Virus genome (UHGV): UHGV-1351408 | DNA length: 64,000 nucleotides | Reading direction: 5' to 3' (one strand) | Source: a virus | Made by a program: the position numbers and the translations under genes | Part shown: one piece after another, positions 1-64,000 of the stretch | How the letters are laid out: the number at the start of each line of letters is the position of its first letter | Position numbering within the stretch: the stretch's first letter is position 1 | Notes under the pieces: generated by a model | Told to the model about the DNA's origin: nothing | The model's input: the letters and a program-made list of their open reading frames with translations, nothing else | Databases searched by the model: none

Positions 1-812
1 ATCACAGCTACTTTTCCAGCACCTTTAAGGCCGAAGTAGTTGTCTGCATTATCCCCAGCAACAGCCTGATAACACAAGAATTTAAAACCTACACCGACTG
101 TTTTTGCAGCTTTTGGCTTTGATTTAATAGGGCAATCCCAGATATCACCAACATTATTATCAGCAATAAAAATCAGTGGTGACTTTTCATAAGTCATATC
201 AATACAATAAGTCCCTTCAGCTTGTCGAAGGTCTTTGTCAATACTCATAAGAGCAGCCTTCTTACCCATCTTTTCAGCTTTAGCAATTACGATGGAATCG
301 GCTTCGAAGCCTCCCTTTAAGAGCTTGAACTCTGGCCTAGATAGGAGATATTCACGACAAGCAACTAAGTGTGTTGGTGTGACAGCATCTTTACGGTTAC
401 CTTGATATTGGTGCTCAAGACCTTTAATGTCTTTATGTTTATGTACACCCTTCTCTGTTAAATAACCTACCCAAGTTCTTTCTTTACCAACAACCTTAAG
501 CCATTCCTGAAGAACCTGCTGAGTAGCCATGATAGCTTCTTTTTCACTCTTAGCTTCTTTCCAAGTCTGTCTTTCCCATTCCTCTTCATCAAATGTTAGG
601 CCAAGTTCTTCCACGAGGATTCTCTGGTCTGCTAACCATCTTGCGGCATCTTTTGCATTATCAAATGGCTCAGATTCTTCTGCTGTAAGTTTATTCACAT
701 ATTTATACTTTGCCTTTTCAACTACACAAGCACCTTTATAGGCAATACTGTCAGAGTCAATAAAGACATGCGTAACTGAATCGGGGAGTTTTGTTAGTGT
801 GTACTTCTCCAT
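1..812 (-). CDS. 5'-3' exonuclease / flap endonuclease (T7 gp6-like); C-terminus runs off the window start
   Basis: Manual minus-strand translation from ATG at 812 (GGAGAG RBS upstream) stays open to position 1: MEKYTLTKLPDSVTHVFIDSDS... ending ...DNYFGLKGAGKVAVI, an H3TH-like G-x-x-G-x-G-K motif. Absent from ORF track because there is no stop inside the window. Confidence 0.55.
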   Translation of the reverse strand, partial: MEKYTLTKLPDSVTHVFIDSDSIAYKGACVVEKAKYKYVNKLTAEESEPFDNAKDAARWLADQRILVEELGLTFDEEEWERQTWKEAKSEKEAIMATQQVLQEWLKVVGKERTWVGYLTEKGVHKHKDIKGLEHQYQGNRKDAVTPTHLVACREYLLSRPEFKLLKGGFEADSIVIAKAEKMGKKAALMSIDKDLRQAEGTYCIDMTYEKSPLIFIADNNVGDIWDCPIKSKPKAAKTVGVGFKFLCYQAVAGDNADNYFGLKGAGKVAV

Positions 813-874
813 TGTGACTCTCCATATGAAAAAGCCCCATACTAAGTACAGGGCTTTAAAGTAACTTTTAGAGA

Positions 875-1732
875 TTAGTCTTCTGTATCGAAGTCTTCAT
901 CTTCTTCGTCATCTGGGTCTGGCAAGTCTTCATCGTCGCCGTCATCGGAATTATTCGAAGGTTTGTGGTCTGTTGCGTCTTCTTCAGTGATTTCACCATT
1001 ATCTTCAACGCCATCAAGACCAAGCATAGCCAGTTCGTCTTCATCCAGTTCAGGTTCACCGTTAGCACCGTTACCACCAGTGTAGGGTACAAGAGTATCA
1101 ATGATAAACTGTTCCTGAATAGGCTTTGTCAGAACATTGTTCTCAAAAGTGTAGAAGTGAGTAGAAAGAATCACACTACCAAAAGAACCGTTACCAACTG
1201 CAATGTCTGGATGAATTACATCATAGTTCTTGTCATCTTCATGTTTGTCAGATGCTTGAGCTTTGATTTTCTTCATCGGCTGTTTAACAGCTACACGCTT
1301 ACCATTTACTTCTTCAATCAGCATTACAGGGAATGACTGTTTAGCTGTCCACACAGCACCATCTTTATAAGCTGCTGCACGACTTACTTTCAAGATGTAG
1401 TAAGTGTCTGCTTCAAATGGTGGTTTGCAACCAAACTTCTCTTCGAAGTCATCTGCATCAACCGCTTCAGTAGTAACTTTATCCCAACCTTCTGGGTTTT
1501 TCTTAGACTTAGTGAACTCTTTAAACAGCTTGTTACCATCTTCTGCCAGAATTGAAACACTGTAGTTACAGTCTTTGCCTGGGAATTTCTTATCAATAGA
1601 TTTACCTTTCCCCGGACGTGGTGAAGTGTTCAGGTAATAAAACCAGACATCTTTCAGCAGGTAACGCAAAGTTTGACGTTCAGTACCGTTGTACTTCTCT
1701 ACCGGAGCTTTCATTTTAACAACTTTAGACAT
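875..1732 (-). CDS. hypothetical protein with strongly acidic C-terminal tail (possible ssDNA-binding protein)
   Basis: 285-aa ORF; C-terminus DDGDDEDLPDPDDEEDEDFDTED resembles the acidic tails of phage SSBs; sits between primase-helicase and exonuclease. Confidence 0.5.
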   Translation of the reverse strand: MSKVVKMKAPVEKYNGTERQTLRYLLKDVWFYYLNTSPRPGKGKSIDKKFPGKDCNYSVSILAEDGNKLFKEFTKSKKNPEGWDKVTTEAVDADDFEEKFGCKPPFEADTYYILKVSRAAAYKDGAVWTAKQSFPVMLIEEVNGKRVAVKQPMKKIKAQASDKHEDDKNYDVIHPDIAVGNGSFGSVILSTHFYTFENNVLTKPIQEQFIIDTLVPYTGGNGANGEPELDEDELAMLGLDGVEDNGEITEEDATDHKPSNNSDDGDDEDLPDPDDEEDEDFDTED

Positions 1733-1804
1733 TATTTAAACCTCTATCTCAATTTATGAAGAGTACCAATTCTAATTTGTTGATACTCTATTGTCAAACA
1801 TTAA

Positions 1805-1954
1805 TTACTGGAAGTTGTGCTTATCTTTAGAAGCTGCTTTACGTGCAGTTTTTCCAGTTCTTACACGCTTCTCTTCATAGTATTTCGCTGGTTTGCCAGC
1901 AGTGGCTTTTAAGGAATCCCCAAAAACTTTTTCAAATGCTTTAGAGTGTTTCAT
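1805..1954 (-). CDS. small basic hypothetical protein (49 aa)
   Basis: Manual ORF MKHSKAFEKVFGDSLKATAGKPAKYYEEKRVRTGKTARKAASKDKHNFQ; GGAGAA RBS; ATGA start/stop overlap with upstream gene; below ORF-track cutoff. Confidence 0.3.
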   Translation of the reverse strand: MKHSKAFEKVFGDSLKATAGKPAKYYEEKRVRTGKTARKAASKDKHNFQ

Positions 1955-2244
1955 GATATTCTCCGATATACTTGATATTCAAACACATTTTCTTTAATCA
2001 TAAACAGCCAACCAATATTATGTCGAGGTATAGTAATAGTGACTGTTATCATACTGTGATGGAACTTTTCTTCTACCTCAACGCCTCCATCACATTTCAT
2101 GTAGAGCATTCTATAGAACCTATCAACCTTTGTCAAACACTCTTCCTGAAATTCATTTAAACTTTTTTCTTCAAAGAAGGGTATGAACCCCTCTCTTTTA
2201 TAACTATCACTCAGTTTCAAACGGGCAGTCATCTGCATCCTCAC
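1951..2244 (-). CDS. hypothetical protein
   Basis: 97-aa ORF in operon orientation; start overlaps the 3' end of the primase-helicase gene. Confidence 0.4.
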   Translation of the reverse strand: MRMQMTARLKLSDSYKREGFIPFFEEKSLNEFQEECLTKVDRFYRMLYMKCDGGVEVEEKFHHSMITVTITIPRHNIGWLFMIKENVFEYQVYRRIS

Positions 2245-4198
2245 TTAATACAGGTGGAATCGTTGAGCTTTGACGCTGTTCTTCAGTATAGACTTCACCA
2301 GTCTCACGGTCAAACACTTCATCTTCATAATGAGGTAGAGAGTCATCATAATGGTCTTCAGCTTCACCAATACCAAACTGTTGACGAATATTTTCTGCTG
2401 CACCATCAATGTCAACACCACATCCAGAAGCTTTGATAAGACGTCCTGTGTCTGGATTGTACCAAGTATGACCAGCAATACCTGTTGACTTACCATGACG
2501 ACGACACTTAGTTAACTTGATTTTTGTCAAGTTTTTCTTAACAGGGTCTGGGTCAACCTTGTTACGCATTAACAGAATATTGTTCATGGAAATCTGGAAA
2601 TACGCACCAGAACCTTTAATGTCCTCTTCAGAGATATCTCCACCTTCAGAGTTAGCTTTCTGACCACCTGCACTCTTACGAACGTGACAGACGTTTACCT
2701 GTGCATACTGGTAGCGTTTGCAGCGACGTAATAGCTCAGACAAAACTTCCTCTTCATCTGTATCTGAACGTGACAGAGCCAACGTAATAGGGTCAAGAAT
2801 GATAATCTTACAGTCTAAACTATTAACAAGATAGTCAACAAACTCCAGCAGGTTATCTTGGTCAATTGCCCCTTGATGGTCAACGATATGGATGCGACGA
2901 CCTTTTGAAAGCTCGGCGTGTGCTCCCTTTAATTCATCCCAATCTCGTTCATCATAGGGAATCTCAGAAATCTGCTTGCTTAGGTGGATTGCACAGAGCA
3001 TCTCCATCAACTCTTCATAGGTATCTTCTACAGGAATTACACCGATATTATAATCAGTTTCTTTCCAAGCTGAATAAATCATCTCACGAGTGTAAGCTGA
3101 TTTACCTACTGAAGATGGGGCTGCAATAGTCGTAATCTCACCTAAACCGTAACCACCATAAGTCAGTCTGTTCAAATCCCCGAAAGATTCTGGGAAAGGA
3201 ATCAATGGAATCTGACCACGATTCTTCATTGCCTCAAAACCATCTGCAAAGTTCTTAATACCAGCAGGACAGTAACGAGGTGCATTGTAGATACGCTGCT
3301 TAAATCCTTCCAGAACTGTATCTTTTTCTTTATAGAACTTTGTCCACCACTCGTTAAGGTCTTTTACACCCTCTGGGTACTGGAATAAACGAACCTTCTC
3401 AATAGGTAGGATACCAGCAGCCTCTTTGGTAGCTTTAGCACCTGCTTCATCGTTATCAAAGCACAAGTAAATCTCATCAAATGATGTGATGTACTGATAG
3501 TTGTCTTTGATAGACTTAATGTTTGCACCTGATGGGACAGATACGTGACAGTAATTCTTACGACGAGACTTGTCCTTAATCGCAAGAGAAGTCATATAGA
3601 TTGCTGTCGCACATTCCATCTCACCTTCCCAGATGAATAGACGGTTACCACCTTCTGGAGCAATCCATGAACCGAACATTGCCAGTTCACCTTTAATGTC
3701 TCCAACACCACCTGAAAAGTCTTTTAACTTACCACGTAGGTGTTCTTTTGGATGGTCTTCTGGGTAACGGTGACGAACACGGTAGCCAACATGTTCTAGC
3801 TTACCATCTTCATTACGTTTGTAAGTCGGATAGAAATGTGCATCAATTTCACCGTCACTGTCAATGTCAACCTTGATACCTAGACGTTCAAGAACTTTTG
3901 CAGGAATCTTCCTGTCTTTCAAGTCCATTGCTTCTAGGTTTTCTTTTACATCGTCTAAATCCATTCCACGGAAAGTACGGTTTTTGTTATCTGAACCAGT
4001 AGAATAAGTGCTCACGATTTGTCCTTTATCAAAATCCCACTCTGGGAAACCTTTGTTACAGCTAAAGCAAGTCATCGAATAAGAATCATCGTCATGATGA
4101 TAGATTGAACCAGCATCTGATGAACCACAACGTGGACATGCACAATGACCAATAAACTGACCAGCCTCTTTCAATTTACGACCTTTAGACATTAGCAC
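2207..4198 (-). CDS. bifunctional DNA primase-helicase (T7 gp4-like)
   Basis: 663 aa; N-terminal Cys4 zinc ribbon (CPRCGSSD...CFSCNKG); C-terminal DnaB-type Walker A (APSSVGKSAY). Confidence 0.85.
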   Translation of the reverse strand: MLMSKGRKLKEAGQFIGHCACPRCGSSDAGSIYHHDDDSYSMTCFSCNKGFPEWDFDKGQIVSTYSTGSDNKNRTFRGMDLDDVKENLEAMDLKDRKIPAKVLERLGIKVDIDSDGEIDAHFYPTYKRNEDGKLEHVGYRVRHRYPEDHPKEHLRGKLKDFSGGVGDIKGELAMFGSWIAPEGGNRLFIWEGEMECATAIYMTSLAIKDKSRRKNYCHVSVPSGANIKSIKDNYQYITSFDEIYLCFDNDEAGAKATKEAAGILPIEKVRLFQYPEGVKDLNEWWTKFYKEKDTVLEGFKQRIYNAPRYCPAGIKNFADGFEAMKNRGQIPLIPFPESFGDLNRLTYGGYGLGEITTIAAPSSVGKSAYTREMIYSAWKETDYNIGVIPVEDTYEELMEMLCAIHLSKQISEIPYDERDWDELKGAHAELSKGRRIHIVDHQGAIDQDNLLEFVDYLVNSLDCKIIILDPITLALSRSDTDEEEVLSELLRRCKRYQYAQVNVCHVRKSAGGQKANSEGGDISEEDIKGSGAYFQISMNNILLMRNKVDPDPVKKNLTKIKLTKCRRHGKSTGIAGHTWYNPDTGRLIKASGCGVDIDGAAENIRQQFGIGEAEDHYDDSLPHYEDEVFDRETGEVYTEEQRQSSTIPPVLSEDADDCPFETE

Positions 4199-4385
4199 CT
4201 CTTCGTTGTAGTTCTGCCTTCAATCCATTTTCAATCTTGTCCAGTTCATGAATCTCATCTGCAATCTCTTTCCTTCGTGATTCAACTCTCTTAAGACGTT
4301 CAATCATTACCTCATTGGAAAGAGATGAGAGTTCCACTAAACGGTGGTCAATAACTTTAAAATTGTCTTTTACTCTCATCTTCAT
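4185..4385 (-). CDS. hypothetical protein
   Basis: 66-aa coiled-coil-like ORF upstream of the primase gene. Confidence 0.35.
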   Translation of the reverse strand: MKMRVKDNFKVIDHRLVELSSLSNEVMIERLKRVESRRKEIADEIHELDKIENGLKAELQRRGANV

Positions 4386-4393
4386 TCTCTCTT

Positions 4394-5137
4394 TTAAATC
4401 TTCAGGATAGCTCTTAGCTTGCTCTCAAGGTCTGCAAGAGTACCATTATTATGAATAATGTCACGCTCATATTTTGTAGAAATACCATTTTCTGAAACAT
4501 GTGATGAAACTTTGTCCACATTGTCTCTTTTTACTTCAATGGTTTGGTGTGCAAATCTACTCAGCCACTCAGCTTCAGAGTCAAATCTTAAATCACTGAT
4601 TAAAACAACACCTTCTTGATTTCTAAGTGAGCAAACATCAAAGAAATTTACCATTCGTTTTTCGAGGTCTTTAGCCCAGAACTTGTCACCCAGAACTTTA
4701 CGGATAACTTCAGTGCCCCAAATCTGTTGAATTTGTCTTGATGAGAATTTATACTTTTTACTAAATCCCAGACGTGTTAATAGAGTCGGTTTAGCAACCT
4801 TCTTCAGTTCCATAATTAATCGTCCGGTTAACTCTGACATGAGTTTGAAGTCCGTATGATAACGTTCACCTCTGAAGGTAAACTCCATAGCTTCTGTGAC
4901 CTTGAACATCAGTTCAGAGTATGATAAATCAAAAACCTGTGGAGTCTCTTTAGTTTCACCGTACAGGTCATTCCAAGTTAAGTCAAATATCCTTGATGCA
5001 GAGAGTTTAAGGTTGTCTGCATAGGCCATTACTGCAACATTGTAGCCATACTCATCTTCTAGGATATTCTTCACAATAGAACATGAGGTGTCTTTTCCAG
5101 AACGTGCCTTTCCAGTAAATGCGATAATATTACTCAT
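4394..5137 (-). CDS. deoxynucleoside monophosphate kinase (T4 gp1-like)
   Basis: N-terminal P-loop IIAFTGKARSGKDT matches the dNMP kinase signature RSGKDT. Confidence 0.6.
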   Translation of the reverse strand: MSNIIAFTGKARSGKDTSCSIVKNILEDEYGYNVAVMAYADNLKLSASRIFDLTWNDLYGETKETPQVFDLSYSELMFKVTEAMEFTFRGERYHTDFKLMSELTGRLIMELKKVAKPTLLTRLGFSKKYKFSSRQIQQIWGTEVIRKVLGDKFWAKDLEKRMVNFFDVCSLRNQEGVVLISDLRFDSEAEWLSRFAHQTIEVKRDNVDKVSSHVSENGISTKYERDIIHNNGTLADLESKLRAILKI

Positions 5138-5198
5138 TCTATCTCCCTTAATTACTAAAAAGCCCCCAACTAAGGAGGCTTGTAAGATTTATAAATGC

Positions 5199-6011
5199 TT
5201 AGTGAAGTTGTTCACTAGTAATTTGTGAGTGCTCTTTTTCAGCCATAGCTGAGACTTGCTTCACAAAATCGTCACCAAAGTGAATGCGAAGCTTCTCTTC
5301 AATGATTGAAGCACCAATGTTTACCAAAACATCATTGATTGCTTGCATACTGACACCACCAGTCATCTCCTCAACGAACTCAATGGTTACACCCAACATC
5401 TGAGCAAGTTGGATTAGTGCAACGATATTCATCATTGTAGAAATAGCTGGAATCATCAGAGCGACCTTCACCTGTAGTGGTTCTACATCAGCTACAGAAT
5501 CATCTTTCACAGCTTCTGCTAAAGACTCTTTAGTTTGCTGGATAATCTCTCTGATTCGTGGGGTTAACTCTTCTACACCCCAATCAAACTTTTCATATCG
5601 TGAAAGCTTCTCTTCCATGCGCTTCTCAAGAGCAGCCATAACAGCACTTGTTGATGCAATGATTGTATCAATAAGGGAATCATTATCCTGAGTCAGCAAC
5701 AGTTCTTTATTTTCGTCTGACATCCTGATATAGTCATTCTTTTGCATTTCATAAAAAATGAACTCAGCAAGTGCGTCAACACCAACAGCGATAGATGCCA
5801 GAGCTAGTGGAGTGTCTGTCAACATCATGTTAACCTGTTCTGCAAAAGCACCGTTATCAGACTTGTCTTTAGGCAAGTTATAGCTTGCAGGCATAAACCG
5901 TTCTGTGTAGTTGTTTCCACGAAGAATCATAGCCATGCTTTCTACGGCATTGATTAAGAATGCTTCGTCAATACCTTTTTCTTTAAGCATTTGGTCTACA
6001 GTAGTATTCAT
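5199..6011 (-). CDS. hypothetical protein
   Basis: 270-aa ORF. Confidence 0.5.
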   Translation of the reverse strand: MNTTVDQMLKEKGIDEAFLINAVESMAMILRGNNYTERFMPASYNLPKDKSDNGAFAEQVNMMLTDTPLALASIAVGVDALAEFIFYEMQKNDYIRMSDENKELLLTQDNDSLIDTIIASTSAVMAALEKRMEEKLSRYEKFDWGVEELTPRIREIIQQTKESLAEAVKDDSVADVEPLQVKVALMIPAISTMMNIVALIQLAQMLGVTIEFVEEMTGGVSMQAINDVLVNIGASIIEEKLRIHFGDDFVKQVSAMAEKEHSQITSEQLH

Positions 6012-6012
6012 A

Positions 6013-6435
6013 TTATTTCTCTCTCAGTTGGTTAAGTTTCTTTCTAGAGCATTTTAAGTTTTCTGATGAAGAAAAGTCAAGTGTCTTTTCAGAACGTGGA
6101 TAGTAATGTCTATCCCAAGAAGTTTCAACATCGTTAATCAGTGACGCTAGATTACACAGGTCTGTACCACTTTGCAACCTCTTTTTAAGAGAATCTAGTA
6201 AAGCAACTGTGTCTTTAGCTTTACGTCTCGCTGTAGCAACATCTTTCATATGCTCAAATACAGAGCATTTTAAGTCATCTTCATAGTTTTCAGACAACTC
6301 TATTTCATGTTGTATATCAACCATTCTCCTGTGATGGTGAGCATATTCCCGTTGAGCAGCAATGTCAAGTTCTTCCAACTTCTGCAAAGCCCTAACAAAG
6401 TCAGCTATGTCTGGGTGAACAAACATTTTCTGCAT
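6013..6435 (-). CDS. hypothetical protein
   Basis: 140-aa ORF; first gene of the minus-strand replication operon. Confidence 0.5.
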   Translation of the reverse strand: MQKMFVHPDIADFVRALQKLEELDIAAQREYAHHHRRMVDIQHEIELSENYEDDLKCSVFEHMKDVATARRKAKDTVALLDSLKKRLQSGTDLCNLASLINDVETSWDRHYYPRSEKTLDFSSSENLKCSRKKLNQLREK

Positions 6436-6610
6436 GTAAGCCTCTTTTAAGTAACTATTAAGTTTTAATCTTTTATCTTAACGTATTCTATACGTTATAC
6501 TTTAAAGCTTTTTAAAAGCTATTAAATAATCTTTTAAGAGTTTTAAAGTATCTGTATAGTTAAACTGTTAAGTAACCTTTTAAGTAAAAACCCACTTCGC
6601 AAAGATTAAC

Positions 6611-6633
6611 ACCTTGTCAAGTACATTGTCAAC
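6611..6633. promoter_or_regulatory. 23-bp motif ACCTTGTCAAGTACATTGTCAAC, two TTGTCAA half-sites 11 bp apart
   Basis: Near-identical copy at 48894-48916; both lie in divergent intergenic regions upstream of plus-strand gene blocks. Confidence 0.4.
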
Positions 6634-6692
6634 TTGCTTTTTATAATTTTTTGCAGTAATGTATGAGGTTAATGATTTTAGAGGGAGTAAAA

Positions 6693-9392
6693 ATGGAAAA
6701 CGTAGATTTTAAAAACTTACATTTAGTTGGTGATACAGAAACTGATGGTTTACTCCTTGAGTTCACTAAAGTGCACGTAATGGCTTTCGCAGACTATAAA
6801 TCTGACGATGAAGAGCCACCTGTATGGGTCTTTACAGATGAGCCTATCCTCGGTCACAAGTATACCAAGTACATTAAGGGTGGTTTGCGTGAAGGTATTG
6901 AGTTTGCGTTAAAGGCAAAACGACTTTGCATCCATAATGGTTTAGGGTATGACTGGTGGGTTTTCAATCACATTGCACCTGATTTGTGGAACTTTGATAA
7001 TCCAAAGTGTAAGCCGTGGAGTAATTTCTTTCAGGATTCTCTTATCCAGTCTCGTGTTCAGTGGATGGATAGACCAACTCCAAAAGGCTATAAAGGTGCT
7101 CATGGCTTGGCAGCATGGGGTGCTCGTGTTGGTGTCCGTAAACCAGAGATTGAACATTGGGGTGTGTGGAATGCAGAAATCTTCACTCGTGTTGTGGAAG
7201 ATATCCGTATTAACGCCAAAACTAAACGTGCATTGGATAATGAATATCTGAAGCTAAAGAAGTGTGGCATAGACACCTATGAAACCTACATGCGAGCTAA
7301 AGAAACATCTTTCTGGATGAGTCAACAAGCTATCAATGGTTGGAAAGCTGATAAAGAGCTTATGGAGTTCCATGTAAAGGAACTTGACAAATTGACTAAT
7401 GAGCTTGCTTCAGAAGTTGAACCACATCTTCCTCCAACTATTAAGACCAAAGGTAAAGTCACTGGAGAAGAGTTTGCAAAAGCTTGGAATGAGTATGTTG
7501 AAGCATTTGGTCATGCAGATGGACTGAAGAGAATTACCAAGTACCCTAAGACAAAGTATCGTCAACAGGTACGTAACGGTGAGATGCAGACATATGAAAT
7601 CAAGCCATTTGGTAAGCCAACTACAAAGATTTTTAACATTGAAAAGAGAAATTGCTATACACCAACCAACTCTGTAACTGGTGAAGAGTACAAGGAAGGT
7701 TTTGTAGCAATGAAGGATGCTCGTGCAATTTGCAATGAGTTGAACGCAAAGATTGGTAAGAAATGCAAAGACTGGAAGCCAGTAAAAACAGTTAAAACTG
7801 TGAAGTACTATAACAGTCATGTTGTTAACCACTTTGAACTTGAGTCAAGTCGCTACACAGGTTTGATTGATGCACCATATACACCAATTGAGTTCGAAGT
7901 TTCTCGTATGACTCAGGTAGCAGTTGTTAAAGACTACTTGAAATCAGTTGGTTGGATTCCAGATGACTGGAACTACAAGAAAGATTCAGATGGTCGTCCT
8001 GTTAAGGTTTGTCGCTTCAAAGACAACAAAAAGATGATTACAAAGCATCCTAAATGGCAGGAGATGGTTGAACGGTGCGGCTTGAGTTATGTTGAACATG
8101 AAGGTGTCCAGTACATTGAACATAACTGGTCTGTGAAGAAGTACACAGATTTGCTTGAACCTTGTTTAATCCGTACTTCACCAAAACTTACTGAATCATC
8201 TTATGATACGATTGAAGGTGAGCTTGGACAGAAGATTGCTAAGTACTATACTTTGATGCACCGACGCAGAACTATTGAGAACTCAAAGGATGATGAAAAA
8301 GGTTGGTTGAACCAGATTCGTCCAGATGGTCGCCTTAGTGCTGGCGCAATGGTGTTTGGTACTTCAACTGGACGTATGACACAATATGGTATTGTAAACG
8401 TACCGTCTGGTGCTGCTGTCTATGGGGAACCAATGAGGGCAGTGTGGATTTGTGAAGAAGGTACTAACGTTGTCTCTGTAGACATGAACTCAGCCCAGCT
8501 AGTTCTTCTTTGCAACTTTATGGGTGACAAAGACTTCACCAAAGCGGTAACGCAAGGTAAAGAAGAGATTGAGTTTATTCGTCAAGAAGATGGACGCTAT
8601 TACTGCAAACACTTTGATGAGTACCTCAACCCAGAGATTGATAAGTACCTGCGCTATGACTCTGAGAATGACCTGTACGTTGTCTATTCAGGGACTGATG
8701 CACATACACTGAACAGTATTTACTTTAGCTTGAATGATGAGCAGGATATCTTGACTTGTCGTGCAACGCAGGATGAGAATCTTCTTCATGAGATTAGTAA
8801 AGGTCGTAAGAAAGCTAAGAATGGTATCTATGCACTGCTGTTTGGTGCAGGTGATGAGAAGTTTGCTAAAACTATTAAGGCAGCCACTACTCAGGAAGGT
8901 GCATTAACTAAACAGACTTACTTTGTGCGTTTGCCAAAGATTAAGAAATTATTAGATAACTTGGAAGCTGACTACAAAGCAACTAAAAAGGCACTTGAAG
9001 AGGTGTTTGGTAAGACTGCTGCAATCTCTAAAGGGGGTTTTGTAAAGGTTGCTGGAGCTTGGTTGTGGTGTAAATCTCCACATAAGTTATTGAATTATTT
9101 GCTCATGGGTTCGGAGGCTCAGATTCAAAATGAGGCAATTAACCTGGCTTGTCGTCGTATGATTGACGAAGGCTTGATGAAGTTGAATGGTCGTAAACCA
9201 GCTATTGGTGCTCGCTTACTCTGCGCATATCACGATGAAACGAGTTGGGAATGCCCAGAAAGTATGACGGCAGAGGTGAAAGCAGTCACTGACTGGTATT
9301 ATGGGCAAGCTTCTAAGAACTTAGGTCTTAAGAAAGAAACACTTGTAACAGGTACTGGTAAGGTTGGTAAAAGCTGGCTTGAGGTTCACTAA
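6693..9392 (+). CDS. DNA polymerase, family A (T7 gp5-like)
   Basis: ORF 6663-9392; start placed at MENVDF after GAGGGAG RBS; N-terminal exonuclease motif VGDTETDGL; C-terminal CAYHDE motif C. Confidence 0.85.
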   Translation: MENVDFKNLHLVGDTETDGLLLEFTKVHVMAFADYKSDDEEPPVWVFTDEPILGHKYTKYIKGGLREGIEFALKAKRLCIHNGLGYDWWVFNHIAPDLWNFDNPKCKPWSNFFQDSLIQSRVQWMDRPTPKGYKGAHGLAAWGARVGVRKPEIEHWGVWNAEIFTRVVEDIRINAKTKRALDNEYLKLKKCGIDTYETYMRAKETSFWMSQQAINGWKADKELMEFHVKELDKLTNELASEVEPHLPPTIKTKGKVTGEEFAKAWNEYVEAFGHADGLKRITKYPKTKYRQQVRNGEMQTYEIKPFGKPTTKIFNIEKRNCYTPTNSVTGEEYKEGFVAMKDARAICNELNAKIGKKCKDWKPVKTVKTVKYYNSHVVNHFELESSRYTGLIDAPYTPIEFEVSRMTQVAVVKDYLKSVGWIPDDWNYKKDSDGRPVKVCRFKDNKKMITKHPKWQEMVERCGLSYVEHEGVQYIEHNWSVKKYTDLLEPCLIRTSPKLTESSYDTIEGELGQKIAKYYTLMHRRRTIENSKDDEKGWLNQIRPDGRLSAGAMVFGTSTGRMTQYGIVNVPSGAAVYGEPMRAVWICEEGTNVVSVDMNSAQLVLLCNFMGDKDFTKAVTQGKEEIEFIRQEDGRYYCKHFDEYLNPEIDKYLRYDSENDLYVVYSGTDAHTLNSIYFSLNDEQDILTCRATQDENLLHEISKGRKKAKNGIYALLFGAGDEKFAKTIKAATTQEGALTKQTYFVRLPKIKKLLDNLEADYKATKKALEEVFGKTAAISKGGFVKVAGAWLWCKSPHKLLNYLLMGSEAQIQNEAINLACRRMIDEGLMKLNGRKPAIGARLLCAYHDETSWECPESMTAEVKAVTDWYYGQASKNLGLKKETLVTGTGKVGKSWLEVH

Positions 9393-9453
9393 TTAGTGTT
9401 GACAAGGTGCTCAGGGAAGAGTACCTTATACTGTATCTTGTATAGGAGGGCTT

Positions 9454-9663
9454 ATGAGCCACCGTGGAAGAACCCATGCAGCGATGATGAAAGGTGCTTC
9501 AAAGGAAACTATCAAGAACCGTAAGCAGAAGTTGTTTGAGAGAATGAACAGGTTGATTGACAATTCATCTCTTTCAGGTTCTGAGAAGGTTTTCTTGAAA
9601 GGTAATCTGAAAAGCATTGCACAAGAACTTATTGACATTGAGTATTGGAGACACCAAAAATGA
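9454..9663 (+). CDS. hypothetical protein
   Basis: 69 aa; AGGAGGG RBS. Confidence 0.45.
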   Translation: MSHRGRTHAAMMKGASKETIKNRKQKLFERMNRLIDNSSLSGSEKVFLKGNLKSIAQELIDIEYWRHQK

Positions 9664-9872
9664 CACTTGCAGACGTTATTCAGCAACTTCACGACAATTG
9701 CTATACTCCAGAGTTGATTCAGGAGATGCTTATTGTAGTGATGCCTAGTAAGTTCGTAAAAGGTTTTAATAGTGAATCTTTAAAGTCTGCACATATCCTT
9801 ATTGTTGACGGTAAGATTGCAAGAGACCGCACAGGAGTCCTTAAAGGTGAACGTATTAGTATTAACCTCTGA
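9660..9872 (+). CDS. hypothetical protein
   Basis: ORF 9645-9872; start at MTLADV after GGAGA RBS. Confidence 0.4.
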   Translation: MTLADVIQQLHDNCYTPELIQEMLIVVMPSKFVKGFNSESLKSAHILIVDGKIARDRTGVLKGERISINL

Positions 9873-9888
9873 ATATTGTGGATACCAA

Positions 9889-10044
9889 AATGAAACGTAA
9901 AGTAAAATTCTTCAGTTTATATGGAAGAGTCGGTAAAGGTTTTGATTGGCAACTTCTACGTTCAGATGTTAAAAGCAATGAGTTAGCACAGCTCATCATA
10001 AACTACAGACGAACGTACAGAGAGGTAGAACATCGTGAACAGTA
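9889..10044 (+). CDS. small hypothetical protein (51 aa)
   Basis: Manual ORF MKRKVKFFSLYGRVGKGFDWQ...; below ORF-track cutoff. Confidence 0.25.
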
Positions 10045-10289
10045 AAATTGAAAAGTCTGATGAAGTTATCAGAAGCAAAGACAAAGCTACAGCCCTAATC
10101 GCTGACGCTTGGAGCAGAGGCTTAGATTACGAATGGTATCTTAGTGTATGTCAAGAGTTATCAGTCTCCCCAGTATCAAAAGAAACTTTCGATAAACTCT
10201 ACGCAGTTTGTCAAGAGGGATACAATGAAGCCATGCTTCAAAACTGCATGAGTTTAACCAACCCAAAAGCATCTGACTTATTCTTTTAA
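10035..10289 (+). CDS. hypothetical protein
   Basis: 84 aa, GTG start. Confidence 0.4.
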   Translation: MNSKIEKSDEVIRSKDKATALIADAWSRGLDYEWYLSVCQELSVSPVSKETFDKLYAVCQEGYNEAMLQNCMSLTNPKASDLFF

Positions 10290-10298
10290 GGTGAAGAT

Positions 10299-10505
10299 AT
10301 GCAAGTTCTAGTAAACTACATCTACTGTTATGATACTGTTCACTCCACTACAACGGTAGCCCAACGTAACCCAATCGTCCCACGGGAAGGTGAGTTGGTT
10401 AGAATCGAGGGTTGGACTTACACTGTGGAAAGCATCACCCATAAGTTTGATGTTGCTGGTGATGTTCAAGTTATTGACGTAGAAATTGGTGGTAAGAGAA
10501 AATGA
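10299..10505 (+). CDS. hypothetical protein
   Basis: 68 aa; AAGGTGA RBS. Confidence 0.45.
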   Translation: MQVLVNYIYCYDTVHSTTTVAQRNPIVPREGELVRIEGWTYTVESITHKFDVAGDVQVIDVEIGGKRK

Positions 10506-10663
10506 AATCTAAGCAAACAATGACAGATGCAATCTTCACAGTACACAGTTTCGAAAGGTTGTGCATCAAAGATGCAAAGGATACCCCAAAATGCGTTGTG
10601 CATTTCATTAAAAGATGTAGCAACAGGTCTTATATGAAATCTGAAAAGGAAAGAGCAGAATGA
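10502..10663 (+). CDS. small hypothetical protein (53 aa)
   Basis: Manual ORF MKSKQTMTDAIFTVHSFERLC...; start/stop overlaps with neighbours. Confidence 0.25.
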   Translation: MKSKQTMTDAIFTVHSFERLCIKDAKDTPKCVVHFIKRCSNRSYMKSEKERAE

Positions 10664-10851
10664 ATAAAGAAGGTAAGAATAAGAATGCTGTACTTACTCC
10701 TGATGGGAAGGTTCAATCCTTCATCCTGACAGTTGGTGGAAAACCTTTTCGTTGCCACTGCGGAGCAAACTGCTTTCATAAACCGGATAAAAATGACTTA
10801 GAGCTTTACGCATGTAATGCTTGCAATACTTGGTATCACTCAGAGGAATAA
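10660..10851 (+). CDS. small zinc-ribbon protein
   Basis: 63 aa with CHCGANC ... CNACN motifs. Confidence 0.45.
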   Translation: MNKEGKNKNAVLTPDGKVQSFILTVGGKPFRCHCGANCFHKPDKNDLELYACNACNTWYHSEE

Positions 10852-10852
10852 A

Positions 10853-11956
10853 ATGACAATACTGTACAAACAAAATAAAGACGGCTCTTTTAACGTCTGG
10901 TCGTGTGTTGCTGTAGGTGACAAAGTTATTACAACCTACGGTAAAGAAAATGGCAAGATGATGTTTGAAGAGTATACAGCAGAACCTAAAAACATCGGTA
11001 AAAAGAATGAGCGTAACGCTGAACAGCAAGCTCTCTTTGAAGTTGCTGCAAAGTATAAAAAGCAAGTTGACCGTAAAGGTTATGCTTACACAAAAGAGTC
11101 TGCACAGAATACTGAGAAGGTAGGTGTACAGCTTGCTCATGATGCTGCAAAGGTTAGCCATGCAAAGTATCTGAAGTTCCCTGCTGATGCTCAACCGAAA
11201 CTTGATGGTGTCCGTTGTAGGATTTCAAGGCACTTGAGTATTGGCAGTGTATTTACAGCATATTCTCGTGAGAATACTGTTTACAAAATCCCTACTGAAC
11301 TAATACCTGACATTATGGCAATGTTAAGGCTCCACAAAGATGTTGATGAATTTGATGGAGAGATTTATGCTCATGGGTGGGACTTAGAAGATATCGTCTC
11401 CATGATTAAAAATGAAGATAATCCTGACAGACACTTGCTCAAGTTTTACTGGTACGATATCTGTGACAGTACTAAGACGTGGCCTGAGCGTAGAGATATT
11501 ATTGAGACTTCACCATTGAATGACTTCAGAGACGGCTGTAAAGTTGTACCTGTTAAGTCTCGTCGTGTGAACTCTTGGGAAGAGTTTGATGAAGCTCATG
11601 ATAAGTGGGTTGAAGCTAAGTTTGAAGGTGCAATGTACCGTTCAATCTCTGAAGAATCTTTCTACGAGTGTTGTCACCGTTCATACTTCTTGATTAAACA
11701 CAAGAAGATGCACACTGAAGAGTTTAAAGTGACTGGTGTCAAGACCGATAAACGTGGTCATGGCAAGTTCGTTGTAGAGACTCTTCCTAACGTCTTTGTA
11801 GATGTCTCATGGAAGACTACTCATGAGAAGAAACAGTATCTTGCTGAGCATCCTGAAGAGTTTATCGGGAAACCTTTAACGGTACAGTTCCAGAAGATGA
11901 CTCGTAAGGGTTCTTTACAGTTCCCTGTCGGACTAGTTATTAGGGATTATGAATAA
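10853..11956 (+). CDS. ATP-dependent DNA ligase
   Basis: Adenylation motif I AQPKLDGVRC (KxDG); start placed at MTILYK after GAGGA RBS. Confidence 0.8.
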   Translation: MTILYKQNKDGSFNVWSCVAVGDKVITTYGKENGKMMFEEYTAEPKNIGKKNERNAEQQALFEVAAKYKKQVDRKGYAYTKESAQNTEKVGVQLAHDAAKVSHAKYLKFPADAQPKLDGVRCRISRHLSIGSVFTAYSRENTVYKIPTELIPDIMAMLRLHKDVDEFDGEIYAHGWDLEDIVSMIKNEDNPDRHLLKFYWYDICDSTKTWPERRDIIETSPLNDFRDGCKVVPVKSRRVNSWEEFDEAHDKWVEAKFEGAMYRSISEESFYECCHRSYFLIKHKKMHTEEFKVTGVKTDKRGHGKFVVETLPNVFVDVSWKTTHEKKQYLAEHPEEFIGKPLTVQFQKMTRKGSLQFPVGLVIRDYE

Positions 11957-11966
11957 AAGTTGTTGA

Positions 11967-11995
11967 CATAGAAAATTTGGTGAGTATACTGAGCA
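11967..11995 (+). promoter_or_regulatory. sigma70-like promoter (TTGACA-16-TATACT)
   Basis: gTTGACAtagaaaatttggtgagTATACT directly after the ligase gene, firing into repeat region I. Confidence 0.4.
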
Positions 11996-12000
11996 GCATA

Positions 12001-12325
12001 AACCGACGGGTACTCACCAGCATCACTTAAGAGTCTTTTAAAAGGGTTTTTAAGTGATGTCTGGTAAAGTATGGTTCTGTCCGGTAATGCGATGTATGCT
12101 ATGGTTTGGTGTGGGTAGTTAGTCTCAGCTACATTAAAATGAGACTTACCTTTTTAAAAGGTCTTTAAGAGGGTCTTTTAATGAGGTGGGGTCTGGTTTG
12201 GTATGGTAATGCGAGGTATGGGTCAGGTGGGGTGAGGTGTAGTTAGGTCTGGTATGGGTGGATGGTAGTAGCCACATTAAAAATCTACCAAGTTTCTAAA
12301 GAGTCTTCTGTTGAGGGTTCTTTAC
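12001..12325. repeat. composite repeat region I: two ~140-bp units (palindromic or GTCTTT-box head, GT-rich GGTNNGG body, ACATTAAAA tail)
   Basis: 10-bp perfect inverted repeat CATCACTTAA/TTAAGTGATG at 12021-12059; GGGTC at 12171, 12188, 12220; units recur at 13426-13700. Confidence 0.6.
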
Positions 12326-12347
12326 AAACAACTTAACAATCAACTAA

Positions 12348-12953
<606 letters not shown>

Positions 12954-12955
12954 TT

Positions 12956-13396
12956 ATGAATACAAAAGCATTAGCAGCAAAGTTTAGTTACGGTGACACT
13001 GTATCACATTCTGAGATGGACACCTTCTTAGGTATTGTGAAGCCAACTTATCAAGGTGACATTGTTAAGTACGAAGATGAAATGAAGGCTTATGCACTTA
13101 CACGTCTAAACCGACTTGAGAAGTTTATTGAGAAACTTCTTAAAGAAGAGAAGATTTATCTGGTTGCTTCAATGGGTGTTGGTTATCGTGTGGTTGAACC
13201 TAAACATCAAGCAACTATTGCAAAACGTAAAATGTCTGGTAAGATTGGTCGTGCTTTAAAACAAGCCACTCAAGCAATTGAGAATGTGAACACTATGGCA
13301 CTTAGTCATCAAGAACGTTCACGACTGATTGAACAGCAAAACCATTTAGCTGCTATGAAAGCTAACATTAACAAGCAACGTAGAAAACCTTTCTAA
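12956..13396 (+). CDS. hypothetical protein
   Basis: 146 aa. Confidence 0.5.
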   Translation: MNTKALAAKFSYGDTVSHSEMDTFLGIVKPTYQGDIVKYEDEMKAYALTRLNRLEKFIEKLLKEEKIYLVASMGVGYRVVEPKHQATIAKRKMSGKIGRALKQATQAIENVNTMALSHQERSRLIEQQNHLAAMKANINKQRRKPF

Positions 13397-13405
13397 GTTG
13401 ACTAG

Positions 13406-13431
13406 GTAGCCTCTTCGGAGGCTCCTTTTTA
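13406..13431 (+). terminator. rho-independent terminator
   Basis: AGCCTC-TTCG-GAGGCT hairpin followed by CCTTTTT. Confidence 0.6.
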
Positions 13432-13700
13432 AAAGGTCTTTAAACAGGGTCTTTTAATGAGGTTTGTTATGGTCAGGTATGGTGTGGTGTTGTAAAGTTT
13501 GGTGCGGTCAGGTTAGGCTTGGTATGGGTAGTTAATCGAAACTACATAAAAATTCGATTACATCACTTAAGAGTCTTCTAAGAGGATTTTTAAGTGATGT
13601 CTAGTCAGGTATTGTCCGGTATGGCAAAGCATGGTTCGGTTCGGCAGGGCTTGGTATGGAAGGATGGTAGTAGCCTTATAAAAAATCTGCCAAATAAGCT
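13426..13700. repeat. composite repeat region II (same unit types as region I, reversed order)
   Basis: Head AAAAGGTCTTTAAACAGGGTCTTTTAATGAGGT; palindrome CATCACTTAA/TTAAGTGATG at 13561-13599; GT-rich body. Confidence 0.6.
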
Positions 13701-13783
13701 ATAAAATCTGTTGACAAGTCAGGTGTTATAGCTTATTTTTATACTCAATGTAATACAAAATTTAATATAACTTTGAGGTCATT

Positions 13784-14167
13784 ATGAAAAAGATTTTATT
13801 AGCTGCTGCAATGGTTATGGCAATGAATTTACCAGTCAATGCAACAGAACTCCCAAATGTGGACTTATCAGGTGTTTCAGAAGACACTTGCCAGATTGTT
13901 AAAGGTGTTGCTCTAGCTAATGGTGAGCTACTTAAACCAATCTCTGAAGAGTCTTTGACAGAGATGACTGATAAGGTAACTGACTATCAATATCGCGTTC
14001 TTGCAGAGTATTTCCTGCAATCTGCAAATATTAAAGAGAAGCACCATGATGATATTGATGTACAGGCTATGCTCAATCATCGTATTCAGTTTAAAGAAGA
14101 TTTGATGCAAAAAGCTATGTATGGTGTTGAGTATTTCTTAGAAAACAGAAGCTGCACAGGTATTTGA
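13784..14167 (+). CDS. secreted or periplasmic hypothetical protein
   Basis: 127 aa; N-terminal signal-peptide-like MKKILLAAAMVMAMNLPVNA. Confidence 0.5.
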   Translation: MKKILLAAAMVMAMNLPVNATELPNVDLSGVSEDTCQIVKGVALANGELLKPISEESLTEMTDKVTDYQYRVLAEYFLQSANIKEKHHDDIDVQAMLNHRIQFKEDLMQKAMYGVEYFLENRSCTGI

Positions 14168-14168
14168 T

Positions 14169-14381
14169 ATGGCTCTTAAAAAGTTACATCCCCGAAGCGG
14201 TTATGGTAAGATAATTGACGATACAGATGGCTTTACAGTCTTTACAGTTATCTGTCAAGATGATTCACAGATTGAAAAGGCTCTTGATGATTACCTTAAC
14301 GATGAACGTGAAAAGGTTAGAGCTACAAACATAGATTCATTGATTGACACTTCACGTAAACGGAAGAAGAAAGATGAATGA
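14169..14381 (+). CDS. hypothetical protein
   Basis: 70 aa. Confidence 0.4.
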   Translation: MALKKLHPRSGYGKIIDDTDGFTVFTVICQDDSQIEKALDDYLNDEREKVRATNIDSLIDTSRKRKKKDE

Positions 14382-14673
14382 AGTTTTTGACCCTTATGCT
14401 CCACAAGATGATTGGGAGGCTGACAGAGAGGCTGAAATGGAGAGTTATGTTTGTCCAATGGATGTAGACGAAATGAGAGACTTCGTTGCACACCGTTTTA
14501 AGAAAGAGATTAAATCCAGAGGTCTTTCTCAAGAGCAAGTTGCTAAAATTTGTGGTATCTCTCAGGCTCGCGTATCCAACATAATTAATCTCACTGGTAA
14601 TGTCTCTCTTGAGTTTATGTTGGAAGTATGTGAAAAATTTGGTGTTAATTTTAATTTAAGGCTGGCAGATTAA
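14374..14673 (+). CDS. helix-turn-helix DNA-binding protein (XRE-like)
   Basis: ORF 14344-14673; start at MNEVF; HTH-like QEQVAKICGISQARVSNI. Confidence 0.45.
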   Translation: MNEVFDPYAPQDDWEADREAEMESYVCPMDVDEMRDFVAHRFKKEIKSRGLSQEQVAKICGISQARVSNIINLTGNVSLEFMLEVCEKFGVNFNLRLAD

Positions 14674-14674
14674 T

Positions 14675-15034
14675 ATGAAACGTGAAAACATTATCCACTC
14701 TGAAAACTTCGCATTAGGTTTTTATGGTGTACCGACTCACCTTGAAAAGTATTATGGTGTGAAGATTCTTTCCAATCTCATTATGGCTTACAAAGATGGT
14801 AAGATTAAGCATACTGAGAAGAAACGTGTCATGGGTTATATGGCTGTAGGTTCAGCAATCTCAAACATTAAGCTGGAAACAACTAGCAGCCAGATTGTGA
14901 AAGACCACTTCATCAAAGAGCTTTACCAGAATCTTGACGGTGTAGATGTTCAGGCTGTTTGGTTGGATGTTGATGGTCACAACTACACAAGTTTTGTTTT
15001 CAAAAATGATGACATTAAGTGTCTGTTCCCATAA
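14675..15034 (+). CDS. hypothetical protein
   Basis: 119 aa. Confidence 0.5.
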   Translation: MKRENIIHSENFALGFYGVPTHLEKYYGVKILSNLIMAYKDGKIKHTEKKRVMGYMAVGSAISNIKLETTSSQIVKDHFIKELYQNLDGVDVQAVWLDVDGHNYTSFVFKNDDIKCLFP

Positions 15035-15047
15035 TAGGTGATTAACT

Positions 15048-15563
15048 ATGATTGATATCTACTTACAAGATGCTCATGCAGACTTCCTTAAAGTGATGCT
15101 TAAAAAGTTTATGGCTTCACAGTATGAGAATGAAGCATCTTTTAAAATAGTTACATGTGGCGACGAAGCTGGTTTTGTTGAGATTGAACATGAAGGTACT
15201 GGAAAGACTGTTTGTAAGTTACCTGATAGCATGTTCTCTCCTGTGTTCTTAACAAAGACTAGTATAAATGTTAAGCTTGTACCTCAGATTGAAACATACT
15301 CTGGTACAGATTACCCTAAAGGCTTTAAGTCACTGATGAAGTACTTCTTAGATGACTTTGTGAGTAATCTTCTGAGAGAGGTAAAAGAAAGCCGCACAGT
15401 GTTGACTGTAGAGAATATGGGTGGCGCTATTAGAGTTACTTCTGACTGCTTTGTTATGAGCCTCTTCGACTTCGTTCCTAAGAACTTTGATGGTATTCTG
15501 GATGAAGAAGATGATTGTGTAGACTTTATATTGGTTCTTGAACCAGTTTTTGAGGTTAAATAA
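15048..15563 (+). CDS. hypothetical protein
   Basis: 171 aa. Confidence 0.5.
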   Translation: MIDIYLQDAHADFLKVMLKKFMASQYENEASFKIVTCGDEAGFVEIEHEGTGKTVCKLPDSMFSPVFLTKTSINVKLVPQIETYSGTDYPKGFKSLMKYFLDDFVSNLLREVKESRTVLTVENMGGAIRVTSDCFVMSLFDFVPKNFDGILDEEDDCVDFILVLEPVFEVK

Positions 15564-15824
15564 ATGAAAATTGAACACTGTTATGAGTCTGATGGGACAC
15601 CTATCCGATGCCCACATTGTGGATGTACAGACTTGCAAGGTGAAGTTCATGTGATTGTTAATGGTAACATAGCTGAAGAGAGTACTACATGTGTTGGTTG
15701 CGGTGAGCATCTATCATTCTGGGCTTATGGTTCATACCAACCTACACCACACTTAATCTACCACAGCAATAAAGCTGTGAAGAGTGTTATCAACTGGTTC
15801 ATTAATAAAGGGTTTATAAAATGA
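15564..15824 (+). CDS. zinc-ribbon hypothetical protein
   Basis: 86 aa; CPHCGC ... CVGCGEH. Confidence 0.45.
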   Translation: MKIEHCYESDGTPIRCPHCGCTDLQGEVHVIVNGNIAEESTTCVGCGEHLSFWAYGSYQPTPHLIYHSNKAVKSVINWFINKGFIK

Positions 15825-16366
15825 TTAAATTAATCTTCGCAAGTGGTGAAAATGGTGAATTTGGTACTCCAACTGGTATGCCGTGGCCTCGACATAAACA
15901 GGATATGCAAGAGTTTAAGAGGCTCACTAAAAACAACTTAGTAGTGATGGGTAATGAGACTTTTAAGACTCTGGGGAGTAAACCTTTACCAGAACGTGCA
16001 AACCTAATCTTAACAAATTCTGTACCATATTTAGGCATAGACTTTGGCAAAGATGATATAATGTATGCTAAGGCCACTAAAGAGTCATTTGGAGCATTTT
16101 TGAAGTATCTTGATAGCTCTATTGATGAAGATGTCTTTGTAATTGGTGGTGCAGGTGTTCTTGTTAATGCTTTACCGTATGCTGATGTAGTGTTCCATAC
16201 AGTTTTCCATAAAGTTACTGAAGAGGTCACTGTGTATTTACCTTTTGAAAACTTCTTCGATAAACTGTATGATAACCGTGTATTTGCAAAGGTGCAGTCA
16301 AGACCCTCAGATGATGGTAAAGCAACCTTTGAAATCTATGTTCCACAAGTAAAAGGCCACTTTTGA
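15821..16366 (+). CDS. dihydrofolate reductase
   Basis: N-terminus GTPTGMPW...VVMGNETFKTLG...PLPERANLILT matches the DHFR fold signature; immediately upstream of thymidylate synthase. Confidence 0.75.
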   Translation: MIKLIFASGENGEFGTPTGMPWPRHKQDMQEFKRLTKNNLVVMGNETFKTLGSKPLPERANLILTNSVPYLGIDFGKDDIMYAKATKESFGAFLKYLDSSIDEDVFVIGGAGVLVNALPYADVVFHTVFHKVTEEVTVYLPFENFFDKLYDNRVFAKVQSRPSDDGKATFEIYVPQVKGHF

Positions 16367-16367
16367 T

Positions 16368-17267
16368 ATGTCACAAGCTGATTTGAGTTACAAAAATATC
16401 CTGAACCATGTTTTATCCGTTGGTGAACTGCGTACTACACGAACTGGAGATGTTATCTCTGCATTTGCTCCACCACAATTTCGTTTTGATATGCGTACTG
16501 GTTTCCCACTCTTAACATCTAAACAGGTGTTTACACGGCAAGTTATTGGGGAAGCTTTATGGTTCCTGAATGGTGAGAATAAACTTGGTGAACTTCGTTA
16601 CCGTACTTGGGGTGAAAATGATGGGGAACGCTGGACTATCTGGTCAGATGATTTTAAACGCTGGTTGAGTTCTAATTATTCTTCTGAACAAGACTGGTTA
16701 GAGGATGCAGGTGGGAGAATCTACGGAGTTCAGTGGAGAAACTTTGAAGGTCATAATGGTTGTGTTGTAGACCAGTTAGAAACCTTAGTAACGAAGATGA
16801 AGGGTGATATCACAGACCGTTACATGCTTGTTAATGCTTGGAATGCAGCAGATATTGCAGCAAACTCAATGGCTCTAGCACCTTGTCATGTTCTGTTTCA
16901 GATTTATATTACTAACGAGGGTGAAGTTGACTTACAATGGTATCAGCGTTCAGTAGACACCTTTTTAGGACTTCCGTTTAATATTGCATCTTATGGTTTT
17001 ATTCTGGAAGTTCTTTGTAAGATGACTGGATACACTCCACGGTACTTGATAGGTGTCTTTGGGGATACTCAGATTTATCAGAATCATATGAAGCAGGTTT
17101 ATGAACTGATGAACAATGAAGAGTTCCATGCACCAACTTTTGAGATTGGTATCCCACTTAACACTTTAAGTGACTTAAAACACCTCACTGCAAGTGACTT
17201 TATCGGTGGTATTAACAATTACCAACATGCAGGAAAGATTGAAGCACCTTTGTCAGTAGGTAAATAA
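16368..17267 (+). CDS. thymidylate synthase (ThyA-type)
   Basis: Active-site region MALAPCH and QRSVDTFLGLPFNIASY. Confidence 0.85.
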   Translation: MSQADLSYKNILNHVLSVGELRTTRTGDVISAFAPPQFRFDMRTGFPLLTSKQVFTRQVIGEALWFLNGENKLGELRYRTWGENDGERWTIWSDDFKRWLSSNYSSEQDWLEDAGGRIYGVQWRNFEGHNGCVVDQLETLVTKMKGDITDRYMLVNAWNAADIAANSMALAPCHVLFQIYITNEGEVDLQWYQRSVDTFLGLPFNIASYGFILEVLCKMTGYTPRYLIGVFGDTQIYQNHMKQVYELMNNEEFHAPTFEIGIPLNTLSDLKHLTASDFIGGINNYQHAGKIEAPLSVGK

Positions 17268-17270
17268 AAC

Positions 17271-17300
17271 AAAAAAGGCTCCCGTAAAAAGGAGCCTTAA
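17271..17300. terminator. convergent terminator hairpin
   Basis: AAAAAA-GGCTCC-CGTAAAAA-GGAGCC between the converging thymidylate synthase and 17304-17675 genes; strong T-run on the minus strand. Confidence 0.55.
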
Positions 17301-17303
17301 ACT

Positions 17304-17675
17304 TTACTTTTCAGTATTCTTTGTGTTCTTTTCAGTAATAGCTTGGAGGGCTGATACTGATTGAGCCAGATTGTTCACACTATCAGAGAATTTATCAAGA
17401 GTCTTAGTAAGTTTTGCGTTCTCACCCTTAACATTCTCTAACTGGACTTTCTGGTTCTCCATCCCTAGCTGAAGCAGCCTCATATCAGACTGTAAATCAC
17501 GAATAGCTGAATAATTACTTTTGGAATAATTATCTAACTGCTGTAACTTTGTTGTGATAGACACTTCTTGCTTACCATCCGAGACTTGCATGGTGGTATA
17601 CATACCAATAACACTAAAAATACCAACTACAATTGCACCAATATTATTTTTAAAAGCTTCCTCTAGCCACTTCAT
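17304..17675 (-). CDS. membrane-anchored coiled-coil protein (possible i-spanin-like)
   Basis: 123 aa; N-terminal TM segment IGAIVVGIFSVIGMY then coiled-coil region. Confidence 0.45.
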   Translation of the reverse strand: MKWLEEAFKNNIGAIVVGIFSVIGMYTTMQVSDGKQEVSITTKLQQLDNYSKSNYSAIRDLQSDMRLLQLGMENQKVQLENVKGENAKLTKTLDKFSDSVNNLAQSVSALQAITEKNTKNTEK

Positions 17676-17869
17676 TTATTCTCCCCCTTAAAAGCTTTTT
17701 CTAAGTTATCTACGAACTCATCATCAATAGGTGTGTCTGTTTTACTCGCAAGGTATCTTGCAAGCCTAAAGAACACTTTCTCAATCATGTATTCACTTAG
17801 AAGGGATAAAATGAGTTTCCAGAAGAAGCTACCTAGATTTTTTAGAAGAATTGCTAGGATTGTAGGCAT
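17672..17869 (-). CDS. small membrane protein
   Basis: 65 aa, hydrophobic N-terminus. Confidence 0.4.
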   Translation of the reverse strand: MPTILAILLKNLGSFFWKLILSLLSEYMIEKVFFRLARYLASKTDTPIDDEFVDNLEKAFKGENK

Positions 17870-17948
17870 TTAATCACCTCATCAGCCAAGATGGTGAGAA
17901 TACCCATAAAAAATATTAACACCATCTTAACAATCAGTCAACAAGGGA

Positions 17949-20333
17949 TTAAGCAGTTCTTACCCAAGCCATTAACTTGTAGAACTGGTTAGTAACACTA
18001 AATGCCGAACCAGAACCTGTACTACCAGTATTACCACTAACTGTGTGGCTGTGAGCACCAATGCCTACAGAGTGGGAATGGTTACCAGCACCACTTGTAG
18101 TACCAGACCATGTGTGTGTATGGTTACCAGTTGTGTTAGTGTTAGGGAACTTGTTATCAGTTCTGTCAAGCCAGTCAAGAGTTCTTGTCTTATTGTTACC
18201 AATAGTGGTATATCCGTACTGAGCATCACCACCATTAACCAATAGCAGACCTAAGTGGTGAGCGTGGTTACCAGCAGCACTTGTTGTACCACTTACAGAG
18301 TGAGTATGACCACCAGTGCTATTAGTACCCTTCGTACCATAATCAAAAGATGAAGTGGTAGCAGAGAAACTGTGAGTGTGTGATGGTAAGTTACCAACAG
18401 CTAACGTTACAGAATCTGAACCACCAGTTGTAGCAACATCTGAACCATTTGCTGCTGCGATTCTGATAGTTCTACCAACACCATTGTTCAGGTATGTCCA
18501 AGTTAGACCAGGAAGTGCTGTATTAGGGTTAACATTACTGTTAAACCACGTTACAATACCAACTGGGTAGATTTTATTAAGGTCTGTAGAGTCACTTACT
18601 GCCTGTGCAATCTTCTGGTCAGTCTCAGCTTTAGTGTATGCACCGATATCTGAAGGGGTTGGTTTAAAATCAGTTGTGTAAAGCTGTGCCTCTCCGGCAT
18701 AGTCACCATTTTTGTCATAGGCATAGGTGAATGTTGCCAAACCATTTGAACCGTATACAAAAGAGATACCCCTTGCATGTGCAGCAGACTTATTAGAGTG
18801 AGCAACATGAATTGCCAACTCTTTCAGACCACTAGTCACACTGTTGTTTCTGACAAAACCTGAATACCCAAGATTAAATGCTGAAGGGTTTTCAAGATTA
18901 TCTACAGATACAGTCATCAAGGATTGATTTAATAACTGAGTCTTAACAAAGTATCTAGCATCTAAGTTAGACCAATCAGATGGCTGAACTTGACCAGTAA
19001 TGGTTAGATTCTTATTAGCCTTAATCACTGAAGTCCCAAGAGTAATTTGAGTGCCAGAGAAACTATTGTTTAAGGCTACATCAGTAGAATTTGTGCCACC
19101 CACACCTACCCACCATCTAGATACATTCGCAGTATCAACACCACGGATATATTGTGGCTGCCCCTGTGTTAAGTTCCTTAATACTACGCCTTCATTATTT
19201 GATACAATAGTTTGCACATTCACAAATGTGTTAGCAACATTAAGTTTAGGTAGGTTACTCAAAGTTGCGGCTGGGATGTATCTAGAGTCAATGTTAGCCC
19301 AATCTGAAGGTTGAACTTGACCACCAATTTGGACTGTTCTGCTCATGGTAATGGTGTTACCTAGTGAGATTTGTGTTCTTGCTAAATAGTTATAGATGTT
19401 TACAATGTTCTCATCACCGTCATTACCAATGTACCACTTATTAGTTCCATCTGATTTTCTTGCTTGGATATACAAAGCAGCAGTTGTATCTACATTTTGC
19501 AGAGTAATAGCATTAGCATTCTTCTTAACAACAAAATTAGTGAAAATATTAGAGCCACTAAATGTGTTATTACCAGCTAACTGTGCAAATCTCTGGTTAG
19601 CTTCTGTTTGAGTAAAATATCTAGCATCCAAGTTAGCAAAACTTGATGGCTGAACTTGACCAGCAATTTGAAGAGTCCTGTTGACTGTTACTAAATTTCC
19701 CAAAATAGCAATTGAAACGTCAGTCTTGACATTCTTTAACACAAGGTTGTCTGTGCCTTTATTATCATTACCTAGATACCACCTGTTAGTACCGTCTGCA
19801 TCTTGACCACGAATATATAGCGGCATTCCTTGTGTAATGTTCTTAACAATAAGAGCTTCATTATCAGAGAGGATAGCTTGAGTACCTCTAAATGTGTTAT
19901 TTACAGCTAATCTTGCATATCTTGCATCATTCTCTTCATTAGTTCTCATCCCAAGTTCATTAGGACTTGGTTTATTCAGAGTATGGTAAACAGTTGCTGA
20001 CCTTGAAGCATCTGCAATAGTTAGCTTAAGACCATTTGAGTTGATTTTAAAAGACTTTAAAACATCTCCGATATTAATCTCAGAAGAGCCTGTTGGGTCA
20101 AATACTGTCTTACCACCATAAAGTAACTTAACAATTCCTAAGTCACCTGCCATAGTGCTACCAGCAATCTGAACAAATCTCTCAAGTTTAAAAGATGCTA
20201 AGAAGTCTTGATAGGTCATTCGACGGTCTTCATCACCCAGCATTTCAGGTCTCTTTTTAACTCTGACATGAAGAAGGTCATCTGAACGGATTGTGTCGAT
20301 TGAGTTTAATTCACTCAACTTGTAATCTGCCAT
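17949..20333 (-). CDS. tail fiber protein with internal repeats and C-terminal HxH motifs
   Basis: 794 aa; repeated ~100-aa units ([14 protein letters not shown]); C-terminal HTHSFS / GGHTHS / GNHAHH / GNHSHS. Confidence 0.7.
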
Positions 20334-20379
20334 TATAAATTTTCCTCTTAAAAGGGGCTATAAAGCCCCTGTAAAGAAA

Positions 20380-21567
20380 TTAAGCTGTTCTCTGCCATAC
20401 ATACAGTACGAATGATGGCTGCTCAATGTTGAAAGCTTGTCCACCACCAACACTGTTAGTGTTTCCGCTATGTGTATGCTCAGAAGAAGAAACTGTCACA
20501 GTACCGTTGTGTGTATGTGAACCAATACCAACTGTATGGCTATGAGCACCAATACCCACTGTGTGATTGTGGTTACCGGTTGTGTTAGTGGTAACGCTAA
20601 AAGAGTGGGTGTGCGAACCAGCGACTTCGCAGACAGCATCTGCTGAGTACCACGATTGGTCATTCCTTGTAGACCAAACCATTGCAGGTCTTTCCGACAG
20701 ACCACCACCTGCTTCATAAGTCAATCTGTGGTTGTGAGCACCAGCAGCACTTGTTGACCCACTACCAACGTGATTGTGGTTACCAGTTGTGTTAGTGGTC
20801 TTTGTTCCATAGTCAAAAGAGTTGGTAGTCTTAGTTCCATAGTCAAAAGCTGAGATTGAAACAGTTGCATTATGAGTGTGACCACCACCACTGAGAGACA
20901 CAGAGTGTGAGTGTTGAGGCATATTATTAACTGACAAAGTGACAGTTGAAGCACCAAATACAGAACCTGCTGGCCTTGTATCAGAGTCATAACCAACCAA
21001 TGCCCTACCTTTTGAAACTAACTCCCAAGTACCTCCACAAATTAAGTATGTAGAAGGATTTGCAGAGTTCATAGAAAGATGGATAGTACCTACTGGATAA
21101 GAAGCCTGAACAGCCTTGTACAAGTTATTTACTGCTCTTGCTGTAGCATACTTATCTGCATCTTCGTTATACAGATTAGATGTTGTCCAGTTCTGGACAT
21201 TACTTAAACCAACCTGTGCCTTAGTTGTATTGTGTGGGTTACTCTTGTCCTTAATATGTTGCTGAACAAGGTTATTAACCTCTTCTGAAGACATAATCTG
21301 TAGATTTGCTCTTGCCTCAGCTACATTAACAATATCTGATAAGTTATTTGCAGCAACTAACTGAAGAGCATTAATAACATTATCTAAACCAATTTGTGTC
21401 TTAGTAACACCATGAGGGTTATTTTTTAGGCTTGAGTGTGGAGCAAGTAATTGCTCAAGAGTACATCTCTTATCCTCAATACCCTGCTTAAGATGGAAGA
21501 TATCACTAAGGTCAATTGGTAAGGCTGCTTGAGGCAAGGCACTAATTTGAATTTCACCTACTGCCAT
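20380..21567 (-). CDS. tail fiber protein (HxH-repeat paralog)
   Basis: 395 aa; HSHSVS, GGHTHN, GNHNH, GSHTHS motifs; DNA segments shared with 17949-20333. Confidence 0.65.
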   Translation of the reverse strand: MAVGEIQISALPQAALPIDLSDIFHLKQGIEDKRCTLEQLLAPHSSLKNNPHGVTKTQIGLDNVINALQLVAANNLSDIVNVAEARANLQIMSSEEVNNLVQQHIKDKSNPHNTTKAQVGLSNVQNWTTSNLYNEDADKYATARAVNNLYKAVQASYPVGTIHLSMNSANPSTYLICGGTWELVSKGRALVGYDSDTRPAGSVFGASTVTLSVNNMPQHSHSVSLSGGGHTHNATVSISAFDYGTKTTNSFDYGTKTTNTTGNHNHVGSGSTSAAGAHNHRLTYEAGGGLSERPAMVWSTRNDQSWYSADAVCEVAGSHTHSFSVTTNTTGNHNHTVGIGAHSHTVGIGSHTHNGTVTVSSSEHTHSGNTNSVGGGQAFNIEQPSFVLYVWQRTA

Positions 21568-21569
21568 TA

Positions 21570-29585
<8,016 letters not shown>

Positions 29586-29586
<1 letters not shown>

Positions 29587-29825
29587 TACATTTTTCCTGC
29601 TCTTCTAAGTTCGTTGTAAGCAATTTCCTCTTTATACGACCTCTGAATTTCAAGAAATTGTCTCAATGATAATAAATCAGAGAATGTCATAGCAAAGAGT
29701 TGGTCAAGTGTTTCTTTACACCCTTCCATACCATAAATAGCAAGCACAAATTTCATCTCGTCTGCTTCTTCATAGGTTGCCTCTACAGCAGCATCAGTCA
29801 GTGGTGTCTGTAGAGTGTTACCCAT
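29586..29825 (-). CDS. tail assembly chaperone, frameshift-extension ORF (gpT/E'-like)
   Basis: 79-aa ORF; its frame is the -1 frame of 29828-30226 and is open back to the slippery site. Confidence 0.45.
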
Positions 29826-29827
29826 GT

Positions 29828-30226
29828 TTACTGAGAAGTTAGGCTTTTGAAAATGCTTGCTTCGAAAAAACTTCCGAAATTTGCCTCCAGCGCAAATGCT
29901 AAGTAATCAATAAATTCACCATAGTTTGCTTGGAAGTATGTATCAATATTAAGTGGGAAGTCATCAACAGTTGCCCCTTGAAATAATAGGGTAGCCATTT
30001 CTTCAAGGTTAATTTCTTCAATTCTGTCAAAACAAGCTTCAACAAGTTCTTTAAATGGAACCATTGGAGCTTCTTTCTTATCTTTATCAGTCAGACTTGA
30101 TAGCATCTGTGCAAAAGTTGGAACAACAATTTTACCCAACTTCATAGACATCTTAATACCATCTCTTGCCCCAAGCAGAACGATATTTACTTTCTTACCA
30201 TTAATTACTCTAGATTCTGTTTTCAT
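29828..30226 (-). CDS. tail assembly chaperone (gpG/E-like)
   Basis: 132 aa; directly upstream of tape measure; contains the slippery heptamer near its 3' end. Confidence 0.5.
   Translation of the reverse strand: MKTESRVINGKKVNIVLLGARDGIKMSMKLGKIVVPTFAQMLSSLTDKDKKEAPMVPFKELVEACFDRIEEINLEEMATLLFQGATVDDFPLNIDTYFQANYGEFIDYLAFALEANFGSFFEASIFKSLTSQ
29864..29870 (-). other. candidate -1 programmed frameshift heptamer T_TTT_TTC
   Basis: In zero-frame phase of the upstream ORF; -1 frame has no stop from here into 29586-29825 (checked codon by codon). Confidence 0.45.
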
Positions 30227-30246
30227 TGTGATTCCTTAATACTTTT

Positions 30247-30288
30247 AAAAGAAACAAAAAAGGGGAAGACCTTTTAAAGTCTCCCCCT
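30247..30288 (-). terminator. rho-independent terminator after tube gene
   Basis: Hairpin GGGGAAGAC/GTCTCCCC; T-run on the minus strand. Confidence 0.55.
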
Positions 30289-30299
30289 TATAGGATTTA

Positions 30300-30746
30300 T
30301 TAAACACTTGACGCTGGAATTGTAGAAGTGTAGTCTAGCTTCTCACAACCAAAAATCCAAGTTTTAGAGTTCTGGTCACGACCAAGTTCAATCTGCGGTA
30401 ATTCCTGCAACCAAGCATTAATACCAGTTGCCAGAACAGAGCCTGATGGGTCGTAGATTACGAAGTTAGAAGAGATATCTTCTTCAAGTTCCATATTGTC
30501 TTGTTTAGCTTGAATTGCAGAAAGCATCTGATTAGAGAGAGAAGTCTGCATTAGCTCAATCTCAATAGTACCTGTCTTGTCTGCATTTCTTGTCAGAGCA
30601 ACCTGACCACCTGCACCTACAACTGGTGTAATAAGTGGTGATGTTCTCTGTAGACGTAAGAATGAATCTGGAGCAAAGCCTTCAATAGCAATGCCGTTCC
30701 AGCTACACACAACGTCTTTAGGGGAATATTGCTGATACATAGCCAT
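30300..30746 (-). CDS. tail tube protein (by size and position)
   Basis: 148 aa. Confidence 0.45.
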   Translation of the reverse strand: MAMYQQYSPKDVVCSWNGIAIEGFAPDSFLRLQRTSPLITPVVGAGGQVALTRNADKTGTIEIELMQTSLSNQMLSAIQAKQDNMELEEDISSNFVIYDPSGSVLATGINAWLQELPQIELGRDQNSKTWIFGCEKLDYTSTIPASSV

Positions 30747-30761
30747 TCCAATTTACCTCTA

Positions 30762-32114
30762 TTATTCGTAAGCCACTGTACCTTTCAAGTCAACATCCAA
30801 GATAGCCCCTGCTAAGATACCTGCGAAGGTAACATCTTTCAGGATACGAGCTTTCTTGTCTGCCAAAGCAACTTGAGAGGCTTTAGGAACATTAACTGTG
30901 TAAGATGACAGGAAGTTTCTGTTGACTGCTCTTTGTAGAGAGGTTTCAATGACTTGACGAATACGGGTAATACCAGTATCATCATAAGTAATCTTACCAC
31001 CCTTCTGGTTAATTAGCAAGTCTCTCAGAGAAGTTTTCAGGTCTGATTCCAACCAGTCAACGCCACGGATGATATCAATCCATTCCCCACCAGAAGTAAT
31101 CCCTCTACGAACCACTGGAACACCACCATCAAGGTCAATAAAGTTACAGTGACGTGCATCTAAAGCTGACTTCTGAATACTTGTCAGAGGTCTCTTATTA
31201 GCTGGCTGTAGAGAAGCAGCTACACCAGTCAACTGAGCATTACCCCAAGCAATTGACCCTGCATCGTATGGAGCACCGTAAGCAATGTATGCCATCTCTG
31301 GATAGTCTTCTGCTGCTGTGTGATGCCACAAGCAAACTGTGCGGGTATACATACTCTTAGCAAGCTGTGCTGGAACATCGTTTGCACTGTTTAATTCTGT
31401 ACCTTGTAGTGCTGATACATCAGAGTTAGCAGTGAAGAAGATTTTCTTACGAGCCTGAATCTCAGAAGCCATTGCTAAGACAAACTGTTGAGTTCTGTCT
31501 TCTGCTGCAATGAAATACCAGTCAGTTGAATAAGCTTCAATAGCTGCTAGAGCAGTTGATGCTGTATCGGCAGTTGTGCTTGCAATAGATACAGTCTGTG
31601 CTGTAGTTGTTACTTTCACAAAGTCATTATCACCAGCTTTAGTGATAATCATTGTGGCAGAACCACCGCTACCAGTTACGTTCACAGAAACCTTATCTTT
31701 AATTGTTGGGTCAGCTTCAATCTGTGTTTTGAACTGTTGCAAAACTTTCTCAGCAGTATCTGATTCCACTGCTGTATACTGATATGGTTGAGAAATTCCA
31801 CCGCCAGCAGCTACAGTAATTGAGTAGTCTGTACTTTCGGTAACAGCATCAGGAATTGATACAGTATACTGCATAGCACGTCTACCAATATAAAGCTGAG
31901 TTACTTTAGGAGTCTGACTCCAAAGTTGTTTAGCAGCCTTATATGCAGCAGAGTTTTCATCGAAATCTTCAGCAACTTCAGTTAAGGAAGTGTAACCACG
32001 CACTCTTTCTTCAAAGTTATCTGTTGAAGCTAAGAATAGTGGCAGCCCAAAACCTTCTCTTGTAGTTCCTGCGGTGTTCAATGTAATATCTACATTAACA
32101 ATTGGATTCCACAT
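30762..32114 (-). CDS. tail sheath protein (by size and position)
   Basis: 450 aa, directly upstream of tube. Confidence 0.45.
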   Translation of the reverse strand: MWNPIVNVDITLNTAGTTREGFGLPLFLASTDNFEERVRGYTSLTEVAEDFDENSAAYKAAKQLWSQTPKVTQLYIGRRAMQYTVSIPDAVTESTDYSITVAAGGGISQPYQYTAVESDTAEKVLQQFKTQIEADPTIKDKVSVNVTGSGGSATMIITKAGDNDFVKVTTTAQTVSIASTTADTASTALAAIEAYSTDWYFIAAEDRTQQFVLAMASEIQARKKIFFTANSDVSALQGTELNSANDVPAQLAKSMYTRTVCLWHHTAAEDYPEMAYIAYGAPYDAGSIAWGNAQLTGVAASLQPANKRPLTSIQKSALDARHCNFIDLDGGVPVVRRGITSGGEWIDIIRGVDWLESDLKTSLRDLLINQKGGKITYDDTGITRIRQVIETSLQRAVNRNFLSSYTVNVPKASQVALADKKARILKDVTFAGILAGAILDVDLKGTVAYE

Positions 32115-32714
32115 TTATTTTACCCCTTTGGAGTCTACATCTAGATGGATAGTATATTCTGGCGGCTCTTGTCCTTCTTCGTAAACTAATTCACCATCCA
32201 CAATGACACGCTCAATAATACTTCCACGTTCATCTTTCAGGACTGAATTTTTTACAAGAGTTACAACAAGAGGTGCAGAATTTTCGAAATCTGTATTGAG
32301 ATAAGTATAGTCATTCGGGATTGCTCCAGTATCTAGTACTGTAGCCCCTGTTTCTTCAAGGATTAAATCTCTGACTGAACTCATCTCTAATCGTTGTTTA
32401 AGCTCAAGCATGATGCTGTGAGCACCCTTACCATTTACCGTAATCAATACAGGAATCTGAAAAGCAATTCTGTAGCAAACTACATCATCTTCAACAAATT
32501 TATCAAGAACCCAACCATAAGGTGTTGCAGCATCTTGACAATATACGGTAATGAATGGCTGGTCAGGTTTTAAACCTTTGTCATTTGAGTTATCAGAAGG
32601 GTAAGCTCTAATTACATTTGGTCTATTATTTTTATCACGAGCTAGTCTGTGACCAATAACATCCACTAAGGTTCTAACTAGACCTTTTTCAAGTTCTGCT
32701 GTTTCTAACTGCAT
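32115..32714 (-). CDS. head-tail joining / tail completion protein
   Basis: 199 aa; position. Confidence 0.4.
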   Translation of the reverse strand: MQLETAELEKGLVRTLVDVIGHRLARDKNNRPNVIRAYPSDNSNDKGLKPDQPFITVYCQDAATPYGWVLDKFVEDDVVCYRIAFQIPVLITVNGKGAHSIMLELKQRLEMSSVRDLILEETGATVLDTGAIPNDYTYLNTDFENSAPLVVTLVKNSVLKDERGSIIERVIVDGELVYEEGQEPPEYTIHLDVDSKGVK

Positions 32715-33090
32715 TCATTTTATCCCTTCTAATAATGATATATTCATAATGGGACGTATGGGCTAATTGCTGTGACCAATCCATAGTCATAAATACTTCA
32801 TACTCATGACCATCAATCATAACAATATCAGACTCATTCCACTCTACATCATCTGAAGTTCTAAGTTTATATGTGGTATACAGGATTCTTGTATCGGTAA
32901 GCCTAATACCTTCCGGTAAAGCAATCTGTGTACCATTCTTTACAGAACCTTTGATATATGGCTGGATATTACCTTTGCAGTTAACCTCTACAATATCTTG
33001 TGAAGCTACCCAATCACCATCATCATTATAATAACCATCTTCAGAGACTTTACGCTTTACTACAAAGCTGTGTCTGTTTAAGAGTCTCAT
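32689..33090 (-). CDS. head-tail joining protein
   Basis: 133 aa; position. Confidence 0.4.
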   Translation of the reverse strand: MRLLNRHSFVVKRKVSEDGYYNDDGDWVASQDIVEVNCKGNIQPYIKGSVKNGTQIALPEGIRLTDTRILYTTYKLRTSDDVEWNESDIVMIDGHEYEVFMTMDWSQQLAHTSHYEYIIIRRDKMNAVRNSRT

Positions 33091-33569
33091 TTTTTAATAC
33101 CCTTCTTAGTAGAAATTTTATAAGCAAGGTTGTCTCTTAAGTCACCTGTCTCAACAAGAGGTGCATTAAAGCCTTTTTTCTTGACTGTGGAAGGTGCGTT
33201 AGGAGGGAGGATAGCAGAATTACCAAAACCTCTTTTAATTGCCTTTTGAGCATTCTTTGCAAATGCTTCTAAGGTATTTGAAGGGTCTGTGTTGAGACTG
33301 CTAAGTTGCTTATATAGATTCTTCTTAGTCTGCTCTAACAAGGTCTGTTTGTTTAGCATCATAGTGATTTCAAACAACCTACGATATACTTTACCAGAAG
33401 CTGAGGGAACCCCAATAACTTCTTGTAAATACATTAAAGCAGGATAAGAAAAACCAGAGCTATGTTGACCTTGTTCTTGAAAATACCCAACTTGAGCATT
33501 AGCCGTTTGCAAGTTCTTCATAGCCCCGACTAATTTTGCTCTAGCGGGGTGAATAACCCTTTTAACCAT
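33087..33569 (-). CDS. head completion protein
   Basis: 160 aa; position. Confidence 0.4.
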   Translation of the reverse strand: MVKRVIHPARAKLVGAMKNLQTANAQVGYFQEQGQHSSGFSYPALMYLQEVIGVPSASGKVYRRLFEITMMLNKQTLLEQTKKNLYKQLSSLNTDPSNTLEAFAKNAQKAIKRGFGNSAILPPNAPSTVKKKGFNAPLVETGDLRDNLAYKISTKKGIKK

Positions 33570-34018
33570 TATTCATCTCGCTCGATAATAAATACGCCAT
33601 TAACACGGTTGCAGTAATCTCTGCCTTCGTATCTGGCAGCATCACCATATTCTGTGTATTTCTTGACAGAGCAAGGATTCTGACGACGCATATCAATGTC
33701 GCACTGATTAATACCACCTGCATAGGGTAGTCCTGAAACAGAGCTTTTAACAAGGTCGTCATAAACAGCTTTCAGAGATTTGAATCTGGAAGAGTTACGT
33801 AAATAAACACCACCAACCTTCTCATCTCCCATCTTGGCTACTTGAAAGAGTAAATATTTAAGAGCTTTGATGGCTGCTTTCTTTTCATCCTTTCCAGATT
33901 CTAGATAGAACCACTCTAGCACAGACTGCTCAATAAGAATTTCATCATTATTAGTGTCTGTGCAGAGGATTCTTACTCTATCAAGAGGGTTATTGGCTGG
34001 GTCGCCTGTATAACACAT
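33569..34018 (-). CDS. head completion / DNA-packaging protein
   Basis: 149 aa; position. Confidence 0.4.
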   Translation of the reverse strand: MCYTGDPANNPLDRVRILCTDTNNDEILIEQSVLEWFYLESGKDEKKAAIKALKYLLFQVAKMGDEKVGGVYLRNSSRFKSLKAVYDDLVKSSVSGLPYAGGINQCDIDMRRQNPCSVKKYTEYGDAARYEGRDYCNRVNGVFIIERDE

Positions 34019-34039
34019 TAATAACCCTCCTTAAGAATA

Positions 34040-35143
34040 TTAGTCTTTGGCGTCAGCACGAACATCTACCAGCAACTGAGGACGAGTACAGTATGGCAGC
34101 ATGTAAGAGTGAGCTTCAAAGTCAATACCTTCGTCACGGTCTTTTTCGTATTCGAATACGTACAGTTCCTGACCAAGTGTATTTGCGTAACCCATCTTAG
34201 GACATGGACCATAAGCCACTTCGAAGATGTTGTTTGCTTCACCCAGCATAGAAACGTTAGGGAAGGCATGACCAACACCAACAGTTGCTGCTGCACCATC
34301 AATGCTCACCAGAGTGTGAACCTTACCGCGCTTGTCTTTGAACTTACCGTTGTACTGGACAAACTTAACACCACCGTAGTAGAAGGTGTTCATATGAGCC
34401 TGAACGCCGTCAGTACCACCAGTTCTCAGAGAACCAGTAATCTGTTGCCAAGCCAGCGGAGTCTGCTGTGCAAGATAAGCGTCACGAATCTTAGGATGTT
34501 TAGTCAGCTTGCTGAAGAACACACGGTCAACAACTACGTGAATTTCTTCACCGTTGATTACAGTGCCAGTCTTAGCTTCATCTTCCATGTGCATACGCAG
34601 TTCTTCAATAGAAGCGTCGATATCCGCATTAGGGTTGTCAAGGTCGAAGTAAACAGTCTTCTTCTCAACATCGAACTGCTTGTACAGGTCAGCGTACAGA
34701 GTACCACGAGCATCGACAACTTTACCCTTCAGAGCTTGCATAAACAGGAACTCACGAGTAATATCGAACTTGGTACGAATCTTCATCAGCTTCTTAGCAC
34801 GTACTACAGCTTCAGTAGTAAGCTCGTTTGCAGTGCCTGGCTGACGTACACCCTGAATTTCATCAGGAGTGATGCTTTCAACTTCTTTGAAGTACATCAT
34901 TGGGAAGCTGATTTGACGAACACGCTCAGGTGCGCTAGTCTCTGCTTTACGGCTATCACGGTCTACCGCATCAAGCAAGCTAACATCCCAATCAGTCAAG
35001 TCCATAAGGAAAGTAGTTTGGGTGATTGGTGCTGAACGGAACAGACCTAAGTTGGAAATATACCCATAAGTATTTGGGATAGACTGGACTTCACCAGTCA
35101 GGTCAGCAAGGAAAAATCTGCTTTTTTCAGAATTAGTCAACAT
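34040..35143 (-). CDS. major capsid protein (lambda gpE-like arrangement)
   Basis: 367 aa; follows decoration protein and protease-scaffold. Confidence 0.65.
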   Translation of the reverse strand: MLTNSEKSRFFLADLTGEVQSIPNTYGYISNLGLFRSAPITQTTFLMDLTDWDVSLLDAVDRDSRKAETSAPERVRQISFPMMYFKEVESITPDEIQGVRQPGTANELTTEAVVRAKKLMKIRTKFDITREFLFMQALKGKVVDARGTLYADLYKQFDVEKKTVYFDLDNPNADIDASIEELRMHMEDEAKTGTVINGEEIHVVVDRVFFSKLTKHPKIRDAYLAQQTPLAWQQITGSLRTGGTDGVQAHMNTFYYGGVKFVQYNGKFKDKRGKVHTLVSIDGAAATVGVGHAFPNVSMLGEANNIFEVAYGPCPKMGYANTLGQELYVFEYEKDRDEGIDFEAHSYMLPYCTRPQLLVDVRADAKD

Positions 35144-35176
35144 TGTAAAATTCTCCAGAATGTCTTATTATTGTTA

Positions 35177-35554
35177 TTACAGGCCAGTTGGTACGAAATC
35201 AATACCTTTAGCAGCCAGAGCTTTCTTGACGTTCTCAGCATTAACACCAGACTCAAGAGTAAGCATGTCTTTCAGTTCTGCATCACGGTAAATACCAACA
35301 ACTTTCAACTGACCGTGGTAAGACAGTTGCAGGTCTGCATAAAAGTTAACGATACATACAGAATCAGCCTGAGTTTCTTCCCCTGCTGCAACTTTAGTAC
35401 CATCTGCTTTCAGAACTTCACCTACACGGTATTCTGTTGAAGCAACTGGAGTGTACTCTTTACGAGAGTGGCCTGTTGGGGTAATCTGTTCCCAAAGAAT
35501 GATATCATTCAGAGGTTCTCTTTTACCTAGCTTAGTAAAACCTTCATATGCCAT
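35177..35554 (-). CDS. head decoration protein (gpD-like, by position)
   Basis: 125 aa between protease-scaffold and capsid genes. Confidence 0.45.
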   Translation of the reverse strand: MAYEGFTKLGKREPLNDIILWEQITPTGHSRKEYTPVASTEYRVGEVLKADGTKVAAGEETQADSVCIVNFYADLQLSYHGQLKVVGIYRDAELKDMLTLESGVNAENVKKALAAKGIDFVPTGL

Positions 35555-35565
35555 TATTGTGTTCC

Positions 35566-36912
35566 TTATTTAATAAGAGATTTTAGAGCATTCTGGAGAG
35601 CCAGTTTGCGTTGTTCAGCGGTGTCTTCGGAAGCATTCTTAGCTGGTTCGTTTTCTTCTTCAACCAAATCAGCTTCGCCGTCATTACCCATTTCTTCCAT
35701 AGCGTTGGAATGTTCAAGAACAGCACCAGCAGTTTCTTTCAGCTTGGTAATTTCTGATTCTTTTTCTTCCATTGCAGAAGCGTGGGACGCGATAGTTTCA
35801 TTAAGTTTCTGGTTAGCACCTTCCATAGCATTCATAAACAGAACACTCAGAGGGTTATCAAGACCAGCACCTAAAATAGTTGTTGCAGCTTCTTTTGCAT
35901 CAAATCCAAAAGCTTCAGCAGAAGCAGAAATCTTATTAGTCAAATCTGACAAAGCAGCTTCCTGTTCTTTGGCTTTCATTTGAGCAACCTGAAGACGCAA
36001 AGCTTCTAGTTCTTGCTTTTCTTGTTCAGTCATTTCTTCACCTGAATTGTTAACGTTTAAACTTACAGGAGCCTCTTCAGAACCTTGTAAGTAATTTAAG
36101 AAATCATCTTGAGACATGATTGAGTTAATTAAACCAAGTTCAAGAGCTTCCTGAGCAGAATAAACATTCGCCTCAGTATTCTTTACAGCTTCTTCAGAGA
36201 GATTACGAGATTCAGCTACAAAACCTGTAAAGGTTGCGTAGGTATCATTAATTCTCTTTTGAAGTCTTTCTTTGCTTTCTTCTGAAAGTGCTTGGAATGG
36301 TGAACCCATACCTTTAAACTCACCAGCTTTGATGACGTTAATTGTTACGCCATTCTTTTCAAATGCCTTAGTTAATTCCTGATGAACCATGATTACACCA
36401 ATAGAACCAACATCTGCATCTGGTGATGCAATAATTTCTTCAGCAGAAGATGCAAGAGCGTATGCAGCGGAACAAGCGAACTCATCTACATAAGCAATAA
36501 TTTTCTTTTGGCCTCTTGAAGCCATAATGTGACGTGCTAATTCAAAGCAACCTGAAGCTTCACCACCACCGGAATCAATATGCAGAACAATAGTCTTAAT
36601 TGACTCATCTGCTAAAGCTTCGTCAAAGCCTCTGCGTAAACCTTCATAAGAGCTTAAACCACCTGTACACATTGCATCAATGAATGTCATACGATGAGTT
36701 AAGCCACCCATAATAGGGATAATAGCAATATCATCTTTTACTTTTAAAAGACTTCTTGCTTCACCTTTGGGTTTATCAAAGTTTACTGCTGCTTGGACAT
36801 CACCCAGCAATCTGTTATTCACATAAGTTGCTGCTGAGTGAGCTAATGATTCAGTGGCTAGTAAAGGTTGGTTGAATAATCTATCAGCAAGTCTGAAGAT
36901 ATTCGAACTCAT
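35566..36912 (-). CDS. prohead protease, S49 (SppA/ClpP-like) family, fused to scaffold domain
   Basis: 448 aa; S49-like core (IVLHIDSGGGE ... FACSAAYALAS); C-terminal coiled-coil region. Confidence 0.7.
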   Translation of the reverse strand: MSSNIFRLADRLFNQPLLATESLAHSAATYVNNRLLGDVQAAVNFDKPKGEARSLLKVKDDIAIIPIMGGLTHRMTFIDAMCTGGLSSYEGLRRGFDEALADESIKTIVLHIDSGGGEASGCFELARHIMASRGQKKIIAYVDEFACSAAYALASSAEEIIASPDADVGSIGVIMVHQELTKAFEKNGVTINVIKAGEFKGMGSPFQALSEESKERLQKRINDTYATFTGFVAESRNLSEEAVKNTEANVYSAQEALELGLINSIMSQDDFLNYLQGSEEAPVSLNVNNSGEEMTEQEKQELEALRLQVAQMKAKEQEAALSDLTNKISASAEAFGFDAKEAATTILGAGLDNPLSVLFMNAMEGANQKLNETIASHASAMEEKESEITKLKETAGAVLEHSNAMEEMGNDGEADLVEEENEPAKNASEDTAEQRKLALQNALKSLIK

Positions 36913-36923
36913 TTTTACTCACC

Positions 36924-37256
36924 CTATTTGTTTAAATCTACAGAGACTGAAGAGATAACATAGATACCTTCTTCAGCAAAGAATTGAGGTTTGCTAAGAG
37001 CACCAGTTGCCACGCATTTATCGTTGGCATCCCACAAGCTATAGTGTGAGACCGTTGCAGAAGCTGGGACAGTAATATTAACTGTGTCTTCTGAGGCAAT
37101 TAAGCCATTATCCGGTTCAGAAAAATAAATAGCCACTGGATGAGTAACCTTATTTGCTGTAGGGTCTGCCGTTGGGTCTACATTGTGTAAAATAATAGTC
37201 GTTGGGGTTAGCGTGGCGAGGATTTTATTCTTACCATCAATAGTTAATGTTCCCAT
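36924..37256 (-). CDS. hypothetical head protein
   Basis: 110 aa. Confidence 0.4.
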   Translation of the reverse strand: MGTLTIDGKNKILATLTPTTIILHNVDPTADPTANKVTHPVAIYFSEPDNGLIASEDTVNITVPASATVSHYSLWDANDKCVATGALSKPQFFAEEGIYVISSVSVDLNK

Positions 37257-37756
37257 TAATTAAACCTTACTTTTTGTTTAAGGACTGTTGAATGGTTACC
37301 AGATTCATCTACCACATTTACAATCATATCATATACTTTACCTTTGACAAGTACTTTGTAATCATTTTGTGAAAAAATGTATTCAAGTCTGTTTGTTTCT
37401 TTATTAACTATCATTGGAGATTGAAATGCAGTGTCGAGGGTAATGAAAGAGGCTTCAATGCTATTAACATTGATACGTTTATTCTCGCAGTTATATAACT
37501 TTACACCCAAAAGGCATGAACTGTCAAATGGAATTTTAACAATTTCACTACAATTTCCTGAAATAAACGATTTTCCACTCATTGGTGCATCAAGTAACCT
37601 GCAAATAGTGAAAACGTCAGAGATTCCACCATCACTAACATAACCTGAAAGGCTGACCCTTGAGCCAGCCTCTACAGATAACTTATCAGTAATGATAAGG
37701 ACACCTCTATACGAATGCACTCGTGTAGCATTTGAAATAGAGATAACTTCAGCCAT
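37256..37756 (-). CDS. hypothetical head protein
   Basis: 166 aa. Confidence 0.4.
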   Translation of the reverse strand: MAEVISISNATRVHSYRGVLIITDKLSVEAGSRVSLSGYVSDGGISDVFTICRLLDAPMSGKSFISGNCSEIVKIPFDSSCLLGVKLYNCENKRINVNSIEASFITLDTAFQSPMIVNKETNRLEYIFSQNDYKVLVKGKVYDMIVNVVDESGNHSTVLKQKVRFN

Positions 37757-39231
37757 TATTTATTTGCCTTATTTGCTGTGCTTGGGTCTTTCGCTGAAGG
37801 TGTCTTTGCAGTACCTTCTCCAGCGGTCTTATAACCATCTCCTGAACGGCTTTGGCTATTCGGAGAAAGCTTTTCAGATACTGGCTGAGACTCATCAGCA
37901 GGAGGAAGACCAATATGCTCTCTAAGTTTGTTAGATAGCTCTTTGTCAACTTCCAAAGCACCTACTGCAACAGTCTTCTGAATATAAGAACCAATTGCTT
38001 CAAGGTCTGGAGTTTCAATATCATCATATGTGATTTGCACATGTTCTTCATCATCCCACATATTAAGAGCATAAGTCTGTGCAACTAAGTCACGGTTAAT
38101 TACGTTCTTAATTTGCTTCAGCAGAATATCTACTGACATTGCTAATAAGCTTGTCTTAGAATCTGCAAGAGAGAATGAACCGTATTTTGACTGACCCATA
38201 GCAAGAACATCTGACATAAATGCCATCATAATCTGCTTAGAATATCTGTCAATGATAGAGCCTGTGTCATATGCTTTAGCACCCTGTCTAGAAACTAATG
38301 AGAACTCAAAAATATCCTCTTTAGTATCTGGGTCGATATATCTAGGCCAGATTAAACCTGCTCTGTCATTAGCAATCATGTCATTAACAACAGTTTTGCA
38401 GTATTGTACGAAAGCTTTCTTTTCAGGTTCTGCATTTTCATCTAGATAGTCTGGTGGTAAACCAATCTTTGGCATACCTACTAAGTCTCTTGAAACACCA
38501 ACAGCCTCATACTCTTCAATCTGTACTTTATATTTCCACGGTACATAAGCATTAAGTAATGGTGAACGACCTTCTGGATTTCCATATTCATCGTCATACT
38601 TAAACAGCATAAACTTAGCTCGTGGAAGTTTTCTTGTTAGAGGTCTCTCTCCAAGATTGATTGCTCCAGCAATATGTGAAACATTTCTCAGATTCTGTCT
38701 AACACCAGTAACTTTTCTAAAGTCTTCGTCAAAATACCACTTATCAAGTGTTGACTGGTTTCTGATTGGTAATTTAGCCCACCCAATTAGACCATCATCA
38801 AATTTTGACTGGTACTTTCCTTTTTTACCCTGACGTTTCTTATAAACCTTTTCGTTAACACAGAACCCATAAGTGCAGAATGACATTACAGAGTTAATAA
38901 AATCTGCCCAATCATGCTCCATGTCATCCATTAAAGAATTAAAGAAGTCTGCTCTTTCAAGCATTTTAGGGTCTTGCTCTTTTCCCTTTGGAGGTACGAA
39001 TCTCCAGTTGACTTTTCTGACAAACATCTTAATAATATTTACAGATGCTGCTACAGCAGGGTCACGCATCATTAATTGGAAAGTTTTAATACTTTCAGGG
39101 AACCTTAGTGCCTGACGAGGTTCTTCATAGATTCTTCCATTCTTAACCTTCAGACCCAAAGAACCTACTTCACCCATTCTAAATGGTGGTAAGCTTTCTT
39201 GTGTTTCTGTAATATCTGCCATTCTTCTCAC
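37756..39231 (-). CDS. portal protein
   Basis: 491 aa; immediately downstream of large terminase. Confidence 0.65.
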   Translation of the reverse strand: MRRMADITETQESLPPFRMGEVGSLGLKVKNGRIYEEPRQALRFPESIKTFQLMMRDPAVAASVNIIKMFVRKVNWRFVPPKGKEQDPKMLERADFFNSLMDDMEHDWADFINSVMSFCTYGFCVNEKVYKKRQGKKGKYQSKFDDGLIGWAKLPIRNQSTLDKWYFDEDFRKVTGVRQNLRNVSHIAGAINLGERPLTRKLPRAKFMLFKYDDEYGNPEGRSPLLNAYVPWKYKVQIEEYEAVGVSRDLVGMPKIGLPPDYLDENAEPEKKAFVQYCKTVVNDMIANDRAGLIWPRYIDPDTKEDIFEFSLVSRQGAKAYDTGSIIDRYSKQIMMAFMSDVLAMGQSKYGSFSLADSKTSLLAMSVDILLKQIKNVINRDLVAQTYALNMWDDEEHVQITYDDIETPDLEAIGSYIQKTVAVGALEVDKELSNKLREHIGLPPADESQPVSEKLSPNSQSRSGDGYKTAGEGTAKTPSAKDPSTANKANK

Positions 39232-39238
39232 CTAGCTA

Positions 39239-40855
39239 TCAACGTCTAAGCCCCTCATATGGGTTCCCTCTCACTAAGTCTGTGTGAGCACCCATTGATG
39301 GTGGCTTGAATAATTTAACTTCGTTAAGACTGTTGAAAGCATCACTGGTAGCATCCACTTGGTCATCTTTAGTTTTACCATCACCACAAAAGCCTTCAAG
39401 CTCTTGGAAGTAAGCTTCATTCCAGCTACCTCTCAAGACTTTTACAAGTCCAGCTTCAGAAGCAGCAGAAAATCCCGCAAAGCGGGTAACTTTATCTTTA
39501 TTTGTTGGTTTAGCTCTTGCGCGATAACCTTTCTCGGCAAGTTTCCTGATGAGGGATGTTGCATAGGATTTACCAGCAGCGCCTGGGTCTTGAGGGATAA
39601 AAATACCAGTTCGCTTACCGTCACTTTCAGCAGTCAAATTAATTTGTGTTTCGACTCCAGAGGGTCTATCTCTAAATCTTACTACATCAATGATATAATA
39701 GCAACCGTCTTTTTTAGATTTACCCATCTTAACACCCGCTGTCCAGTCTGGGTTAGGGTTAATTTCAGATGGTAAAGTCGCTGCTAAGTCCCATGCTCTG
39801 ACATCAAACACATCTTCTGGTAGTGAATCAACAATCTCACACCATTGTCTTTGCCAATAGTTTGAACCTTCTGCACGAGCCTTCCAGTTACCGAAACGAA
39901 GTCTTGCAACGTTTACAGGTGTGTTGTTTTCCAACTTACCACGATACTTAGGTTCCAAGAAGTCAAGAATTGGGTTATCATCAATCGTACCAGAGATGAA
40001 GGTGTATGTCTGAGGAATCTCAAGAGGGAACATTTCAAGAATCTTGTCTCTCTCCCAATCAGAAACCATCACACCATCATTCATAACATACCAACGAATA
40101 CGACCACATTTCTCAGGGTCTGGGTAACCTTCTTCATCTAAGAATGGCTCTACCCAATCATAAATGAAGTGGTCTCTATCTGGGTTCATAGAAATCTTCA
40201 TGTATGAATCCCCTTCAGCACCAGAACGTAGACGGGTCTGTAGGTATGAAATCTGTGAAGCTGAGAAGTGTGTACCTTCGTCAAAGTAAATAGCTGAGTA
40301 TTCAATACCCTGATGACCTTCAGCGTGCTTTTCAAGCTCTAAGTAGGTGAACTTAATAGTTGCCCCAGAAGGGAATGTGATAGTCATTTTCTGCTCGTGA
40401 GGAATCCCACCAAACTTACCAAATAGTTTCTTTGCAGCAGGCCATAAACCACCTTGTAACTGTGTTGTATTTCGACGGAAATATACAGCATTATAGTTAG
40501 GGTCTTCAATAAATCTTAAAGAGTCCATTAACAATGCAGCAGTTTTACCAGCACCAGCAGCACCACCATATAAAACCAAGTCAGCATTAGTATTTAAAAA
40601 CACCTCTTGAGAACCCGGTTGAGGGGCTACATAATTCTTATCAGTCATCAATTTGAAGATAAGTCTAACTTGGTCTGGTGTGTATCTTAATAAAGTCAGA
40701 ATTTGAGTTGGAAGGAATTTAGAGGGGTCTTTACCGAATGATTTGATAATTTCTTTTACTTCATCAGAAAGCCCCAACTCTCCAGCTAGGACTTTCCTAA
40801 CGTCTTCCACTCGCTTCTGCTTAACAGCATTTAAGTCCATTAAGCACCTCCGCAA
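39239..40855 (-). CDS. terminase large subunit
   Basis: 538 aa; Walker A LYGGAAGAGKT. Confidence 0.85.
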   Translation of the reverse strand: MRRCLMDLNAVKQKRVEDVRKVLAGELGLSDEVKEIIKSFGKDPSKFLPTQILTLLRYTPDQVRLIFKLMTDKNYVAPQPGSQEVFLNTNADLVLYGGAAGAGKTAALLMDSLRFIEDPNYNAVYFRRNTTQLQGGLWPAAKKLFGKFGGIPHEQKMTITFPSGATIKFTYLELEKHAEGHQGIEYSAIYFDEGTHFSASQISYLQTRLRSGAEGDSYMKISMNPDRDHFIYDWVEPFLDEEGYPDPEKCGRIRWYVMNDGVMVSDWERDKILEMFPLEIPQTYTFISGTIDDNPILDFLEPKYRGKLENNTPVNVARLRFGNWKARAEGSNYWQRQWCEIVDSLPEDVFDVRAWDLAATLPSEINPNPDWTAGVKMGKSKKDGCYYIIDVVRFRDRPSGVETQINLTAESDGKRTGIFIPQDPGAAGKSYATSLIRKLAEKGYRARAKPTNKDKVTRFAGFSAASEAGLVKVLRGSWNEAYFQELEGFCGDGKTKDDQVDATSDAFNSLNEVKLFKPPSMGAHTDLVRGNPYEGLRR

Positions 40856-40861
40856 ATAGAA

Positions 40862-41062
40862 TTATTCAGAGTCTGTAGCAGTCTCTTCTTTCTTAACTTC
40901 GAACTTTGCATCAACAGCATCAAGAAGTGCATCCATAGATGCCTCTTTAATATCAATACCTGTTGCTACAGATAATCTGTCTGCAATTGCCATGATAGTG
41001 TTCTGCATAAATTCTAGCTTCTTATTAGCTTCATAAAGTTCTTTATAAACGGTCTCACTCAT
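40862..41062 (-). CDS. hypothetical small protein
   Basis: 66 aa upstream of large terminase. Confidence 0.4.
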   Translation of the reverse strand: MSETVYKELYEANKKLEFMQNTIMAIADRLSVATGIDIKEASMDALLDAVDAKFEVKKEETATDSE

Positions 41063-41096
41063 TATGTTTTCTCCAAATAATTAACCATGTTTCCCC

Positions 41097-41121
41097 TTAA
41101 AAAAGACGGTACAGAGACCGT
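41097..41121 (-). terminator. hairpin with T-run (terminator or attenuator)
   Basis: GACGGT-ACAGAG-ACCGTC with T-run on minus strand. Confidence 0.35.
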
Positions 41122-41185
41122 CAAGGAGAAACCACAATGTACGTCAGAGACATACTGTATAAGTCTTCTTATAAAGTATAACTCT

Positions 41186-41258
41186 GTAAAAAAGCCCTGT
41201 CTAAAAATACTCTTCGGTAGCGAAAGGAAGAATACTTATAGCAGGGCATTATTATTAT
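41186..41258 (-). terminator. long imperfect hairpin with T-run at the 3' end of the tRNA operon
   Basis: GCCCTG ... CAGGGC followed on minus strand by TTTTTT. Confidence 0.4.
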
Positions 41259-41284
41259 TTTAATTGAGAGAGAGTAAAATAACT

Positions 41285-41360
41285 TGGAGAATCCGAAGGG
41301 ACTCGAACCCTTATAAACCTGTTTTGCAGACAGGCACATAGCCATTTCTGTCACGGATTC
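41285..41360 (-). tRNA. tRNA-Cys(GCA)
   Basis: Acceptor GAATCCG/CGGATTC, T-loop TTCGAGT, anticodon loop CTGCAAA, U73, CCA encoded. Confidence 0.7.
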
Positions 41361-41364
41361 AAAT

Positions 41365-41457
41365 TGGAGGAAGATACCAGACTTGAACTGGTACACCGAT
41401 TTCTCAGTTACTGGCAGTTTAGCAAACTGCTCCCTTACCTTTTAGGGTTAATCTTCC
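41365..41457 (-). tRNA. tRNA-Ser(GCT), long variable arm
   Basis: 93 nt; anticodon stem GCAGT/ACTGC, loop TTGCTAA. Confidence 0.6.
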
Positions 41458-41458
41458 A

Positions 41459-42193
41459 TTATTTCTGTAATGCGTTCTTCATTTCTGGTGTTGCAATAGT
41501 GTCAATCACACCAGTTTTACAAGCATCGTCAAACCAGTCTGGTAAGATACCTGCTAAGAACCCATTGATATTCGTTTTAAGGTACTCTGCAATAAGGGCA
41601 GCTTCTTCTTCAATCATCTGCACAACTTCATCTGCATAAGCTGTAATCTTCGAAATACCTTCATTAATCTTACTAACAGCTTGGTTAGCTAAATCAGAAA
41701 TAGTATCAAGACCTTTGTCAATAGCATCTTGTAAGTCACTTAATACATCATTAACACCGTCTAGTGCACTGTTAATCATATCAATAGCTTTTTGACCATA
41801 CTCTGTAGCAACACCCATAATACCACTAAATGGTGTACAACCGACTTGTTCACCTGCTGCACCCATAACATTAGAATAACCTTTTGCTACCTGCATACGT
41901 GATGAAAACTCATCAATGGACTTTTGACCGTAATCCGTCAGCGTTTTGGTAGTTGATGTAGTACTTGTCAGACTCGTTGTAAAGCTGTTAAGCAGAACTG
42001 TTGTAAGTCCAGCAGCAACAAGTTTATCCTTTATTGTAGGGTCTGTTACAGAGCTAATAGAGCTTACAAGTGATGTAGAGGCAGCTACGGTTCCACCGAG
42101 AACTGCTGCACCAGTAATAAGGGGATTAGAAAACCCTCTACCGGTTTTTAAGAGATTAAAAATCTCCTTACCTTGTTCTGTCATCTCTTTCAT
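41459..42193 (-). CDS. hypothetical Ser/Thr-rich protein inside the tRNA array
   Basis: ORF 41459-42256; start moved to MKEMTEQ (AAAGGTG RBS) to avoid tRNA-Phe. Confidence 0.45.
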   Translation of the reverse strand: MKEMTEQGKEIFNLLKTGRGFSNPLITGAAVLGGTVAASTSLVSSISSVTDPTIKDKLVAAGLTTVLLNSFTTSLTSTTSTTKTLTDYGQKSIDEFSSRMQVAKGYSNVMGAAGEQVGCTPFSGIMGVATEYGQKAIDMINSALDGVNDVLSDLQDAIDKGLDTISDLANQAVSKINEGISKITAYADEVVQMIEEEAALIAEYLKTNINGFLAGILPDWFDDACKTGVIDTIATPEMKNALQK

Positions 42194-42209
42194 TAAGCAC
42201 CTTTGAAAT

Positions 42210-42286
42210 TGGTAGTCCAGTGGGATTTGAACCCTCTTCTCATGTTTTTCAGACACGCGCTTTAACCATATAAGCTACTTGGACTA
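42210..42286 (-). tRNA. tRNA-Phe(GAA)
   Basis: Acceptor TAGTCCA/TGGACTA, anticodon loop CTGAAAA. Confidence 0.6.
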
Positions 42287-42291
42287 TAAAT

Positions 42292-42367
42292 TGGGGTGAC
42301 CTACGGGATTTGAACCCGTATAGACCATGTTCACAGCATGGGTCATTACCATTTATGATAAGGCCAC
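42292..42367 (-). tRNA. tRNA-His(GTG)
   Basis: Anticodon loop CTGTGAA; extra 5' G and C73. Confidence 0.7.
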
Positions 42368-42398
42368 ATTTAAGGACTCTCGTAAGAACCCTTAGAAG

Positions 42399-42474
42399 TG
42401 GCAGCGGCATAAGGATTTGAACCTTAATAAGACAGCTTCAGAGACTGCTGCATTGCCAGTTATGCTATACCGCT
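42399..42474 (-). tRNA. tRNA-Gln(CTG)
   Basis: Loop CTCTGAA, G73. Confidence 0.5.
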
Positions 42475-42479
42475 AAATT

Positions 42480-42558
42480 TGGTACTCCATATCGGATTCG
42501 AACCGATACATAACACAGATTTTAAGTCTGGCCTCTCTGCCAATTGGAGTAATGGAGC
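42480..42558 (-). tRNA. tRNA with Leu anticodon TAA, short variable arm
   Basis: 79 nt; loop CTTAAAA; Leu-type D-loop AATTGGCAGAG; A73. Confidence 0.5.
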
Positions 42559-42560
42559 AT

Positions 42561-42636
42561 TGGCGGGGGATGTTGGAATTGAACCAACTTCTTCGATTTC
42601 AAAGACCGAGGTTTTAACCTTGTAAACTAATCCCCT
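42561..42636 (-). tRNA. tRNA-Gln(TTG)
   Basis: Anticodon stem TCGGT/ATCGA, loop CTTTGAA, G73. Confidence 0.55.
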
Positions 42637-42644
42637 TTAAATCT

Positions 42645-43202
42645 TTACTTTCTTAGTGGATGAATAAAGAATGCCAACATAACTCTTTCCCTTGAGAATG
42701 CTCTTTCTTCTGGGACAACACTTTTTAGCTTCCACCCAATATAAATTCTCCAGTAAAACTGTTTACCAAAGACTTTAATTGATGGGATAAAAGCGAATAA
42801 TCCCCAAGCATTGCTGTTCCACATTAGGAGATAACCTGTCTGATTATCTTCAGGGTTAGAACTTACGTTGATATTACCTTTCCACTTAGTAACATCTTTT
42901 ACATCTCTTCCTAACACATGGTAAGAGAAGTTATAAGCTTTGTTTCTCCAGAGCCAACCAACTCTCTGCATATAGACACCAAGCTTACCAATCTTTCTAA
43001 TCTTAGCCCATCGTTCGATATGACCTTCATCACCATCAATTGGGTTGTCATAAGTTTCCATCCATCTGAACCCGAAAGGTAAGTGTCCTTTCTTCTCACT
43101 GTAGAATGGAACTACAAAAGGTGCTAAGATAACTGCTAAGATTGCTGCAAATGGCTCTAATAAAGCTAAGAAAATCCATGAAGCATACTTCAAATATCTC
43201 AT
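42645..43202 (-). CDS. membrane protein inside the tRNA array
   Basis: 185 aa; N-terminal hydrophobic segment WIFLALLEPFAAILAVILAPFVVPF. Confidence 0.45.
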   Translation of the reverse strand: MRYLKYASWIFLALLEPFAAILAVILAPFVVPFYSEKKGHLPFGFRWMETYDNPIDGDEGHIERWAKIRKIGKLGVYMQRVGWLWRNKAYNFSYHVLGRDVKDVTKWKGNINVSSNPEDNQTGYLLMWNSNAWGLFAFIPSIKVFGKQFYWRIYIGWKLKSVVPEERAFSRERVMLAFFIHPLRK

Positions 43203-43441
43203 TGTCTAATCCTAGTAAGGAGGTAAACATTATTATCTGTTTCTGAGTTTTCTGGTAAAGCTGTCTCAAAATTGACGCTTTTAAATTGTCTCCCACCAAA
43301 GTAATGACCAATAAATTTTTGTACTTTTATTGGGTCACATTCCCAGCCGACTTTCAAGAAAATGTGGGTATCTATAGTGGGAACCCTTACAAACTCAATA
43401 CTATTGGAATTTTCATGTTCAACGACGATTAATGTTTGCAT
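43199..43441 (-). CDS. hypothetical protein
   Basis: 80 aa. Confidence 0.4.
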   Translation of the reverse strand: MQTLIVVEHENSNSIEFVRVPTIDTHIFLKVGWECDPIKVQKFIGHYFGGRQFKSVNFETALPENSETDNNVYLLTRIRQ

Positions 43442-43459
43442 AAATCTCTCTTATTTATC

Positions 43460-43535
43460 TGGCGCAGGATAAGGGACTTGAACCCCTATTAACAGCTTCG
43501 TAGACTGTTGCTCTATCCATTTGAACTAATCCTGC
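43460..43535 (-). tRNA. tRNA-Arg(ACG)
   Basis: Acceptor GCAGGAT/ATCCTGC, loop CTACGAA. Confidence 0.7.
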
Positions 43536-43650
43536 TTACCTACGAGAACACCATACAGTTTTTCACAAACTTTGCTTTTACGTCTGTTTAGATATGACGC
43601 TCTAAACTTTTTTTGCAATTGACTTATTACTCATAGTGTTCTCCTAAAAT

Positions 43651-43728
43651 TGGTGTTCCAAGACGGATTCGAACCGTCACTAGTACAAGGTTTGAGCTTG
43701 CATCCTCTGCCAATTGGGATACTGGAAC
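43651..43728 (-). tRNA. tRNA with Leu anticodon CAA, short variable arm
   Basis: 78 nt; loop CTCAAAC; D-loop AATTGGCAGAGG; A73. Confidence 0.5.
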
Positions 43729-43729
43729 A

Positions 43730-43804
43730 TGGTACTCACTAAAGGACTTGAACCTTTTTCTTCATCTTGTAAGGGTGATGTTTTACCATATAAACTAAGC
43801 GAGT
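43730..43804 (-). tRNA. tRNA-Val(TAC)
   Basis: Loop CTTACAA. Confidence 0.5.
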
Positions 43805-43900
43805 GTGAAAGAGGTCTGAAGTTGTGCCACTAACTCAACTCCGTGGAATTTGTTACGGTCTTCAGTTGACTCAAAGTGGTCTTTCACTTGACCTCTGAAT

Positions 43901-43976
43901 TGGTGCTCCCACAAGGATTCGAACCCTGATAAGTTGCTTACAAGGCAACCGTAATAGCCAATTATACGATAGGAGC
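43901..43976 (-). tRNA. tRNA-Thr(TGT)
   Basis: Anticodon stem GTTGC/GCAAC, loop CTTGTAA. Confidence 0.7.
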
Positions 43977-43983
43977 ATTAATT

Positions 43984-44058
43984 TGGAGCATCCAGAGGGA
44001 ATCGAACCCTCAACCTCAGTTTGGAAGACTGTAATTTTCCCGTTTAAACTATGGATGC
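43984..44058 (-). tRNA. tRNA-Gly(TCC)
   Basis: Acceptor GCATCCA/TGGATGC, loop CTTCCAA. Confidence 0.65.
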
Positions 44059-44064
44059 ACTAAT

Positions 44065-44140
44065 TGGTGGAGTCACTGAGAATTGAACTCAGTTCCCAAG
44101 TTTGCAAAACTCGAATTTTAACCATATAAACTATGACCCC
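44065..44140 (-). tRNA. tRNA-Ala(TGC)
   Basis: Loop TTTGCAA. Confidence 0.6.
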
Positions 44141-44145
44141 AATTT

Positions 44146-44221
44146 TGGTACAGGTGGAGGGAATTGAACCCATCGTCTTACTGATTAAGAGTCAGCCGCA
44201 TAACCATTTTGCTACACCTGC
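44146..44221 (-). tRNA. tRNA-Lys(CTT)
   Basis: Loop CTCTTAA. Confidence 0.55.
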
Positions 44222-44228
44222 ATTAATT

Positions 44229-44305
44229 TGGTACACCTAGAGAGATTCGAACTCACACTGAGCAGATTCTAAGTCTGCTGCCTCTACCAATTGGGCTATA
44301 GGTGC
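44229..44305 (-). tRNA. tRNA with Leu anticodon TAG, short variable arm
   Basis: 77 nt; anticodon stem GCAGA/TCTGC, loop CTTAGAA; D-loop AATTGGTAGAGG; A73. Confidence 0.55.
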
Positions 44306-44560
44306 ATTAAATCTTTTTAGAGAACTTCTAAGAACCTAAGCAACAAGGTTCCACAACAAGCTGTAATAACCTTAGAAGCCCTCTAAAAAGACCTAATTTG
44401 GTCTTTGCATAGTCTTGTTTAATCCGGTGACTAGAACCTTTGGAGAGCTTGATATTATCTCTTCTCCGTGACACCTACTAGGTGCTTTATCAGTGTGTAC
44501 GACAATACACGAGGGATAAACCGAAAATGCGAGCAAGCATGGACGGTGTAAATCTTATTA

Positions 44561-44650
44561 GGCGGTAAGTAAAGGAGTCGAACCCTCACCGTATCTCTAC
44601 AGTGGCAACAGTTTTCAAGACTGTTTGGCTGCCATTAGCCGCTACCTACC
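44561..44650 (-). tRNA. tRNA-Ser(TGA), long variable arm
   Basis: 90 nt; anticodon stem ACAGT/ACTGT, loop CTTGAAA; 3' CC encoded, terminal A not. Confidence 0.6.
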
Positions 44651-44663
44651 CCTAATAAGACTT

Positions 44664-44746
44664 TGGCATGGGACGGAGGAGTTGAACCCCTTTGAAACGG
44701 TTTTGGAGGCCGTTGCTCATGCCTTAGAGTCTTAACATCGTCCCAC
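44664..44746 (-). tRNA. tRNA-like element, anticodon unassigned (CCA/Trp possible)
   Basis: 83 nt with good acceptor (GTGGGAC/GTCCCAT) and T-arm, but D/anticodon region does not fold canonically. Confidence 0.3.
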
Positions 44747-44888
44747 ATTATAATTCGAAGCTTACCGTATTATCTCAACACTGTAAAGCCCCTTCTCAGA
44801 TTATTTACATGTTCTGGAAAACATGAGATACAGACCACCTCCCTACAGGAAGACCCGCTTAGGTCGTCTAAGTAATCTGCTAACTAAT

Positions 44889-44965
44889 TGGCACACCCTA
44901 CAGGATTCGAACCTGTAACTAACGATTTAGAAGACCGTTGCTCTATCCAATTGAACTAAGGGTGC
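44889..44965 (-). tRNA. tRNA-Arg(TCT)
   Basis: Anticodon stem ACGGT/ATCGT, loop CTTCTAA. Confidence 0.7.
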
Positions 44966-45302
44966 ATTAATCTTTAAAGACTCTCTTAGAAAGCCCTTAA
45001 AGATGCCCACCTTATTAATCATACCGTGGGCTAGTACGCCAAATTCTTTGATGAGGGATTGGAATACCTCACTGGTGTTTAGCCTATCAAGCTACTGCCA
45101 GAAAAACATTGTCGTTTGCATTTATTTTAAATTTGCAAAATAGACGCTACGCAACGAAAACTATTCAGAATATGTACAACAAATTTCCCCACATTGTGTT
45201 ACGTCTAACGCTCATGTATTGGTGTTTGAATTATACATATTATGAATTATTTTTAGTTACTATAAAGTAGTCACATCTTAATGTCAACAACTTTATTGAA
45301 AT

Positions 45303-45378
45303 TGGTACTGGTAGGTGGAATCGAACCACCGATGTTCCCTTATCAGGGGAGTGTTATAACCTTCTTAACTATACCAGC
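45303..45378 (-). tRNA. tRNA-Ile(GAT)
   Basis: Loop CTGATAA. Confidence 0.6.
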
Positions 45379-45379
45379 T

Positions 45380-45456
45380 TGGAGGTTCAGATGGGAATCG
45401 AACCCACATTCATAGGGCTTATGAAACCCCTGCATTACCTTATCTGCGACTGAACC
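45380..45456 (-). tRNA. tRNA-Met(CAT)
   Basis: Loop TTCATAA; GGG/CCC run in anticodon stem. Confidence 0.55.
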
Positions 45457-45534
45457 ATAATAAGTACCCTAGTTAGAGAAACTGTTGAGTGGGTGTTTCC
45501 AGCCGCGCAGGTGTTTCTCAGTTAAGGGTGAATT

Positions 45535-45610
45535 TGGTAGAAGTGGAGGGATTCGAACCCATCGCCTGTCAGATTAAAAGTCTGCCGCATCACCATTCTG
45601 CTACACTTCC
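45535..45610 (-). tRNA. tRNA-Lys(TTT)
   Basis: Loop CTTTTAA. Confidence 0.6.
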
Positions 45611-45814
45611 ATTAAATTATCTTTGTAGATAAGCTACCCAGACTTGCTTAAGGTCTGTAGCGATGTGCCTTTTTGGGTTTAAATCTAGAATTTACCCTTT
45701 CACCCTTTGTGGTCGCATACTCACAGGTAAGCTTAATAACTTATCTACAAAGATAATTACCAGACCGTTGTTTATCATCTTAAGTGCTACCATTACACCA
45801 ACTCGACATCTGCC

Positions 45815-45838
45815 GAGTGAAGGAATCGAACCTTCGCC
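45815..45838 (-). other. isolated tRNA T-arm-like module (GAAGG-TTCGATT-CCTTC) without an acceptor stem
   Basis: Canonical T-arm, but no 5' partner for the would-be acceptor within 100 nt; lies inside a conserved-box spacer element. Confidence 0.35.
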
Positions 45839-46068
45839 TTTTCTTTACCGGAGAAATAGATTGTTTAAGTTTTGCTGTAAACGGTCTTCTGTAAATTTGT
45901 TGAGCCAGACCAAGTTTTAAATTTTTTCAAAATTAAATTGGCTTGAAAATATCATACGTACTTGCTGAATTTGGTCTTCTGCTCCTTTAAAGAATACTCG
46001 TAAGAACTCTTTAAGGGAGGGGCTAAATAGCCCTCTCAAAACATCATTTTGAAATACTTATTATAATT

Positions 46069-46145
46069 TGGCGGCTACGATGAGACTTGAACTCACATCA
46101 TCTCCCGTGACAGGGGAGTATTTTCTCCAGTTAAACTACATAGCC
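46069..46145 (-). tRNA. tRNA-Asp(GTC)
   Basis: Anticodon stem CTCCC/GGGAG, loop CTGTCAC. Confidence 0.7.
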
Positions 46146-46150
46146 TCTAT

Positions 46151-46238
46151 TGGTGTGCCGTGTAGGAGTCGAACCTACCGAGTCTCAATGACAAGGGATT
46201 TACAGTCCCCACCGCTACCATCTACGGGATAACGACAC
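46151..46238 (-). tRNA. tRNA-Tyr(GTA), long variable arm
   Basis: 88 nt; loop CTGTAAA. Confidence 0.7.
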
Positions 46239-46247
46239 ATTTTAATT

Positions 46248-46324
46248 TGGCGGTTAGTCAGGGATTCGAACCCTGTGCCATTCGCTTAACAGGCGACCGC
46301 ACATACCTTATGTGCTTCCTAACC
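46248..46324 (-). tRNA. tRNA-Asn(GTT)
   Basis: Loop CTGTTAA. Confidence 0.6.
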
Positions 46325-46400
46325 TTAATACATTACCAGACCGTGTTTTTCTTTTATCCGCAAAAAGTAGTTTGTTGCTGAATACGGTCTTCTGTAAAAT

Positions 46401-46477
46401 TGGAGGCGGGTGCAGGAGTCGAACCTGCCGATACCATGCTAATGAGACATGTGAGACGCCCTTTCTCTATACCCGCA
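46401..46477 (-). tRNA. tRNA with CAT anticodon (Met or Ile2)
   Basis: Loop CTCATTA; 1-72 mismatch. Confidence 0.45.
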
Positions 46478-46568
46478 ATTCTTAATGACCAGACCAAATC
46501 TCTTCTTTGTCCGATTTACCTTCAGATGAATAAGATTAAGTTTGCTGTAATTGGTCTTCTGTCAAAAC

Positions 46569-46646
46569 TGGCGTTCCAGAAGGGATTTGAACCCTCAGAT
46601 ATCCACTTTGAAAGAGTGGTGACTTTACCATTTTGTCTACTGGAAC
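46569..46646 (-). tRNA. tRNA-Glu(TTC)
   Basis: Anticodon stem CCACT/AGTGG, loop CTTTCAA. Confidence 0.7.
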
Positions 46647-46653
46647 ATTAATT

Positions 46654-46730
46654 TGGTCTCTGTTGGAGGACTTGAACCTCCGGCCTTACCGCCCCAAACG
46701 GAACGCTCTACCAAGCTGAGCTAAACAGAG
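46654..46730 (-). tRNA. tRNA-Pro(TGG)
   Basis: D-arm AGCTCAGCTTGGTAGAGC, loop TTTGGGG. Confidence 0.7.
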
Positions 46731-46848
46731 ATAAACTTTTCAAACTCTATGTAAACACTTTAACATTATTTTTTAGTGGTTGTCAAGAACTTTTTTAAAA
46801 TATTTTTCAGTATCTTAGAAAAGCTCTCATTTCGTTTCTATGTAGAAC

Positions 46849-46877
46849 ATATTAAAGGGTATCAAACACATTGTCAA
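46849..46877 (-). promoter_or_regulatory. near-consensus sigma70 promoter for the tRNA operon (TTGACA-17-TAATAT)
   Basis: Minus-strand read: TTGACAatgtgtttgatacccttTAATAT, about 110 nt upstream of the first tRNA (Pro). Confidence 0.45.
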
Positions 46878-46896
46878 TACCCTTTTTAAAACTTTT

Positions 46897-48312
46897 TTAC
46901 CAGATGTAACGGTCAAGCATTACTGCTTTGAGCATTACGCTGATTGGGTCAAACTTCTCACCACCAAGCAGAGCTTTTAAAGTGGCTGGAGAGAACCCTG
47001 ATACCATTGCTACACCATTATCCTTAACAGATACTTCGCAAGTACCATTACGGTTTGCTAAGTACCAGAATACTAGTTGTGGCATTTCGTATCCAGCTTT
47101 TTTGTACTTACTCTGAATTGCTTCAAAGTTTGTACGACCATTTGCACCATCAACCTGATTAAACTCCATATCAGAGAAGATAATAAGCTTACTTGGCATA
47201 TCTTTCTGAGTCAAGTTGTTTCTCTTACCTGTTTCAAGAATGCGGTCAAAAGCTGCTTGTAAGTTAGTTGAGCCATATTCAACGTGTCGCATCACCTGAC
47301 GATGACGGTTTCGTAAATCACCACTCAGTTCGATGAAGTGAGGGTTTGTTGAATAAACCATTAACTCATTCTTAAAGCAACCTGTATTGCGTTCTGCTAC
47401 ATACAAGGCAAGTGATACACCAATATCCAGAGCAGTAATGGAGCCAAAATTCACCCAAGACATTGAACTTGATACATCAGACATACACAAGATGTTTTCA
47501 CCTTCTGCCATCCAGTTTGGTAGTGCTTTCCACTGCTCATTAGCAACATCTGCATTACCATACTTGACAGATTTAATCACATCGTATGGGTAAACAGCAC
47601 CAGCGTTAATCTTAGTCTCACCTTTTGATAAGGACTCGATGTAAGCTTTGTAACGCTCTCCATCTTTACGGTTAAACAGTTTTTGGTAACGTGCAGCAGC
47701 AAGTGAAGGAATCTTACTGTAGTCAATCTTACCAAACTCATTAGCAGAGATTTTTTGCTCAACTGTATCAGATAGTGCAGACAACAGTGTGCGGTACTCT
47801 TTCTCACTCAAGTTGGCAAACTTGCAGAAACGTTTTACAAACTGCTTATGACGTGGTTTGACTCGTGGCAACCACTTAGCCGCCAAACCTGCTGTTGCAG
47901 GGTCTAGTAATGCTGCTTCTAAATGTTTGAAGGCATCTGTCTCGAAACGAGTACCTACGAAGATTTTGAAGTCATCAAAACGACCAAGTTCTGCAATCTT
48001 ATCCATAATGCGAAGAACCTGCGTAGACTCTAAAACTTTGTCTTCAATTGCTTGAAGCAAAACAGTTCTGAAGGCTTTACGCTCACCCATACCTTCTCGT
48101 ACATCTCGCATATGAAGCAAAATACGAACTGCAACATCAACATCCTCACGCAAAGCTTTGTAGAACAGGTCTGGTAAGATTTCTACGTTGCTACGGCTTG
48201 AACCAGCAGCTTTGTAAAAGTCTACAAGAGCAGACATTGATGAAGTATGGTTTACAGCACCATTTTCAGTTCGACCTGCATGAAGGTGCGCATGTTTAAA
48301 TAATTCGCTCAT
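46897..48312 (-). CDS. vWA-domain protein with MIDAS motif (possibly Ro60/TROVE-like)
   Basis: 471 aa; helical N-terminal part; C-terminal vWA features: DxSxS (CMSDVSSSMS), later STN and FSDME. Confidence 0.6.
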   Translation of the reverse strand: MSELFKHAHLHAGRTENGAVNHTSSMSALVDFYKAAGSSRSNVEILPDLFYKALREDVDVAVRILLHMRDVREGMGERKAFRTVLLQAIEDKVLESTQVLRIMDKIAELGRFDDFKIFVGTRFETDAFKHLEAALLDPATAGLAAKWLPRVKPRHKQFVKRFCKFANLSEKEYRTLLSALSDTVEQKISANEFGKIDYSKIPSLAAARYQKLFNRKDGERYKAYIESLSKGETKINAGAVYPYDVIKSVKYGNADVANEQWKALPNWMAEGENILCMSDVSSSMSWVNFGSITALDIGVSLALYVAERNTGCFKNELMVYSTNPHFIELSGDLRNRHRQVMRHVEYGSTNLQAAFDRILETGKRNNLTQKDMPSKLIIFSDMEFNQVDGANGRTNFEAIQSKYKKAGYEMPQLVFWYLANRNGTCEVSVKDNGVAMVSGFSPATLKALLGGEKFDPISVMLKAVMLDRYIW

Positions 48313-48393
48313 ATTTTACTCTCTTCTCTCATTTGTTTGTTGATGTGACAGACTTTAGAGCAACTTTGTAGAGTCTGTCAACACCTTTTAAGA

Positions 48394-48765
48394 TTATTTT
48401 TTGAGAGTCGCTACAGCAGAGAACGTTGGTTTGTTATCTGTCTGTTGTTGACCACCATTATCAGGAGTCTTCTTAGTGTCTGCTGCAAGTGCTTTCATCT
48501 CACCTGCTGAGTGAGTAAAGATAGTTTTACCGACCTCAATCATACTCTTGATGGTTACGTCATCTGTGTTTAACCCGAACTCTGCAAGCTTAGCCGCGTC
48601 CCTTGTAACAATCGCCTCAAACAGCTTTGCAGCGAACTCAGCAGAATTATCAATGGTCAGTTGAGCTTTTACGAGCGAGCTTTTGTTACGAGAGCCTTTT
48701 GGTCTTCCAGATGGGTTTCCAGACTGGCCTTTTTTAAACTGGCCTTTGTTTGTTCTGTTTTTCAT
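48394..48765 (-). CDS. hypothetical basic protein with AT-hook-like GNPSGRPKG motif
   Basis: 123 aa. Confidence 0.5.
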   Translation of the reverse strand: MKNRTNKGQFKKGQSGNPSGRPKGSRNKSSLVKAQLTIDNSAEFAAKLFEAIVTRDAAKLAEFGLNTDDVTIKSMIEVGKTIFTHSAGEMKALAADTKKTPDNGGQQQTDNKPTFSAVATLKK

Positions 48766-48893
48766 TGGTATGCCTCTTATAAGACCTCTTAAAAGGCTTT
48801 TAAGATAAAAGATAGATATCCAGAAAGATATCTGTTTAAATAGCCTTTTTAGAGGAACCTTTTAAGTTATCTTCTAAGTATTTATAAGCCTAC

Positions 48894-48916
48894 ACCTTGT
48901 CAAGTACTTTGTCAAC
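48894..48916. promoter_or_regulatory. second copy of 23-bp motif ACCTTGTCAAGTACTTTGTCAAC
   Basis: Differs at one position from 6611-6633; divergent intergenic region upstream of the 49-57 kb plus-strand block. Confidence 0.4.
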
Positions 48917-49014
48917 AACTTTTTTAACTTGTAATAGTTCTTGACTTGTTGTATGGATTACTGTACCATCTTACTTAAAGCTGTAGGTCTGCCTTGTTCT
49001 ACAAAGGAGACTTA

Positions 49015-49176
49015 ATGAGAAAATCAAATAAACCGAAGAAAGGTAAGAATACCAATCACTGTAAGGAATCAAAAAGGGTAGAGTTACTCTACTATTCATC
49101 CTCTGAAATTGGTCTGTACCTGTTCTTTCAAAATTACAGAAGACAAGAGGATTATCTATGTGTAGTTCCCAATTAG
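49015..49176 (+). CDS. small hypothetical protein
   Basis: ORF 48994-49176; start at MRKSNK after AAAGGAGA RBS. Confidence 0.35.
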   Translation: MRKSNKPKKGKNTNHCKESKRVELLYYSSSEIGLYLFFQNYRRQEDYLCVVPN

Positions 49177-49391
49177 AAATCGCAGATATTATAGATTTAT
49201 ATCAAACTGCAAAGAGTCATGGTTATATAACCTCAATTGGAAAGAATAGTCACTATGATGCTTTGACTGGAATGTATTTCAGGGCAATGGCTCAATCTAG
49301 TGAACAACACTTAATGGTTTCTTCCAGTGAGTTTACTTCGTTTCTCTATTGCAGCAAAATCATAAATCGCAGGAGAACTGAAAAATGTTAA
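49158..49391 (+). CDS. hypothetical protein
   Basis: 77 aa. Confidence 0.4.
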   Translation: MCSSQLEIADIIDLYQTAKSHGYITSIGKNSHYDALTGMYFRAMAQSSEQHLMVSSSEFTSFLYCSKIINRRRTEKC

Positions 49392-49975
49392 CAGTAACTT
49401 TTAATTACAATAGTGACGGCTCTGTATCAATTAATTCACCGTATGCTAATGACCTCTTGAAAGAGTTAGTTAACCAGTGTGACAGAGGTCTTTTCTATGT
49501 TCAAAACTCTTTTAAACAAAAGACCATTGCTAATAATTTGATGCGCGTAACAGTGACTGCATCTAATCCAAACTATGACTTTGATAGTGAAAGTCCATAT
49601 TCATTAGTTGCTCTTGGAGAGTCTAGTCAATTTAAACTTGTATGCCATGACTCAGAAACATTTCTTAAGGTATTTTCCAACCTTATTCACAATAATAAGT
49701 ATAGTTACGTTGATGGGAGTGTGAACTTCTATCCAGCAAACTATACCTGTTTATTGGTTGATAATATGAGAAAGAGTAAGCAAGAGCCTACAGAAATTTC
49801 ATTTGATGTGAACTCTAGTCCAGATGCAGAAACAAGTAACAGCTTTGATATGGATTATGCGCTATCGCTTAGTAAAAAATCCGAGTTCATTGATTATGTC
49901 AATGGATTTGGTTTTAAGTTTGATGAGAGTATGAATCTCAAAAAACTTAAGAACCTACTTAAGACTAAAGCTTAA
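49385..49975 (+). CDS. hypothetical protein
   Basis: 196 aa; GGAGAA RBS. Confidence 0.55.
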   Translation: MLTVTFNYNSDGSVSINSPYANDLLKELVNQCDRGLFYVQNSFKQKTIANNLMRVTVTASNPNYDFDSESPYSLVALGESSQFKLVCHDSETFLKVFSNLIHNNKYSYVDGSVNFYPANYTCLLVDNMRKSKQEPTEISFDVNSSPDAETSNSFDMDYALSLSKKSEFIDYVNGFGFKFDESMNLKKLKNLLKTKA

Positions 49976-50022
49976 GTGTAGATAGGGGTTATTACCCCTT
50001 TTACTATTTATAAGGATATTTA

Positions 50023-50394
50023 ATGAAGGCTAAGAGTGCAAAAGACTTTTACTGCTTCCTACAATCCTACATCAATTCTGTGAAAAATGGTGAGCGATAT
50101 AATCTTAATGATGTTATCCCAACACCTTTGACATGGAGACTAAGTAAATGGCCTGAAGAAGATATCACATCGACGAGTGAACAACCTGCCTACAACCCTG
50201 AAATGCACATCCCAGATTCTGAAAACCTATTATATCCAATGTTTCATATTGTTGGTCTTGGTAGATTTCTTATGGATATTCAATATGTGATTGGTAAGGG
50301 TTATGAGATTAAAGGTATTGTTGTTGGTGATGTATCTTCACATCATAAAGGTTATTTTAGATTAAACGCACATTTAGAGGCTAAAAAGAAATGA
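50023..50394 (+). CDS. hypothetical protein, paralog of the N-terminal domain of the next gene
   Basis: 123 aa; shares FMDLQYAI and NAKLKDA motifs with the N-terminus of 50391-51524. Confidence 0.55.
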   Translation: MKAKSAKDFYCFLQSYINSVKNGERYNLNDVIPTPLTWRLSKWPEEDITSTSEQPAYNPEMHIPDSENLLYPMFHIVGLGRFLMDIQYVIGKGYEIKGIVVGDVSSHHKGYFRLNAHLEAKKK

Positions 50395-51524
50395 TTAAAG
50401 CAAAAACTTACCCAGACTTCAAAGAGTTTGTGAAGGGCTTCATTGCAAACGTAAAGGCTGGTAAGAGATATGATTTTAGAACATATCAAGAAGCTATTTT
50501 ACCGCTTACCTATAGTTCATATTGGCCTGAAGCTGATATCGCAGAAGTTGAGAAGTTTGACTACAAGCCAGACTACAAAGTTCCTTTTAGTGATGAATTG
50601 CTTTACAGTGTTGGTGCACAGATGAGAACTGCTGATTTCTTCATGGATTTGCAGTATGCAATCATCAATGGTAAAGATGTTGACACAATTTACTGTGAAT
50701 GGTTGGCAAGAGTTAAGCCGTTCTCAATGTTGAATGCTAAGTTGAAGGATGCTATCAAGCCACCATCAATTACTCAGCAACCAACCAATCAAACAGTAAA
50801 TGAAGGTGGTACACTTACCCTAAGTATTATTGCAACTAATGCCACTGGATATCAATGGAAGAAGGATGGTGAGGACATCTCCAGTGCCACTTCTGCAACT
50901 TACACAAAACAATCTGTAGTACCTGCCGATGCTGGTTCATATACTTGTGTTGTATCTGGAGAGGCTGGGACAAGTGTTACTTCAGACGCAGCAACAGTTA
51001 CCGTTAACGCACTACCTGTTATTACCAAGCAACCTTCTAGCCAGACCATCAATGAGGGTGGAAACATTAGCTTGGAAGTGACTGCCACAGGTGCAACGGG
51101 CTATCAGTGGAAGAAAGATGGCTCTAATATTCCTTCAGCTACAAATGCTACTTATAGCAAGTCTGGTGCACTACCAGCAGATGCAGGTTCATATACTTGC
51201 GTTGTAACGGGTGCAGGTGGTTCCGTTACTTCTAGCCCTGCAACAGTAACTGTTAAAGCACTTCCGGTAATCACTCAACAGCCAACTAATCAAGAAATCA
51301 CTGAAGGTGAGGTATTGACACTCAACGTTGTGGCAACAGGTGCAACGGGTTATCAGTGGAAGAAGGGTGAGGAAAACATCCCAGACGCAACGACTGCAAC
51401 TTACACCAAAGAAGGTGCAACTGCTGCTGATGCAGGAAGCTACACTTGCGTAGTGACTGGTGCAGGTGGCTCTGTAACATCTAATGCGGCAACAGTTACA
51501 GTTAACCCAACAGGGGAGGCATAA
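50391..51524 (+). CDS. Ig-like domain protein with three tandem ~83-aa repeats
   Basis: 377 aa; repeats ITQQPTNQ..GYQWKKDGE..AGSYTCVV x3, also tandem at DNA level. Confidence 0.6.
   Translation: MIKAKTYPDFKEFVKGFIANVKAGKRYDFRTYQEAILPLTYSSYWPEADIAEVEKFDYKPDYKVPFSDELLYSVGAQMRTADFFMDLQYAIINGKDVDTIYCEWLARVKPFSMLNAKLKDAIKPPSITQQPTNQTVNEGGTLTLSIIATNATGYQWKKDGEDISSATSATYTKQSVVPADAGSYTCVVSGEAGTSVTSDAATVTVNALPVITKQPSSQTINEGGNISLEVTATGATGYQWKKDGSNIPSATNATYSKSGALPADAGSYTCVVTGAGGSVTSSPATVTVKALPVITQQPTNQEITEGEVLTLNVVATGATGYQWKKGEENIPDATTATYTKEGATAADAGSYTCVVTGAGGSVTSNAATVTVNPTGEA
50760..51506 (+). repeat. three tandem ~249-bp DNA repeats encoding the Ig-like domains
   Basis: Copies at about 50760-51010, 51011-51258, 51259-51506. 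Confidence 0.6.
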
Positions 51525-51988
51525 TGCAACTCTCAAGAAAAGGTTTAGATGCCATTAAGTTCTTTGAAGGTCTGAAGTTAGAGGCTTACAAAGACTCTGC
51601 CGGAATCCCAACAATCGGGTACGGTACAATCCGTATTGACGGAAAACCTGTTAAGATGGGTATGAAAATTACTGCTGAACAAGCTGAACAGTATCTTCTC
51701 GCAGATGTTGAAAAGTTTGTTGCAGCAGTGAACAAAGCTATCAAGGTTCCAACTTCTCAGAATGAGTTCGATGCACTTGTAAGTGAAACATACAACATCG
51801 GTATCACAGCTATGCAGGACTCTACATTTATCAAGCGCCACAATGCTGGTAATAAAGTAGGTTGTGCAGAAGCTATGCAGTGGTGGAACAAGATTACAGT
51901 CAAAGGTGAGAAGGTCACTTCAAACGGTCTGAAAAATAGACGAAGAATGGAAGCTGACATTTATCTTGACAGTGTATATCCAAAGTAA
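51524..51988 (+). CDS. endolysin, GH24 lysozyme family (T4 e-like)
   Basis: N-terminus FFEGLKLEAYKDSAGIPTIGYGT matches T4 lysozyme [21 protein letters not shown] including catalytic Glu/Asp/Thr positions. Confidence 0.8.
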   Translation: MQLSRKGLDAIKFFEGLKLEAYKDSAGIPTIGYGTIRIDGKPVKMGMKITAEQAEQYLLADVEKFVAAVNKAIKVPTSQNEFDALVSETYNIGITAMQDSTFIKRHNAGNKVGCAEAMQWWNKITVKGEKVTSNGLKNRRRMEADIYLDSVYPK

Positions 51989-51997
51989 TATCTTCAT

Positions 51998-52025
51998 AGG
52001 CTCCTTCGGGAGCCTTTTTTATTTT
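51998..52025 (+). terminator. rho-independent terminator after endolysin
   Basis: AGGCTCC-TTCG-GGAGCCT followed by TTTTTTATTTT. Confidence 0.65.
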
Positions 52026-52039
52026 CTAAGGAGAAAGCT

Positions 52040-52438
52040 ATGAAACTTTGGGCTAGTGACTTTGGGACTTTTAAGTACACCCGTAATGGCTCGCTTGTAC
52101 GCATTGTTGGAAATAATGTAGTTTCAAGAGGTGACAAGGTGTATACACGGTTTACTGTAGAGCTTGTTGAACTGTCACCTATTGAGTCTGTTAACAATGG
52201 TCTATTCAAGTTTGAGACTTACAATGTCAATGAGCATGGACAATTCAACCCTCTTGGCGAAAGTGGACTTGATATTATTTCAGAGCACCCATTGACAAAA
52301 GAGCAACTTGCAGGTTACTATAAAACTGTTCTGGAAAGGCAGTTAGCAACACATGAACAAGAAGCTAACTACCATCTACAGCATTGCGAAAATTTAAGAG
52401 CAAAAATTGAACAAGCAGAGAGAGGTTTTTATGAATAA
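52040..52438 (+). CDS. hypothetical protein
   Basis: 132 aa; AAGGAGA RBS. Confidence 0.5.
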   Translation: MKLWASDFGTFKYTRNGSLVRIVGNNVVSRGDKVYTRFTVELVELSPIESVNNGLFKFETYNVNEHGQFNPLGESGLDIISEHPLTKEQLAGYYKTVLERQLATHEQEANYHLQHCENLRAKIEQAERGFYE

Positions 52439-52820
52439 AGAGATTCAAGTAAAAGTTGACACGTTTGGGCATGATGGTCGTGAAGACGCTGGTCTTGCTG
52501 ATGCAGTAATTTTTGAGTGTAATGGTAATATCAGCCTTCGTTTTACAGGCTCAGGTAGCACACTACGTAGGATGCGAGATGATGCAGATGGATGCCCTGT
52601 ATTTGGTTGGTATGACATGGAGTTCCCACTTTATGCAATCCATTATCCAGATGGTGGGGAAGACTGGACAACTCAATCAATCCGTGATGAGCTTAACGGC
52701 ATTCCGGTTGAGCCAGAAGAGAAAGAGCCTGTTGAACTGACCTTTACATTCATCAAAGAGGAGAAGGTAGGTGATTTGTCAGTAACTGAAGCAATTCAAG
52801 TCTCACAGGTTATCCGTTAA
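52431..52820 (+). CDS. hypothetical protein
   Basis: ORF 52407-52820; start at MNKEIQ. Confidence 0.45.
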   Translation: MNKEIQVKVDTFGHDGREDAGLADAVIFECNGNISLRFTGSGSTLRRMRDDADGCPVFGWYDMEFPLYAIHYPDGGEDWTTQSIRDELNGIPVEPEEKEPVELTFTFIKEEKVGDLSVTEAIQVSQVIR

Positions 52821-53113
52821 TGAGCAAAGTACAGGTTATTTTCCCTATTTGTGACTTCTCACTAGAGCGTGAACTTGACCTGTACGAAGAAATTACTGAC
52901 GAAATCATCTGGTCTGTTGTAGAAGAGGCTATCAAGAAACTGTATGGTGGCCTCTTAAACCCATCAAGTAAAAAGCTCACTACTAAGCAAGTAGCTGATA
53001 CGTACACTTCATACGATGCCTACAACAAGCCTTTTGAAAATACCTGCTTTGACCTTATGGTAGGCAATAATAAAGTCAACTATTTCTTCGTCAGAGAGTT
53101 TAACGATGAGTAA
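52820..53113 (+). CDS. hypothetical protein
   Basis: 97 aa. Confidence 0.5.
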   Translation: MSKVQVIFPICDFSLERELDLYEEITDEIIWSVVEEAIKKLYGGLLNPSSKKLTTKQVADTYTSYDAYNKPFENTCFDLMVGNNKVNYFFVREFNDE

Positions 53114-53450
53114 GCTCCATGTCGTAGTCTACAAAAACTTCTCAGATATCAAAGAGTCTTTAACCAATAAGCTTGACATGCAACGGAAAAGACTCTTTTT
53201 AATGTACGATATTGACAACTACAACCATCCTAAAGAGTTCAACTACAAAGATGGTACAAAGGTTGTAGAATTTGAAGATTCTGTAACAGTGTATGTCAAA
53301 CATGACTTACCAGCAAAGTACATAGGGATGTTAGAATACTATATATTCAAACATACAGGTATGCGTGGTGAATCTGTAAAGATATCTTCTGTAGAAGTTT
53401 TTGAGAAACCTAACACACAACTTAAAAAGTATTTAATGAGGAAACTGTAA
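53106..53450 (+). CDS. hypothetical protein
   Basis: 114 aa. Confidence 0.5.
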   Translation: MSKLHVVVYKNFSDIKESLTNKLDMQRKRLFLMYDIDNYNHPKEFNYKDGTKVVEFEDSVTVYVKHDLPAKYIGMLEYYIFKHTGMRGESVKISSVEVFEKPNTQLKKYLMRKL

Positions 53451-54040
53451 TGTCCGAAGAGCAACAGAATATTACCCCACAAGTAACACTAGTCCAACAT
53501 TTTGGGAACATTGAAGGTTGTGTTGCACTTTTTCAACCAAGTATCAATTCTCCTGCAAAAGTCTGTAAGTTGACTATGAATGTCAACAATATCAGTGTTT
53601 GCCTTGTTGATGAAGTACAATACTTCAAATTCAATGACAGAGAGGTTGATGCTGCACTATTGAAGTATCGAGCGAGCCTCGAAAAAGACATTGACCACAA
53701 AGAACTTGTAACACTGTTTGGTGACCTTCACAAGCTTCTTGAAAAGGTTATTAAGCGTACATACTACATGAACAATGGTTCAATTGTCACAACTTTGATT
53801 TCTCCATGTATCTCAGAGCCAATTCTGACTGATGAAGGTGGATTCTACGTAGTGGCATCAGCAGATTCTGATTGGTGGATGAAAAATACAGCACTTAAGA
53901 CGGTTATTGAGGCTATTCGTGAGCATATCCCTTCATTCAGCCCGTGGAAAGGTAAAGGTGATGACTTTATCGCATTGTTGAGCGAAGAAAGTAGCAAACG
54001 TAGTGCATTAATGCCTAAGAAATACTCTTGCCGAGTATAA
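53450..54040 (+). CDS. hypothetical protein
   Basis: 196 aa. Confidence 0.5.
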   Translation: MSEEQQNITPQVTLVQHFGNIEGCVALFQPSINSPAKVCKLTMNVNNISVCLVDEVQYFKFNDREVDAALLKYRASLEKDIDHKELVTLFGDLHKLLEKVIKRTYYMNNGSIVTTLISPCISEPILTDEGGFYVVASADSDWWMKNTALKTVIEAIREHIPSFSPWKGKGDDFIALLSEESSKRSALMPKKYSCRV

Positions 54041-54102
54041 AATATTGACTATAATGGGAGCTATCGAGAGGTAGTTCCCTTTTTAGTTTCTGGAGAATAG
54101 AT

Positions 54103-54648
54103 ATGCCTAAAGTAAAAGAACACGATAAAATTATTCTGTATGTTAAACAAAACCCTTTGAAGAGTGTTGAGGCTGTTGTGACATATGTCTCACACAATGG
54201 TACAGTCTATTTTCGACCACTGAAGAACTTAGACTTTGATACTACACCAAACCACACATTTAGTACTTCTGCAAGACTGTGTGCAGGAACTGTATACTCA
54301 ACCGCTGAGATTGAGTCCTTAGCTTTCACAGGTGCTTACAAGAACTTTATAGGGATTGCTTTAAAGGACTCTGAAGAAACTTTTAAGTTTTTCATGGAAA
54401 CTAATAAGGGCTGTTATGCACATACTATGCCAGTTTTTAAGAGGGTTGGTACAGAGCTTGCTAGTAAGTGCGAAGAAATTAGCAGTGACCTGAAGGAACT
54501 TAAAGCATCGGTGCAGAATGCTGTTTACATCATTGAAAGGAACCACTTAGAAGCTCTTTTCAGAGATATGTTGAAAGCAGGGTTTACTCCAAATGAAATC
54601 ACAAGAGAGACTCAACGTCAGTTCAGAAACGCTATGGTGAAAGAATGA
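54103..54648 (+). CDS. hypothetical protein
   Basis: 181 aa; GGAGAA RBS. Confidence 0.5.
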   Translation: MPKVKEHDKIILYVKQNPLKSVEAVVTYVSHNGTVYFRPLKNLDFDTTPNHTFSTSARLCAGTVYSTAEIESLAFTGAYKNFIGIALKDSEETFKFFMETNKGCYAHTMPVFKRVGTELASKCEEISSDLKELKASVQNAVYIIERNHLEALFRDMLKAGFTPNEITRETQRQFRNAMVKE

Positions 54649-54863
54649 AAAAACTAACTACAGTTGAAGATTACTACAAGCTGTCCCTATTAGAACAATA
54701 TCGTAGGAGTCAGAATATCAGAAAATGCTATGGTAAACACGCTGAAGGTGACTTTTACCGTTGCTACGATGCAGATTTAAAAGGTGTAACACCTAGAGGG
54801 AAAGTCCTGCAAAGACTTGTTGACCTTGAGTGGAACAAACGATTGAGAGGGGTTGGAAAATGA
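54645..54863 (+). CDS. hypothetical protein
   Basis: 72 aa. Confidence 0.45.
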   Translation: MKKLTTVEDYYKLSLLEQYRRSQNIRKCYGKHAEGDFYRCYDADLKGVTPRGKVLQRLVDLEWNKRLRGVGK

Positions 54864-55363
54864 TTTACGAAGAAAGATATAAAATAGATTATCAGGATAC
54901 TCGTCATCATACTTCTTTGAGAGTAACCAAACCAAATGGAGATACCGGTATCATAGCACATTTCGGTGGTGATTATTGGTACGGTACAGGTTGTTTTGAA
55001 GGCTACACTCAAGAATACTTGAAAGCTTTCTACAGAGATTTTACAAACGACTACAACAGAGTTGTTGACGAAAAGAATAAGTGCATTAAGCATGAACACC
55101 ATGCCAGAGGTTGTCTGAATATTGCTATGATACTGGTTTTCTTCTTAGCAACATTACTAGCCGTATCAGCAATCAGCTACATAGCTCAAGACTTGACTAT
55201 CACACAGATTACTGCAAAGGTATATGATGTTTGGTACTTGTATGCTGTTCCTTTAGCTGGTATCATCATCTCACTACTAAGATTCAGAGTTCATAAGAAA
55301 CGACTTAAGGACTCGGAGATTAAACTTGAAGAGGTAAGTAAAGAATGCAACCTACAATTATAG
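54860..55363 (+). CDS. membrane protein (two C-terminal TM segments)
   Basis: ORF 54830-55363; start at MIYEER; hydrophobic segments MILVFFLATLLAVSAISYI and YLYAVPLAGIIISLL. Confidence 0.45.
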   Translation: MIYEERYKIDYQDTRHHTSLRVTKPNGDTGIIAHFGGDYWYGTGCFEGYTQEYLKAFYRDFTNDYNRVVDEKNKCIKHEHHARGCLNIAMILVFFLATLLAVSAISYIAQDLTITQITAKVYDVWYLYAVPLAGIIISLLRFRVHKKRLKDSEIKLEEVSKECNLQL

Positions 55364-55439
55364 CTGTATGTGTTCGTTTTGCAATCGCTGAAATGATTAA
55401 CAAGGCAATCTTGAAAGATGCCTATGGAGAAACTAAGTA

Positions 55440-55664
55440 ATGATTAAGACACCTGTACCAATTTTTGGATTTCCTTCTATAGAAGAGTTTAAAGTTTATC
55501 TTGACAAAAACTTCTACAATGAGCAGCCTGTTACTTTGCTGAAGAGTGACTTATCAGAGCTTCTTGATATGGTTATCAAGGCAACTTCTGAGAAGGAGCC
55601 TGAGCAGAAAGCTGAGAAGAAGACTAGTAAGAAATCCGATAAAAAGGCTGAAAAGTCTGAGTAG
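55440..55664 (+). CDS. hypothetical protein
   Basis: 74 aa, Lys-rich C-terminus. Confidence 0.45.
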   Translation: MIKTPVPIFGFPSIEEFKVYLDKNFYNEQPVTLLKSDLSELLDMVIKATSEKEPEQKAEKKTSKKSDKKAEKSE

Positions 55665-55717
55665 TAACTTGAGGGGTTACTTGATAGCCCCTTCGTAGAA
55701 ACTTAGAAGGTAGCGAA

Positions 55718-56140
55718 ATGAAAGAGCTTATTGGTAAAAGATTGACAGTTTACTGCTCTAAAACAAAGAAACCACTCACTTCTGTGAAGGTTTTTGATGT
55801 TGACACCACTGGTGTAGAGTACCCAATCCAATGCACAATAATTACTCCATTCAATGCAGATGATATGGATTTTAAAGAGTGTGAAGTGATATCTTTTAAT
55901 GCTGATGGGTATTGGAGAGGTAAGTTAAACAAGCAATCAAAAGATTTTGATATGAAAATCCTTATCAATGAGGGCTATATCAGTGTAAAAGATATCCTCG
56001 TAGAAGCCTATGAAGAGGGTATAATAGATGTTGTGCAAGATGTTGAAAAAGCTTTAAAGCTTGTTATTCCACATTTAGAATCTGGAAAGCTGACTTTAGA
56101 GATGCTTAATAGGGTTATTCGGAGAGCTTATGAAAATTAA
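55718..56140 (+). CDS. hypothetical protein
   Basis: 140 aa. Confidence 0.5.
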   Translation: MKELIGKRLTVYCSKTKKPLTSVKVFDVDTTGVEYPIQCTIITPFNADDMDFKECEVISFNADGYWRGKLNKQSKDFDMKILINEGYISVKDILVEAYEEGIIDVVQDVEKALKLVIPHLESGKLTLEMLNRVIRRAYEN

Positions 56141-56594
56141 AGTAGTAGTTCAAAAAGCAATGCTTAACAATTCAACTAAAGATAAAATGTACAAAGAGAT
56201 TTGTGATAAGTTGAATTGTTCAAGACATGCTGCTAAGGCTCTTGTGCATTGCTTTATCTTGGAATGCTCAGAAGCTTATATGAAACATATAGCTTTTGAA
56301 AGTTCTAACTTACTAGGTGATGTAGAAGTTGGTGAGAAGCTAAAAGAACCTGAGATGAAAACAGTTCCTAAAGTTGGTAATGTATACCCTCTTAAAGATT
56401 TCAAGACTGGAAAGATTGTTGCAAAAGGTGTAGTAGAATCTGTTTATCACGATGGTAAATACTTACTTAAAATATTTGAGTATGATAGCCACTACACACA
56501 CTTATGTGGGATTACATTCTTAGTAACAGAAGAAGACCTCATTAAGAACAATGGCAACAAGTTTGCAGTTCCAGCTTACCAAGTTTTACGATAA
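56130..56594 (+). CDS. hypothetical protein
   Basis: 154 aa. Confidence 0.5.
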   Translation: MKIKVVVQKAMLNNSTKDKMYKEICDKLNCSRHAAKALVHCFILECSEAYMKHIAFESSNLLGDVEVGEKLKEPEMKTVPKVGNVYPLKDFKTGKIVAKGVVESVYHDGKYLLKIFEYDSHYTHLCGITFLVTEEDLIKNNGNKFAVPAYQVLR

Positions 56595-56607
56595 TGGTGT
56601 GATAGAT

Positions 56608-57156
56608 ATGGAAAAAGATAACTTAAAAGATGTTGAAGGTAACTACCTAGTACTTGACTGGAGTGATATCCGAGAAGCACTCTCCGAAGAAAGCCTTGAC
56701 CTGCTAGAGCAACTTATCTTCTCAGTACGCCATACCAGAGGTATTGTAAATGGTAAAGAACCATTAGAAGGAATCTTTGTAGAGAAGTCTTATCCGTTCT
56801 ATGAAGACACTTTACAGAAAGTTAAAATCTACTTTAGACAGAAGAACCGTAAAGTGGTCACTATGGTATCTCTTGGTGGACAGAGTATGTCTGTGATGGA
56901 AGATATCAACCCTAAGAGACCGAGTAAAGGTGTTTGTATAAAAATCACAGGTCATGAAGAGTATATCTCAGTGGATGACTTTAGCTCATTCTGTAGTGGT
57001 TCTTGTGTCTTTAATGGTTTTCACTATGATATCCGAGTGTACCCAATCAAGGGAGATGATATCATGATGCAGGTATTCGATAATAACAATGGATTTACTC
57101 ATTTTTATCAGACAACCAAGTCATCATTAAAAACAGTTCTTGAAACACTGATTTAA
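56608..57156 (+). CDS. hypothetical protein
   Basis: ORF 56551-57156; start uncertain (56551 or 56608). Confidence 0.45.
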   Translation: MEKDNLKDVEGNYLVLDWSDIREALSEESLDLLEQLIFSVRHTRGIVNGKEPLEGIFVEKSYPFYEDTLQKVKIYFRQKNRKVVTMVSLGGQSMSVMEDINPKRPSKGVCIKITGHEEYISVDDFSSFCSGSCVFNGFHYDIRVYPIKGDDIMMQVFDNNNGFTHFYQTTKSSLKTVLETLI

Positions 57157-57166
57157 AATATCTTAA

Positions 57167-57195
57167 GAGCCTCCTTAATCGGGGGCTTTTTAATT
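57167..57195 (+). terminator. rho-independent terminator ending the plus-strand block
   Basis: AGCCTCC-TTAATC-GGGGGCT followed by TTTTT. Confidence 0.55.
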
Positions 57196-57199
57196 TTTA

Positions 57200-58758
57200 T
57201 AAAATTTTATCGGTTGTCCCAACCTCTGGGTCACCATCATATGTGAATAAGATATCTACCCTTCTTAATAGCCTTCTTAATCTTACTCTCTATATAGTTA
57301 TATAGTACTATACAGTATCTTAGTAACTATCTAGTGGTCTTAATAGCCCTCTGTATAGCCCTTCTAAACACTCTTCTAACAAGCCTTCTTAACAGCCTAT
57401 ACAATCACCTTAACCGTACCTCTACACCCTCTTAGAAGCCCCTATACACCTCTTAATCTCTATGTCAGCTATGATACCCTCTATATGTGTTCACTAGGGA
57501 ATACTAAGCCTCTATATAGACTGTTTTAACAAACTTAACAGGAATATCTTCACAGACCTTATCTCACAAGGTCTAACACGGTACTAACAAGGTATCTTAT
57601 AAGCCTGTTTATGCCTGTATTTTTAAAAGACTGTATAGGTAATTATTCAGAATTTTAAAATTTTTATAAAATAGGACTATCAAGTCATTTTTTAGGGTCT
57701 TTGAAGGAACTGAAAAATATCTGTAGAAGATGTATATCTGCTTGGTAGCCCTTAACATCCCTGTAACATCCCCTTTGCAGAATTTTAAAATATCATTAAC
57801 AATCTCTTAACAGCTATTACATTCTCTTAACATCTCTTCAGAGGTCTTAACAGATTCTTAACAGAACTAACAAGGGTGTAACAAGTTCTTAACAGTCAAT
57901 ACATGGTCTTTATAGTTTCTTAACAGATGACTAACAATAGCTAACAAGTTAATTTTTAAGAGTTATTTTGTAGGGATTGGTAACAATACCAATTAAGATA
58001 ATTAACAAGTTTCTAACAAGTGTTTAATCTTTTTAACAAGCTATTAACATGGTCACTATCTCTTTTCTTATCATTCCCTTTCCCTCTTAGTGATTCTCTA
58101 AATAGCCCTCTTAAAAGCTCTCTATAGCTCCTTGTAAGCTCTTTTAAGCCTCTTCCTAGTAGTTACACCCCAACTGTACAGACACCTTTTTATAGGGCTT
58201 TACAGGGGCTTTAAAGGCTATGTCAAAGGTTCTTACAAGGCTTTTACGTGGTCTTAACAGAGATTTAACAAGGGGCTAACAAGTTGCTAACAAGTGCCTT
58301 AAAAGCATAACTATGTAGGGATTGTTAAGAAATTGTTAAGAAAATGTTAAGGGGGCTAGCATTTACGTAACTTTTAAGCTATCTATCACGTAACTTTGAA
58401 GTAACTTTATAGCCCCTATAACATACTTTTTAGTGACTATCAAGGGGATTGTTTAGTTATTCACAAGATACTAACGAGATAATAAAGCTCACACCCTTAT
58501 AAGATTCTTTTAAGCCTCTATAAAGCCCTGTAAAGAGCTTTTAAGGGTGAGTTAATGCAATCCCTTAAGTTAGATTGATAAGGCTGTTATAGCGCTTTAT
58601 AGAGCGTTTAAGTGGGCCATCCCCTTTCTGGGGTTATTGGCTTATATTTAAGTTGATTTGATAAAAGGCTATAGAGTAGACTATAGAGTTATTGCTTTTA
58701 AGGTCTGATAAGATTCTGAAAAGGTGAGGAAAGGGATTGTATAAGGATTGGATAGACG
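57200..58758. repeat. 1.6-kb non-coding iteron-rich region (more than 25 TAACA(A/G)G copies, both orientations) with an AT-rich tract
   Basis: Dense runs at 57790-57960, 58010-58050, 58250-58300, inverted copies TTGTTAAG at 58320-58350; AT-rich 57290-57340; no ORF of 60 aa or more. Confidence 0.6.
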
Positions 58759-58782
58759 TAAAAAAGCCCCTGTGAGGGGCTG
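58759..58782 (-). terminator. rho-independent terminator ending the 58.8-64 kb minus-strand block
   Basis: AGCCCC-TGTGA-GGGGCT with T-run on minus strand; second hairpin GGGGCT-ATTT-AGCCCC at 58796-58811. Confidence 0.55.
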
Positions 58783-58821
58783 TATAAAGGTATCTGGGGC
58801 TATTTAGCCCCGTTGCGTCGA

Positions 58822-59070
58822 TTAGTTGTAACCTTGTTTATTGTAGTACAGTGAGACAATCAAGTCACCCCAGTAATGATAGTGATGCTCATCGTTTAAT
58901 GCCTCTTTTACAGCGTCTTTCCAGAAGTCATCAGTAGGGTTATAATCTGGGATAACTTGCTTGATAACTGTCTTCACTAATGAAAAGCATTCATCAGTTC
59001 CACCGATATCAAATTTAACGTCCAGAGTATAACAGCCATAAGCATTGACAGTTGCGCGGATAGTTGCCAT
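58822..59070 (-). CDS. hypothetical small protein
   Basis: 82 aa; preceded by type-A cassette. Confidence 0.5.
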   Translation of the reverse strand: MATIRATVNAYGCYTLDVKFDIGGTDECFSLVKTVIKQVIPDYNPTDDFWKDAVKEALNDEHHYHYWGDLIVSLYYNKQGYN

Positions 59071-59139
59071 TTTCAGAATCTCCTAGTTTAAGGACTTTAT
59101 TTAGTGGGGAAGGTCATTCCCTCCCCGTTGATTAGTAAT
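59071..59139 (-). promoter_or_regulatory. type-A intergenic cassette (8-bp hairpin GGGGAGGG/CCTTCCCC + CACTAAATAAAG + SD)
   Basis: Minus-strand read ...CAACGGGGAGGGAATGACCTTCCCCACTAAATAAAGTCCTTAAACTAGGAGATTC...ATG. Confidence 0.5.
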
Positions 59140-59403
59140 TTACTGCATGTTGGCGTATGTTGCAAGCCTTTTTTCGTTGTATTTTGTCAGAATCTCACAA
59201 GATAAAACATCATATTTTGTAACCGCTTTGCCTTTGTCGAGGTCAAAGAATCCGAACGCTTTACCGTCTTTGAATCCGACAACTTCGTAAGATTCTTTAA
59301 CGATTTCACCATTGAACAAATCGCTTTCGATGCGGTGAAACAGTGCTACGTCTTCTTTGTCAGTTGCAATTTGTAAAAGTGTGGTCAGCTCGACGTGTTC
59401 CAT
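59140..59403 (-). CDS. hypothetical small protein
   Basis: 87 aa; type-A cassette upstream. Confidence 0.5.
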   Translation of the reverse strand: MEHVELTTLLQIATDKEDVALFHRIESDLFNGEIVKESYEVVGFKDGKAFGFFDLDKGKAVTKYDVLSCEILTKYNEKRLATYANMQ

Positions 59404-59468
59404 TTCGAATCTCCAGTTTAGGATTTTATTTAGTGGGGAAGGTCATTCCCTCCCCGTTGATTGACAAT
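59404..59468 (-). promoter_or_regulatory. type-A intergenic cassette
   Basis: Near-identical to 59071-59139. Confidence 0.5.
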
Positions 59469-59999
59469 TTACAGATTTTTGATTGTCTCGTCAATGTCTT
59501 TTTCAATATCTTTTAAAGTTTTTTCTAAGTTCTTGATATTGAACGTTAAACCTTCTCCCAGTGTCTTAGAGTAACCGCTAGGACGTAAATCATAAAGCTC
59601 GATTTCTTCCACTAGAGAAAGGTTAACAGCCCAGCCACCTATGCCGTAGGCCATTGAAACGGTATTTACAGGGGCTTTATAGAACTTGTTCAAGGACTTG
59701 ATAGAACGTTCATAAGCCATTTTATAACCATTTAAAAGGTTTTTAACGTGGTTGTGAACGTTTTTACAATCATCTAAGTAAAGACCTAAAAACATCGGGA
59801 GAAGTTCCGCGACAGCTTGCATAAAGTGAGAGACTACAACGGTGGAAACATTGCGACGATGGACGTAATAAGCCCCGTTTTCTGATTTGGTAATGGTTGC
59901 AAAGTGTACACCATTGCAACGAAATTCATAGGTATCTTTAACAGGCTTTGACATTACAGCATTTGAACGAATGAAGTTGATAGCTTGAAATTTGTTCAT
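59469..59999 (-). CDS. hypothetical protein
   Basis: 176 aa; type-A cassette upstream. Confidence 0.5.
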   Translation of the reverse strand: MNKFQAINFIRSNAVMSKPVKDTYEFRCNGVHFATITKSENGAYYVHRRNVSTVVVSHFMQAVAELLPMFLGLYLDDCKNVHNHVKNLLNGYKMAYERSIKSLNKFYKAPVNTVSMAYGIGGWAVNLSLVEEIELYDLRPSGYSKTLGEGLTFNIKNLEKTLKDIEKDIDETIKNL

Positions 60000-60075
60000 T
60001 TTAGAATCTCCAGTTTAGGACTTTATTTAGTGGGGAGGTTATTGCCTTCCCGTTGATTAGTAATTTACTTGTTTT
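60000..60075 (-). promoter_or_regulatory. type-A intergenic cassette (variant hairpin)
   Basis: GGGGAGGTTATTGCCTTCCC variant; followed by 145 bp extra spacer containing a TTGTCAAG motif at 60147-60167. Confidence 0.45.
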
Positions 60076-60219
60076 GATAGCTGATTGCAAGCAATTTTTT
60101 AAGTTTATCTATAAAGAATCTTTTAAGTGAATCCCTTTTAGATAAACCCCCTCGAACAAATGTACTATTGTCAAGGGGTATCGTCAAGTAATTTTTTAAA
60201 GTTTTTTATAAGTTATTGA

Positions 60220-60561
60220 TTAACTGATGAATATTTTTTCAGGCTTTACATAGCTGATACGCTGACTTTTTAGCAGGTCATCCCAGATTAGCGCGGCAAT
60301 ATGAGAATAGCCGGATTCACGTAAAAGTTTCATTGTTTTACTTCTCGTCTCAAAGCGGCTTGCGTAGTATTCACTGTTCAAGGTTGTTTTATTCCCTTCG
60401 TTGTCTGTATGGATGATTTGCATCACTTGAAAGGGGCTTACATCCTCACCTTTGTTCCACTGCTCAAAGTATTTTAGGCACTGCATAGGTGATATCTTAT
60501 CACTTACTTGAGTTGACCAAGATGAACCCTCTTTATCAGTAATTACAGTTACATAAGCCAT
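60220..60561 (-). CDS. hypothetical protein
   Basis: 113 aa; type-A cassette upstream. Confidence 0.5.
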   Translation of the reverse strand: MAYVTVITDKEGSSWSTQVSDKISPMQCLKYFEQWNKGEDVSPFQVMQIIHTDNEGNKTTLNSEYYASRFETRSKTMKLLRESGYSHIAALIWDDLLKSQRISYVKPEKIFIS

Positions 60562-60650
60562 TTTAGAATCTCCAGTTTAGGACTTTATTTAGTGGGGAAG
60601 GTCATTCCCTCCCCGTTGATTGACAATTTACAGATTTTTATCAGGCTTGT
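60562..60650 (-). promoter_or_regulatory. type-A intergenic cassette
   Basis: Identical core to 59404-59468. Confidence 0.5.
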
Positions 60651-60884
60651 CTAGTCTTTTTCAATGATAATTTCATACTGACCATCTACGCTGTCAAAAT
60701 AGACACCATCTTCATCTTCTGTCTTAAAGTAGCATTGAATATCATCACTGGCGGGATAGTCTTGTCTTGCTATCTGGCAAACTTGAATAGCATTTTCTTT
60801 ACTCCCTGTAAACTCCTCAAGCCCTTTAAAATCACATGAATGACCATTACAAATAGAAAGGATAAGATAAACGGTTGTAAGCAT
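60651..60884 (-). CDS. hypothetical small protein
   Basis: 77 aa; no conserved cassette upstream, only a GGCCC-TGTAT-GGGCC hairpin. Confidence 0.45.
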   Translation of the reverse strand: MLTTVYLILSICNGHSCDFKGLEEFTGSKENAIQVCQIARQDYPASDDIQCYFKTEDEDGVYFDSVDGQYEIIIEKD

Positions 60885-60947
60885 GATTTAAGCCCTTTAA
60901 ATGGCCCTGTATGGGCCTTAAGTTGGAAGTTGGTGTCTTTGTACTGA

Positions 60948-61511
60948 TTAACCTAAAAAGTCTTTTAAATTGCGCTCTGTGATGTTTGCCGTGATTTTAT
61001 CCAACAAGTCACAAAACACGGAACTATCACCGCTATTCTGTACAATTTTCGCCATACTTAACAAATCATCGTCAACATAGCCTAAATTGCGGTTAGTTGC
61101 ATCTGGTACAAAGAAAGGTGCATACATCGCACTAAATTTCGTCGAGTGAAGGCCAATAATCCAACCTTTATCAAAGTGTCCGGTAAAGCTGGCGATATCA
61201 CTCATGTTGTCACAAGAATAATCATCCTCTAGCTCTTCCTCTGGGATATCCATCTCAATGACAATTACGTCCTGCGTTTCCATTTGGAAAGCTGCCGTAA
61301 TAAGCCCAGATTCTAAAGCGTTTTGAATGCAGCGTTCACGAATGTAAGAATCTTCCTCATCTTCCAGACATTCCGTTTTGATAATCTTGTTCATTGGGTA
61401 AACGTAGAAACAATCATCCATGTATGAGCAGTTCCAGATTCCTTCCGGCTTGTCGCCACCATTCAGCAGGTTTACAAAGTTTTTGATGGTAGTTCCGTGA
61501 TAGCATTTCAT
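60948..61511 (-). CDS. hypothetical acidic protein
   Basis: 187 aa; type-B cassette upstream. Confidence 0.5.
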   Translation of the reverse strand: MKCYHGTTIKNFVNLLNGGDKPEGIWNCSYMDDCFYVYPMNKIIKTECLEDEEDSYIRERCIQNALESGLITAAFQMETQDVIVIEMDIPEEELEDDYSCDNMSDIASFTGHFDKGWIIGLHSTKFSAMYAPFFVPDATNRNLGYVDDDLLSMAKIVQNSGDSSVFCDLLDKITANITERNLKDFLG

Positions 61512-61596
61512 TTTTGAATCTCCAGTTTAGGATTTAGTGGTAAAGCTCTTTATCTGGGGCTTACTTTATCGAACTATAAGCCCCTTGTAAAGTACT
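61512..61596 (-). promoter_or_regulatory. type-B intergenic cassette (hairpin GGGGCTTA..TAAGCCCC flanked by AAAGTACTTTAC / AAAGAGCTTTAC direct repeats + SD)
   Basis: Minus-strand read ATAAAGTACTTTACAAGGGGCTTATAGTTCGATAAAGTAAGCCCCAGATAAAGAGCTTTACCACTAAATCCTAAACTGGAGATTC...ATG. Confidence 0.5.
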
Positions 61597-61845
61597 TTAT
61601 TTAACTTTTTTTGAGAAAATTAGTTTAACTGCAACTGTAGGAATCTCGTCAGCGGTTGTAACCAGCATTACTTTTTGAGTGACCAACTTATAACCGTTCT
61701 TTGCAGCGTATGCGGTAAAACGGTTGACATTGTAACTATAAGTTTTTGGTGTGTTGTCTGGCATGTGGTAAAGAAAAGGTTTACCCAAGTTTTCTTCTTG
61801 TGTCAATAGTCGGCAGGTATCAGGGACATTGAAATAGTTCATCAT
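61597..61845 (-). CDS. hypothetical small protein
   Basis: 82 aa; type-B cassette upstream. Confidence 0.5.
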   Translation of the reverse strand: MMNYFNVPDTCRLLTQEENLGKPFLYHMPDNTPKTYSYNVNRFTAYAAKNGYKLVTQKVMLVTTADEIPTVAVKLIFSKKVK

Positions 61846-61937
61846 TTTTTAATCTCCTAGTTTAAGGACTGTGTAAAGCTCTTTATCTGGGGCTTAAGAT
61901 ACCAACTTTTTAAGCCCCTTGTAAAGTACTTTATTAC
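61846..61937 (-). promoter_or_regulatory. type-B intergenic cassette
   Basis: Hairpin GGGGCTTAAGATACCAACTTTTTAAGCCCC. Confidence 0.5.
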
Positions 61938-62135
61938 TTAATTTTTGACAACTTTTAAAACTGCAAGATAACCTAAGCAATAAGAATCACCGAAGAGAGT
62001 TCTACCCATGAAAGAATCCTCTTTGATATCCTTTGCAGTGACAGTTTTTTCTACGCCGTGGGAAAGGACTACATCACCAACTTTGATATCTTTGATGTGT
62101 GTTGTTTCAATGGTTAAGCCGTTAATAATAGCCAT
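61938..62135 (-). CDS. hypothetical small protein
   Basis: 65 aa; type-A cassette upstream. Confidence 0.45.
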   Translation of the reverse strand: MAIINGLTIETTHIKDIKVGDVVLSHGVEKTVTAKDIKEDSFMGRTLFGDSYCLGYLAVLKVVKN

Positions 62136-62210
62136 TTTAGAATCTCCTAGTTTAAGGACTTTATTTAGTAGGGAGGTTATTGCCTCCCCGTTGATGAGTA
62201 ATTTAATCTA
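62136..62210 (-). promoter_or_regulatory. type-A intergenic cassette (variant)
   Basis: GTAGGGAGGTTATTGCCTCCCC variant hairpin. Confidence 0.45.
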
Positions 62211-62235
62211 TCTAAAAATCAGTGTCAACATCTTT

Positions 62236-62640
62236 TTAAAGTTCTGCGTAGATTGCATCACAGACATCACGGAAATCATGATTTGTTAAGTTACGTTGTA
62301 ACCAAGTGGCAAAGAAATCAGCGATTGCAAAATTAGCGTCATACTCGACGGATAGCCACACTTTAACAGCAAATCGGAACATCTTTAAATCAAGCTCTTT
62401 ATTCATTACCTTTGATTTGCCTAACATGTCGGCCATCTCATGTTGTGCACCGTCTAGCGTGATACCGGCTGCAACGTCAGCCAATGAGTTTTTTACGCTT
62501 TCAACGTCTAAGATAATACTTTGAATCTTCCCAATAATGTTTTGCAGTGTTTCATCTGGTGCTGATGATGTGATAACATTAATCCGGTTGACGGTCAAAC
62601 GTGCTTTTAAGATAGATAACTCACGATTATTAATAGCCAT
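62236..62640 (-). CDS. hypothetical protein
   Basis: 134 aa; type-B cassette upstream. Confidence 0.5.
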   Translation of the reverse strand: MAINNRELSILKARLTVNRINVITSSAPDETLQNIIGKIQSIILDVESVKNSLADVAAGITLDGAQHEMADMLGKSKVMNKELDLKMFRFAVKVWLSVEYDANFAIADFFATWLQRNLTNHDFRDVCDAIYAEL

Positions 62641-62725
62641 TTTTGAATCTCCAATTTAGGATTTAGTGGTAAAGCTCTTTATCTGGGGCTTACTTTATCG
62701 AACTATAAGCCCCTTGTAAAGTACT
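62641..62725 (-). promoter_or_regulatory. type-B intergenic cassette
   Basis: Same hairpin as 61512-61596. Confidence 0.5.
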
Positions 62726-62998
62726 TTATGCTAAATGCAGCTTTTTGCCTTTTACTATGATGTAACTTGATGCGCTATTGCCGCATACATCTTGATAAAT
62801 TCTACGCAAACGGCCTTCGTAGTATACTTTCCAGCTAGTTGGAATCTTTTTCCCGTATCCGGTAGCAGTTTTTTGGAATCCTGCAAGTTGCCAATCCAAA
62901 ATGTGCTGTTCAGCTTGTAAATCCTCGAAGTGCATTACACCGTTTACATAGTGGCGTAGGGTTACGTTTAAGGTGCGACCGTTGTTAGTAGTGTACAT
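62726..62998 (-). CDS. hypothetical small protein
   Basis: 90 aa; type-A cassette upstream. Confidence 0.5.
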   Translation of the reverse strand: MYTTNNGRTLNVTLRHYVNGVMHFEDLQAEQHILDWQLAGFQKTATGYGKKIPTSWKVYYEGRLRRIYQDVCGNSASSYIIVKGKKLHLA

Positions 62999-63075
62999 TT
63001 TTGAATCTCCTAGTTTAAGGACTTTACTTAGTGGGGAAGGTCATTCCCTCCCCGTTGATTAGTAATTTACTTGTT
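62999..63075 (-). promoter_or_regulatory. type-A intergenic cassette
   Basis: GGGGAAGGTCATTCCCTCCCC hairpin. Confidence 0.5.
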
Positions 63076-63088
63076 TTTAAAACTAAAA

Positions 63089-63421
63089 TCAAGAGAAATT
63101 TTTTCGTTTGTTCAGTTCTTGGACAATTACAGTGTAATAGTCTTTTAAGTCACTGATATTTAAAGCATTTATCAGAGAGTTATAATCATCGACAAGCTGA
63201 AAATTATCTTTGAAAATGTCGCTGATTTGATAAGTTTTTGATTGAAATCTGAAGCTCATTTCTAACCGTTTTATTTGTTCATCACTTAAACGCTCCAGAA
63301 AGCTCATTACAAGGCTATTATTAACCTGTTGCGTGATTGCCTTACTTGCCAAATTATATGCGCTATAAGCCTTGTACAGTGCTATAATGGCAATGATTGC
63401 AGTGATACCCATCATTAACAT
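63089..63421 (-). CDS. hypothetical membrane protein
   Basis: 110 aa; N-terminal TM segment MLMMGITAIIAIIALY; overlaps upstream gene by 7 nt. Confidence 0.5.
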   Translation of the reverse strand: MLMMGITAIIAIIALYKAYSAYNLASKAITQQVNNSLVMSFLERLSDEQIKRLEMSFRFQSKTYQISDIFKDNFQLVDDYNSLINALNISDLKDYYTVIVQELNKRKNFS

Positions 63422-63711
63422 GGTGCTTCCTCTTTACGTGATACTTTGCCATTTAAAGTTATCTCATAAGACTCTAGTAAATCACTTTCAGACTTAACAG
63501 GACTTTTACAAGTATCATCATAAACATTAATTTGCAATACAGGCTTTTTATACTCCCTGCAACTATTCCATAAGCAAATCACTACACGACGGCCTTTTAT
63601 TTTGCCGTGTAACCATTCCATAACCTCATGAGTATTTCTTGAGGTCTCGATAAAATCGATTTTGTTGAGTAACTTGCTTAGATTTTCCCTAACTTTATTT
63701 GATAATTTCAT
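63415..63711 (-). CDS. hypothetical protein
   Basis: 98 aa; type-B cassette upstream. Confidence 0.5.
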   Translation of the reverse strand: MKLSNKVRENLSKLLNKIDFIETSRNTHEVMEWLHGKIKGRRVVICLWNSCREYKKPVLQINVYDDTCKSPVKSESDLLESYEITLNGKVSRKEEAPC

Positions 63712-63799
63712 TTTTGAATCTCCAGTTTAGGATTTAGTGGTAAAGCTCTTTATCTGGGGCTTAAGATATCAGCTTTTAAGCCCCTTGTAAAGTACTTTA
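63712..63799 (-). promoter_or_regulatory. type-B intergenic cassette
   Basis: Hairpin GGGGCTTAAGATATCAGCTTTTAAGCCCC. Confidence 0.5.
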
Positions 63800-64000
63800 T
63801 CAGATTAAATTGCCAGTTAATGATAAGTGCATTTTATAGCCTTTTTTGGTAAAAACGTTCACTTTACCCAGTGTTTTTACACCTTTAAAAAGGTTGTTTG
63901 AACTGCGTTTTAAAGTTAACTGCTTATCAACCTTCACGCCCCACCTTACAGCAGATTGTTTCCCGTTGTCAATCACTTTCCCGCATAACTTTTTAGCCAT
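63800..64000 (-). CDS. hypothetical small basic protein
   Basis: 66 aa; start codon at the last three bases of the window, so upstream region unseen. Confidence 0.45.
   Translation of the reverse strand: MAKKLCGKVIDNGKQSAVRWGVKVDKQLTLKRSSNNLFKGVKTLGKVNVFTKKGYKMHLSLTGNLI

Follow-up and report, generated by a model that had tools for sequence, protein, structure and literature searches.

The window, by which we mean the whole stretch of 64,000 nucleotides analyzed here (UHGV virus genome UHGV-1351408), is about 97% identical over kilobases to genomes of Escherichia and Salmonella Felixounavirus. By this sequence comparison it is a Felixounavirus, that is, a Felix O1-like myovirus of the subfamily Ounavirinae. 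Phages of this type are widely used for typing and biocontrol of Salmonella and E. coli. The genes are arranged in blocks of alternating direction, and three short intergenic stretches, referred to below as sites 1, 2 and 3, lie between or within them:

Up to 6435, minus strand: leftward genes for replication and nucleotide metabolism, including dNMP kinase and primase/helicase as judged from annotated relatives.
6013–6435, minus strand: first gene downstream of site 1.
From about 6672/6693 to about 17.3 kb, plus strand: DNA polymerase, ligase and other genes.
48765 down to 17.3 kb, minus strand: long block encoding a DUF5681 protein, a DUF2828/DUF7788 protein, 26 tRNAs, terminase and structural proteins.
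48394–48765, minus strand: DUF5681 gene, first gene downstream of site 2.
49.0–57.2 kb, plus strand: rightward block.
60220–60561 and 59469–59999, minus strand: genes flanking site 3.

Sites 1 and 2 occupy the two divergent junctions of the window, which the Felix O1 genome paper names 96/97 and 40/41 (PMC3185647). The authors of that paper described the temporal control of transcription as unknown, noted many internal terminators and found no RNA polymerase-modifying proteins (PMC3185647). GC skew changes sign at both divergent sites; we dropped this flip as a sign of a replication origin because the skew merely tracks gene direction. The cluster of 26 tRNA genes (41285–46730, minus strand) has strong single-box minus-strand promoters of its own at 46877, 46786 and 45287, and an Rfam search returned tRNAs only.

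The motif that drew attention to these junctions was first described as a 23-mer, ACCTTGTCAAGTAC(A/T)TTGTCAAC, at 6611–6633 and 48894–48916. Both sets of coordinates are exact, and the copies at site 1 (ACCTTGTCAAGTACATTGTCAAC) and site 2 (ACCTTGTCAAGTACTTTGTCAAC) differ by one base. Even with up to three mismatches tolerated, the window contains just these two matches, and 100 dinucleotide shuffles yielded none. Read on the minus strand, the 23-mer becomes GTTGACA-N6-TTGACAAGGT, i.e., GTTGACA(A/T)(T/A)GTACTTGACAAGGT, which amounts to two perfect TTGACA hexamers offset by 12 bp. The tandem −35 arrangement suggested in the preliminary description is therefore correct, but both hexamers are located on the complementary strand and point leftward. 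A related third pair had been placed at 60147–60167. We find it about 21 bp further right, at 60169–60187, where TTGTCAAG (60168–60175) and TCGTCAAG (60181–60188) read TTGACG-N7-TTGACA on the minus strand with a 13-bp offset (site 3). A relaxed tandem, TTGAC-N7/8-TTGACA, occurs three times in the window against 0.16 expected, each time on the minus strand and each time in an intergenic region.

Single TTGTCAAS octamers are weakly over-represented (17 versus 9.6 expected). Among the other −35 boxes reported for this DNA, those at 9399 (TTGACAAGGTG, plus strand), 13711 (TTGACAAGT, plus strand) and 46872–46877 (TTGACAATG, minus strand) are where they were said to be, but the one assigned to 11967 is in fact TTGACATAG, with its hexamer at 11963–11968. 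The 11-mer TTGACAAGGTG has three exact copies, at 9399–9409 (plus), 6610–6620 (minus) and 48893–48903 (minus). At 9399 it supplies the −35 element of another promoter, which points rightward (N17, TACCTT) and has been conserved in phage mistaenkt; this sharing suggests that promoter modules have been copied within the genome.

To compare the tandem hexamers with other boxes, every TTGAC(A/G/T) in the window was listed with its context. The strong intergenic boxes (11963+, 45287−, 46786−, 46877−, 48381− and 62228−) combine an A-rich prefix (AAAAAG..G), TTGACA and a −10 element at a distance of 16–18 bp. In each motif copy, the same A-rich prefix precedes the upstream hexamer and a TAnnnT follows at 17–18 bp. 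The elements on the minus strand are as follows:

6633..6655, minus strand: site 1, A-rich UP-like tract upstream of the −35 element, reading CTGCAAAAAATTATAAAAAGCAAG.
6627..6632, minus strand: site 1, upstream TTGACA (working −35); perfect, preceded by the A-tract, invariant in 7 haplotypes from 3 genera.
6615..6620, minus strand: site 1, second TTGACA, 12 bp downstream and inside the spacer; invariant.
6603..6608, minus strand: site 1, −10 element TAATCT after a spacer of 18, with TGt in front (extended −10).
48910..48915, minus strand: site 2, upstream TTGACA (working −35), invariant in 10 haplotypes; identical with the −35 element of Felix O1 P41.
48898..48903, minus strand: site 2, second TTGACA; invariant.
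48887..48892, minus strand: site 2, −10 element TAGGCT after a spacer of 17.
60182..60187, minus strand: site 3, upstream hexamer, TTGACG here and TTGACA in all 13 other haplotypes.
60169..60174, minus strand: site 3, second TTGACA, 13 bp downstream; invariant in 13 haplotypes.
60159..60164, minus strand: site 3, −10 element TACATT after a spacer of 17; a promoter scan calls TTGACG-N17-TACATT.

The order of elements is the same at each site: an A-rich tract, TTGACA, a free linker of 6–7 nt, the second TTGACA, 4–6 nt that often include TG, and a weak TAnnnT. The AAAAAG(c/t)nnG prefix of the site 1 tract is common to other, single-box promoters of the window. In the window the upstream hexamer matches the consensus at six of six positions at sites 1 and 2 and at five of six at site 3; in all relatives the match is complete. 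The −10 hexamers are weak, with only three or four of six bases matching TATAAT, which is why a strict consensus scan missed sites 1 and 2. Since A-tract, upstream hexamer and TAnnnT align only on the minus strand, and since site 3 is located between two minus-strand genes, the element appears to work leftward. By sequence-level criteria the three sites would be leftward sigma70-type promoters, with predicted minus-strand starts at about 6595–6597, 48879–48881 and 60151–60152. The minus-strand genes begin 115–160 nt downstream of the promoters, at 6435, 48765 and 59999. The predicted promoters would serve the replication block (site 1), the DUF5681/tRNA/structural block (site 2) and a block of small genes (site 3).

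That both divergent intergenic regions carry promoters is already on record from computational work. The AYO145A record (KR014248) annotates minus-strand promoters over sites 1 and 2, and the Felix O1 promoter P41 was predicted as TTGACA(N15)TATAGG (PMC3185647), which is the upstream hexamer of site 2 paired with a different −10 element. Besides P41, the Felix O1 paper reports no other obviously homologous promoter sequences in the 40–41 or 96–97 intergenic regions (PMC3185647). As far as we could find, it had not been described before that the arrangement recurs at three sites, that the promoter at 96/97 is assigned a leftward direction, or that a second hexamer is under selection. Our literature search turned up no mapped transcription start for any Felix O1-like phage or other member of Ounavirinae and no usable transcriptome. 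RT-PCR on Felix O1 placed genes 41, 42 and 96–98, which lie beside sites 1 and 2, in a class with maximal transcript at 25 min (PMC3185647), so that the description of the adjacent blocks as "early" is doubtful. This class might require an activator, and its timing would be compatible with regulation through either sigma region 4 or an operator.

The selection on the individual elements was examined in homologous regions that had been gathered by way of their flanking proteins and not by way of the motif. This procedure gave 30 IMG/VR loci for site 2, 21 for site 1 and 20 for site 3, to which we added GenBank phages from other genera: mistaenkt (Suspvirus), Mordin and Michonne (Mooglevirus), FO1a, Fifi318, SPARTY and phiEa21-4 (Kolesnikvirus), and Wc4 and Wc4-1. 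Distinct haplotypes numbered 7 at site 1, 10 at site 2 and 13 at site 3 (30 in total, from three genera). Both hexamers are invariant across these 30 haplotypes; TTGACG as upstream hexamer is found at site 3 of the window itself. The linkers of 6–7 nt between the hexamers vary at 3–5 positions. Site 1 (6621–6626) shows ATGTAC, ATGCAC, ATACAC, ATGCGC, ATTCAC and AACCAC; site 2 shows AAGTAC, AAGGAC, AAGCAC, AATGAC, TTCCTC, AGCCTC and AGGGGA; and the 7-nt linker of site 3 occurs as ATACCCC, ACTCCCC, ATGCCCC, ATCCCTC and others. The site 1 linker is a hot spot of variation, with GTAC, GCAC, ACAC and GCGC found among genomes that are identical over the surrounding 60 bp.

The −10 elements vary in a different manner. 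At site 1, Felixounavirus and Suspvirus have TAATCT and Mooglevirus has TAGTCT, so that T-A-n-T-C-T is constant. Site 2 occurs with TAGGCT, TAGCCT, TAAGTT and TAGTGT, where the first T, the A and the last T are fixed, and site 3 occurs with TAACTT, TAATGT, TAGATT and TACATT. Judged from these alignments, a retained T-A-n-n-n-T with free inner bases is the textbook footprint of a sigma70 promoter, to which one extra selected hexamer has been added.

Absence from the homologous intergenic regions of related phages had been named as the observation that would speak against the motif. For the doubled box no such absence is seen: Felixounavirus and the Suspvirus mistaenkt have it at all three sites, and so does Mooglevirus wherever it was sampled (sites 1 and 2 by name). 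In the complete mistaenkt genome, these three sites are the only intergenic tandems. At both homologous divergent junctions, TTGACA-N17/18-TAnnnT with just one box is what Kolesnikvirus and the Wc4 group possess, with −10 elements TAGGCT and TACCCT in Wc4 and TACATT and TAGAAT in Kolesnikvirus. The single box in these distant relatives identifies the upstream hexamer as the ancestral −35 element and the doubled box at the junction sites as derived. The complete genome of phiEa21-4 contains one doubled-box promoter, TTGACA-TTCTAC-TTGACA-GGGGC-TAAAGT at 16494, with identical geometry; it opens a 1.2-kb noncoding repeat region of that phage.

What might the second TTGACA do? The sequences 16–18 bp downstream of it are AAGTGG at site 1, TACTTA/ACACTT at site 2 and GGGGGT at site 3, none of which is a TAnnnT. 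Because no −10 element is in register at any site, we can rule out that the second hexamer is a promoter of its own. As a whole, the motif is probably best explained as the −35-to-spacer core of leftward sigma70 promoters, in which the second TTGACA may act as a docking site for sigma region 4; that it offers region 4 a second place to dock is our best guess as to its role. The conserved unit is exactly TTGACA, the flanks differ between sites and the offset is either 12 or 13 bp, a combination that favors sigma region 4 as the reader. That region 4 can act at a downstream hexamer is made plausible by PR' of phage 82, where a −35-like element brings about a pause at +14/+15 that depends on region 4 and needs an RNA shorter than about 15 nt (PMC3326312); the 12–13 bp offset of the second TTGACA fits this limit. 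Against this reading speaks that none of the three sites has a −10-like pause element in register with its second hexamer. According to the model, the A-tract would hold the alpha C-terminal domains of host RNA polymerase, while sigma regions 4 and 2 would contact the upstream hexamer and the −10 element, respectively; transcription would proceed from about 6596, 48880 and 60152 through long conserved leaders into the three leftward blocks. The second hexamer may catch the polymerase before open-complex formation, or just after promoter exit, when the RNA is 12–13 nt long and region 4 is still bound to the enzyme. In either case it would tune recruitment or escape at the three promoters.

The preliminary description had tied the motif to DNA polymerase and to the 49–57 kb block. 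Each of these units turns out to have a conserved rightward promoter of its own, and the motif promoters face away from them:

6634..6662, plus strand: promoter of the DNA polymerase unit, TTGCTT-N17-TAATGT; −35 element invariant, −10 element TAATGT or TAGGGT, spacer variable.
6634–6639 and 6640–6655, plus strand: −35 element TTGCTT and most of the spacer of this promoter, both inside the A-rich tract of site 1.
48941..48969, plus strand: promoter of the 49–57 kb block, TTGACT-N17-TACCAT; called by the scan, invariant in the site 2 alignment.

At the polymerase junction the leftward and rightward promoters stand back to back (6627–6639), and what serves one as UP-like tract forms the spacer of the other. 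Because their −35 hexamers are separated by 1 bp, two polymerases would probably compete or exclude each other. A TATAAT at 6642–6647, in the spacer of the polymerase promoter, is not conserved.

This arrangement bears on the idea that the boxes themselves act rightward or bidirectionally, their plus-strand TTGTCA (five of six consensus bases) serving as −35 element for DNA polymerase and the 49–57 kb block. The near-palindromic TTGnCAA would permit such a reading, and at site 2 the scan does find TTGTCA(48909)-N18-AATAGT with a preceding TG, of which TG..AATA..T is largely retained across genera. Nevertheless we consider rightward action quite unlikely: sites 1 and 3 have no −10 element 16–18 bp rightward of either box, the TATAAT at 6642–6647 is 10 or 22 bp away and becomes TGAAAC or TGAAGA in relatives, site 3 has no rightward gene, and both rightward units are provided with the promoters listed above. 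The same TATAAT, together with the resemblance of plus-strand TTGTCAA-N5-TTGTCAA to a Pho box, is what could point to a host response-regulator site that couples the promoters to the phosphate state of the host, since pho promoters also have their −10 element about 10 bp downstream. PhoB binds direct TGTCA repeats, and the Pho box consensus CTGTCAT-N4-CTGTCAT has a fixed period of 11 bp. Here sites 1 and 2 have a period of 12 bp and site 3 has one of 13 bp, TTGACA and not CTGTCAT is what has been conserved, and TATAAT occurs only at site 1 of Felixounavirus: Suspvirus and Mooglevirus have lost it, and neither site 2 nor site 3 has one. A Pho-type site is accordingly extremely improbable. The strongest competitor to the sigma reading is an operator. 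In this case a phage or host protein would cover the −35 element and spacer as a tandem dimer and repress or activate the three promoters, thereby timing the leftward blocks. The obvious candidate is encoded by the phage:

14344–14673, plus strand: Cro/C1-type HTH protein with an HTH_3 domain (Pfam 4.6e-11; PHROG 1373).

This protein, which probably comprises 99 amino acids from the ATG at 14374 and has an acidic N-terminal tail, is the sole obvious transcription regulator that we found in the window. Two conserved units with a free linker do resemble a tandem dimer site, and in Felix O1 the transcripts of the genes next to sites 1 and 2 are maximal at 25 min (PMC3185647). Homologues of the HTH protein are confined to Felixounavirus, Suspvirus and Mooglevirus, the clade with the doubled box at sites 1–3, and are absent from the relatives infecting Erwinia, Hafnia and Pectobacterium. 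However, this co-occurrence represents a single evolutionary event, and phiEa21-4 contains the doubled-box promoter at 16494 without an HTH homologue, both of which weaken the link. XRE-type HTH proteins usually bind inverted rather than direct repeats. In addition, the offset is not constant between sites (12 versus 13 bp), and conservation is limited to the hexamer read by sigma region 4, with no extra flanking bases as another protein would need. We consider an operator somewhat unlikely.

The second hexamer could also be a functionless leftover of a 12-bp duplication that spread by copying among the three promoters. These promoters are indeed alike, the presence of TTGACAAGGTG at a fourth promoter (9399) indicates that promoter copying happens, and tandem hexamers of several geometries are similarly frequent in viral contigs. 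Against this stand zero substitutions at 12 hexamer positions in 30 haplotypes from three genera of about 78–82% identity, whereas the 6–7 linker bases change repeatedly, even among genomes that are 97–99% identical. A leftover is therefore very unlikely. If the second TTGACA is read by sigma region 4, as we prefer, one specific possibility is that it recaptures region 4 of sigma70 during promoter exit, at an RNA length of 12–13 nt, and holds the complex at the start of the leader. We regard recapture as rather unlikely. If true, the site would constitute an early-elongation checkpoint that could gate three large leftward units, for example because the pause gives a phage factor or the leader RNA time to modify the polymerase for read-through of the internal terminators noted in Felix O1.

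The three predicted promoters are followed by these leaders:

6436..6594, minus strand: leader of site 1, some 160 nt long and almost unchanged in three genera; contains CTTnnAAG motifs.
48766..48878, minus strand: leader of site 2, some 115 nt long and almost unchanged in 7 sequences representing 3 or more genera.
60000–60150, minus strand: site 3 leader, between the predicted start and the gene starting at 59999.

In Felixounavirus, Suspvirus and Mooglevirus the leaders of the doubled-box promoters are more conserved than the flanking genes. Those of site 1 (z = −2.6) and site 2 (z = −2.9) fold as long hairpins. All three contain CT(T)AAAAGG at about +11 to +14, and a G-run followed by a T-run marks the start at sites 1 and 3 and at the phiEa21-4 promoter. 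The leaders could be cis-acting RNA, an array of protein-binding sites or an origin-type unwinding region. Near-palindromic CTTnnAAG (CTTTTAAG/CTTAAAAG, CTTTAAAG, CTTATAAG) occurs 110 times in the window versus 44 ± 6 expected. It is concentrated in noncoding DNA, with clusters at 6444–6577, 48776–48871 and 58110–58695, and the corresponding stretches of phiEa21-4 and Wc4 are full of similar motifs. Between convergent block ends, at 57157–58821, lies a 1.6-kb noncoding region with dense short repeats (CTTAACA, CTAACAAG, TCTTAA, CTTTTAAG). Its counterparts are the ends of the mistaenkt GenBank record and 16471–17660 of phiEa21-4, where the doubled-box promoter stands at the start. The leaders and this repeat region may be more interesting than the motif itself.

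We also asked whether doubled −35 boxes form a general class of phage promoters. A pattern scan of IMG/VR for TTGACA-N6-TTGACAAG gave scattered matches at chance level. In the 109 matches outside Ounavirinae, TAnnnT peaks at N17 from the upstream box (10 versus about 2); hexamer conservation cannot be read from such matches because they were selected by the pattern. As controls, we searched IMG/VR for TTGACA-N17-TATAAT promoters with an extra TTGACA at varied positions. A second hexamer at +12 in the spacer occurs in at least 120 matches, with 47 clusters among the matches listed; the total is estimated at about 120–135 on the grounds that all 12 matches of a complete sub-scan fell among the 120 listed. 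Complete scans gave 115 matches in 53 clusters for a second hexamer at +10 and 98 matches in 45 clusters when the extra hexamer preceded the in-register −35 element by 12 bp. Since the +12 position is no more common than these matched controls, we reject a general class, and the survey lends no general support to a role that depends on this geometry. A literature search for "two −35" promoters returned nothing usable. Look-alikes in IMG/VR include marine T4-like contigs and one Clostridium-phage-like contig. Five marine contigs (L015, L047, L060, L102 and L110) and a 49-member cluster around L207 share TTGACA-AAG(C/T)nC-TTGACA-N5-TAnnnT, nearly the same 18-mer as site 2 of Felix O1; their nearest relative is pelagiphage HTVC008M. 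In L102 the tandem lies in a 45-bp gap between two opposite-strand genes and is thus antisense to both.

For the Felix O1-like phages, this analysis assigns a predicted, conserved host-type promoter to each divergent junction and to a third site, and fixes their direction. The three promoters share an unusual selected second −35 box and long, ultra-conserved leaders. If the second box acts through sigma region 4, they would illustrate promoter-escape control in a simple, natural form; should it prove to be no more than an operator, or redundant, the result amounts to routine promoter annotation.

Several known promoter types can be set beside these sites. A T4 MotA-dependent middle promoter has a MotA box (TGCTT) centered at −30 and depends on genes for MotA and AsiA; we rejected this type since the leftward promoters lack TGCTT at −30. 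The T4 late-promoter octamer TATAAATA occurs at 48879–48886 on the minus strand, just after the −10 element of site 2, where it is probably an A/T-rich start region. Other genera have TAATAAAA in its place, and sites 1 and 3 lack the octamer, so that a T4-like late promoter was rejected as well. The consensus sequences of alternative sigma factors were discarded on spacing or sequence. The sites of lambda CII and P22 C1 (TTGC-N6-TTGC at the PRE −35) are likewise short direct repeats that begin with TTG, are spaced by 6 nt and overlap the −35 region. In contrast to CII sites, which have a period of 10 bp, the unit here is a full TTGACA with a period of 12–13 bp, and because the −35 element is already perfect no activator is needed, unlike at CII-type sites with their poor −35 element. 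We found no CII homologue in this virulent phage, the only HTH protein found being of the HTH_3 and not the Phage_CII family, and a CII-type site was rejected on the basis of its unit, TTGACA, and its consensus −35 element.

The likeness to lambdoid PR' (phage 82 and lambda) consists in a −35-like hexamer downstream of the true −35 element, reachable by sigma region 4 as long as the RNA measures less than about 15 nt, and in an A/U-rich initial transcribed region (PMC3326312). Unlike PR', the doubled-box promoters come without an in-register −10-like pause element, and neither a Q-binding element nor a Q gene was identified; of the three features of the lambdoid pause module one is present, and pausing here is hypothetical. 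No Q-like protein was seen among the 20 window proteins scanned against Pfam and the 10 scanned against PHROGs. With canonical sigma70 coliphage promoters, such as Felix O1 P41 and those annotated in AYO145A, the three sites have in common the A-tract, the consensus −35 element, the 17–18 bp spacer, TAnnnT and the position at the head of a transcription unit. They differ from them in the second perfect TTGACA inside the spacer, which goes unremarked in the published Felix O1 and AYO145A annotations and is conserved as strictly as the −35 element itself. In this comparison the doubled box is a modest new variant of the host-type promoter.

Follow-up and report, generated by a model that had tools for sequence, protein, structure and literature searches.

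The paired tail fibres of a Felix O1-like myophage have gp37-type tips and very probably diversify by cassette exchange at conserved junctions

Results

Two adjoining fibre genes in the locus of a Felixounavirus

We analysed a 64,000-nt stretch of the virus genome UHGV-1351408, referred to here as the window, in which two neighbouring genes very probably encode the receptor-binding short and long tail fibres (STF and LTF) of a Felix O1-like myophage, with tips of the T4 gp37 type and with cassette exchange taking place at conserved junctions. The LTF gene (17949..20333, 794 aa) and the STF gene (20380..21567, 395 aa) adjoin on the minus strand, at exactly the limits given in an earlier, sequence-only reading of this DNA, and every feature described below lies on that strand.

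The window is a Felixounavirus, a Felix O1-like myophage (coliphage). Over 24 kb its backbone is 96–98% identical to Felixounavirus isolates, and Felixounavirus records also give the best GenBank match over the whole fibre locus, at 93% identity. Successive ORFs of 489, 287, 100, 395 and 794 aa fit the Felixounavirus order of wedge 2, wedge 1, a small platform ORF, STF and LTF, as laid out in Bas63, where wedge 2 has 489 aa and wedge 1 ~285 aa (PMC12609058); the genes before the fibre pair are baseplate genes, with matches to Baseplate_J (Pfam) and phrog_4017. STF matches the tail fibre family phrog_2097 (E 2e-137) and is the equivalent of Bas63 gp26 (PMC12609058) and Felix O1 gp76. LTF matches the tail fibre family phrog_4277 over its full length (residues 1–794, profile of 780 positions, E = 0), and its equivalents are Bas63 gp27 and Felix O1 gp77.

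The two genes are separated by a spacer of 46 nt (20334..20379), read directly from the sequence, which holds an AAGAGG ribosome-binding site and, at 20350–20369, a GGGGC/GCCCC hairpin followed by TTTT. The hairpin, also present in the relative L006, was not called in a terminator scan, and promoter and terminator counts across 17200–22000 equalled those of shuffled sequences. Searches for a relevant Pfam or PHROG function in the two ORFs downstream of LTF gave no match.

Repetitive coding DNA can misassemble, and the LTF genes of two related loci (L012 and L016) are frameshifted, as might be expected if HxH-coding repeats had been collapsed or chimerised during metagenome assembly. In the window, however, neither fibre ORF is interrupted or truncated relative to its PHROG profile, the same arrangement recurs in isolate genomes at 92–96% identity, and repeats as short (21 nt) and as diverged as these would not collapse. 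We consider an assembly artefact extremely improbable.

Tips of the gp37 type on both fibres

In phmmer searches, STF residues 146–367 matched chain positions 18–228 of the T4 gp37 tip 2XGF (E 2.6e-26), and LTF residues 650–774 matched chain positions 105–219 (E 5.2e-22). The HxH boxes of both fibres align one to one with those of 2XGF, with 7 of 7 T4 boxes aligned in STF and 6 in LTF. STF contains nine HxH motifs (residues 219, 230, 264, 278, 319, 333, 342, 351 and 364) and LTF six (residues 652, 676, 690, 738, 752 and 761, plus H693); composition shuffles averaged 1.4 and 0.37 motifs, respectively, and none of 2000 reached the observed counts. These figures bear out the runs of H-x-H motifs that the sequence-only reading had pointed to at the ends of both proteins. 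It had also called the tips gp37/gp12-type, of which the first half agrees with the 2XGF homology and the second is not supported: at E ≤ 0.01, PDB sequence searches with either fibre matched gp37 and gp10 only, and gp12 was absent. In each protein the motifs are split by a histidine-free head, 4+5 around residues 281–316 in STF and 3+3 around residues 694–735 in LTF.

STF is laid out as an N-terminal baseplate-binding part, a helical/NPH-motif shaft, a collar, an HxH needle, a head and a return needle. Its collar (residues 157–218; 20914..21099) matches gp10 in the PDB and Pfam PF21939 Gp10_C, the latter at 68.6 bits and over the 27-bit cut-off, and shows a conservation of 0.88–0.90 among 30 genomes. 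The descending needle strand (residues 219–280; 20728..20913) carries four HxH boxes together with two FDYGTK repeats, and the ascending strand (residues 317–366; 20470..20619) carries five HxH boxes. Between them lies the hypervariable head (residues 281–316; 20620..20727), a putative receptor-contact region that aligns with the gp37 head of 2XGF. Conservation here falls to 0.34–0.42, and 8 allelic types were counted in 28 genomes, types being set, here and below, at an arbitrary threshold of 75% identity.

The putative LTF collar (residues 589–650; 18384..18569) aligns with that of STF and has a conservation of 0.83–0.89; its Gp10_C score of 24.1 bits is under the 27-bit cut-off. It is followed by a needle-plus-head cassette (residues ~659–765; 18040..18359) that is common to gp37 of some Tequatroviruses and whose head proper, at about 18129–18254, is of 11 types among relatives.

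By homology with 2XGF, and in line with the cryo-EM description of Bas63, each fibre would be a homotrimer whose conserved N-terminus docks on the baseplate. In the C-terminal tip the collar would lead into the needle, along which the chain is predicted to run down, make a small head and return up. The three chains would then contribute HxH motifs that stack along the needle axis and coordinate metal ions, at 6 sites in LTF and 7–9 in STF, as expected from the gp37 homology. Receptor contact would be made by the hypervariable head that separates these HxH blocks. A single-sequence AlphaFold2 model of the STF tip (residues 140–395) failed, with an unusable pLDDT of 32 and pTM of 0.17, and trimer, chain reversal and metal binding therefore rest on homology.

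Repeats and a variable domain in the LTF shaft

Three stretches of LTF match the Pfam family gp37_trimer (PF20744, E 4e-59), and three clear shaft repeats of ~110 aa can be delimited, at 32–41% pairwise identity (identities under about 50%, here and throughout, come from unreliable alignments). R1 (residues 137–246; 19596..19925) consists of a variable beta-helix body and a conserved 14-residue linker, R2 (residues 247–359; 19257..19595) is defined by the repeat alignment and the conservation profile, and R3 (residues 360–465; 18939..19256) includes the best PF20744 stretch, at residues 382–466. The sequence-only reading had counted three to four internal repeats of ~100 aa; three are clear, and the further units flanking them are degenerate, at 18–26% identity. 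The shaft would thus be made up of three (plus degenerate) beta-helix units of ~110 aa joined by conserved linkers.

The shaft repeats are followed, ahead of the collar, by a variable domain, D4 (residues 466–560; 18654..18938), with a weak gp37_C match, a conservation of 0.31–0.52 and 13 types. LTF length varies from 777 to 849 aa. We rejected unequal crossing-over in repeat number as the cause of this variation because the long forms (840–849 aa) differ by the replacement of D4 with an unrelated longer domain (20–22% identity). No variable repeat number is reported in the Bas63 paper (PMC12609058).

Independent assortment of fibre modules among relatives

The comparison drew on 28–30 genomes from IMG/VR, supplemented by a small number of GenBank loci. 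Conservation is 0.8–0.9 in the N-terminus, linkers, collar and C-terminus and 0.23–0.45 in the shaft bodies and heads. Among 28 genomes every module occurs as 8–15 discrete types (10 for R1, 12 for R2 and 15 for R3), found in shuffled combinations that form four-gamete quartets; the fibre modules assort independently. Individual genomes illustrate the pattern: L018 is 91% identical to the window in R3 and 49% in R2, L017 is 96% identical in R2 and 43% in R3, and L001 is 99–100% identical over STF and 55% in R1. In the nearest IMG/VR genome STF is identical, but the first shaft repeat differs. Mosaicism of the fibres in related phages, on which the sequence-only reading had staked its interpretation, is therefore extensive.

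Alignment of the LTF of the window with that of L002 shows divergence starting after GGHTHSVSG and similarity returning at HSVGIGAH, and in STF the window and L005 diverge after TTGNH and regain similarity at a 10-residue box. The head is flanked by a GxHTHSVSG box and a conserved 10-residue box. As judged from such comparisons, the breakpoints sit either at His boxes or at linkers of the shaft.

The variable segments are the surface or receptor parts, on which positive selection would be predicted to act, and published felixounavirus papers put fibre variation down to mutation; on that account the variable segments would simply be evolving fast under receptor-driven diversifying selection while the conserved ones are structurally constrained, and recombination would play no part. 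Identities, however, are bimodal (at least 80–97% or at most 55%) and independent between adjacent modules, and transitions are abrupt, taking place within a few codons. Together with the paralogous heads and the interfamily cassette described in the next section, these features make an origin by selection alone very unlikely, and we infer that recombination is the process that generated the mosaic pattern. Candidate junctions are the His boxes GxHxHSVSG and a 10-residue box, FDYGTK, and the linkers QVQPSxxANLDARY and LAxNNTFxG. Recombination at these sites would swap the variable bodies as cassettes: among felixounaviruses, between STF and LTF within a single lineage (the Salmonella clade), and across the divide that separates felixounaviruses from T4-like phages.

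Apparent tip exchange between paralogous fibres and between phage families

In Salmonella phage UAB_Phi87 (L020), STF and LTF share exact tracts of 32 and 113 nt, which end at GAHTH and GDHSHTV. Codon identity over the tips is 67%, versus 43% expected (P = 3e-7), and the paralogous heads are 94% identical to each other compared with 76–91% to their orthologues, a relationship at odds with divergence without recombination. STF and LTF of Salmonella felixounaviruses have evidently exchanged heads. The sequence-only reading had proposed that DNA shared by the two fibre genes provides substrates for recombination between them, and in these relatives, with breakpoints at HxH-coding boxes, the proposal stands.

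The LTF needle-plus-head cassette (18040–18359) is 87.2% identical at the nucleotide level to the T4-like phage N2 over 95% of a 336-nt query, and is about 90% identical in amino acids and 80–97% in nucleotides to gp37 of the Tequatroviruses SHBML-50-1 and sutha. The collar, the C-terminal cap and all N-terminal parts are unrelated or distant, with flanking identities of 33–50% in nucleotides. Such an island of ~320 nt, which matches a member of another phage family at 87% identity and is set between unrelated flanks, again runs counter to an account by diversifying selection; at the level of comparative evidence, it essentially demonstrates transfer of the cassette between T4-like gp37 genes and Felixounavirus LTFs.

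In Tequatroviruses gp38 lies directly downstream of gp37, whereas tblastn of Tequatrovirus gp38 against the 64-kb window (genome ~88 kb) found no gp38-type chaperone, the best match having E = 1.5. We tentatively raise the possibility that the HxH-bounded needle-plus-head is a portable cassette, movable between gp37 and LTF as well as between STF and LTF, that in Felixounavirus folds without a T4-type gp38 chaperone.

DNA shared by the two fibre genes of the window

The segments singled out by the sequence-only reading were described as near-identical and as recurring at 18121, 20570 and 20770. The 21-mer TGGTTACCAGTTGTGTTAGTG, for which no copies are expected in shuffles, is exact at 18121..18141, where it encodes (N)TNTTGNH in the first ascending LTF His box, and is present with one mismatch at 20570..20590, in an ascending STF His box (residues 326–333) in register with the LTF copy. 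A further exact copy begins at 20777, 7 nt from the position that had been given, and extends to 20797 in a descending STF His box (residues 257–264), out of register with the LTF copy. Near-identity does not extend beyond these boxes: the 21-mer is the longest exact STF/LTF match, and the surrounding repeat families are only 60–78% identical over 40–81 nt.

We asked how far these segments argue for repeated tip swaps, and hence host-range switching, through active recombination between the STF and LTF genes of the window itself. The 21-mer, present in three copies, exceeds the longest match in 97.6% of synonymous-codon permutations (mean 14.5 nt, P = 0.024), sharing of short k-mers is likewise above the synonymous-permutation expectation (P 0.017–0.037), and the 21-mer is kept at 0–1 mismatch in the window, L001, L003 and L004. 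Precedents for such a process are the STF/LTF exchange in the Salmonella clade and T4 gp37, for which duplications as well as swaps that use conserved motifs are reported (Tetart 1996/1998, as cited in PMC3157838).

Against this, the aligned tips use identical codons at 53% of their shared residues, codon usage predicting 47% (P = 0.12), the STF and LTF heads of the window are of different types, and identity around the 21-mer is low. One of the two pairings (18121/20777) would set an up-strand box against a down-strand box, and since STF and LTF are direct tandem copies, a single crossover would delete 2.4 kb, comprising the 3' part of STF and most of LTF, rather than swap tips. The LTF 21-mer is also exact at the same cassette position in the Tequatrovirus gp37 loci L030 and L031, and so travels with the cassette instead of stemming from homogenisation by STF. 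Nor is a length of 21 nt exceptional, given that the longest STF–LTF matches between different genomes have a median of 17 nt and a maximum of 49 nt. An exact scan of IMG/VR for the 21-mer returned only four contigs, all already in the comparison set, indicating that this box is not broadly conserved as a DNA signal across that collection.

Active recombination between the window's own fibre genes is, on this evidence, unlikely, and the part of the earlier proposal that concerned the window itself is not upheld, the sharing being near what codon constraint predicts. The tips of STF and LTF are ancient paralogues that differ in their heads, and their DNA resemblance, the 21-mer included, is mostly a product of conserved peptide boxes plus codon bias. 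Because the 21-mer and the k-mer sharing slightly exceed the permutation expectation, short-tract homogenisation of the His boxes may nevertheless have occurred within this genome. The main host-range route in these data would be cassette exchange between phages rather than between the window's own two genes.

Discussion

The fibre architecture and evolutionary mode that we describe are already known, and the allele combination is new. Bas63 (JohannRWettstein), Felix O1 and VpaE1 belong to the same genus as the window and share with it both the order of the genes that follow the baseplate wedge genes and the two-fibre design, noted for Felix O1 gp76/gp77 (PMC3185647) and VpaE1 gp74/gp75 (PMC4690856); the window differs from all three in its combination of alleles. 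The same tip architecture has been described by cryo-EM for Bas63 gp26/gp27 (PMC12609058). As in the window, whose LTF collar is a putative one, both fibres of the Bas63-type pair have gp37-like collar-needle-head tips with di-histidine motifs, and the LTF contains beta-helix repeats and is variable both at its tip and in the repeat bodies.

An HxH-box needle flanking a head is likewise common to T4 gp37 (2XGF), to gp37 of the Tequatroviruses SHBML-50-1, sutha and N2, and to the window, although each fibre of the window is a single protein and the T4 fibre is a gp34–37 assembly. The short fibre T4 gp12 combines a domain of the collar type with a metal site coordinated by histidines. STF is also a short fibre with a collar-type domain, but its needle is multi-box and of the gp37 type.

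The conserved motifs in T-even adhesin swapping are reportedly His boxes. The loci compared here resemble that system in that conserved short motifs flank hyperplastic segments and the junctions of natural chimeras lie in or beside the motifs; such chimeras were seen in relatives (L020, L002, L005 and the Tequatrovirus comparisons) and not within the window itself. They differ from the T-even model in belonging to another phage family, in having two paralogous fibres, in involving shaft modules too, and in that our case is built on comparative sequence only.

The fibre pair is ordinary for its genus and opens no new biological question. Our analysis adds a map that gives the coordinates of the exchangeable units and their junction motifs, which should be useful for host-range engineering of Felix O1-like therapeutic phages and for predicting receptor specificity from sequence, and it adds one tip cassette common, almost unchanged, to T4-like phages. 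Were the portable-cassette reading true, the ~320 nt at 18040–18359 would constitute a natural, chaperone-independent retargeting unit operating across phage families. Within this cassette the LTF of the window has HAHH at residues 690–693, where Bas63 is described as having HHxH at 692–695.

Two tail fibers with gp37-like tips

ORF calls placed the short tail fiber gene (STF, 395 aa; tail-fiber family phrog_2097, E 2e-137) at 20380–21567 and the long tail fiber gene (LTF, 794 aa; tail-fiber family phrog_4277, matched end to end, E = 0) at 17949–20333, both on the minus strand; these two neighboring ORFs fill exactly the interval (17949–21567) that a sequence-only reading had flagged. The whole fiber locus is 93% identical to Felixounavirus isolates, e.g. 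LF82P9 and ECML-1, and the adjoining 24 kb share 96–98% identity with Felix O1-like phages of E. coli, Shigella and Salmonella. These identities assign the window to a Felix O1-like myophage.

The H-x-H runs noticed in both proteins were borne out, with six motifs in LTF (aa 652, 676, 690 (with H693), 738, 752 and 761) and nine in STF (aa 219, 230, 264, 278, 319, 333, 342, 351 and 364); composition shuffles predict 0.4 and 1.4, respectively, and 0 of 2000 shuffles reached the observed counts. Against the crystal structure of the T4 gp37 receptor-binding tip, the STF tip aligned across collar, needle, head (the variable segment between two HxH needle blocks) and return needle (E 2.6e-26), and the LTF tip across needle, head and return needle (E 5.2e-22), which indicates that both are homologous to it. 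In the alignments, STF has a counterpart for each of the seven T4 HxH boxes plus two extra boxes, and LTF has a direct counterpart for five; its sixth box, PSHTH, is most likely the equivalent of T4 KAHSH, which would leave LTF without the last T4 box only. The Pfam Gp10_C collar is above threshold in STF and just under it in LTF. Of the proposed gp37/gp12-type tips, the gp37 part is thus upheld and the gp12 part is not, as neither protein matched a gp12 chain in a search against PDB sequences. The needle of T4 gp37 holds a column of iron ions, with HxH residues from its three chains as ligands, and the head makes contact with the receptor; for phage Bas63, an iron-column needle with a receptor-contacting head was described by analogy (PMC12609058). 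By the same analogy, the HxH boxes of this phage may form a metal column, giving a trimeric needle stapled by metal, and the head would be the receptor site. A single-sequence AF2 monomer model was unusable (pLDDT 32).

Mosaicism of fiber modules among related phages

Both genes were aligned across 29 related IMG/VR loci. The N-termini, collars and C-termini of both fibers and the shaft linkers QVQPSxxANLDARY...LAxNNTFxG are conserved (0.8–0.95 in the conservation profile), and the bodies of the three LTF shaft repeats (R1–R3), a domain following them (D4, aa 466–560), the LTF head (aa ~681–745) and the STF head (aa ~263–320) are variable (0.23–0.45). Per-module nucleotide identity to the window is bimodal and incongruent. 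Locus L001 matches the window at 99–100% in STF but at 55% in R1; L017 at 96% in R2 but 43% in R3 and 30% in D4; L018 at 91% in R3 but 49% in R2 and 43% in R1. L005, L008 and L009 share D4 (96–97%) but neither head (37–40%), whereas L003 and L004 share the LTF head (92–95%) but not R2 (49%) or R3 (41%). Clustered at 75% identity, each module falls into 8–15 discrete types, with the combinations shuffled among loci and four-gamete quartets in several module pairs. Absence of fiber mosaicism among relatives, which the sequence-only reading had named as evidence against itself, is clearly not what we found; the modules assort independently, with junctions at His boxes and linkers. Between the window and L002, which differ in the LTF head within the same flanks, identity runs through GGHTHSVSG, collapses and returns at HSVGIGAH; between the window and L005, which differ in the STF head, it runs through TTGNH (aa 264) and returns at aa ~335. 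Thus, the variable heads are bounded by His-box-coding DNA. Homologous or short-homology recombination during co-infection would generate such mosaics, and fiber exchange would have consequences for host range.

Codon constraint and exchange between the two fibers

A 21-mer coding the His box (T/N)TNTTGNH occurs at 18121 (exact), 20570 (one mismatch) and 20777 (exact), with none expected by chance; the third copy lies 7 nt from the previously reported 20770. Beyond this 21-mer the segments are not "near-identical", the extended repeat families showing 60–78% identity across 40–81 nt. When synonymous codons were shuffled within each gene, keeping proteins and codon counts (1000 permutations), the longest exact STF–LTF match averaged 14.5 nt and was 21 nt or longer in 2.4% of permutations (P = 0.024); shared 12-, 15- and 18-mers showed a similar mild excess (P 0.017–0.037). 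At the 90 positions of the aligned tips with the same degenerate amino acid, the codon was the same in 53%, where codon usage predicts 47% (P = 0.12). In this genome, then, STF and LTF resemble each other in DNA essentially as old paralogues with peptide boxes in common would, and any signal beyond codon constraint, such as the slight excess in longest match and k-mers, is faint at most. The LTF copy lies in an ascending box; it pairs in register with the copy at 20570 but not with that at 20777, whose box descends. As the two genes sit in tandem in one orientation, one crossover between copies would remove ~2.4 kb and swap no tip. Ongoing recombination between the window's own two genes at the 21-mers is not supported.

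STF/LTF exchange has happened in lineages other than the window's. Within a genome the longest exact match is usually 11–27 nt; L016 and L013 reach 37–41 nt, and L020, Salmonella phage UAB_Phi87, reaches 113 nt. In UAB_Phi87, where STF/LTF conversion is recent, the fibers share identical tracts of 32 and 113 nt across the descending needle and whole head, beginning at GAHTHSVSG and ending right after GDHSHTV, with sparse nucleotide matches on either side. Their codon identity, 67%, exceeds the 43% expected (P = 3e-7). The paralogous heads of this phage are 94% identical to each other and 76–91% identical to orthologous heads of the same fiber type in other genomes; in this clade, heads do not sort into an STF group and an LTF group. 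The head type occurs at two or three places in Felix O1 and about 58 Salmonella records.

A tip cassette shared with some T4-like phages

The head type of the window's LTF recurs in gp37 of T4-like phages. From SSFDYGTK to GIGAHSHTV, gp37 of SHBML-50-1 and sutha is ~90% identical to LTF in protein and 80–97% in DNA, while their collar and C-terminal cap are unrelated (33–50%). Of a 336-nt query (18030–18365), 95% aligned with T4-like phage N2, at 87.2% identity; in T4 itself only the two needle flanks matched, not the head. The exact 21-mer occupies the same cassette position in these Tequatrovirus gp37 genes, and the LTF copy therefore belongs to a traveling cassette. LTFs of VpaE1-type contigs (L006 and L007) bear, at the place of window 18099–18293, the T4 gp37 head type of PDB 2XGF (…GEHSHYIEAWNGTGxGGxKMSSYAxSYRxGGSNTNAAGNHSHTFSF…), a second, independent case of Felixounavirus/T-even tip sharing, which fits the published common specificity of VpaE1 and T4 for E. 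coli B LPS (PMC4690856).

The two-fiber architecture with HxH needles has been published for the genus from Bas63 cryo-EM in 2025, with tip and shaft-repeat variability noted across all ICTV felixounaviruses (PMC12609058), and gp37 homology of both fibers was noted for Felix O1 in 2010 (PMC3185647) and VpaE1 in 2015 (PMC4690856). The ideas that motifs mediate adhesin swapping and that fiber segments move horizontally between unrelated phages are classical (PMC3157838 among the sources), and receptor-module exchange between distant taxa was restated in a 2026 preprint. In the felixounavirus and fiber literature examined, we found no module-by-module map, no STF/LTF conversion bounded by His boxes in Salmonella felixounaviruses and no near-identical Felixounavirus/Tequatrovirus cassette; these are refinements inside a known paradigm, and the window is a fresh allele combination of a known fiber architecture.

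Shaft repeats and flanking genes

The proposed three to four internal LTF repeats of ~100 aa resolve into three clear ones (aa 137–246, 247–359 and 360–465; 32–41% pairwise identity; Pfam PF20744 three times) with a degenerate unit on either side (10–26% identity to them). LTF length ranges from 777 to 849 aa among loci. An extra shaft repeat was ruled out as the source of the long forms (L010, L011, L014, L015, L026 and L027), in which an unrelated, ~60-aa-longer domain (20–22% identity) replaces D4 (18654–18938). In L012 and L016 the LTF ORF is frameshifted, open for only 541 and 453 aa, with the downstream tip intact in another frame, either through sequencing error in repetitive DNA or as genuine LTF-defective variants. 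The STF shaft (21190–21420) carries NPHxxTKxQxGLxNVxN twice, at aa 50–66 and 110–126 (LKNNPHGVTKTQIGLDNVIN and KSNPHNTTKAQVGLSNVQN); PHROG matches over STF aa ~97–143, a stretch that takes in the second copy, suggest that other phage families also have the motif in their tail proteins.

Upstream of the fibers lie the baseplate wedge genes Baseplate_J (489 aa) and phrog_4017 (287 aa), then an uncharacterized 100-aa ORF (21570–21872, minus strand; phrog_4141), in the same order and sizes as gp23–gp25 of Bas63, the genes ahead of its short (gp26) and long (gp27) fibers (PMC12609058). By synteny only, from gene order and neighbor sizes, this ORF would correspond to gp25, the "LTF platform", a T4 gp9-like attachment point for the long fiber (PMC12609058). 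Downstream of LTF, two ORFs of 65 and 123 aa (17304–17869, minus strand; phrog_402 and phrog_4038, no known function) have stretches that appear hydrophobic by eye, with a sub-threshold DivIC match only; T4-like phages have gp38 and holin in this place, but these ORFs are not gp38-like. In the Tequatroviruses compared a gp38-type assembly gene comes next after gp37, whereas no gp38 homologue was found anywhere in the 64-kb window. The structural backbone (22000–46000) is 96–98% identical across E. coli, Shigella and Salmonella felixounaviruses and the fiber locus (17949–21567) 60 to 93%; host genus tracks the fiber cassettes, not the backbone. The 46-nt STF–LTF spacer (between 20333 and 20380, minus strand) holds a ribosome-binding site and, between it and the STF stop, a small GC hairpin (20350–20369, minus strand; GGGGC-TTTATA-GCCCC then TTTT), which a terminator scan did not call. 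The hairpin, kept in L006, may act as an attenuator that sets the expression of STF relative to LTF.

Follow-up and report, generated by a model that had tools for sequence, protein, structure and literature searches.

The chaperone region described here lies in the tail module of a phage genome of which one continuous stretch, 64,000 nucleotides (nt) in length and hereafter called the window, was analyzed. This region is 99.6% identical to that of phage ECP2307, and more than 200 records of Escherichia, Salmonella, and Shigella phages match it at 95% identity or above; the source phage is, on the grounds of sequence, a Felixounavirus (a Felix O1-like myovirus). On the minus strand, the genes follow the order sheath, tube, G, T, and tape measure. 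Two reading frames (G and T) are thus situated between the tube gene and the tape measure gene, which is the arrangement that characterizes pairs of the lambda G/GT type. The genes located 3′ of the tape measure gene encode Dit-like, baseplate plug, and hub proteins, as judged from family matches. Coordinates of the features considered below are collected in Table 1.

The product of ORF G matches the PF21822 family (Phage_TAC_15) across residues 9–124 with a score of 71.5 bits (E 1.2e-19), in excess of the curated gathering cut-off of 22 bits for this family. The family matches for G, T, the tape measure protein, the tube, and the sheath bear out the assignment of this locus to a tail module that had been made in the initial annotation. 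ORF G begins at ATG 30226, where it has its own Shine-Dalgarno sequence (AAGGA, −6.1 kcal/mol), and ends at TAA 29830–29828. The start codon of the tape measure gene overlaps the stop codon of the GT frame (TAATG). Searching the PDB with the sequence of the GT fusion defined below returned nothing meaningful (best E = 0.62), and the single-sequence AlphaFold model of G was poor (pLDDT 42.6).

A strong terminator-like hairpin, composed of 13 pairs followed by a T-run, is located at 30260–30289 (minus strand) between the stop of the tube gene (30300) and the start of G (30226). In Citrobacter phage Michonne, a ‘terminator’ is annotated at the matching position. The hairpin probably acts as a leaky terminator, so that the chaperone and tape measure genes are expressed less than the sheath and tube genes.

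Table 1. Positions of genes and sequence elements in and around the chaperone region (window coordinates).
Feature	Position	Strand	Basis or remark
Tail sheath gene, 450 aa	30762..32114	-	phrog_205 tail sheath, E 1.5e-124; DUF3383
Tail tube gene, 148 aa	30300..30746	-	PF11681; phrog_280
ORF G, tail assembly chaperone, zero-frame product, 132 aa	29828..30226	-	PF21822 Phage_TAC_15; phrog_1613, E 8e-49
GGAGG, possible internal Shine-Dalgarno-like stimulator	29884..29888	-	13 nt upstream of T_TTT_TTC
Second in-phase heptamer A_AAT_TTC, strain-specific	29876..29882	-	12 nt upstream of T_TTT_TTC
Block of suppressed synonymous variation, nearly invariant	29831..29878	-	Slip site and two-frame stretch
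Slippery heptamer T_TTT_TTC, G codons Phe120-Phe121	29864..29870	-	Direct reading and translation
−1 extension (T part), 92 codons	29586..29864	-	Translation; C-terminal 79 aa = phrog_4963
Downstream ORF, 79 aa	29586..29825	-	phrog_4963 tail assembly chaperone, E 2.8e-55
ATG of the separately annotated 79-aa ORF	29823..29825	-	2 nt past the G stop
Tape measure protein gene, 742 aa	27358..29586	-	PF20155; phrog_4036, 1530 bits

An in-phase heptamer and an open −1 frame

The initial annotation had placed a slippery heptamer in the phase of ORF G, and direct reading and translation agree on this point. The TTT codon of the heptamer starts at 29869, which is 357 nt after the ATG and in phase with it, as (30226 − 29869)/3 is 119 exactly. 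The zero-frame reading at the heptamer is AG[T TTT TTC] GAA, that is, X_XXY_YYZ in phase, and the heptamer is positioned 12 codons before the stop of G. Past the slip, the −1 reading is CGA AGC AAG CAT TTT CAA AAG CCT AAC TTC TCA GTA AAC ATG GGT, and this frame runs through ATG 29825 to a stop at 29588–29586. Translation gives 92 codons from the heptamer through the downstream ORF; the openness of the −1 frame had likewise been claimed at the outset, and all of the coordinates given then are correct. The predicted GT fusion (30226..29864 joined to 29864..29586) has 213 residues, and the junction peptide predicted for a slip at T_TTT_TTC is ANFGSFFRSKHFQKPNF (...EANFGSFF then RSKHFQK...).

How often such a configuration arises by chance was gauged on 90 long ORFs of the window, a crude set totaling 18,009 codons. 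These contain 69 in-phase X_XXY_YYZ heptamers, and a −1 extension of more than 40 codons follows three of them, two of which are at the chaperone slip site (T_TTT_TTC and the A_AAT_TTC element discussed below). Of the 12 copies of TTTTTTC that the window has on its two strands, only the one at the slip site is in phase within a long ORF. Toward its end, G overlaps an open −1 frame for ∼26 codons, a stretch in which chance alone would produce ∼0.1 heptamers of any kind; the evidence of a single genome against chance is therefore only suggestive, and conservation in relatives is decisive.

The third heptamer with a long −1 extension is an in-phase A_AAG_GGG (26570–26576, minus strand), three codons short of where the Dit-like gene (27358–26561) stops. 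The −1 frame that starts from it spans the whole plug gene (26561–26220) and has 116 codons. Rather than a frameshift site, this heptamer is most simply taken as a Shine-Dalgarno sequence (−7.8 kcal/mol) for the downstream gene, which overlaps its neighbor at ATGA.

Conservation, two-frame constraint, and start signals of the T part

The comparison with relatives covered 13 lineages and more than 50 loci, including 36 IMG/VR contigs. The named phages were ekra, Mushroom, and Felix O1 (Felixounavirus), Michonne and Sf16 (Mooglevirus), SUSP2 (Suspvirus), Yersinia phage P778, Hafnia phage SarahDanielle, phiEa104 (Kolesnikvirus), Pectobacterium phage Wc4-1, and, among the Vequintavirinae, A5-4, CR8, and Av-05. 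The sequence NNT TTT TTC is present in phase at an invariant Phe-Phe motif in all of the lineages (13/13), and every locus has a −1 extension, between 79 and 124 codons in length, that ends at or just before the start of the tape measure gene. The identity of G to its counterpart in the window falls as low as 26–28% in the Vequintavirinae, with the slip site and the relation of the frames still kept. Judged by this comparison, the heptamer is not a chance match. The invariance of T_TTT_TTC across the Ounavirinae and Vequintavirinae lineages examined is a mildly new point, and it provides a rule for PF21822 chaperones as a whole, in both subfamilies, by which the slip would take place at an invariant NNT TTT TTC encoding Phe-Phe.

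The heptamer could in principle be a by-product of the Phe-Phe motif, with the open −1 frame a coincidence. Phe120 and Phe121 are invariant in the G family, so some T-rich sequence is to be expected at this position. However, many codings are available for Phe-Phe preceded by Ser or Cys, and NNT TTT TTC is used in every lineage, even where synonymous change has reached saturation elsewhere in the gene. A by-product also leaves aside the −1 frame, which is always open for the 79–124 codons given above and encodes a conserved domain matching phrog_4963. We find this explanation hardly credible.

Synonymous variation is suppressed where the two frames overlap. Among 32 unique sequences from Felixounavirus, Suspvirus, and Mooglevirus, the block listed in Table 1 has a single variable site in ∼48 nt. 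Third-position variability is 0.78 over most of G but 0.16 from the slip site to its stop (Fisher p = 3e-7). Such a block is, as read from these alignments, what a slip site and an adjoining sequence read in two frames would be expected to leave.

The start signals available to the T part were assessed in the same lineages. Past the slip site, the −1 frame in 10 lineages out of 13 is free of ATG for 37–63 codons or over its whole length, and in seven of these 10 the first GTG or TTG is likewise found only 23–63 codons in. An alignment across the 13 lineages places the first start codon of those lineages beyond conserved residues of the T part; therefore, in those lineages, the T part can be reached only from G.

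These data bear on the possibility that G and T are separate proteins, with the 79-aa T produced by termination-reinitiation at ATG 29825 and the heptamer irrelevant. The stop of G and this ATG are 2 nt apart in the window (TAAACATG), with a similar arrangement in Suspvirus and P778, and an ATG directly after the G stop in Felixounavirus and Suspvirus would permit some independent synthesis of T; most GenBank records also show two separate chaperone ORFs. Nevertheless, no Shine-Dalgarno sequence precedes ATG 29825, for which the best anti-Shine-Dalgarno duplex is −0.1 kcal/mol, as compared with −4.6 to −12.4 kcal/mol for 16 neighboring genes. Moreover, in Kolesnikvirus, Hafnia phage, Wc4-1, Vequintavirinae, and IMG/VR loci, no start codon is found close to where G ends, yet the T frame of those lineages is still open and conserved from the heptamer on. 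Re-initiation further leaves unexplained both a heptamer that is invariant down to 26% identity and the suppression of synonymous change upstream of the G stop. Production of T by this route alone is thus very unlikely.

Alternatively, the fusion could be generated by transcriptional slippage, with RNA polymerase inserting one U too many in the run of six T and the edited mRNA then being read into T. The site is a homopolymer run, and slippage of this kind is used in other systems (PMC5009743) and has been put forward by Sharma et al. as one possible reason for the scarcity of 7-nt runs, AAAAAAA and UUUUUUU being under-represented in E. coli genes (PMC4066793). In every locus examined, however, the run numbers six T, no more and no fewer, between a G and a C. 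Efficient slippage by bacterial RNA polymerase is known from runs of about 8–9 or more. The site additionally obeys the ribosomal X_XXY_YYZ rule in phase, including the 3′ C of the efficient class, and we consider a transcriptional origin of the fusion highly improbable.

Proposed frameshift and candidate stimulators

Tail assembly chaperone pairs of the lambda G/GT type are reportedly produced by a programmed −1 frameshift, a view said to go back to Xu, Hendrix and Duda in 2004. As the chaperone locus shows a slippery heptamer in the proper phase, an open −1 frame, conservation of both, a T part that lacks start signals of its own, and the two-frame constraint, we infer that a programmed −1 slip at T_TTT_TTC very probably yields a minor GT fusion beside the major product G. 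Ribosomes would start at ATG 30226, and most of them would end at TAA 29830–29828 to give the 132-aa G. In a minority, the two Phe-tRNAs on TTT TTC would slip back by one base and re-pair with TTT TTT, after which the slipped ribosomes would read the −1 frame to 29588–29586. The 213-aa GT so produced would have 92 new residues in place of the last 11 of G. If the pair works as in lambda, slipping would fix the ratio of G to GT, with the G part serving to coat the tape measure protein and the T part to recruit the tube protein, and the virion would contain neither G nor GT.

The efficiency of the slip is probably a few percent or less. In E. coli, U_UU.U_UU.C belongs to the efficient H_HH.U_UU.Y class, which shifts at >0.1% without stimulators, and this heptamer is under-represented in E. 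coli genes (PMC4066793). The literature on Felix O1-like and rV5-like phages yielded annotation-level statements only, and a search of it for experimental detection of the fusion found none.

Stimulators of the dnaX/IS type consist of a Shine-Dalgarno-like element 9–14 nt upstream and/or a hairpin or pseudoknot 5–9 nt downstream. The GGAGG upstream of T_TTT_TTC fits the 9–14 nt spacing quoted for Shine-Dalgarno-like stimulators of −1 frameshifting (PMC5009743), and GGAGG is present at equal spacing in six of 11 lineages, Av-05 and Wc4-1 among them. In Hafnia phage SarahDanielle, the codons CTG GAG GCA of the window are replaced by TTA GAA GCA, and the motif is lost. The element, with its dnaX-like spacing, is a possible stimulator and a second mildly new point.

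On the downstream side, a conserved stimulatory structure, which the initial annotation had suggested looking for, was not found: the consensus fold of eight Ounavirinae lineages is −0.48 kcal/mol and gives no support for a family-wide structure. In the window, the 94 nt after the heptamer fold at −24.5 kcal/mol (z = −2.4). The nearest sizeable hairpin starts ∼38 nt past the heptamer, which is too far for a classical stimulator, and we rejected a downstream hairpin as a family-wide stimulator on this ground and on that of the consensus fold.

The hairpin at ∼29771–29826 (minus strand; core CUCUACAG...CUGUAGAG) begins at the ATG of the 79-aa ORF. It is kept in Felixounavirus, Mooglevirus, and Suspvirus only, and not in the Hafnia phage, Kolesnikvirus, or Wc4-1; apparent compensating changes are seen in Mooglevirus and Suspvirus (CCCCG/CGGGG and CCCCAU/AUGGGG). 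This hairpin might mask the ATG of the 79-aa ORF, or it might be unrelated.

The strain represented by the window also has a second in-phase heptamer, A_AAT_TTC, from which the −1 frame is open as well, for 96 codons. It arises through a silent AAC-to-AAT difference, the codon being AAC in Felix O1, ekra, Mushroom, and Michonne, and is found in one of the 36 IMG/VR loci. Its presence in this strain is a further mildly new point. A more elaborate signal for the window strain, in which the GGAGG stimulator is combined with tandem slip sites and A_AAT_TTC serves as a second heptamer of the efficient class, is conceivable but on balance unlikely. If true, the tandem sites would raise the ratio of GT to G and give rise to two fusion isoforms (..NFGSFFRSK.. 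and ..NFRKFFRSK..).

Relation to known systems and to existing records

The closest counterparts are phages in which the frameshift has already been noted. In Salmonella phage Mushroom (KP143762), where the region is 97.9% identical, a CDS in two pieces spans 641 nt, equal in extent to 29586–30226, and Citrobacter phage Michonne (KT001916), which shares the genes and the heptamer with the window, is annotated with ‘ribosomal slippage’. The same frameshift is mentioned in the genome announcement of Citrobacter phage Moogle (PMC4319497). The window shows no essential difference from these three phages, to which its strain adds the non-conserved A_AAT_TTC; the annotations are themselves predictions. 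The chaperone frameshift is therefore known and annotated in near-identical phages and is an ordinary feature. The finding opens no new biological question, and its main value is for annotation, the correct model being a G product together with a frameshifted GT fusion.

The lambda G/GT system resembles the one in the window in that two chaperone frames separate the major tail gene from the tape measure gene, an in-phase heptamer a few codons short of the G stop is the site of a −1 slip, and the fusion ends at the start of the tape measure gene. In lambda, a G:GT ratio of ∼30:1 is needed for tail assembly (PMC5009743). The two systems differ in that lambda has a non-contractile tail and uses G_GGA_AAG, five codons before the stop, followed by a T part of 144 codons, whereas the window has T_TTT_TTC, 12 codons before the stop, followed by a T part of 92 codons, and the chaperone belongs to a different Pfam family (PF21822). 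When a 10-sequence G profile was compared with lambda gpG by hhalign, the probability was 1.6% (E 0.03) and the alignment covered 27 N-terminal columns. The resemblance to lambda G/GT and P2 E/E′ that was originally proposed thus holds for architecture and mechanism, but homology in sequence to lambda gpG was not detected with hhalign.

Phage P2 is similar to the window in its contractile tail and in the position of its E/E+E′ chaperone pair just upstream of the tape measure gene T. Its annotated −1 frameshift is on T_TTT_TTG, which is unlike the heptamer of the window only in the last base. It differs in the smaller E product, encoded by a 276-nt gene, the G of the window being a member of PF21822.

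The Vequintavirinae (rV5-like phages; CR8, Av-05, and A5-4) share with the window the PF21822 family, the gene order, and an in-phase T_TTT_TTC, here at an NYGCFF motif, and their G homologues match PF21822 with scores of 76.9 and 106.6 bits. By contrast, their G is only 26–28% identical, the two frames overlap for 30–34 codons, the T part has 117–124 codons, and 52–66 nt separate the T stop from the start of the tape measure gene; the frameshift is unannotated in their records.

Most of the ∼260 Felix O1-like GenBank records show two separate ORFs labeled ‘chaperone’ or ‘hypothetical’, and some, such as those of phiEa104 and Wc4-1, are without the T part. A truncated T ORF, or none, is annotated 3′ of G in phiEa104 (1766–2003 of the locus compared) and Wc4-1 (1617–1853), and the same is the case in the records of A5-4, CR8, and Av-05. 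In phiEa104, Wc4-1, and the Vequintavirinae, a frameshift at T_TTT_TTC would give a full-length GT, and these look like missed annotations.

Follow-up and report, generated by a model that had tools for sequence, protein, structure and literature searches.

Three leucine tRNA genes of a Felixounavirus (Felix O1-like) phage, with the anticodons UAA, CAA, and UAG, are type I by structure, that is, armless, and the armless tRNALeu is a widespread phage design and not an oddity of this tRNA array. Bacterial tRNALeu is treated as class II in textbooks and in the recent primary literature, where E. coli LeuRS is also presented as an enzyme that charges class II tRNALeu only. The genes themselves are already labeled tRNA-Leu in many GenBank records; what is new is their structural class and its generality, and no description of armless phage tRNALeu was found in the literature searched, the coverage of which left most subscription journals outside. 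We consider it likely that these are three functional type I leucine tRNAs, charged by the host LeuRS and decoding Leu codons favored by the phage, and that the arm was lost because it was dispensable to LeuRS.

Structure of the leucine tRNAs in the phage array

The window, by which we mean the whole 64,000-nt stretch of virus genome UHGV-1351408 that was analyzed, carries an array of 26 tRNA genes for 19 amino acids, all of the 20 except Trp. The genes considered here were located with ARAGORN, and scores against the Rfam tRNA model (RF00005) are given for the Leu genes.

41285..46730, minus strand: tRNA array, 26 genes including the three Leu genes
41365..41457, minus strand: tRNA-Ser(GCU), 93 nt, long arm retained, internal control
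42480..42558, minus strand: tRNA-Leu(UAA), 79 nt including the encoded CCA, RF00005 47.5 bits
43651..43728, minus strand: tRNA-Leu(CAA), 78 nt including the encoded CCA, RF00005 43.6 bits
44229..44305, minus strand: tRNA-Leu(UAG), 77 nt including the encoded CCA, RF00005 58.9 bits
44561..44650, minus strand: tRNA-Ser(UGA), 90 nt, long arm retained, internal control
46151..46238, minus strand: tRNA-Tyr(GUA), 88 nt, long arm retained, internal control

The array shares 97% identity over 5.6 kb with Escherichia phage pEP20, with the gene order unchanged. The three armless genes are its sole Leu tRNAs, and ARAGORN found no long-arm tRNA-Leu in the array or anywhere in the window. Two tRNA remnants lie inside the array (44660–44744 and 45818–45868), and the proteins encoded in or beside it have domains of unknown function alone (DUF7217, DUF7338, and DUF2828/DUF7788).

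A sequence-only reading of this region had assigned the Leu anticodons TAA, CAA, and TAG to tRNAs of only 77–79 nt with a variable region of 5–7 nt, and had hesitated between real class I Leu tRNAs and mis-assigned anticodons. ARAGORN and the Rfam tRNA model gave identical coordinates and anticodons and no long arm, which decides for the former. The scores of all three were above the RF00005 gathering score of 29 bits, with alignment over model positions 1–71, and the invariant tRNA positions were all intact. The ARAGORN cloverleaves and a structural parse agreed on an acceptor stem of 7 bp, a D stem of 3 bp, and an anticodon stem of 5 bp in each tRNA, and the variable loops were GUUAUGU (7 nt) in Leu(UAA), ACUAGU (6 nt) in Leu(CAA), and UCAGU (5 nt) in Leu(UAG). 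Because loops of 5–7 nt are too short for a stem-loop, no alternative fold yields a long arm; with ARAGORN, Rfam, and the structural parse concordant, both a hidden long arm and a wrong anticodon were ruled out. The parse also confirmed the Leu-type D loop (C13-AAUUGG(C/U)AG-A22) and A73 described in that reading, and showed A9, C12:G23, C13·A22, A15/U48, and the T loop UUCGAAU in all three tRNAs. G1·U72 occurs in Leu(UAA) and Leu(UAG), and Leu(UAG) has A37, whereas the host tRNA has G37. The Ser and Tyr tRNAs of the array, which had been said to keep their long arms, indeed retain them.

Bacterial type II tRNALeu is defined by a variable arm of more than approximately 10 nt that forms a stem-loop, which none of the three has; the structural definition of type I tRNALeu, a Leu anticodon with a variable loop of 4–7 nt, describes all of them. 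Nor do they resemble suppressor or recoding tRNAs, which have a stop anticodon or a mismatch between anticodon and body: UAA, CAA, and UAG read Leu codons and the body is Leu-like. Unconstrained thermodynamic folding recovered the cloverleaf for Leu(UAG), as the minimum free energy structure, and mostly for Leu(CAA), but not for Leu(UAA), and the signal was weak (z-scores −0.6 to −2.0); therefore, the structural case rests on the covariance model and the comparative data.

Conservation and compensated changes

Identity was 99% or more for Leu(UAA) in 216 phage records and 95% or more for Leu(CAA) in 248, the three Leu genes together retained 95–100% identity across approximately 250 Ounavirinae genomes, and the relatives of Leu(UAG) were tRNA-Leu genes in many phage families. 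In the Leu(CAA) orthologue of Erwinia phage phiEa104, the acceptor stem is fully re-paired, the T stem carries two double changes, and the anticodon stem has one. When 145 unique armless tRNALeu were compared, stem pairs were formed in 93–100% of the sequences at every position, with at most six pair types per position. The conservation and the compensated stem changes point to selection on the Leu genes.

We give hardly any credence to the view that these genes are decaying or non-translational elements, such as pseudogenes, processing signals, or decoys. The array does hold the two tRNA remnants mentioned above, two of the three Leu tRNAs carry a single stem mismatch (C27·U43, the uppermost position of the anticodon stem, in Leu(UAA) and U50·U64 in the T stem of Leu(UAG)), and some pipelines tag orthologues as “Undet,” “Pseudo,” or “OTHER,” occasional labels that the armless form explains. 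However, the covariance-model scores are well over the threshold with the invariant positions intact, stem changes are compensated in diverged relatives of otherwise near-perfectly conserved sequences, and no other Leu tRNA serves an array that covers nearly every amino acid.

Distribution of armless tRNALeu in phages and cells

In 110 viral loci chosen without reference to Leu, 28 of the 61 tRNALeu were armless and 33 were long, whereas no armless form occurred among 42 tRNASer or 16 tRNATyr. Of 121 tRNALeu sampled from cellular genomes, 3 were armless, a value only roughly comparable with the viral one because the armless and armed proportions from IMG/VR and GTDB hold within samples and the viral and cellular sampling patterns differ. 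The mixture of short and long Leu tRNAs, as opposed to uniformly long Ser and Tyr tRNAs, fits retention of the arm only where the synthetase requires it.

Armless tRNALeu were found in phages of Proteobacteria, Actinobacteria, Firmicutes, and Bacteroidota, and among coliphages, the Felix O1-like phages (hundreds of genomes), the CR3-like phages, and some T5-like phages have armless tRNALeu only. Across phage and metagenome loci, armless tRNALeu had A73 in 192/192 cases and U48 in 189/192. In cells, the armless chromosomal tRNALeu of the Actinobacteria Gordonia and Herbiconiux have a D arm and core sequence in common with Leu(UAG) of the window. At the loci examined, the armless tRNALeu of cells were judged not to come from prophages, as the Pfam-identifiable flanking genes were ordinary chromosomal ones. 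Likewise, a blastn search of 5,426 complete E. coli genomes gave no match to Leu(UAG), which rules out an E. coli host or prophage as its source.

Core classes and origin of armless tRNALeu

Compared with type II tRNALeu (E. coli leuW, leuZ, and leuX, and those of T4 and T5), the window tRNAs share the anticodons, A73, the 3-bp D stem, A15:U48, and the T-loop elements, and the 11-nt D loop of E. coli leuW (AAUUGGUAGA) is identical to theirs. They differ in the variable region (5–7 nt against an arm of 13–15 nt), with long-arm genes of 85 nt (leuW), 87 nt (leuZ), 85 nt (leuX), 87 nt (T4), and 85 nt (T5), and in the core (A9, C12:G23, and C13 against G9, G12:C23, and R13). The long-arm core is an empirical rule of our sample, in which G9 occurred in 245/250, G12:C23 in 243/250, and a purine at position 13 in 246/250 long-arm tRNALeu; the three window tRNAs depart from it at each of these positions, and most armless tRNALeu share their altered core, including C13·A22.

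We defined the major core class of phage armless tRNALeu by A9, C12:G23, C13·A22, U48, A73, and an armless-profile score higher than the long-arm-profile score, and all three Leu tRNAs belong to this class. With the variable region removed, their scores against the armless and long-arm profiles were 67.5 vs 28.8, 51.8 vs 6.8, and 81.1 vs 41.9; in other words, the armless profile was better by 39–45 bits, whereas the long-arm profile was better for the host, T4, and T5 controls. Furthermore, tRNALeu clustered by type in 121 of 143 nearest-neighbor comparisons.

Armless tRNALeu comprise two core classes. The minor one (G9 and G13) is represented by coliphage OSYSP (MF402939.1), the tRNALeu of which resembles the window tRNAs in being armless (its variable loop is 5 nt), in having A73 and A15/U48, and in encoding the CCA. 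In contrast, OSYSP is a T5-like siphovirus, its tRNALeu has a type II-like core and the D loop AAUUGGCAUA, and identity to the window tRNAs is only approximately 65%. T5 and OSYSP differ in tRNALeu type at one shared gene slot, and this difference points to repeated arm loss or gene replacement rather than to a single origin for all armless forms.

Leucine identity elements and predicted charging

By sequence, all three tRNAs have A73, U8, A14, A15, G18, G19, A20a, and U48, as well as U54, U55, C56, and A58 in the T loop, and the tertiary pairs U8:A14 and A15:U48 would be formed. Their D arms are of the Leu type, with a 3-bp stem, an unpaired 13·22, G18G19 after four loop bases, and A20a. The recognition set of E. 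coli LeuRS consists of A73, U8:A14, A15:U48, G18G19, A20a, and their T-loop partners (PMC9976931, PMC6614811), and neither the anticodon nor the long arm is crucial to this enzyme, with arm-deleted tRNALeu still active (PMC9976931). As cited in PMC9976931, Larkin (2002) found that E. coli LeuRS charges arm-deleted E. coli tRNALeu as long as A73 and the D/T tertiary contacts remain; these were laboratory constructs with reduced activity, whereas the phage genes are natural and conserved, with a re-fitted core. Leucylation of the three Leu tRNAs by LeuRS is thus predicted from their identity elements.

Natural type I tRNALeu known from other systems offer further comparisons. The type I tRNALeu(CAA) of Streptomyces coelicolor has a 5-nt variable loop, shares its cytoplasm with long-arm tRNALeu, and is charged by a bacterial-type LeuRS (PMC6614811), for which A73 is not an identity element (PMC6614811). 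E. coli LeuRS does not charge this tRNA and “only charges type II,” and its leucine-specific domain prefers a large variable loop (PMC6614811). However, the S. coelicolor tRNA is chromosomal and a single isoacceptor, and because it has C48, not U48, it is without the A15:U48 element, whereas A15:U48 and A73 are both present in the phage tRNAs, the phage has no Leu isoacceptor with an arm, and its tRNAs, unlike that of S. coelicolor, must work with an enterobacterial LeuRS. Animal mitochondrial tRNALeu(UUR) is also type I, with identity conferred mainly by A73 and A14 (PMC9976931), but it has a loose structure, a dedicated LeuRS, and fewer D/T-loop contacts, whereas the phage tRNAs have a full canonical elbow.

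Insertion of leucine by an armless viral tRNA has indirect experimental support. An engineered tRNALeu(CGA) derived from MF402939.1 translated TCG as leucine in E. coli, the evidence being LC-MS/MS together with functional cat and asd genes (PMC13596443). This accession is phage OSYSP, in which the 100 kb scanned (10.9 kb lay outside the scan) contained only two tRNA-Leu genes (3693–3769 and 9291–9367), both 77 nt and armless. The OSYSP tRNALeu, with G9 and G13, differs from the window tRNAs in core class, which counts against a direct transfer of this result.

Might the three tRNAs read Leu codons but be loaded with another amino acid by another synthetase, as deliberate or tolerated mistranslation? 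In tRNAscan-SE isotype models, Leu was the top isotype for the orthologues of all three in Shigella phage Sf14 (67.4, 49.1, and 60.2 bits; PMC12482277), the Leu(CAA) orthologue being 98.7% identical to the window gene. The scores for Sf14 Leu(UAG) were close (Leu 67.4, Ile2 65.7, and Lys 63.4; PMC12482277), and a tRNALeu of class I shape has lost a feature by which it would otherwise stand apart from most tRNAs. Nevertheless, mischarging is very improbable: the anticodons are Leu and most synthetases of class I tRNAs depend on the anticodon, the lack of G3:U70 excludes AlaRS, and the lack of a long arm and of G73 excludes SerRS. Moreover, the D arm is Leu-specific (3-bp stem and AAUUGGYAGA loop) and matches that of host leuW, and the near-identity of three isoacceptors in some 250 genomes makes proteome-wide mistranslation implausible.

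Proposed decoding role and probable reason for the loss of the variable arm

Leu codon usage in the window is TTA 26%, CTT 28%, TTG 14%, CTA 10%, and CTG 15%, and the phage uses UUA, UUG, and CUA/CUN far more than E. coli does. In the mechanism that we propose, the three Leu tRNAs would be transcribed as part of the array and then processed, the CCA end being already encoded, and host LeuRS would charge them with leucine, probably reading A73, the D/T elbow, and the hinge shape and not the extra arm or the anticodon. The UAA anticodon would then read UUA and UUG, CAA would read UUG, and UAG would read CUA plus other CUN codons. The AT-rich phage would thereby serve its heavy use of these codons in a CUG-biased host that we assume to be short of matching tRNAs. 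To our knowledge, LeuRS is the only synthetase of long-arm tRNAs able to do without the arm. The reason for arm loss in phage tRNALeu is probably that LeuRS alone among these synthetases does not need it; the arm would have been lost in phage lineages and the tertiary core re-fitted to A9, C12:G23, and C13·A22, with the Ser and Tyr arms kept.

Alternatively, the loss of the arm may be a counter-defense, in which leucine-charged armless tRNALeu would escape host or phage-induced toxins or nucleases that recognize class II tRNAs by their long arm. Leucine decoding would then continue while host tRNALeu is disabled, and the re-fitted core would be a structural compensation recurring across host phyla. 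Both the escape and this extension of it seem to us rather unlikely. We know of no toxin that targets E. coli or Salmonella tRNALeu via the arm, the long-arm Ser and Tyr tRNAs of the same arrays would remain exposed, long-arm tRNALeu serve T4 and T5 well, and the loss of a dispensable part accounts for the pattern equally well. Phage tRNAs have nonetheless been reported to evolve away from defense RNases (PMC10264068, PMC13596443), and a recoding system based on viral tRNALeu withstood phage co-evolution, whereas the version based on a cellular tRNA did not (PMC13596443). The anticodon loops also differ from those of the host (C32, A37, and C38; PMC12482277), and the roughly comparable samples described above have armless forms as approximately half of tRNALeu in phage arrays and rarely in cells. 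What has been stated on AbiEii in this connection rests on the gel size of the modified tRNAs. We continue to regard dispensability to LeuRS as the likely explanation.

Implications

The contrast between phages, which drop the arm, and bacteria, few of which do so, raises a testable question. The armless phage tRNALeu are naturally occurring leucine tRNA scaffolds, compact and portable, and one of them is probably in use already for genetic-code engineering. Furthermore, they refine the rules of leucine identity, and their presence as the only tRNALeu of several coliphage groups and as approximately half of the tRNALeu in sampled phage arrays would imply that the LeuRS of several bacterial phyla accepts armless substrates in vivo.

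Three tRNALeu genes with short variable regions

ARAGORN called an array of 26 minus-strand tRNA genes at 41285–46730 of the window. Three are tRNA-Leu genes, with coordinates and anticodons identical to those of the sequence-only reading, and all three exceeded the gathering threshold (29 bits) of the Rfam tRNA model, RF00005:

42480–42558, minus strand: tRNA-Leu(taa), 79 nt (ARAGORN); RF00005, 47.5 bits
43651–43728, minus strand: tRNA-Leu(caa), 78 nt (ARAGORN); RF00005, 43.6 bits
44229–44305, minus strand: tRNA-Leu(tag), 77 nt (ARAGORN); RF00005, 58.9 bits

The ARAGORN drawings and a structural parse gave the same fold for these tRNAs, Leu(UAA), Leu(CAA), and Leu(UAG): an acceptor stem of 7 bp, a D stem of 3 bp, an anticodon stem of 5 bp, a T loop of UUCGAAU, A73, and an encoded CCA. 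The D loop, C13-AAUUGG(C/U)AG-A22, matches the sequence of the host tRNALeu leuW; the Leu-type D loop and A73 described from the sequence are present in all three. The variable loops, GUUAUGU in Leu(UAA), ACUAGU in Leu(CAA), and UCAGU in Leu(UAG), are 5–7 nt long, as previously described, and are too short to form an arm. The tRNA-Ser (93 and 90 nt) and tRNA-Tyr (88 nt) genes of the same array keep long arms according to ARAGORN, also as first read, and ARAGORN called no long-arm tRNA-Leu anywhere in the window. Folding by free energy recovered the cloverleaf for Leu(UAG), mostly for Leu(CAA), and not for Leu(UAA), which is weak support (z, −0.6 to −2.0), and never produced an extra arm for any of the three. 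With automated folding by ARAGORN leaving the anticodons unchanged and finding no long arm, the armless (type I) Leu tRNAs are confirmed as a real feature of this genome and the first reading was correct.

Across 59 window ORFs with a length of 120 aa or more, the leucine codons were TTA (26%), CTT (28%), TTG (14%), CTA (10%), CTG (15%), and CTC (7%); in E. coli, CTG makes up approximately half of the leucine codons. Between them, the three anticodons can read UUA, UUG, CUA, and further CUN codons, in keeping with the codon supplementation usually ascribed to phage tRNAs. The anticodon loop of Leu(UAG) is CUUAGAA, with A37 after G36, and that of leuW is UUUAGGU, with G37, the m1G37 site; Leu(CAA) carries C38. 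The same anticodon-loop differences have been listed for Shigella phage Sf14 and tied to possible nuclease resistance (PMC12482277).

Conservation among related phages

The array region shared 94–97% identity, over >94% of its length, with Felix O1-like myoviruses infecting Escherichia, Salmonella, and Shigella (the genus Felixounavirus and its relatives), many records of which already annotate these genes as tRNA-Leu. The three genes were 95–100% identical across about 250 phage genomes. A blastn search with Leu(UAG) of 5,426 complete genomes of E. coli found no copy. The diverged Erwinia phage phiEa104 (Kolesnikvirus) also has three armless tRNALeu genes (caa, aag, and taa) with the same core as those of the window, indicating that the armless state is old within the subfamily Ounavirinae. 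The acceptor stem of its Leu(CAA) is GGCGUAA/UUACGCU, versus GUUCCAG/UUGGAAC in the window, and is fully compensated; the T stem also differs by two double changes (50:64 and 51:63) and the anticodon stem by one (30:40). Such compensated changes are the signature to be expected of a functional tRNA. Some armless Leu genes, such as that of phiEa104 at 4778–4854, are annotated "tRNA-Undet," and the arrays of related records carry "tRNA-OTHER"; isotype calling in annotation pipelines appears to be confused by the missing arm.

The array and its surroundings also contain the following features:

44660–44744, minus strand: tRNA remnant, 71% identical over 42 nt to tRNA-Arg(tct) at 44889–44965; weak Rfam match, 23 bits
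45818–45868, minus strand: tRNA remnant, 3′ half, tRNA-Ile-like; RF00005, 22 bits
45872–45899, 45962–45989, 46375–46402, and 46542–46569: four copies of a 28-nt motif, TTGCTG(T/A)A..GGTCTTCTG, in inter-tRNA spacers
44306–44397: inverted repeat, 27-nt arms that are 85% complementary, directly 5′ to Leu(UAG) on the tRNA strand
45615–45758: inverted repeat, 22-nt arms that are 95% complementary, 100-nt loop, directly 5′ to tRNA-Lys(ttt)
46897–48312, minus strand: 471-aa protein with DUF2828 and DUF7788, immediately upstream of the array

The two remnants suggest gene turnover in the array. Two copies of the 28-nt motif have an upstream ATTACCAGACCG partner (45756–45773 and 46332–46349), with which they could pair as CAGAAGACCG...CGGTCTGG on the tRNA strand. 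The motif, which matched no Rfam family, may act in processing or in termination. The DUF2828/DUF7788 protein might conceivably be linked to tRNA or RNA handling. In Streptomyces phage Jay2Jay, an annotated Ro-like RNA-binding protein adjoins the tRNA array.

Leucine identity and a re-fitted core

The leucine identity of E. coli tRNALeu resides in A73 and the hinge and elbow elements A15:U48, G18G19, A20a, G18:U55, G19:C56, and U54:A58, whereas the anticodon and long arm play no crucial part, and armless variants are still active (PMC9976931, a 2023 review); the same set plus A14 is given in the introduction of PMC6614811. Every listed base was present in all three window tRNAs in the structural parse. 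For the three tRNAs of the close relative Sf14, Leu was the top tRNAscan-SE isotype model (67.4, 49.1, and 60.2 bits), in a paper that does not mention the variable region (PMC12482277). The main counter-evidence is that the type I tRNALeu(CAA) of S. coelicolor is not charged by E. coli LeuRS (PMC6614811). However, that tRNA has C48 and therefore lacks the A15:U48 element, which the phage tRNAs, with U48, possess.

Among 393 unique parsed tRNALeu sequences, the 250 long-arm forms had a core of G9 (245/250), G12:C23 (243/250), and a purine at position 13 (246/250), whereas the 143 armless forms had mostly A9 (99/143), C12:G23 (104/143), and C13 (113/143), with A22 unchanged. All three window tRNAs belong to this major armless class; a minority of armless forms retain the long-arm core, for example in the T5-like coliphage OSYSP and in Leu(UAG) of SUSP1, a relative of the window phage. 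With the variable region removed, the window tRNAs scored 39–45 bits better on the armless-family profile than on the long-arm-family profile, and the reverse was true of E. coli, T4, and T5 tRNALeu; the best-discriminating columns were 13, 23, 12, and 9. In 145 unique armless sequences, each stem pair was formed in 93–100%, with several pair types, 13:22 was never Watson-Crick, and 15:48 was A:U in 143.

A probable precedent for leucylation in E. coli

An anticodon-swapped, bacteriophage-derived tRNALeu(CGA) (MF402939.1) caused TCG to be read as leucine in E. coli, as demonstrated by LC-MS/MS and by functional cat and asd genes with leucine positions recoded to TCG (PMC13596443, a 2026 preprint). 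This accession is phage OSYSP, in which ARAGORN found only two tRNA-Leu genes in 100 kb of the 110.9-kb genome, both of 77 nt, with A73 and a variable loop of 5 nt (GUUUU). Efficient leucylation of an armless coliphage tRNALeu in E. coli has thus very probably been seen already, the engineered tRNA being linked to OSYSP by accession. The OSYSP tRNAs have a type II-like core, however, and those of the window a different one. T5 has an 85-nt long-arm tRNALeu(UAG) (11625–11709) and OSYSP a 77-nt armless one (3693–3769) in the same slot beside tRNA-Ala, a difference within the genus Tequintavirus that arose recently, by gene replacement or by loss of the arm. The SUSP1 Leu(UAG) (2925–3002) is not Felix-type and resembles the OSYSP gene at 3693–3769: both have a G9/G13 core, the T arms are identical, and the variable loops are GUUUG and GUUUU, respectively. 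This likeness suggests an exchange of tRNA genes between unrelated phage families.

Distribution in phages and cells

In blastn searches, Leu(UAG) matched annotated tRNA-Leu genes in many unrelated phages. Annotation and ARAGORN together identified armless tRNALeu in Cronobacter phage CR3, mycobacteriophage Cali (three genes), Jay2Jay, a crAss-like phage, Pseudomonas phage 16Q, and Lactobacillus phage Bromius, and one armless and one long-arm gene in Enterococcus phage EFDG1; those of T4 (87 nt) and T5 (85 nt) are of the normal long-arm form. ARAGORN also called a tmRNA inside the EFDG1 array (5301–5648; tag peptide AKNEELLAVA*). Pattern scans built on the Leu D loop, anticodon loop, and T loop found at least 120 short-spacing and at least 120 long-spacing loci in IMG/VR. 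With a merged pattern, the short form occurred in 9 of the first 80 viral loci listed and in 3 of 121 matches from 120 cellular genome loci among the matches listed. A better viral estimate came from 110 loci, among the matches listed, sampled by a generic tRNA 3′ half (570 tRNAs): Leu was short in 28 and long in 33 (27 versus 27 in arrays of at least five tRNAs), whereas all 42 Ser and all 16 Tyr tRNAs were long. The tRNALeu lengths were cleanly bimodal (74–75 versus 82–84 nt). The cellular armless genes come from high-GC genomes (Gordonia, Herbiconiux, and one more), and their Pfam-identified neighbors are ordinary chromosomal genes (oxidoreductase, histidine kinase, subtilase, and glutamate synthase-like), in agreement with the S. 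coelicolor report.

Type I tRNALeu is already known from animal mitochondria and from S. coelicolor. A 2019 paper (PMC6614811) states that nearly all tRNALeu of bacteria belong to type II and that this type alone is charged by E. coli LeuRS. We found no description of armless phage tRNALeu in the literature, our coverage of which was incomplete, so an earlier mention is possible. The window genes are already annotated; it is the generality of the armless trait that appears under-reported.

Why only tRNALeu lacks the arm

SerRS requires the long arm and bacterial TyrRS contacts it, whereas LeuRS does not need it; the arm would thus be dispensable in Leu alone. Arm loss might instead serve to evade defense toxins selective for class II tRNAs. 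A preference for tRNAs with long variable arms is reported for the abortive-infection toxin AbiEii and for MenT3, and the target of MenT1 is reported to be an M. tuberculosis tRNALeu, but this explanation has no enterobacteria-specific support and we consider it unlikely. The simplest reading, which matches the Leu/Ser/Tyr pattern, is that arm loss is confined to Leu since LeuRS can do without the arm. An armless tRNALeu would also not be mistakable for tRNASer in a new host.

Follow-up and report, generated by a model that had tools for sequence, protein, structure and literature searches.

A predicted tmRNA-derived template RNA in the tRNA array of a Felixounavirus genome and its possible action on host ribosome rescue

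A tmRNA is defined by the joining of a tRNA-like domain (TLD) to an mRNA-like domain. In the one-piece form, represented by E. coli SsrA (RF00023), a single RNA of ~360 nt carries both. In the two-piece permuted form of alpha-proteobacteria, some beta-proteobacteria and cyanobacteria (RF01849-51, RF04321), the coding piece is apart from the acceptor piece; true coding pieces begin with the acceptor 5′ strand and a helix-2 strand and dock on the adjacent acceptor piece. Derivatives that retain only the TLD are already known, in mycobacteriophage DS6A and among CDS-less organellar tmRNAs. Precedent for phage RNAs that base-pair with a host regulatory RNA comes from AgvB and AsxR, short sponges of Hfq-dependent sRNAs encoded in the late or accessory regions of EHEC prophages. 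The species 1 and 2 RNAs of T4 are non-tRNA RNAs located within a phage tRNA cluster, and they are not known to be tmRNA-like. As for a tmRNA derivative consisting of the template alone, we found no published description in full-text searches (tag peptides, phage tmRNA-like RNAs) or in the papers on the tmRNA databases published in 2014 and 2025.

The stretch of DNA that we analysed (the window; 64,000 nt of the virus genome UHGV-1351408) contains a Felixounavirus tRNA array in which ARAGORN called 26 tRNAs, all on the minus strand. A sequence-only reading of the window had singled out three large spacers in this array and suggested, by analogy with T4, that they may be stable small RNAs. The limits it gave for spacer 1 (44306-44560, 255 nt, between tRNA-Leu(UAG) and tRNA-Ser(UGA)) and spacer 3 (44966-45302, 337 nt, between tRNA-Arg(UCU) and tRNA-Ile) coincide exactly with ARAGORN gaps. 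Its length of 142 nt for spacer 2 (44747-44888) presumes a tRNA at 44651-44746; by ARAGORN the Ser-Arg gap runs from 44651 to 44888 and is 238 nt long, but comparison with relatives did reveal an atypical tRNA-Trp-like gene within the presumed tRNA. The two hairpins that it described, AAGACC/GGTCTT at 44388-44405 and CATGTT/AACATG at 44808-44825, are correctly placed and conserved, the second being exchanged for CCUGAC/GUCAGG in Erwinia phage Hena2, and we agree that the spacers hold no convincing ORF (none exceeds 53 aa). The remaining spacers are not confined to 1-10 nt as it had claimed; non-coding gaps of 31, 76, 78, 91, 96, 115 and 458 nt are also present, and two gaps of 752 and 823 nt bear ORFs.

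All three spacers are syntenic and conserved in three Ounavirinae genera, and they fold more stably than dinucleotide-shuffled sequences (z = -3.60 for spacer 1, -2.55 for spacer 2 and -5.45 for spacer 3). Given this conservation, the significant structure and the lack of credible ORFs, the spacers are not junk. Homing-endonuclease genes have inserted into the spacers of relatives, so at least some spacer positions tolerate disruption. Covariation is strong in spacer 3. The idea of stable small RNAs is supported in part, in that the spacers are conserved and structured and spacer 3 is a predicted RNA gene of its own; the analogy with T4 goes no further than location within a tRNA cluster, as a blastn search of 50,697 phage records (word size 11) gave zero sequence matches to T4-like phages for any of the spacers. 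A tmRNA-derived nature for spacer 3 had not been foreseen.

Sequence comparison identifies spacer 3 as a separate gene for a tmRNA-derived RNA, predicted to be ~200-290 nt long (Table 1). The RNA is probably transcribed from the gene's own predicted sigma70 promoter inside the array, and its end would be the RNase P site of the tRNA that follows. This promoter is kept in Moogle- and Suspvirus, ~7 nt ahead of UUAGUUUUCG, and TTGACA-N17-TAnAnT sites lie immediately upstream of the Erwinia phage and 46-kb phage copies. Between promoter and core lies helix A, which is missing in Moogle-/Suspvirus and in many Felixounavirus copies and is 81-85% identical in GJ1-like Chaseviridae, with compensatory changes in the stem. 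The helix A insert was considered as a permuted tRNA-like domain and rejected, since it has neither a T arm nor an acceptor complement and is missing in most relatives; this insert and the flanking inserts are variable, unlike a tRNA-like domain. The insert of the window contains 'ACACCA' and a UUAGACG loop, reminiscent of the UUCGACG of tmRNA.

Table 1. Predicted features of the three spacers, in window coordinates
Feature	Position	Strand	Basis
Long leader hairpin immediately 5′ of tRNA-Leu(UAG)	44313..44390	-	MFE and centroid folds
Spacer 1 conserved block with several small hairpins	44400..44488	-	~3 substitutions in 89 nt, Felixouna- versus Mooglevirus
Atypical tRNA-Trp(CCA)-like gene: 7-bp acceptor stem, encoded GCCA, odd D arm	44664..44746	-	Comparison
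Spacer 2 structured element	44792..44880	-	Nearly invariant in 17 unique Ounavirinae copies; z = -2.55
Leader hairpin immediately 5′ of tRNA-Arg(UCU)	44970..45004	-	Fold and comparison
Pseudoknot 3: CGUAC (45034-45038) with GUAUG (45020-45024), a loop segment of hairpin GCCCAC/GUGGGC (45005-45031)	45005..45038	-	Covariation
Pseudoknot 2: stem-loop 45052-45071, loop CCAA (45059-45062) with UUGG (45039-45042)	45039..45071	-	Covariation
Helix-5-like hairpin, its loop containing the stop codon	45072..45101	-	Outer stem 99% paired in 65 sequences
Tag template GCA AAC GAC AAU GUU UUU CUG GCA GUA GCU UGA = ANDNVFLAVA*	45087..45119	-	Reading frame in all copies
Linker AUAAAU before the resume codon, U at -5, A at -4	45120..45125	-	Nearly invariant in 65 copies
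5′ domain UAGUUUUCGUUGCGUAGCGUCUAUUUU, antisense to nt 81-106 of host tmRNA (U85/A86 region, resume codon and codons 3-6)	45137..45163	-	Local alignment
Optional helix A module: 18-bp stem (45230-45247 with 45163-45180), 49-nt insert	45163..45247	-	MFE fold
Sigma70-type promoter TTGACA-N17-TATAGT	45259..45287	-	Prediction; best site (11/12) in 43400-47000

The predicted RNA resembles one-piece tmRNA in that: (i) an A-rich linker, preceded in some types by a putative PK1-like pseudoknot, has U-5/A-4, the counterparts of E. coli U85/A86, of which A86 is the chief determinant of frame selection in E. coli tmRNA (PMC2481249); (ii) there is a GCA resume codon and a short, 10-codon tag ORF that starts with AND, has a small hydrophobic end and is closed by a stop; (iii) this stop codon lies in the loop of a helix-5-like hairpin and is followed by pseudoknots, two as against three in E. 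coli, and (iv) covariance-model matches between the two RNAs are reciprocal. The tag ORF is 10 codons plus a stop in all of the more than 130 copies (ANDNVFLAVA, ANDDVVLMAA and ANEEMYLAVA being among the variants); the stop is UAA, UGA or UAG and never a sense codon, and the variation within the tag falls chiefly on third codon positions. A protein gene was considered for spacer 3 and dismissed, the longest ORF being 46-53 aa and the cross-family changes being compensatory in stems with indels in loops. An alternative AUG frame was likewise set aside because its ORF lengths are inconsistent and its start codon is unconserved (GJ1 and SSU5 types).

Across the spacer 3 alignment 91% of cells are paired, compared with 38-46% in slid controls, and 152 cells are compensatory against 47 in shuffles (0/500). 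Helix 1, an H-type, PK1-like pairing of the lambdoid, 46-kb, N4-like and Ackermann types, is 84% paired with few compensatory changes; the window's type has in its place a simple hairpin over the resume codon. One pair of the helix-5-like outer stem is GC in 43 and AU in 21 of the 65 sequences. The stem of pseudoknot 2 is 97% paired with many compensatory changes, and the contact of its loop with the 3′ strand is 91% paired, each of the 4 pairs having compensatory changes. For pseudoknot 3, S1 is 94% paired and compensatory at 2-3 pairs; its hairpin has a conserved loop, GAUUAAUAA, on a stem that covaries visibly (GGCCC/GGGC; GGCGGGAG/CUCCCGCC).

Rfam tmRNA models matched the spacer 3 region only, always below threshold (<=33 bits). 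The window scored 20.3 bits with tmRNA_permuted (threshold 47), the alignment falling on the tag template, and 6.5-14.9 bits with RF00023, and the best homologue reached 33.1 bits, which is under the Rfam gathering thresholds. In the opposite direction, a covariance model built from the phage copies alone matched bacterial ssrA at nt ~70-180 in 68/71 loci. The same model found one copy in the window (129.5 bits); a second, weak match at 63010-63128 is an intergenic terminator-like hairpin and not a copy. ARAGORN accepted the 'resume consensus' and tag of Citrobacter phage Mordin, and made no tmRNA call in the window or in 10 other loci.

The phage RNA also differs from one-piece tmRNA. It is ~200 nt long, it begins antisense to the template of host tmRNA, its tag ends in LAVA or LMAA rather than ALAA, and it has no acceptor stem, T arm, G3:U70, CCA or helix 2. 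A tRNA-like domain (7-bp acceptor stem, G3:U70, T arm, 3′ CCA) was undetected in the conserved block of the RNA. Judged by these comparisons, the predicted RNA retains the template module of tmRNA without the alanine-accepting tRNA-like domain. DS6A tmRNA, also a phage-borne truncated derivative, is its mirror image, as it keeps the tRNA-like domain without a tag template. A tblastn search revealed no SmpB homologue in the window; host SmpB would have to serve.

We also looked for a tRNA-like domain elsewhere, by running ARAGORN on 16 loci, by applying the Rfam tmRNA families and by a custom scan (T arm, acceptor 3′ strand, loop, acceptor 5′ strand), and obtained a candidate module only in Ounavirinae. 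In the window it lies at 45760-45891, outside the three spacers, and is the only permuted tRNA-like element with a T-acceptor-D arrangement, its T arm and D arm flanking a 7-bp acceptor stem that a loop closes. That it might supply the tRNA-like domain of a genuine multi-piece phage tmRNA is in our judgement very unlikely. ARAGORN does report a 'permuted tmRNA, tag ANDNVFLAVA' in Mordin, joining the module (with encoded GCCA) to the tag 553 nt downstream; in addition, the acceptor stem of the module covaries between Mordin and the window, and module and tag gene are co-linear in 14 Ounavirinae loci. However, the module lacks G3:U70 (C3:G70 in the window, A3:U70 in Mordin), it is set apart from the tag gene by three tRNA genes plus a promoter, complementarity between module and tag RNA is at chance (10 nt; shuffles averaged 8.9 and reached 13), and the module is not near the tag gene in any non-Ounavirinae locus examined.

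The phage RNA is like the two-piece tmRNAs in that it is a coding piece apart from any acceptor piece, in that its best Rfam similarity is to tmRNA_permuted (20-33 bits) and in the 'permuted' flag that ARAGORN gives Mordin. In a two-piece tmRNA, however, the acceptor piece lies just upstream and pairs through the acceptor stem and helix 2, whereas the module closes on itself; no docking partner was found for the phage coding piece, and its pairing with other array spacers was nowhere above chance. The T-AS-D order of the module and its site downstream of a Ro60-like gene suit a YrlA-type Y RNA better. Like YrlA, it has a T arm, a closed acceptor-like stem and a D arm in that order, and it lies <4 kb from the Ro60-like gene on the same strand. 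Unlike YrlA, it has no Rfam match, its GNCGAA-like motif overlaps the T stem, and the neighbouring Ro60-like protein is a DUF2828/DUF7788 protein not annotated as TROVE; a sequence search of this ORF against the PDB found nothing.

A feature that sets the phage RNA apart from both classes of tmRNA is its 5′ end, which is collinearly antisense to host tmRNA nt ~68-106, a span that runs from the 3′ strand of PK1 through U85/A86 and the resume codon to codons 2-6. We measured this by local alignment against shuffles, as RNAduplex of 70 nt against the whole tmRNA has a high background and is a poor statistic. Against the reverse complement of E. coli tmRNA, the 5′ domain of the window scored 16 (shuffles 8.2+-1.3; sense control 8), and 11 phage types scored 12-20 (shuffles 8.3+-1.4; sense control at background), the target always being tmRNA nt 57/68/80-106. 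Most copies match host tmRNA exactly over 9-11 nt, GUUUUCG is present in 128/130, and complementarity to the host exceeds that to the RNA's own template in 62/62. The most invariant motif, UAGUUUUCG, lies at the predicted 5′ end, has no partner in cis and matches the codons of the host rather than those of the phage. Its target, GACGAAAACUAC, is near-universal in Enterobacterales. We saw no host-specific adaptation of the seed, which is the same in Yersinia and Aeromonas phages; with a target common to most hosts, co-variation of host and phage seed is uninformative. RNAcofold gave a dimerisation gain of 7.6-14.8 kcal/mol for other types, compared with 2.5-8.9 kcal/mol for controls, and no net gain for the window variant with E. 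coli tmRNA (-0.7 kcal/mol). Helix 1 of the RNA itself draws on part of the antisense block, so some of the host complementarity could reflect homology or an ancestral inverted duplication.

A plausible scenario, which we favor tentatively and hold to be possible rather than probable, is that the tmRNA-derived template RNA of spacer 3 acts on the host trans-translation system by antisense pairing of its 5′ end with SsrA. The 5′ end would pair with the single-stranded template region of host tmRNA and mask the host resume codon, and as a result the degradation tag ANDENYALAA would go untemplated. There is precedent for the inactivating effect, as pairing around the resume codon has been described to inactivate tmRNA (A86C discussion, PMC2481249). 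Like AgvB and AsxR, the RNA would then pair with a host RNA; unlike them, it would target tmRNA and carries a complete tmRNA-like template. If the tag is indeed translated, which its coding-type conservation suggests, simple blocking leaves this unexplained. Possibly the phage template could be presented beside the alanyl-tRNA-like domain of the host, resulting in a tag swap, and this would demand an unprecedented heteromolecular tmRNA. In its fullest form, a trans two-piece tmRNA, the free-standing phage coding piece would dock on SsrA by its antisense 5′ end, mask the host template and deliver its own to stalled ribosomes by means of the alanyl-tRNA-like domain, SmpB and EF-Tu of the host. 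We consider this form unlikely; if it were true, rescued proteins would end in AANDNVFLAVA-type tags rather than the ClpXP/SspB degron AANDENYALAA, and ribosome rescue would be reprogrammed by hundreds of enterobacterial phages and prophages.

Alternatively, the RNA may be an autonomous mimic or decoy whose template/pseudoknot part titrates a factor (ribosomal protein S1, RNase R, the tail of SmpB, or a defence protein that has an SmpB-like domain) without pairing to host tmRNA, the 5′ domain being a relic of the inverted duplication of a captured ssrA fragment. This we regard as fairly unlikely. It would account for the strong conservation of the tmRNA-like architecture, for the engagement of part of the 5′ domain in cis and for the weak cofold support for the window variant, and defence systems with SmpB-like domains have been predicted to recognise tmRNA-like RNAs (PMC10542128). 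On the other hand, a decoy has no need of a stop codon or of coding-type conservation in its tag, and the partnerless UAGUUUUCG, with its fit to host codons, speaks against it.

The core of spacer 3 is 70-82% conserved in 605 phage records of unrelated groups, namely Ounavirinae, Ackermannviridae, Schitoviridae, Chaseviridae, Jedunavirus, 46-kb siphophages, SSU5-like phage-plasmids and lambdoid prophages, among which the Jedunavirus, 46-kb and lambdoid copies have no tRNA nearby. Carriers include Felix O1, Bas63, the Det7/Kuttervirus group, G7C-like N4 relatives, GJ1 and SSU5, as well as EHEC-type lambdoid prophages. The homologues are annotated in none of these and lie mostly on the tRNA or late-gene strand. 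The core was present in 338/5426 E. coli genomes, every time in a prophage or plasmid, and is not part of the E. coli core genome; we therefore rejected a host origin.

It is improbable that the three spacers are nothing but cis-acting parts of a polycistronic tRNA precursor (promoters, RNase processing stems, leader hairpins) whose fragments are degraded. Hairpins do recur immediately 5′ of several tRNAs, the one before tRNA-Arg(UCU) belonging to a family with similar members ahead of tRNA-His and tRNA-Leu and being kept in Moogle-/Suspvirus with a compensatory change. Furthermore, spacers 1 and 2 are limited to Ounavirinae, with variation too low for a covariation test, and the homing-endonuclease insertions in relatives fall into spacers. 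For spacer 3 this explanation is excluded, as the core is kept in phages without a nearby tRNA and has a tmRNA-type architecture. Simple processing stems would not need the degree of conservation that the near-invariant blocks of spacers 1 and 2 show.

For the elements of spacers 1 and 2, a role in transcript processing or as RNAs is probable. In spacer 1, the hairpin at 44388-44405 overlaps the 3′ end of the conserved block, the 5′ part forms a hairpin with three unrelated sequences, and the long leader hairpin has a conserved outer stem and a variable inner part. The spacer 2 element holds the hairpin at 44808-44825 and GGGAGGUGGUC at 44833-44843, its stems being backed by changes in Mordin/Sf15 and Hena2. 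The only Rfam matches in these two spacers were chance ones to miRNA-type hairpins. The neighbouring tRNA-Trp-like gene has a T arm and an aberrant D arm, went uncalled by ARAGORN and matched only tRNA-Sec in Rfam (23 bits); its anticodon stem covaries (ACGG/CCGU versus UAAG/CUUA, 4 compensatory pairs) around an invariant CUCCAAA loop, and tRNA-Trp is otherwise missing from the array. We give little credence to the possibility that Y-RNA-like partners of the Ro60-like protein (46897-48312) are encoded in spacers 1 and 2, something that the PhageMaP authors suggested in Bas63, a related phage, for 'some tRNA genes'. The array does have the Ro60-like gene at its head, spacer 1 has a long stem of Y-RNA type at its end, and a YrlA-like module exists; this module and other such candidates sit outside the three spacers, however, and the T-AS-D arrangement, GNCGAA motif and Rfam match are all missing from 44306-44888.

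The spacer 3 RNA is not a curiosity of a single genome, being present in model and therapeutic phage groups and in EHEC-type prophages. Should it block or re-template SsrA, it would represent a new viral route to the control of host protein quality control and a natural tool for altering the trans-translation tag. It would also bear on defences in which cleavage of tRNAs or mRNAs stalls ribosomes, a relevance that fits the location of the gene inside a tRNA array beside a Ro60-like counter-defence gene. Phages may tamper with ribosome rescue by means of this RNA.

The third of the large gaps in the minus-strand tRNA array, spacer 3, holds what our comparisons show, as far as sequence can, to be a structurally constrained, tmRNA-derived template module with a predicted promoter, without a tRNA-like domain (TLD) and with a 5' part that copies the host template region in antisense. 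The window is a segment of a Felixounavirus (Felix O1-like) genome, 98% identical across this region to Salmonella phage PK6 and Escherichia phage HMD-P10. The three large gaps reported in the sequence-only reading are borne out by the tRNA positions from ARAGORN, the two perfect hairpins that it quoted are present (44388-44405 and near 44808-44825), and the longest ORF in the gaps is at most 53 aa, in keeping with its view that none is convincing. The middle gap also exists, although ARAGORN gives it 238 nt and not 142 nt, the smaller figure presuming a tRNA at 44651-44746 that the program does not call; the statement that all other spacers measure 1-10 nt was inexact, as other non-coding gaps run to 31-115 nt and one reaches 458 nt. 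The minus-strand RNA of spacers 1, 2 and 3 is better folded than dinucleotide-shuffled sequence (z = -3.60, -2.55 and -5.45, respectively).

Alignment of the spacer-3 core revealed AUAAAU followed by GCA AAC GAC AAU GUU UUU CUG GCA GUA GCU UGA, which reads ANDNVFLAVA-stop; the tag of E. coli tmRNA is ANDENYALAA. Other phages have ANDDVVLMAA, ANEEMYLAVA, ANDEQFLAVA or ANDSEMRVAA. Exactly ten codons and a stop are present in 130/130 copies, a set reached by adding 120 loci from a pattern scan of IMG/VR, and in BLAST-derived SSU5-type, GJ1, PYps3T and phiA050 copies; the scan pattern fixed the tag spacing, and constant length is therefore independent evidence for only the approximately 15 BLAST-derived copies. 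Variation within the template is of the coding type (AAC/AAU at codon 2, GAU/GAC/GAA at codon 3, GCU/GCC/GCG at codon 10), and the stop is UAA, UGA or UAG, a sense codon never being seen at this position. The linker has U at -5 and A at -4, the same as U85 and A86 in E. coli, where frame choice depends mainly on A86 (PMC2481249).

Structure was assessed in an alignment of 65 dereplicated copies by RNAalifold and explicit pair counting. This yielded (i) a hairpin resembling helix 5, its loop containing the stop codon; (ii) pseudoknot 2, in which a hairpin loop pairs with a downstream tetranucleotide and compensatory changes occur at 4/4 pairs; (iii) another H-type pseudoknot, in which CGCAC and GUGUG pair across a GGCCC/GGGC stem that covaries; and (iv) in most phage types, a pseudoknot-like pairing directly 5' of the linker. 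Overall, 91.2% of cells were paired versus 38-46% with partners slid, and 152 cells were changed on both sides versus 47+-5 in shuffles (0/500). We regard descent of the spacer-3 RNA from tmRNA as established by sequence comparison because the Rfam tmRNA families are its only meaningful Rfam matches (6.5-33 bits, all under gathering thresholds), a covariance model derived solely from phage copies detects bacterial ssrA nt ~70-180 in 68/71 Enterobacterales and Pasteurellales loci (14-26 bits), and ARAGORN accepts the 'resume consensus' in phage Mordin. The phage-only model, whose E-values are rough, finds one copy in the window, at 129.5 bits.

By BLAST, the core (~130 nt) matched 605 phage records from unrelated groups at 70-82% identity, and matches to spacers 1 and 2 were confined to Ounavirinae (254 and 257 records). 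The core lies within the tRNA array in Erwinia Kolesnikvirus and upstream of tRNAs in Ackermannviridae such as Det7 and in SSU5-like phage-plasmids, and is also found in Schitoviridae (G7C-like, Ithacavirus), Jedunavirus, 46-kb Klebsiella and E. coli siphophages and GJ1-like Chaseviridae. Among complete E. coli genomes 338/5426 carry it, all in prophages or phage-plasmids and none in core genes, the prophage copies being flanked by the antiterminator Q and holin genes. No annotation lay beneath the core matches in phages or E. coli genomes. The possibility that the spacers are mere processing by-products is excluded for spacer 3, since conservation of the element extends to phages in which no tRNA lies next to it. 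As a separate observation, in lambdoid prophages, 46-kb phages and G7C-like phages (loci L004, L007, L008, L011 and L014) the core sits in 1-2 kb of non-coding sequence with repeated complementary arms, GGUAAGAGCAUU / AGUGCUCUUUCC, that resemble the host PK2 stem and surround variable inserts, some with T-arm-like hairpins; the whole may form a composite structured RNA of much greater size.

Spacers 1 and 2 vary too little for covariation and have no match to Rfam families. Cross-genus comparison places in spacer 2 an atypical tRNA-Trp-like gene, the only candidate tRNA-Trp in the array, with a 7-bp acceptor stem, encoded GCCA, anticodon loop CUCCAAA and four compensatory pairs between genera in the anticodon stem; its D arm is aberrant and both ARAGORN and the Rfam tRNA model miss it. 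The other 142 nt are nearly invariant in 17 unique Ounavirinae copies, with some stem changes in Mooglevirus and a replaced hairpin in Erwinia phage Hena2, and include GGGAGGUGGUC, an invariant near-perfect complement of the 16S rRNA 3' end that is predicted to be buried in a helix. Spacer 1 consists of a 5' hairpin whose site is occupied by any of three unrelated sequences, a block of 89 nt that differs by ~3 substitutions between genera, and a long hairpin adjoining tRNA-Leu that belongs to a recurrent family. Members of this family (consensus about AAGGGyUyUcUAAgAGAGUCyUU) lie directly 5' of tRNA-His, tRNA-Arg(UCU) and tRNA-Leu(UAG), with one copy within the 458-nt spacer, and may be a processing or leader signal.

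Coordinates of features in and around the tRNA array
Feature	Position	Strand	Remarks
26 tRNA genes	41285-46730	minus	ARAGORN
DUF7217 (265 aa), DUF7338 (185 aa) and 80-aa ORF	41459-42256, 42645-43441	minus	interspersed in array; 80-aa ORF without Pfam match
Recurrent hairpin	42368-42398, 44313-44390, 44970-45004, about 45985-46025	minus
Spacer 1	44306-44560
Atypical tRNA-Trp-like gene	44664-44746	minus	spacer 2
GGGAGGUGGUC	44833-44843	minus	spacer 2
Spacer 3	44966-45302
Helix A, optional 89-nt hairpin module	45163-45247		between promoter and core
Predicted promoter, TTGACA-N17-TATAGT	45287-45259		best sigma70-like site in 43400-47000 (11/12)
Permuted tRNA-like module	45760-45891	minus	458-nt Asp-Lys spacer
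Its paralogues	about 45895-45985, 46336-46394, 46478-46568	minus
Two sigma70-like sites	46757-46786, 46849-46877	minus	10/12 each; between Ro60-like ORF and first tRNA (Pro)
DUF2828/DUF7788 ORF (Ro60-like), 471 aa	46897-48312	minus	heads array

Helix A is missing from Moogle-/Suspvirus and many Felixounaviruses, where the predicted promoter lies ~7 nt before UUAGUUUUCG, and similar predicted promoters stand at an equal distance in Erwinia-phage and 46-kb-phage copies. For these reasons the RNA probably begins at the conserved motif UAGUUUUCG or close to it. RNase P, cutting at tRNA-Arg(UCU) past the leader hairpin, presumably generates the 3' end. Conservation runs from UAGUUUUCG to just past pseudoknot 3, with variable flanks. 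The two sigma70-like sites upstream of the first tRNA are probably the main promoters of the array. The same array spacers are interrupted by homing-endonuclease genes (HNH or endonuclease VII) in Felix O1 and phages SP22 and CRP22; Felix O1 has an Ile-Ser interval of 1044 nt, and tRNA-Arg(UCU) was not detected in this phage.

ARAGORN found no tmRNA, permuted forms included, in the window or ten other loci, no T arm or acceptor stem was present in helix A or in the variable inserts of other phages, and the window does not encode SmpB. The only candidate TLD nearby is the permuted tRNA-like module, in which a closing stem (CAGAAGACCGUU/AACGGUCUGG) is joined by a T arm (GAAGG-UUCGAUU-CCUUC), a D arm and an acceptor-like stem of 7 bp capped by a loop of 4 nt (ACUCGGC-AGAU-GUCGAGU). 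In Mooglevirus Mordin the acceptor stem covaries, GCCA is encoded and ARAGORN calls a 'permuted tmRNA' by linking the module with the tag, which lies 553 nt downstream. A rival reading is a true multi-piece phage tmRNA with this module as its missing domain. However, (i) the module is without G3:U70; (ii) the tag gene lies beyond three tRNA genes and a promoter; (iii) its complementarity to the tag RNA is not above chance; (iv) it is present only in Ounavirinae loci; and (v) its T-AS-D order, about 1 kb downstream of a same-strand Ro60-like gene, is that of YrlA-type Y RNAs (PMC4201824). The Ro60-like protein has no PDB match by sequence and is a homologue of Bas63 gp130, reported in a preprint to be structurally Ro60-like and to counter Ppl defence (PMC11482910). 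The module and its three paralogues share a bounding stem, CAGAAGACC...GGUCUGG, and a common ...CAGCAA... after the 5' arm, with different inserts; they may be Y-RNA-like paralogues or processing stems. Mordin and EcSzw_1 have a further tRNA-like element of ~120 nt, located 5'-terminally in the Arg-Ser spacer, that is absent from the window and uncalled by ARAGORN; besides the acceptor GGUCAAG/CUUGACU and the T arm GUAGG-UUCGACU-CCUAC it has a very long insert and an encoded GCCA.

Although tmRNA is the closest known entity, we do not class the spacer-3 RNA as one because the defining TLD was looked for and is not present; mycobacteriophage DS6A offers its mirror image, a TLD-only tmRNA. In 2014 and again in 2025, RefSeq viruses were surveyed for the tmRNA database by means of ARAGORN and Rfam, the former survey listing phage tmRNAs only from mycobacteriophage and Bacillus phage G and the latter rejecting truncations. 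No earlier description of the tag peptides or of tmRNA-like phage RNAs was found in the full-text literature; such an RNA appears to be undescribed, but may have been described before, as the searchable corpus is incomplete.

When E. coli ssrA was compared with the phage elements by BLAST, the best alignments were on the opposite strand. The segment from UAGUUUUCG to the linker is collinear with the reverse complement of tmRNA nt 57/68/80-106 in 11/11 phage types tested, a target spanning the PK1 3' strand, the A-rich linker, GUC-GCA and codons 2-6. Antisense scores were 12-20 versus 8.3+-1.4 in shuffles (p <= 0.015, mostly < 0.001), with the sense orientation at background, and in 62/62 dereplicated copies complementarity to the host segment exceeded that to the phage's own homologous segment (13.2 vs 7.1). 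GUUUUCG occurs in 128/130 copies, most have an exact match of 9-11 nt, and the target GACGAAAACUAC is nearly universal among Enterobacterales tmRNAs; no host-specific adaptation was seen among the phages compared. Part of the antisense domain also takes part in the PK1-like helix predicted within the phage RNA itself. With RNAcofold the predicted net gain was -7.6 to -14.8 kcal/mol for several types versus -2.5 to -8.9 for controls, and the window's own variant had none (-0.7 kcal/mol).

Expression, RNA ends, interaction and translation are all deduced here from sequence. The phage RNA would pair with host SsrA, and this pairing would interfere with trans-translation; a blocking effect is plausible because a duplex over nt 85-100 is known to inactivate tmRNA (A86C discussion, PMC2481249). 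A rival view is that the RNA acts as an autonomous decoy. That the tag is conserved in a coding-type manner is an argument for genuine reading of the template; for an RNA without its own acceptor domain, such reading would require that of the host. We consider it unlikely that the template is read in this way, in a trans two-piece or 'tag-swap' arrangement. In AANDENYALAA, residues N6, Y7, L9 and A10 matter for delivery to ClpXP through SspB and ClpX recognition. Phage tags keep AAND and are changed at these positions and so, if the tag were swapped, rescued proteins might, speculatively, be spared from ClpXP.
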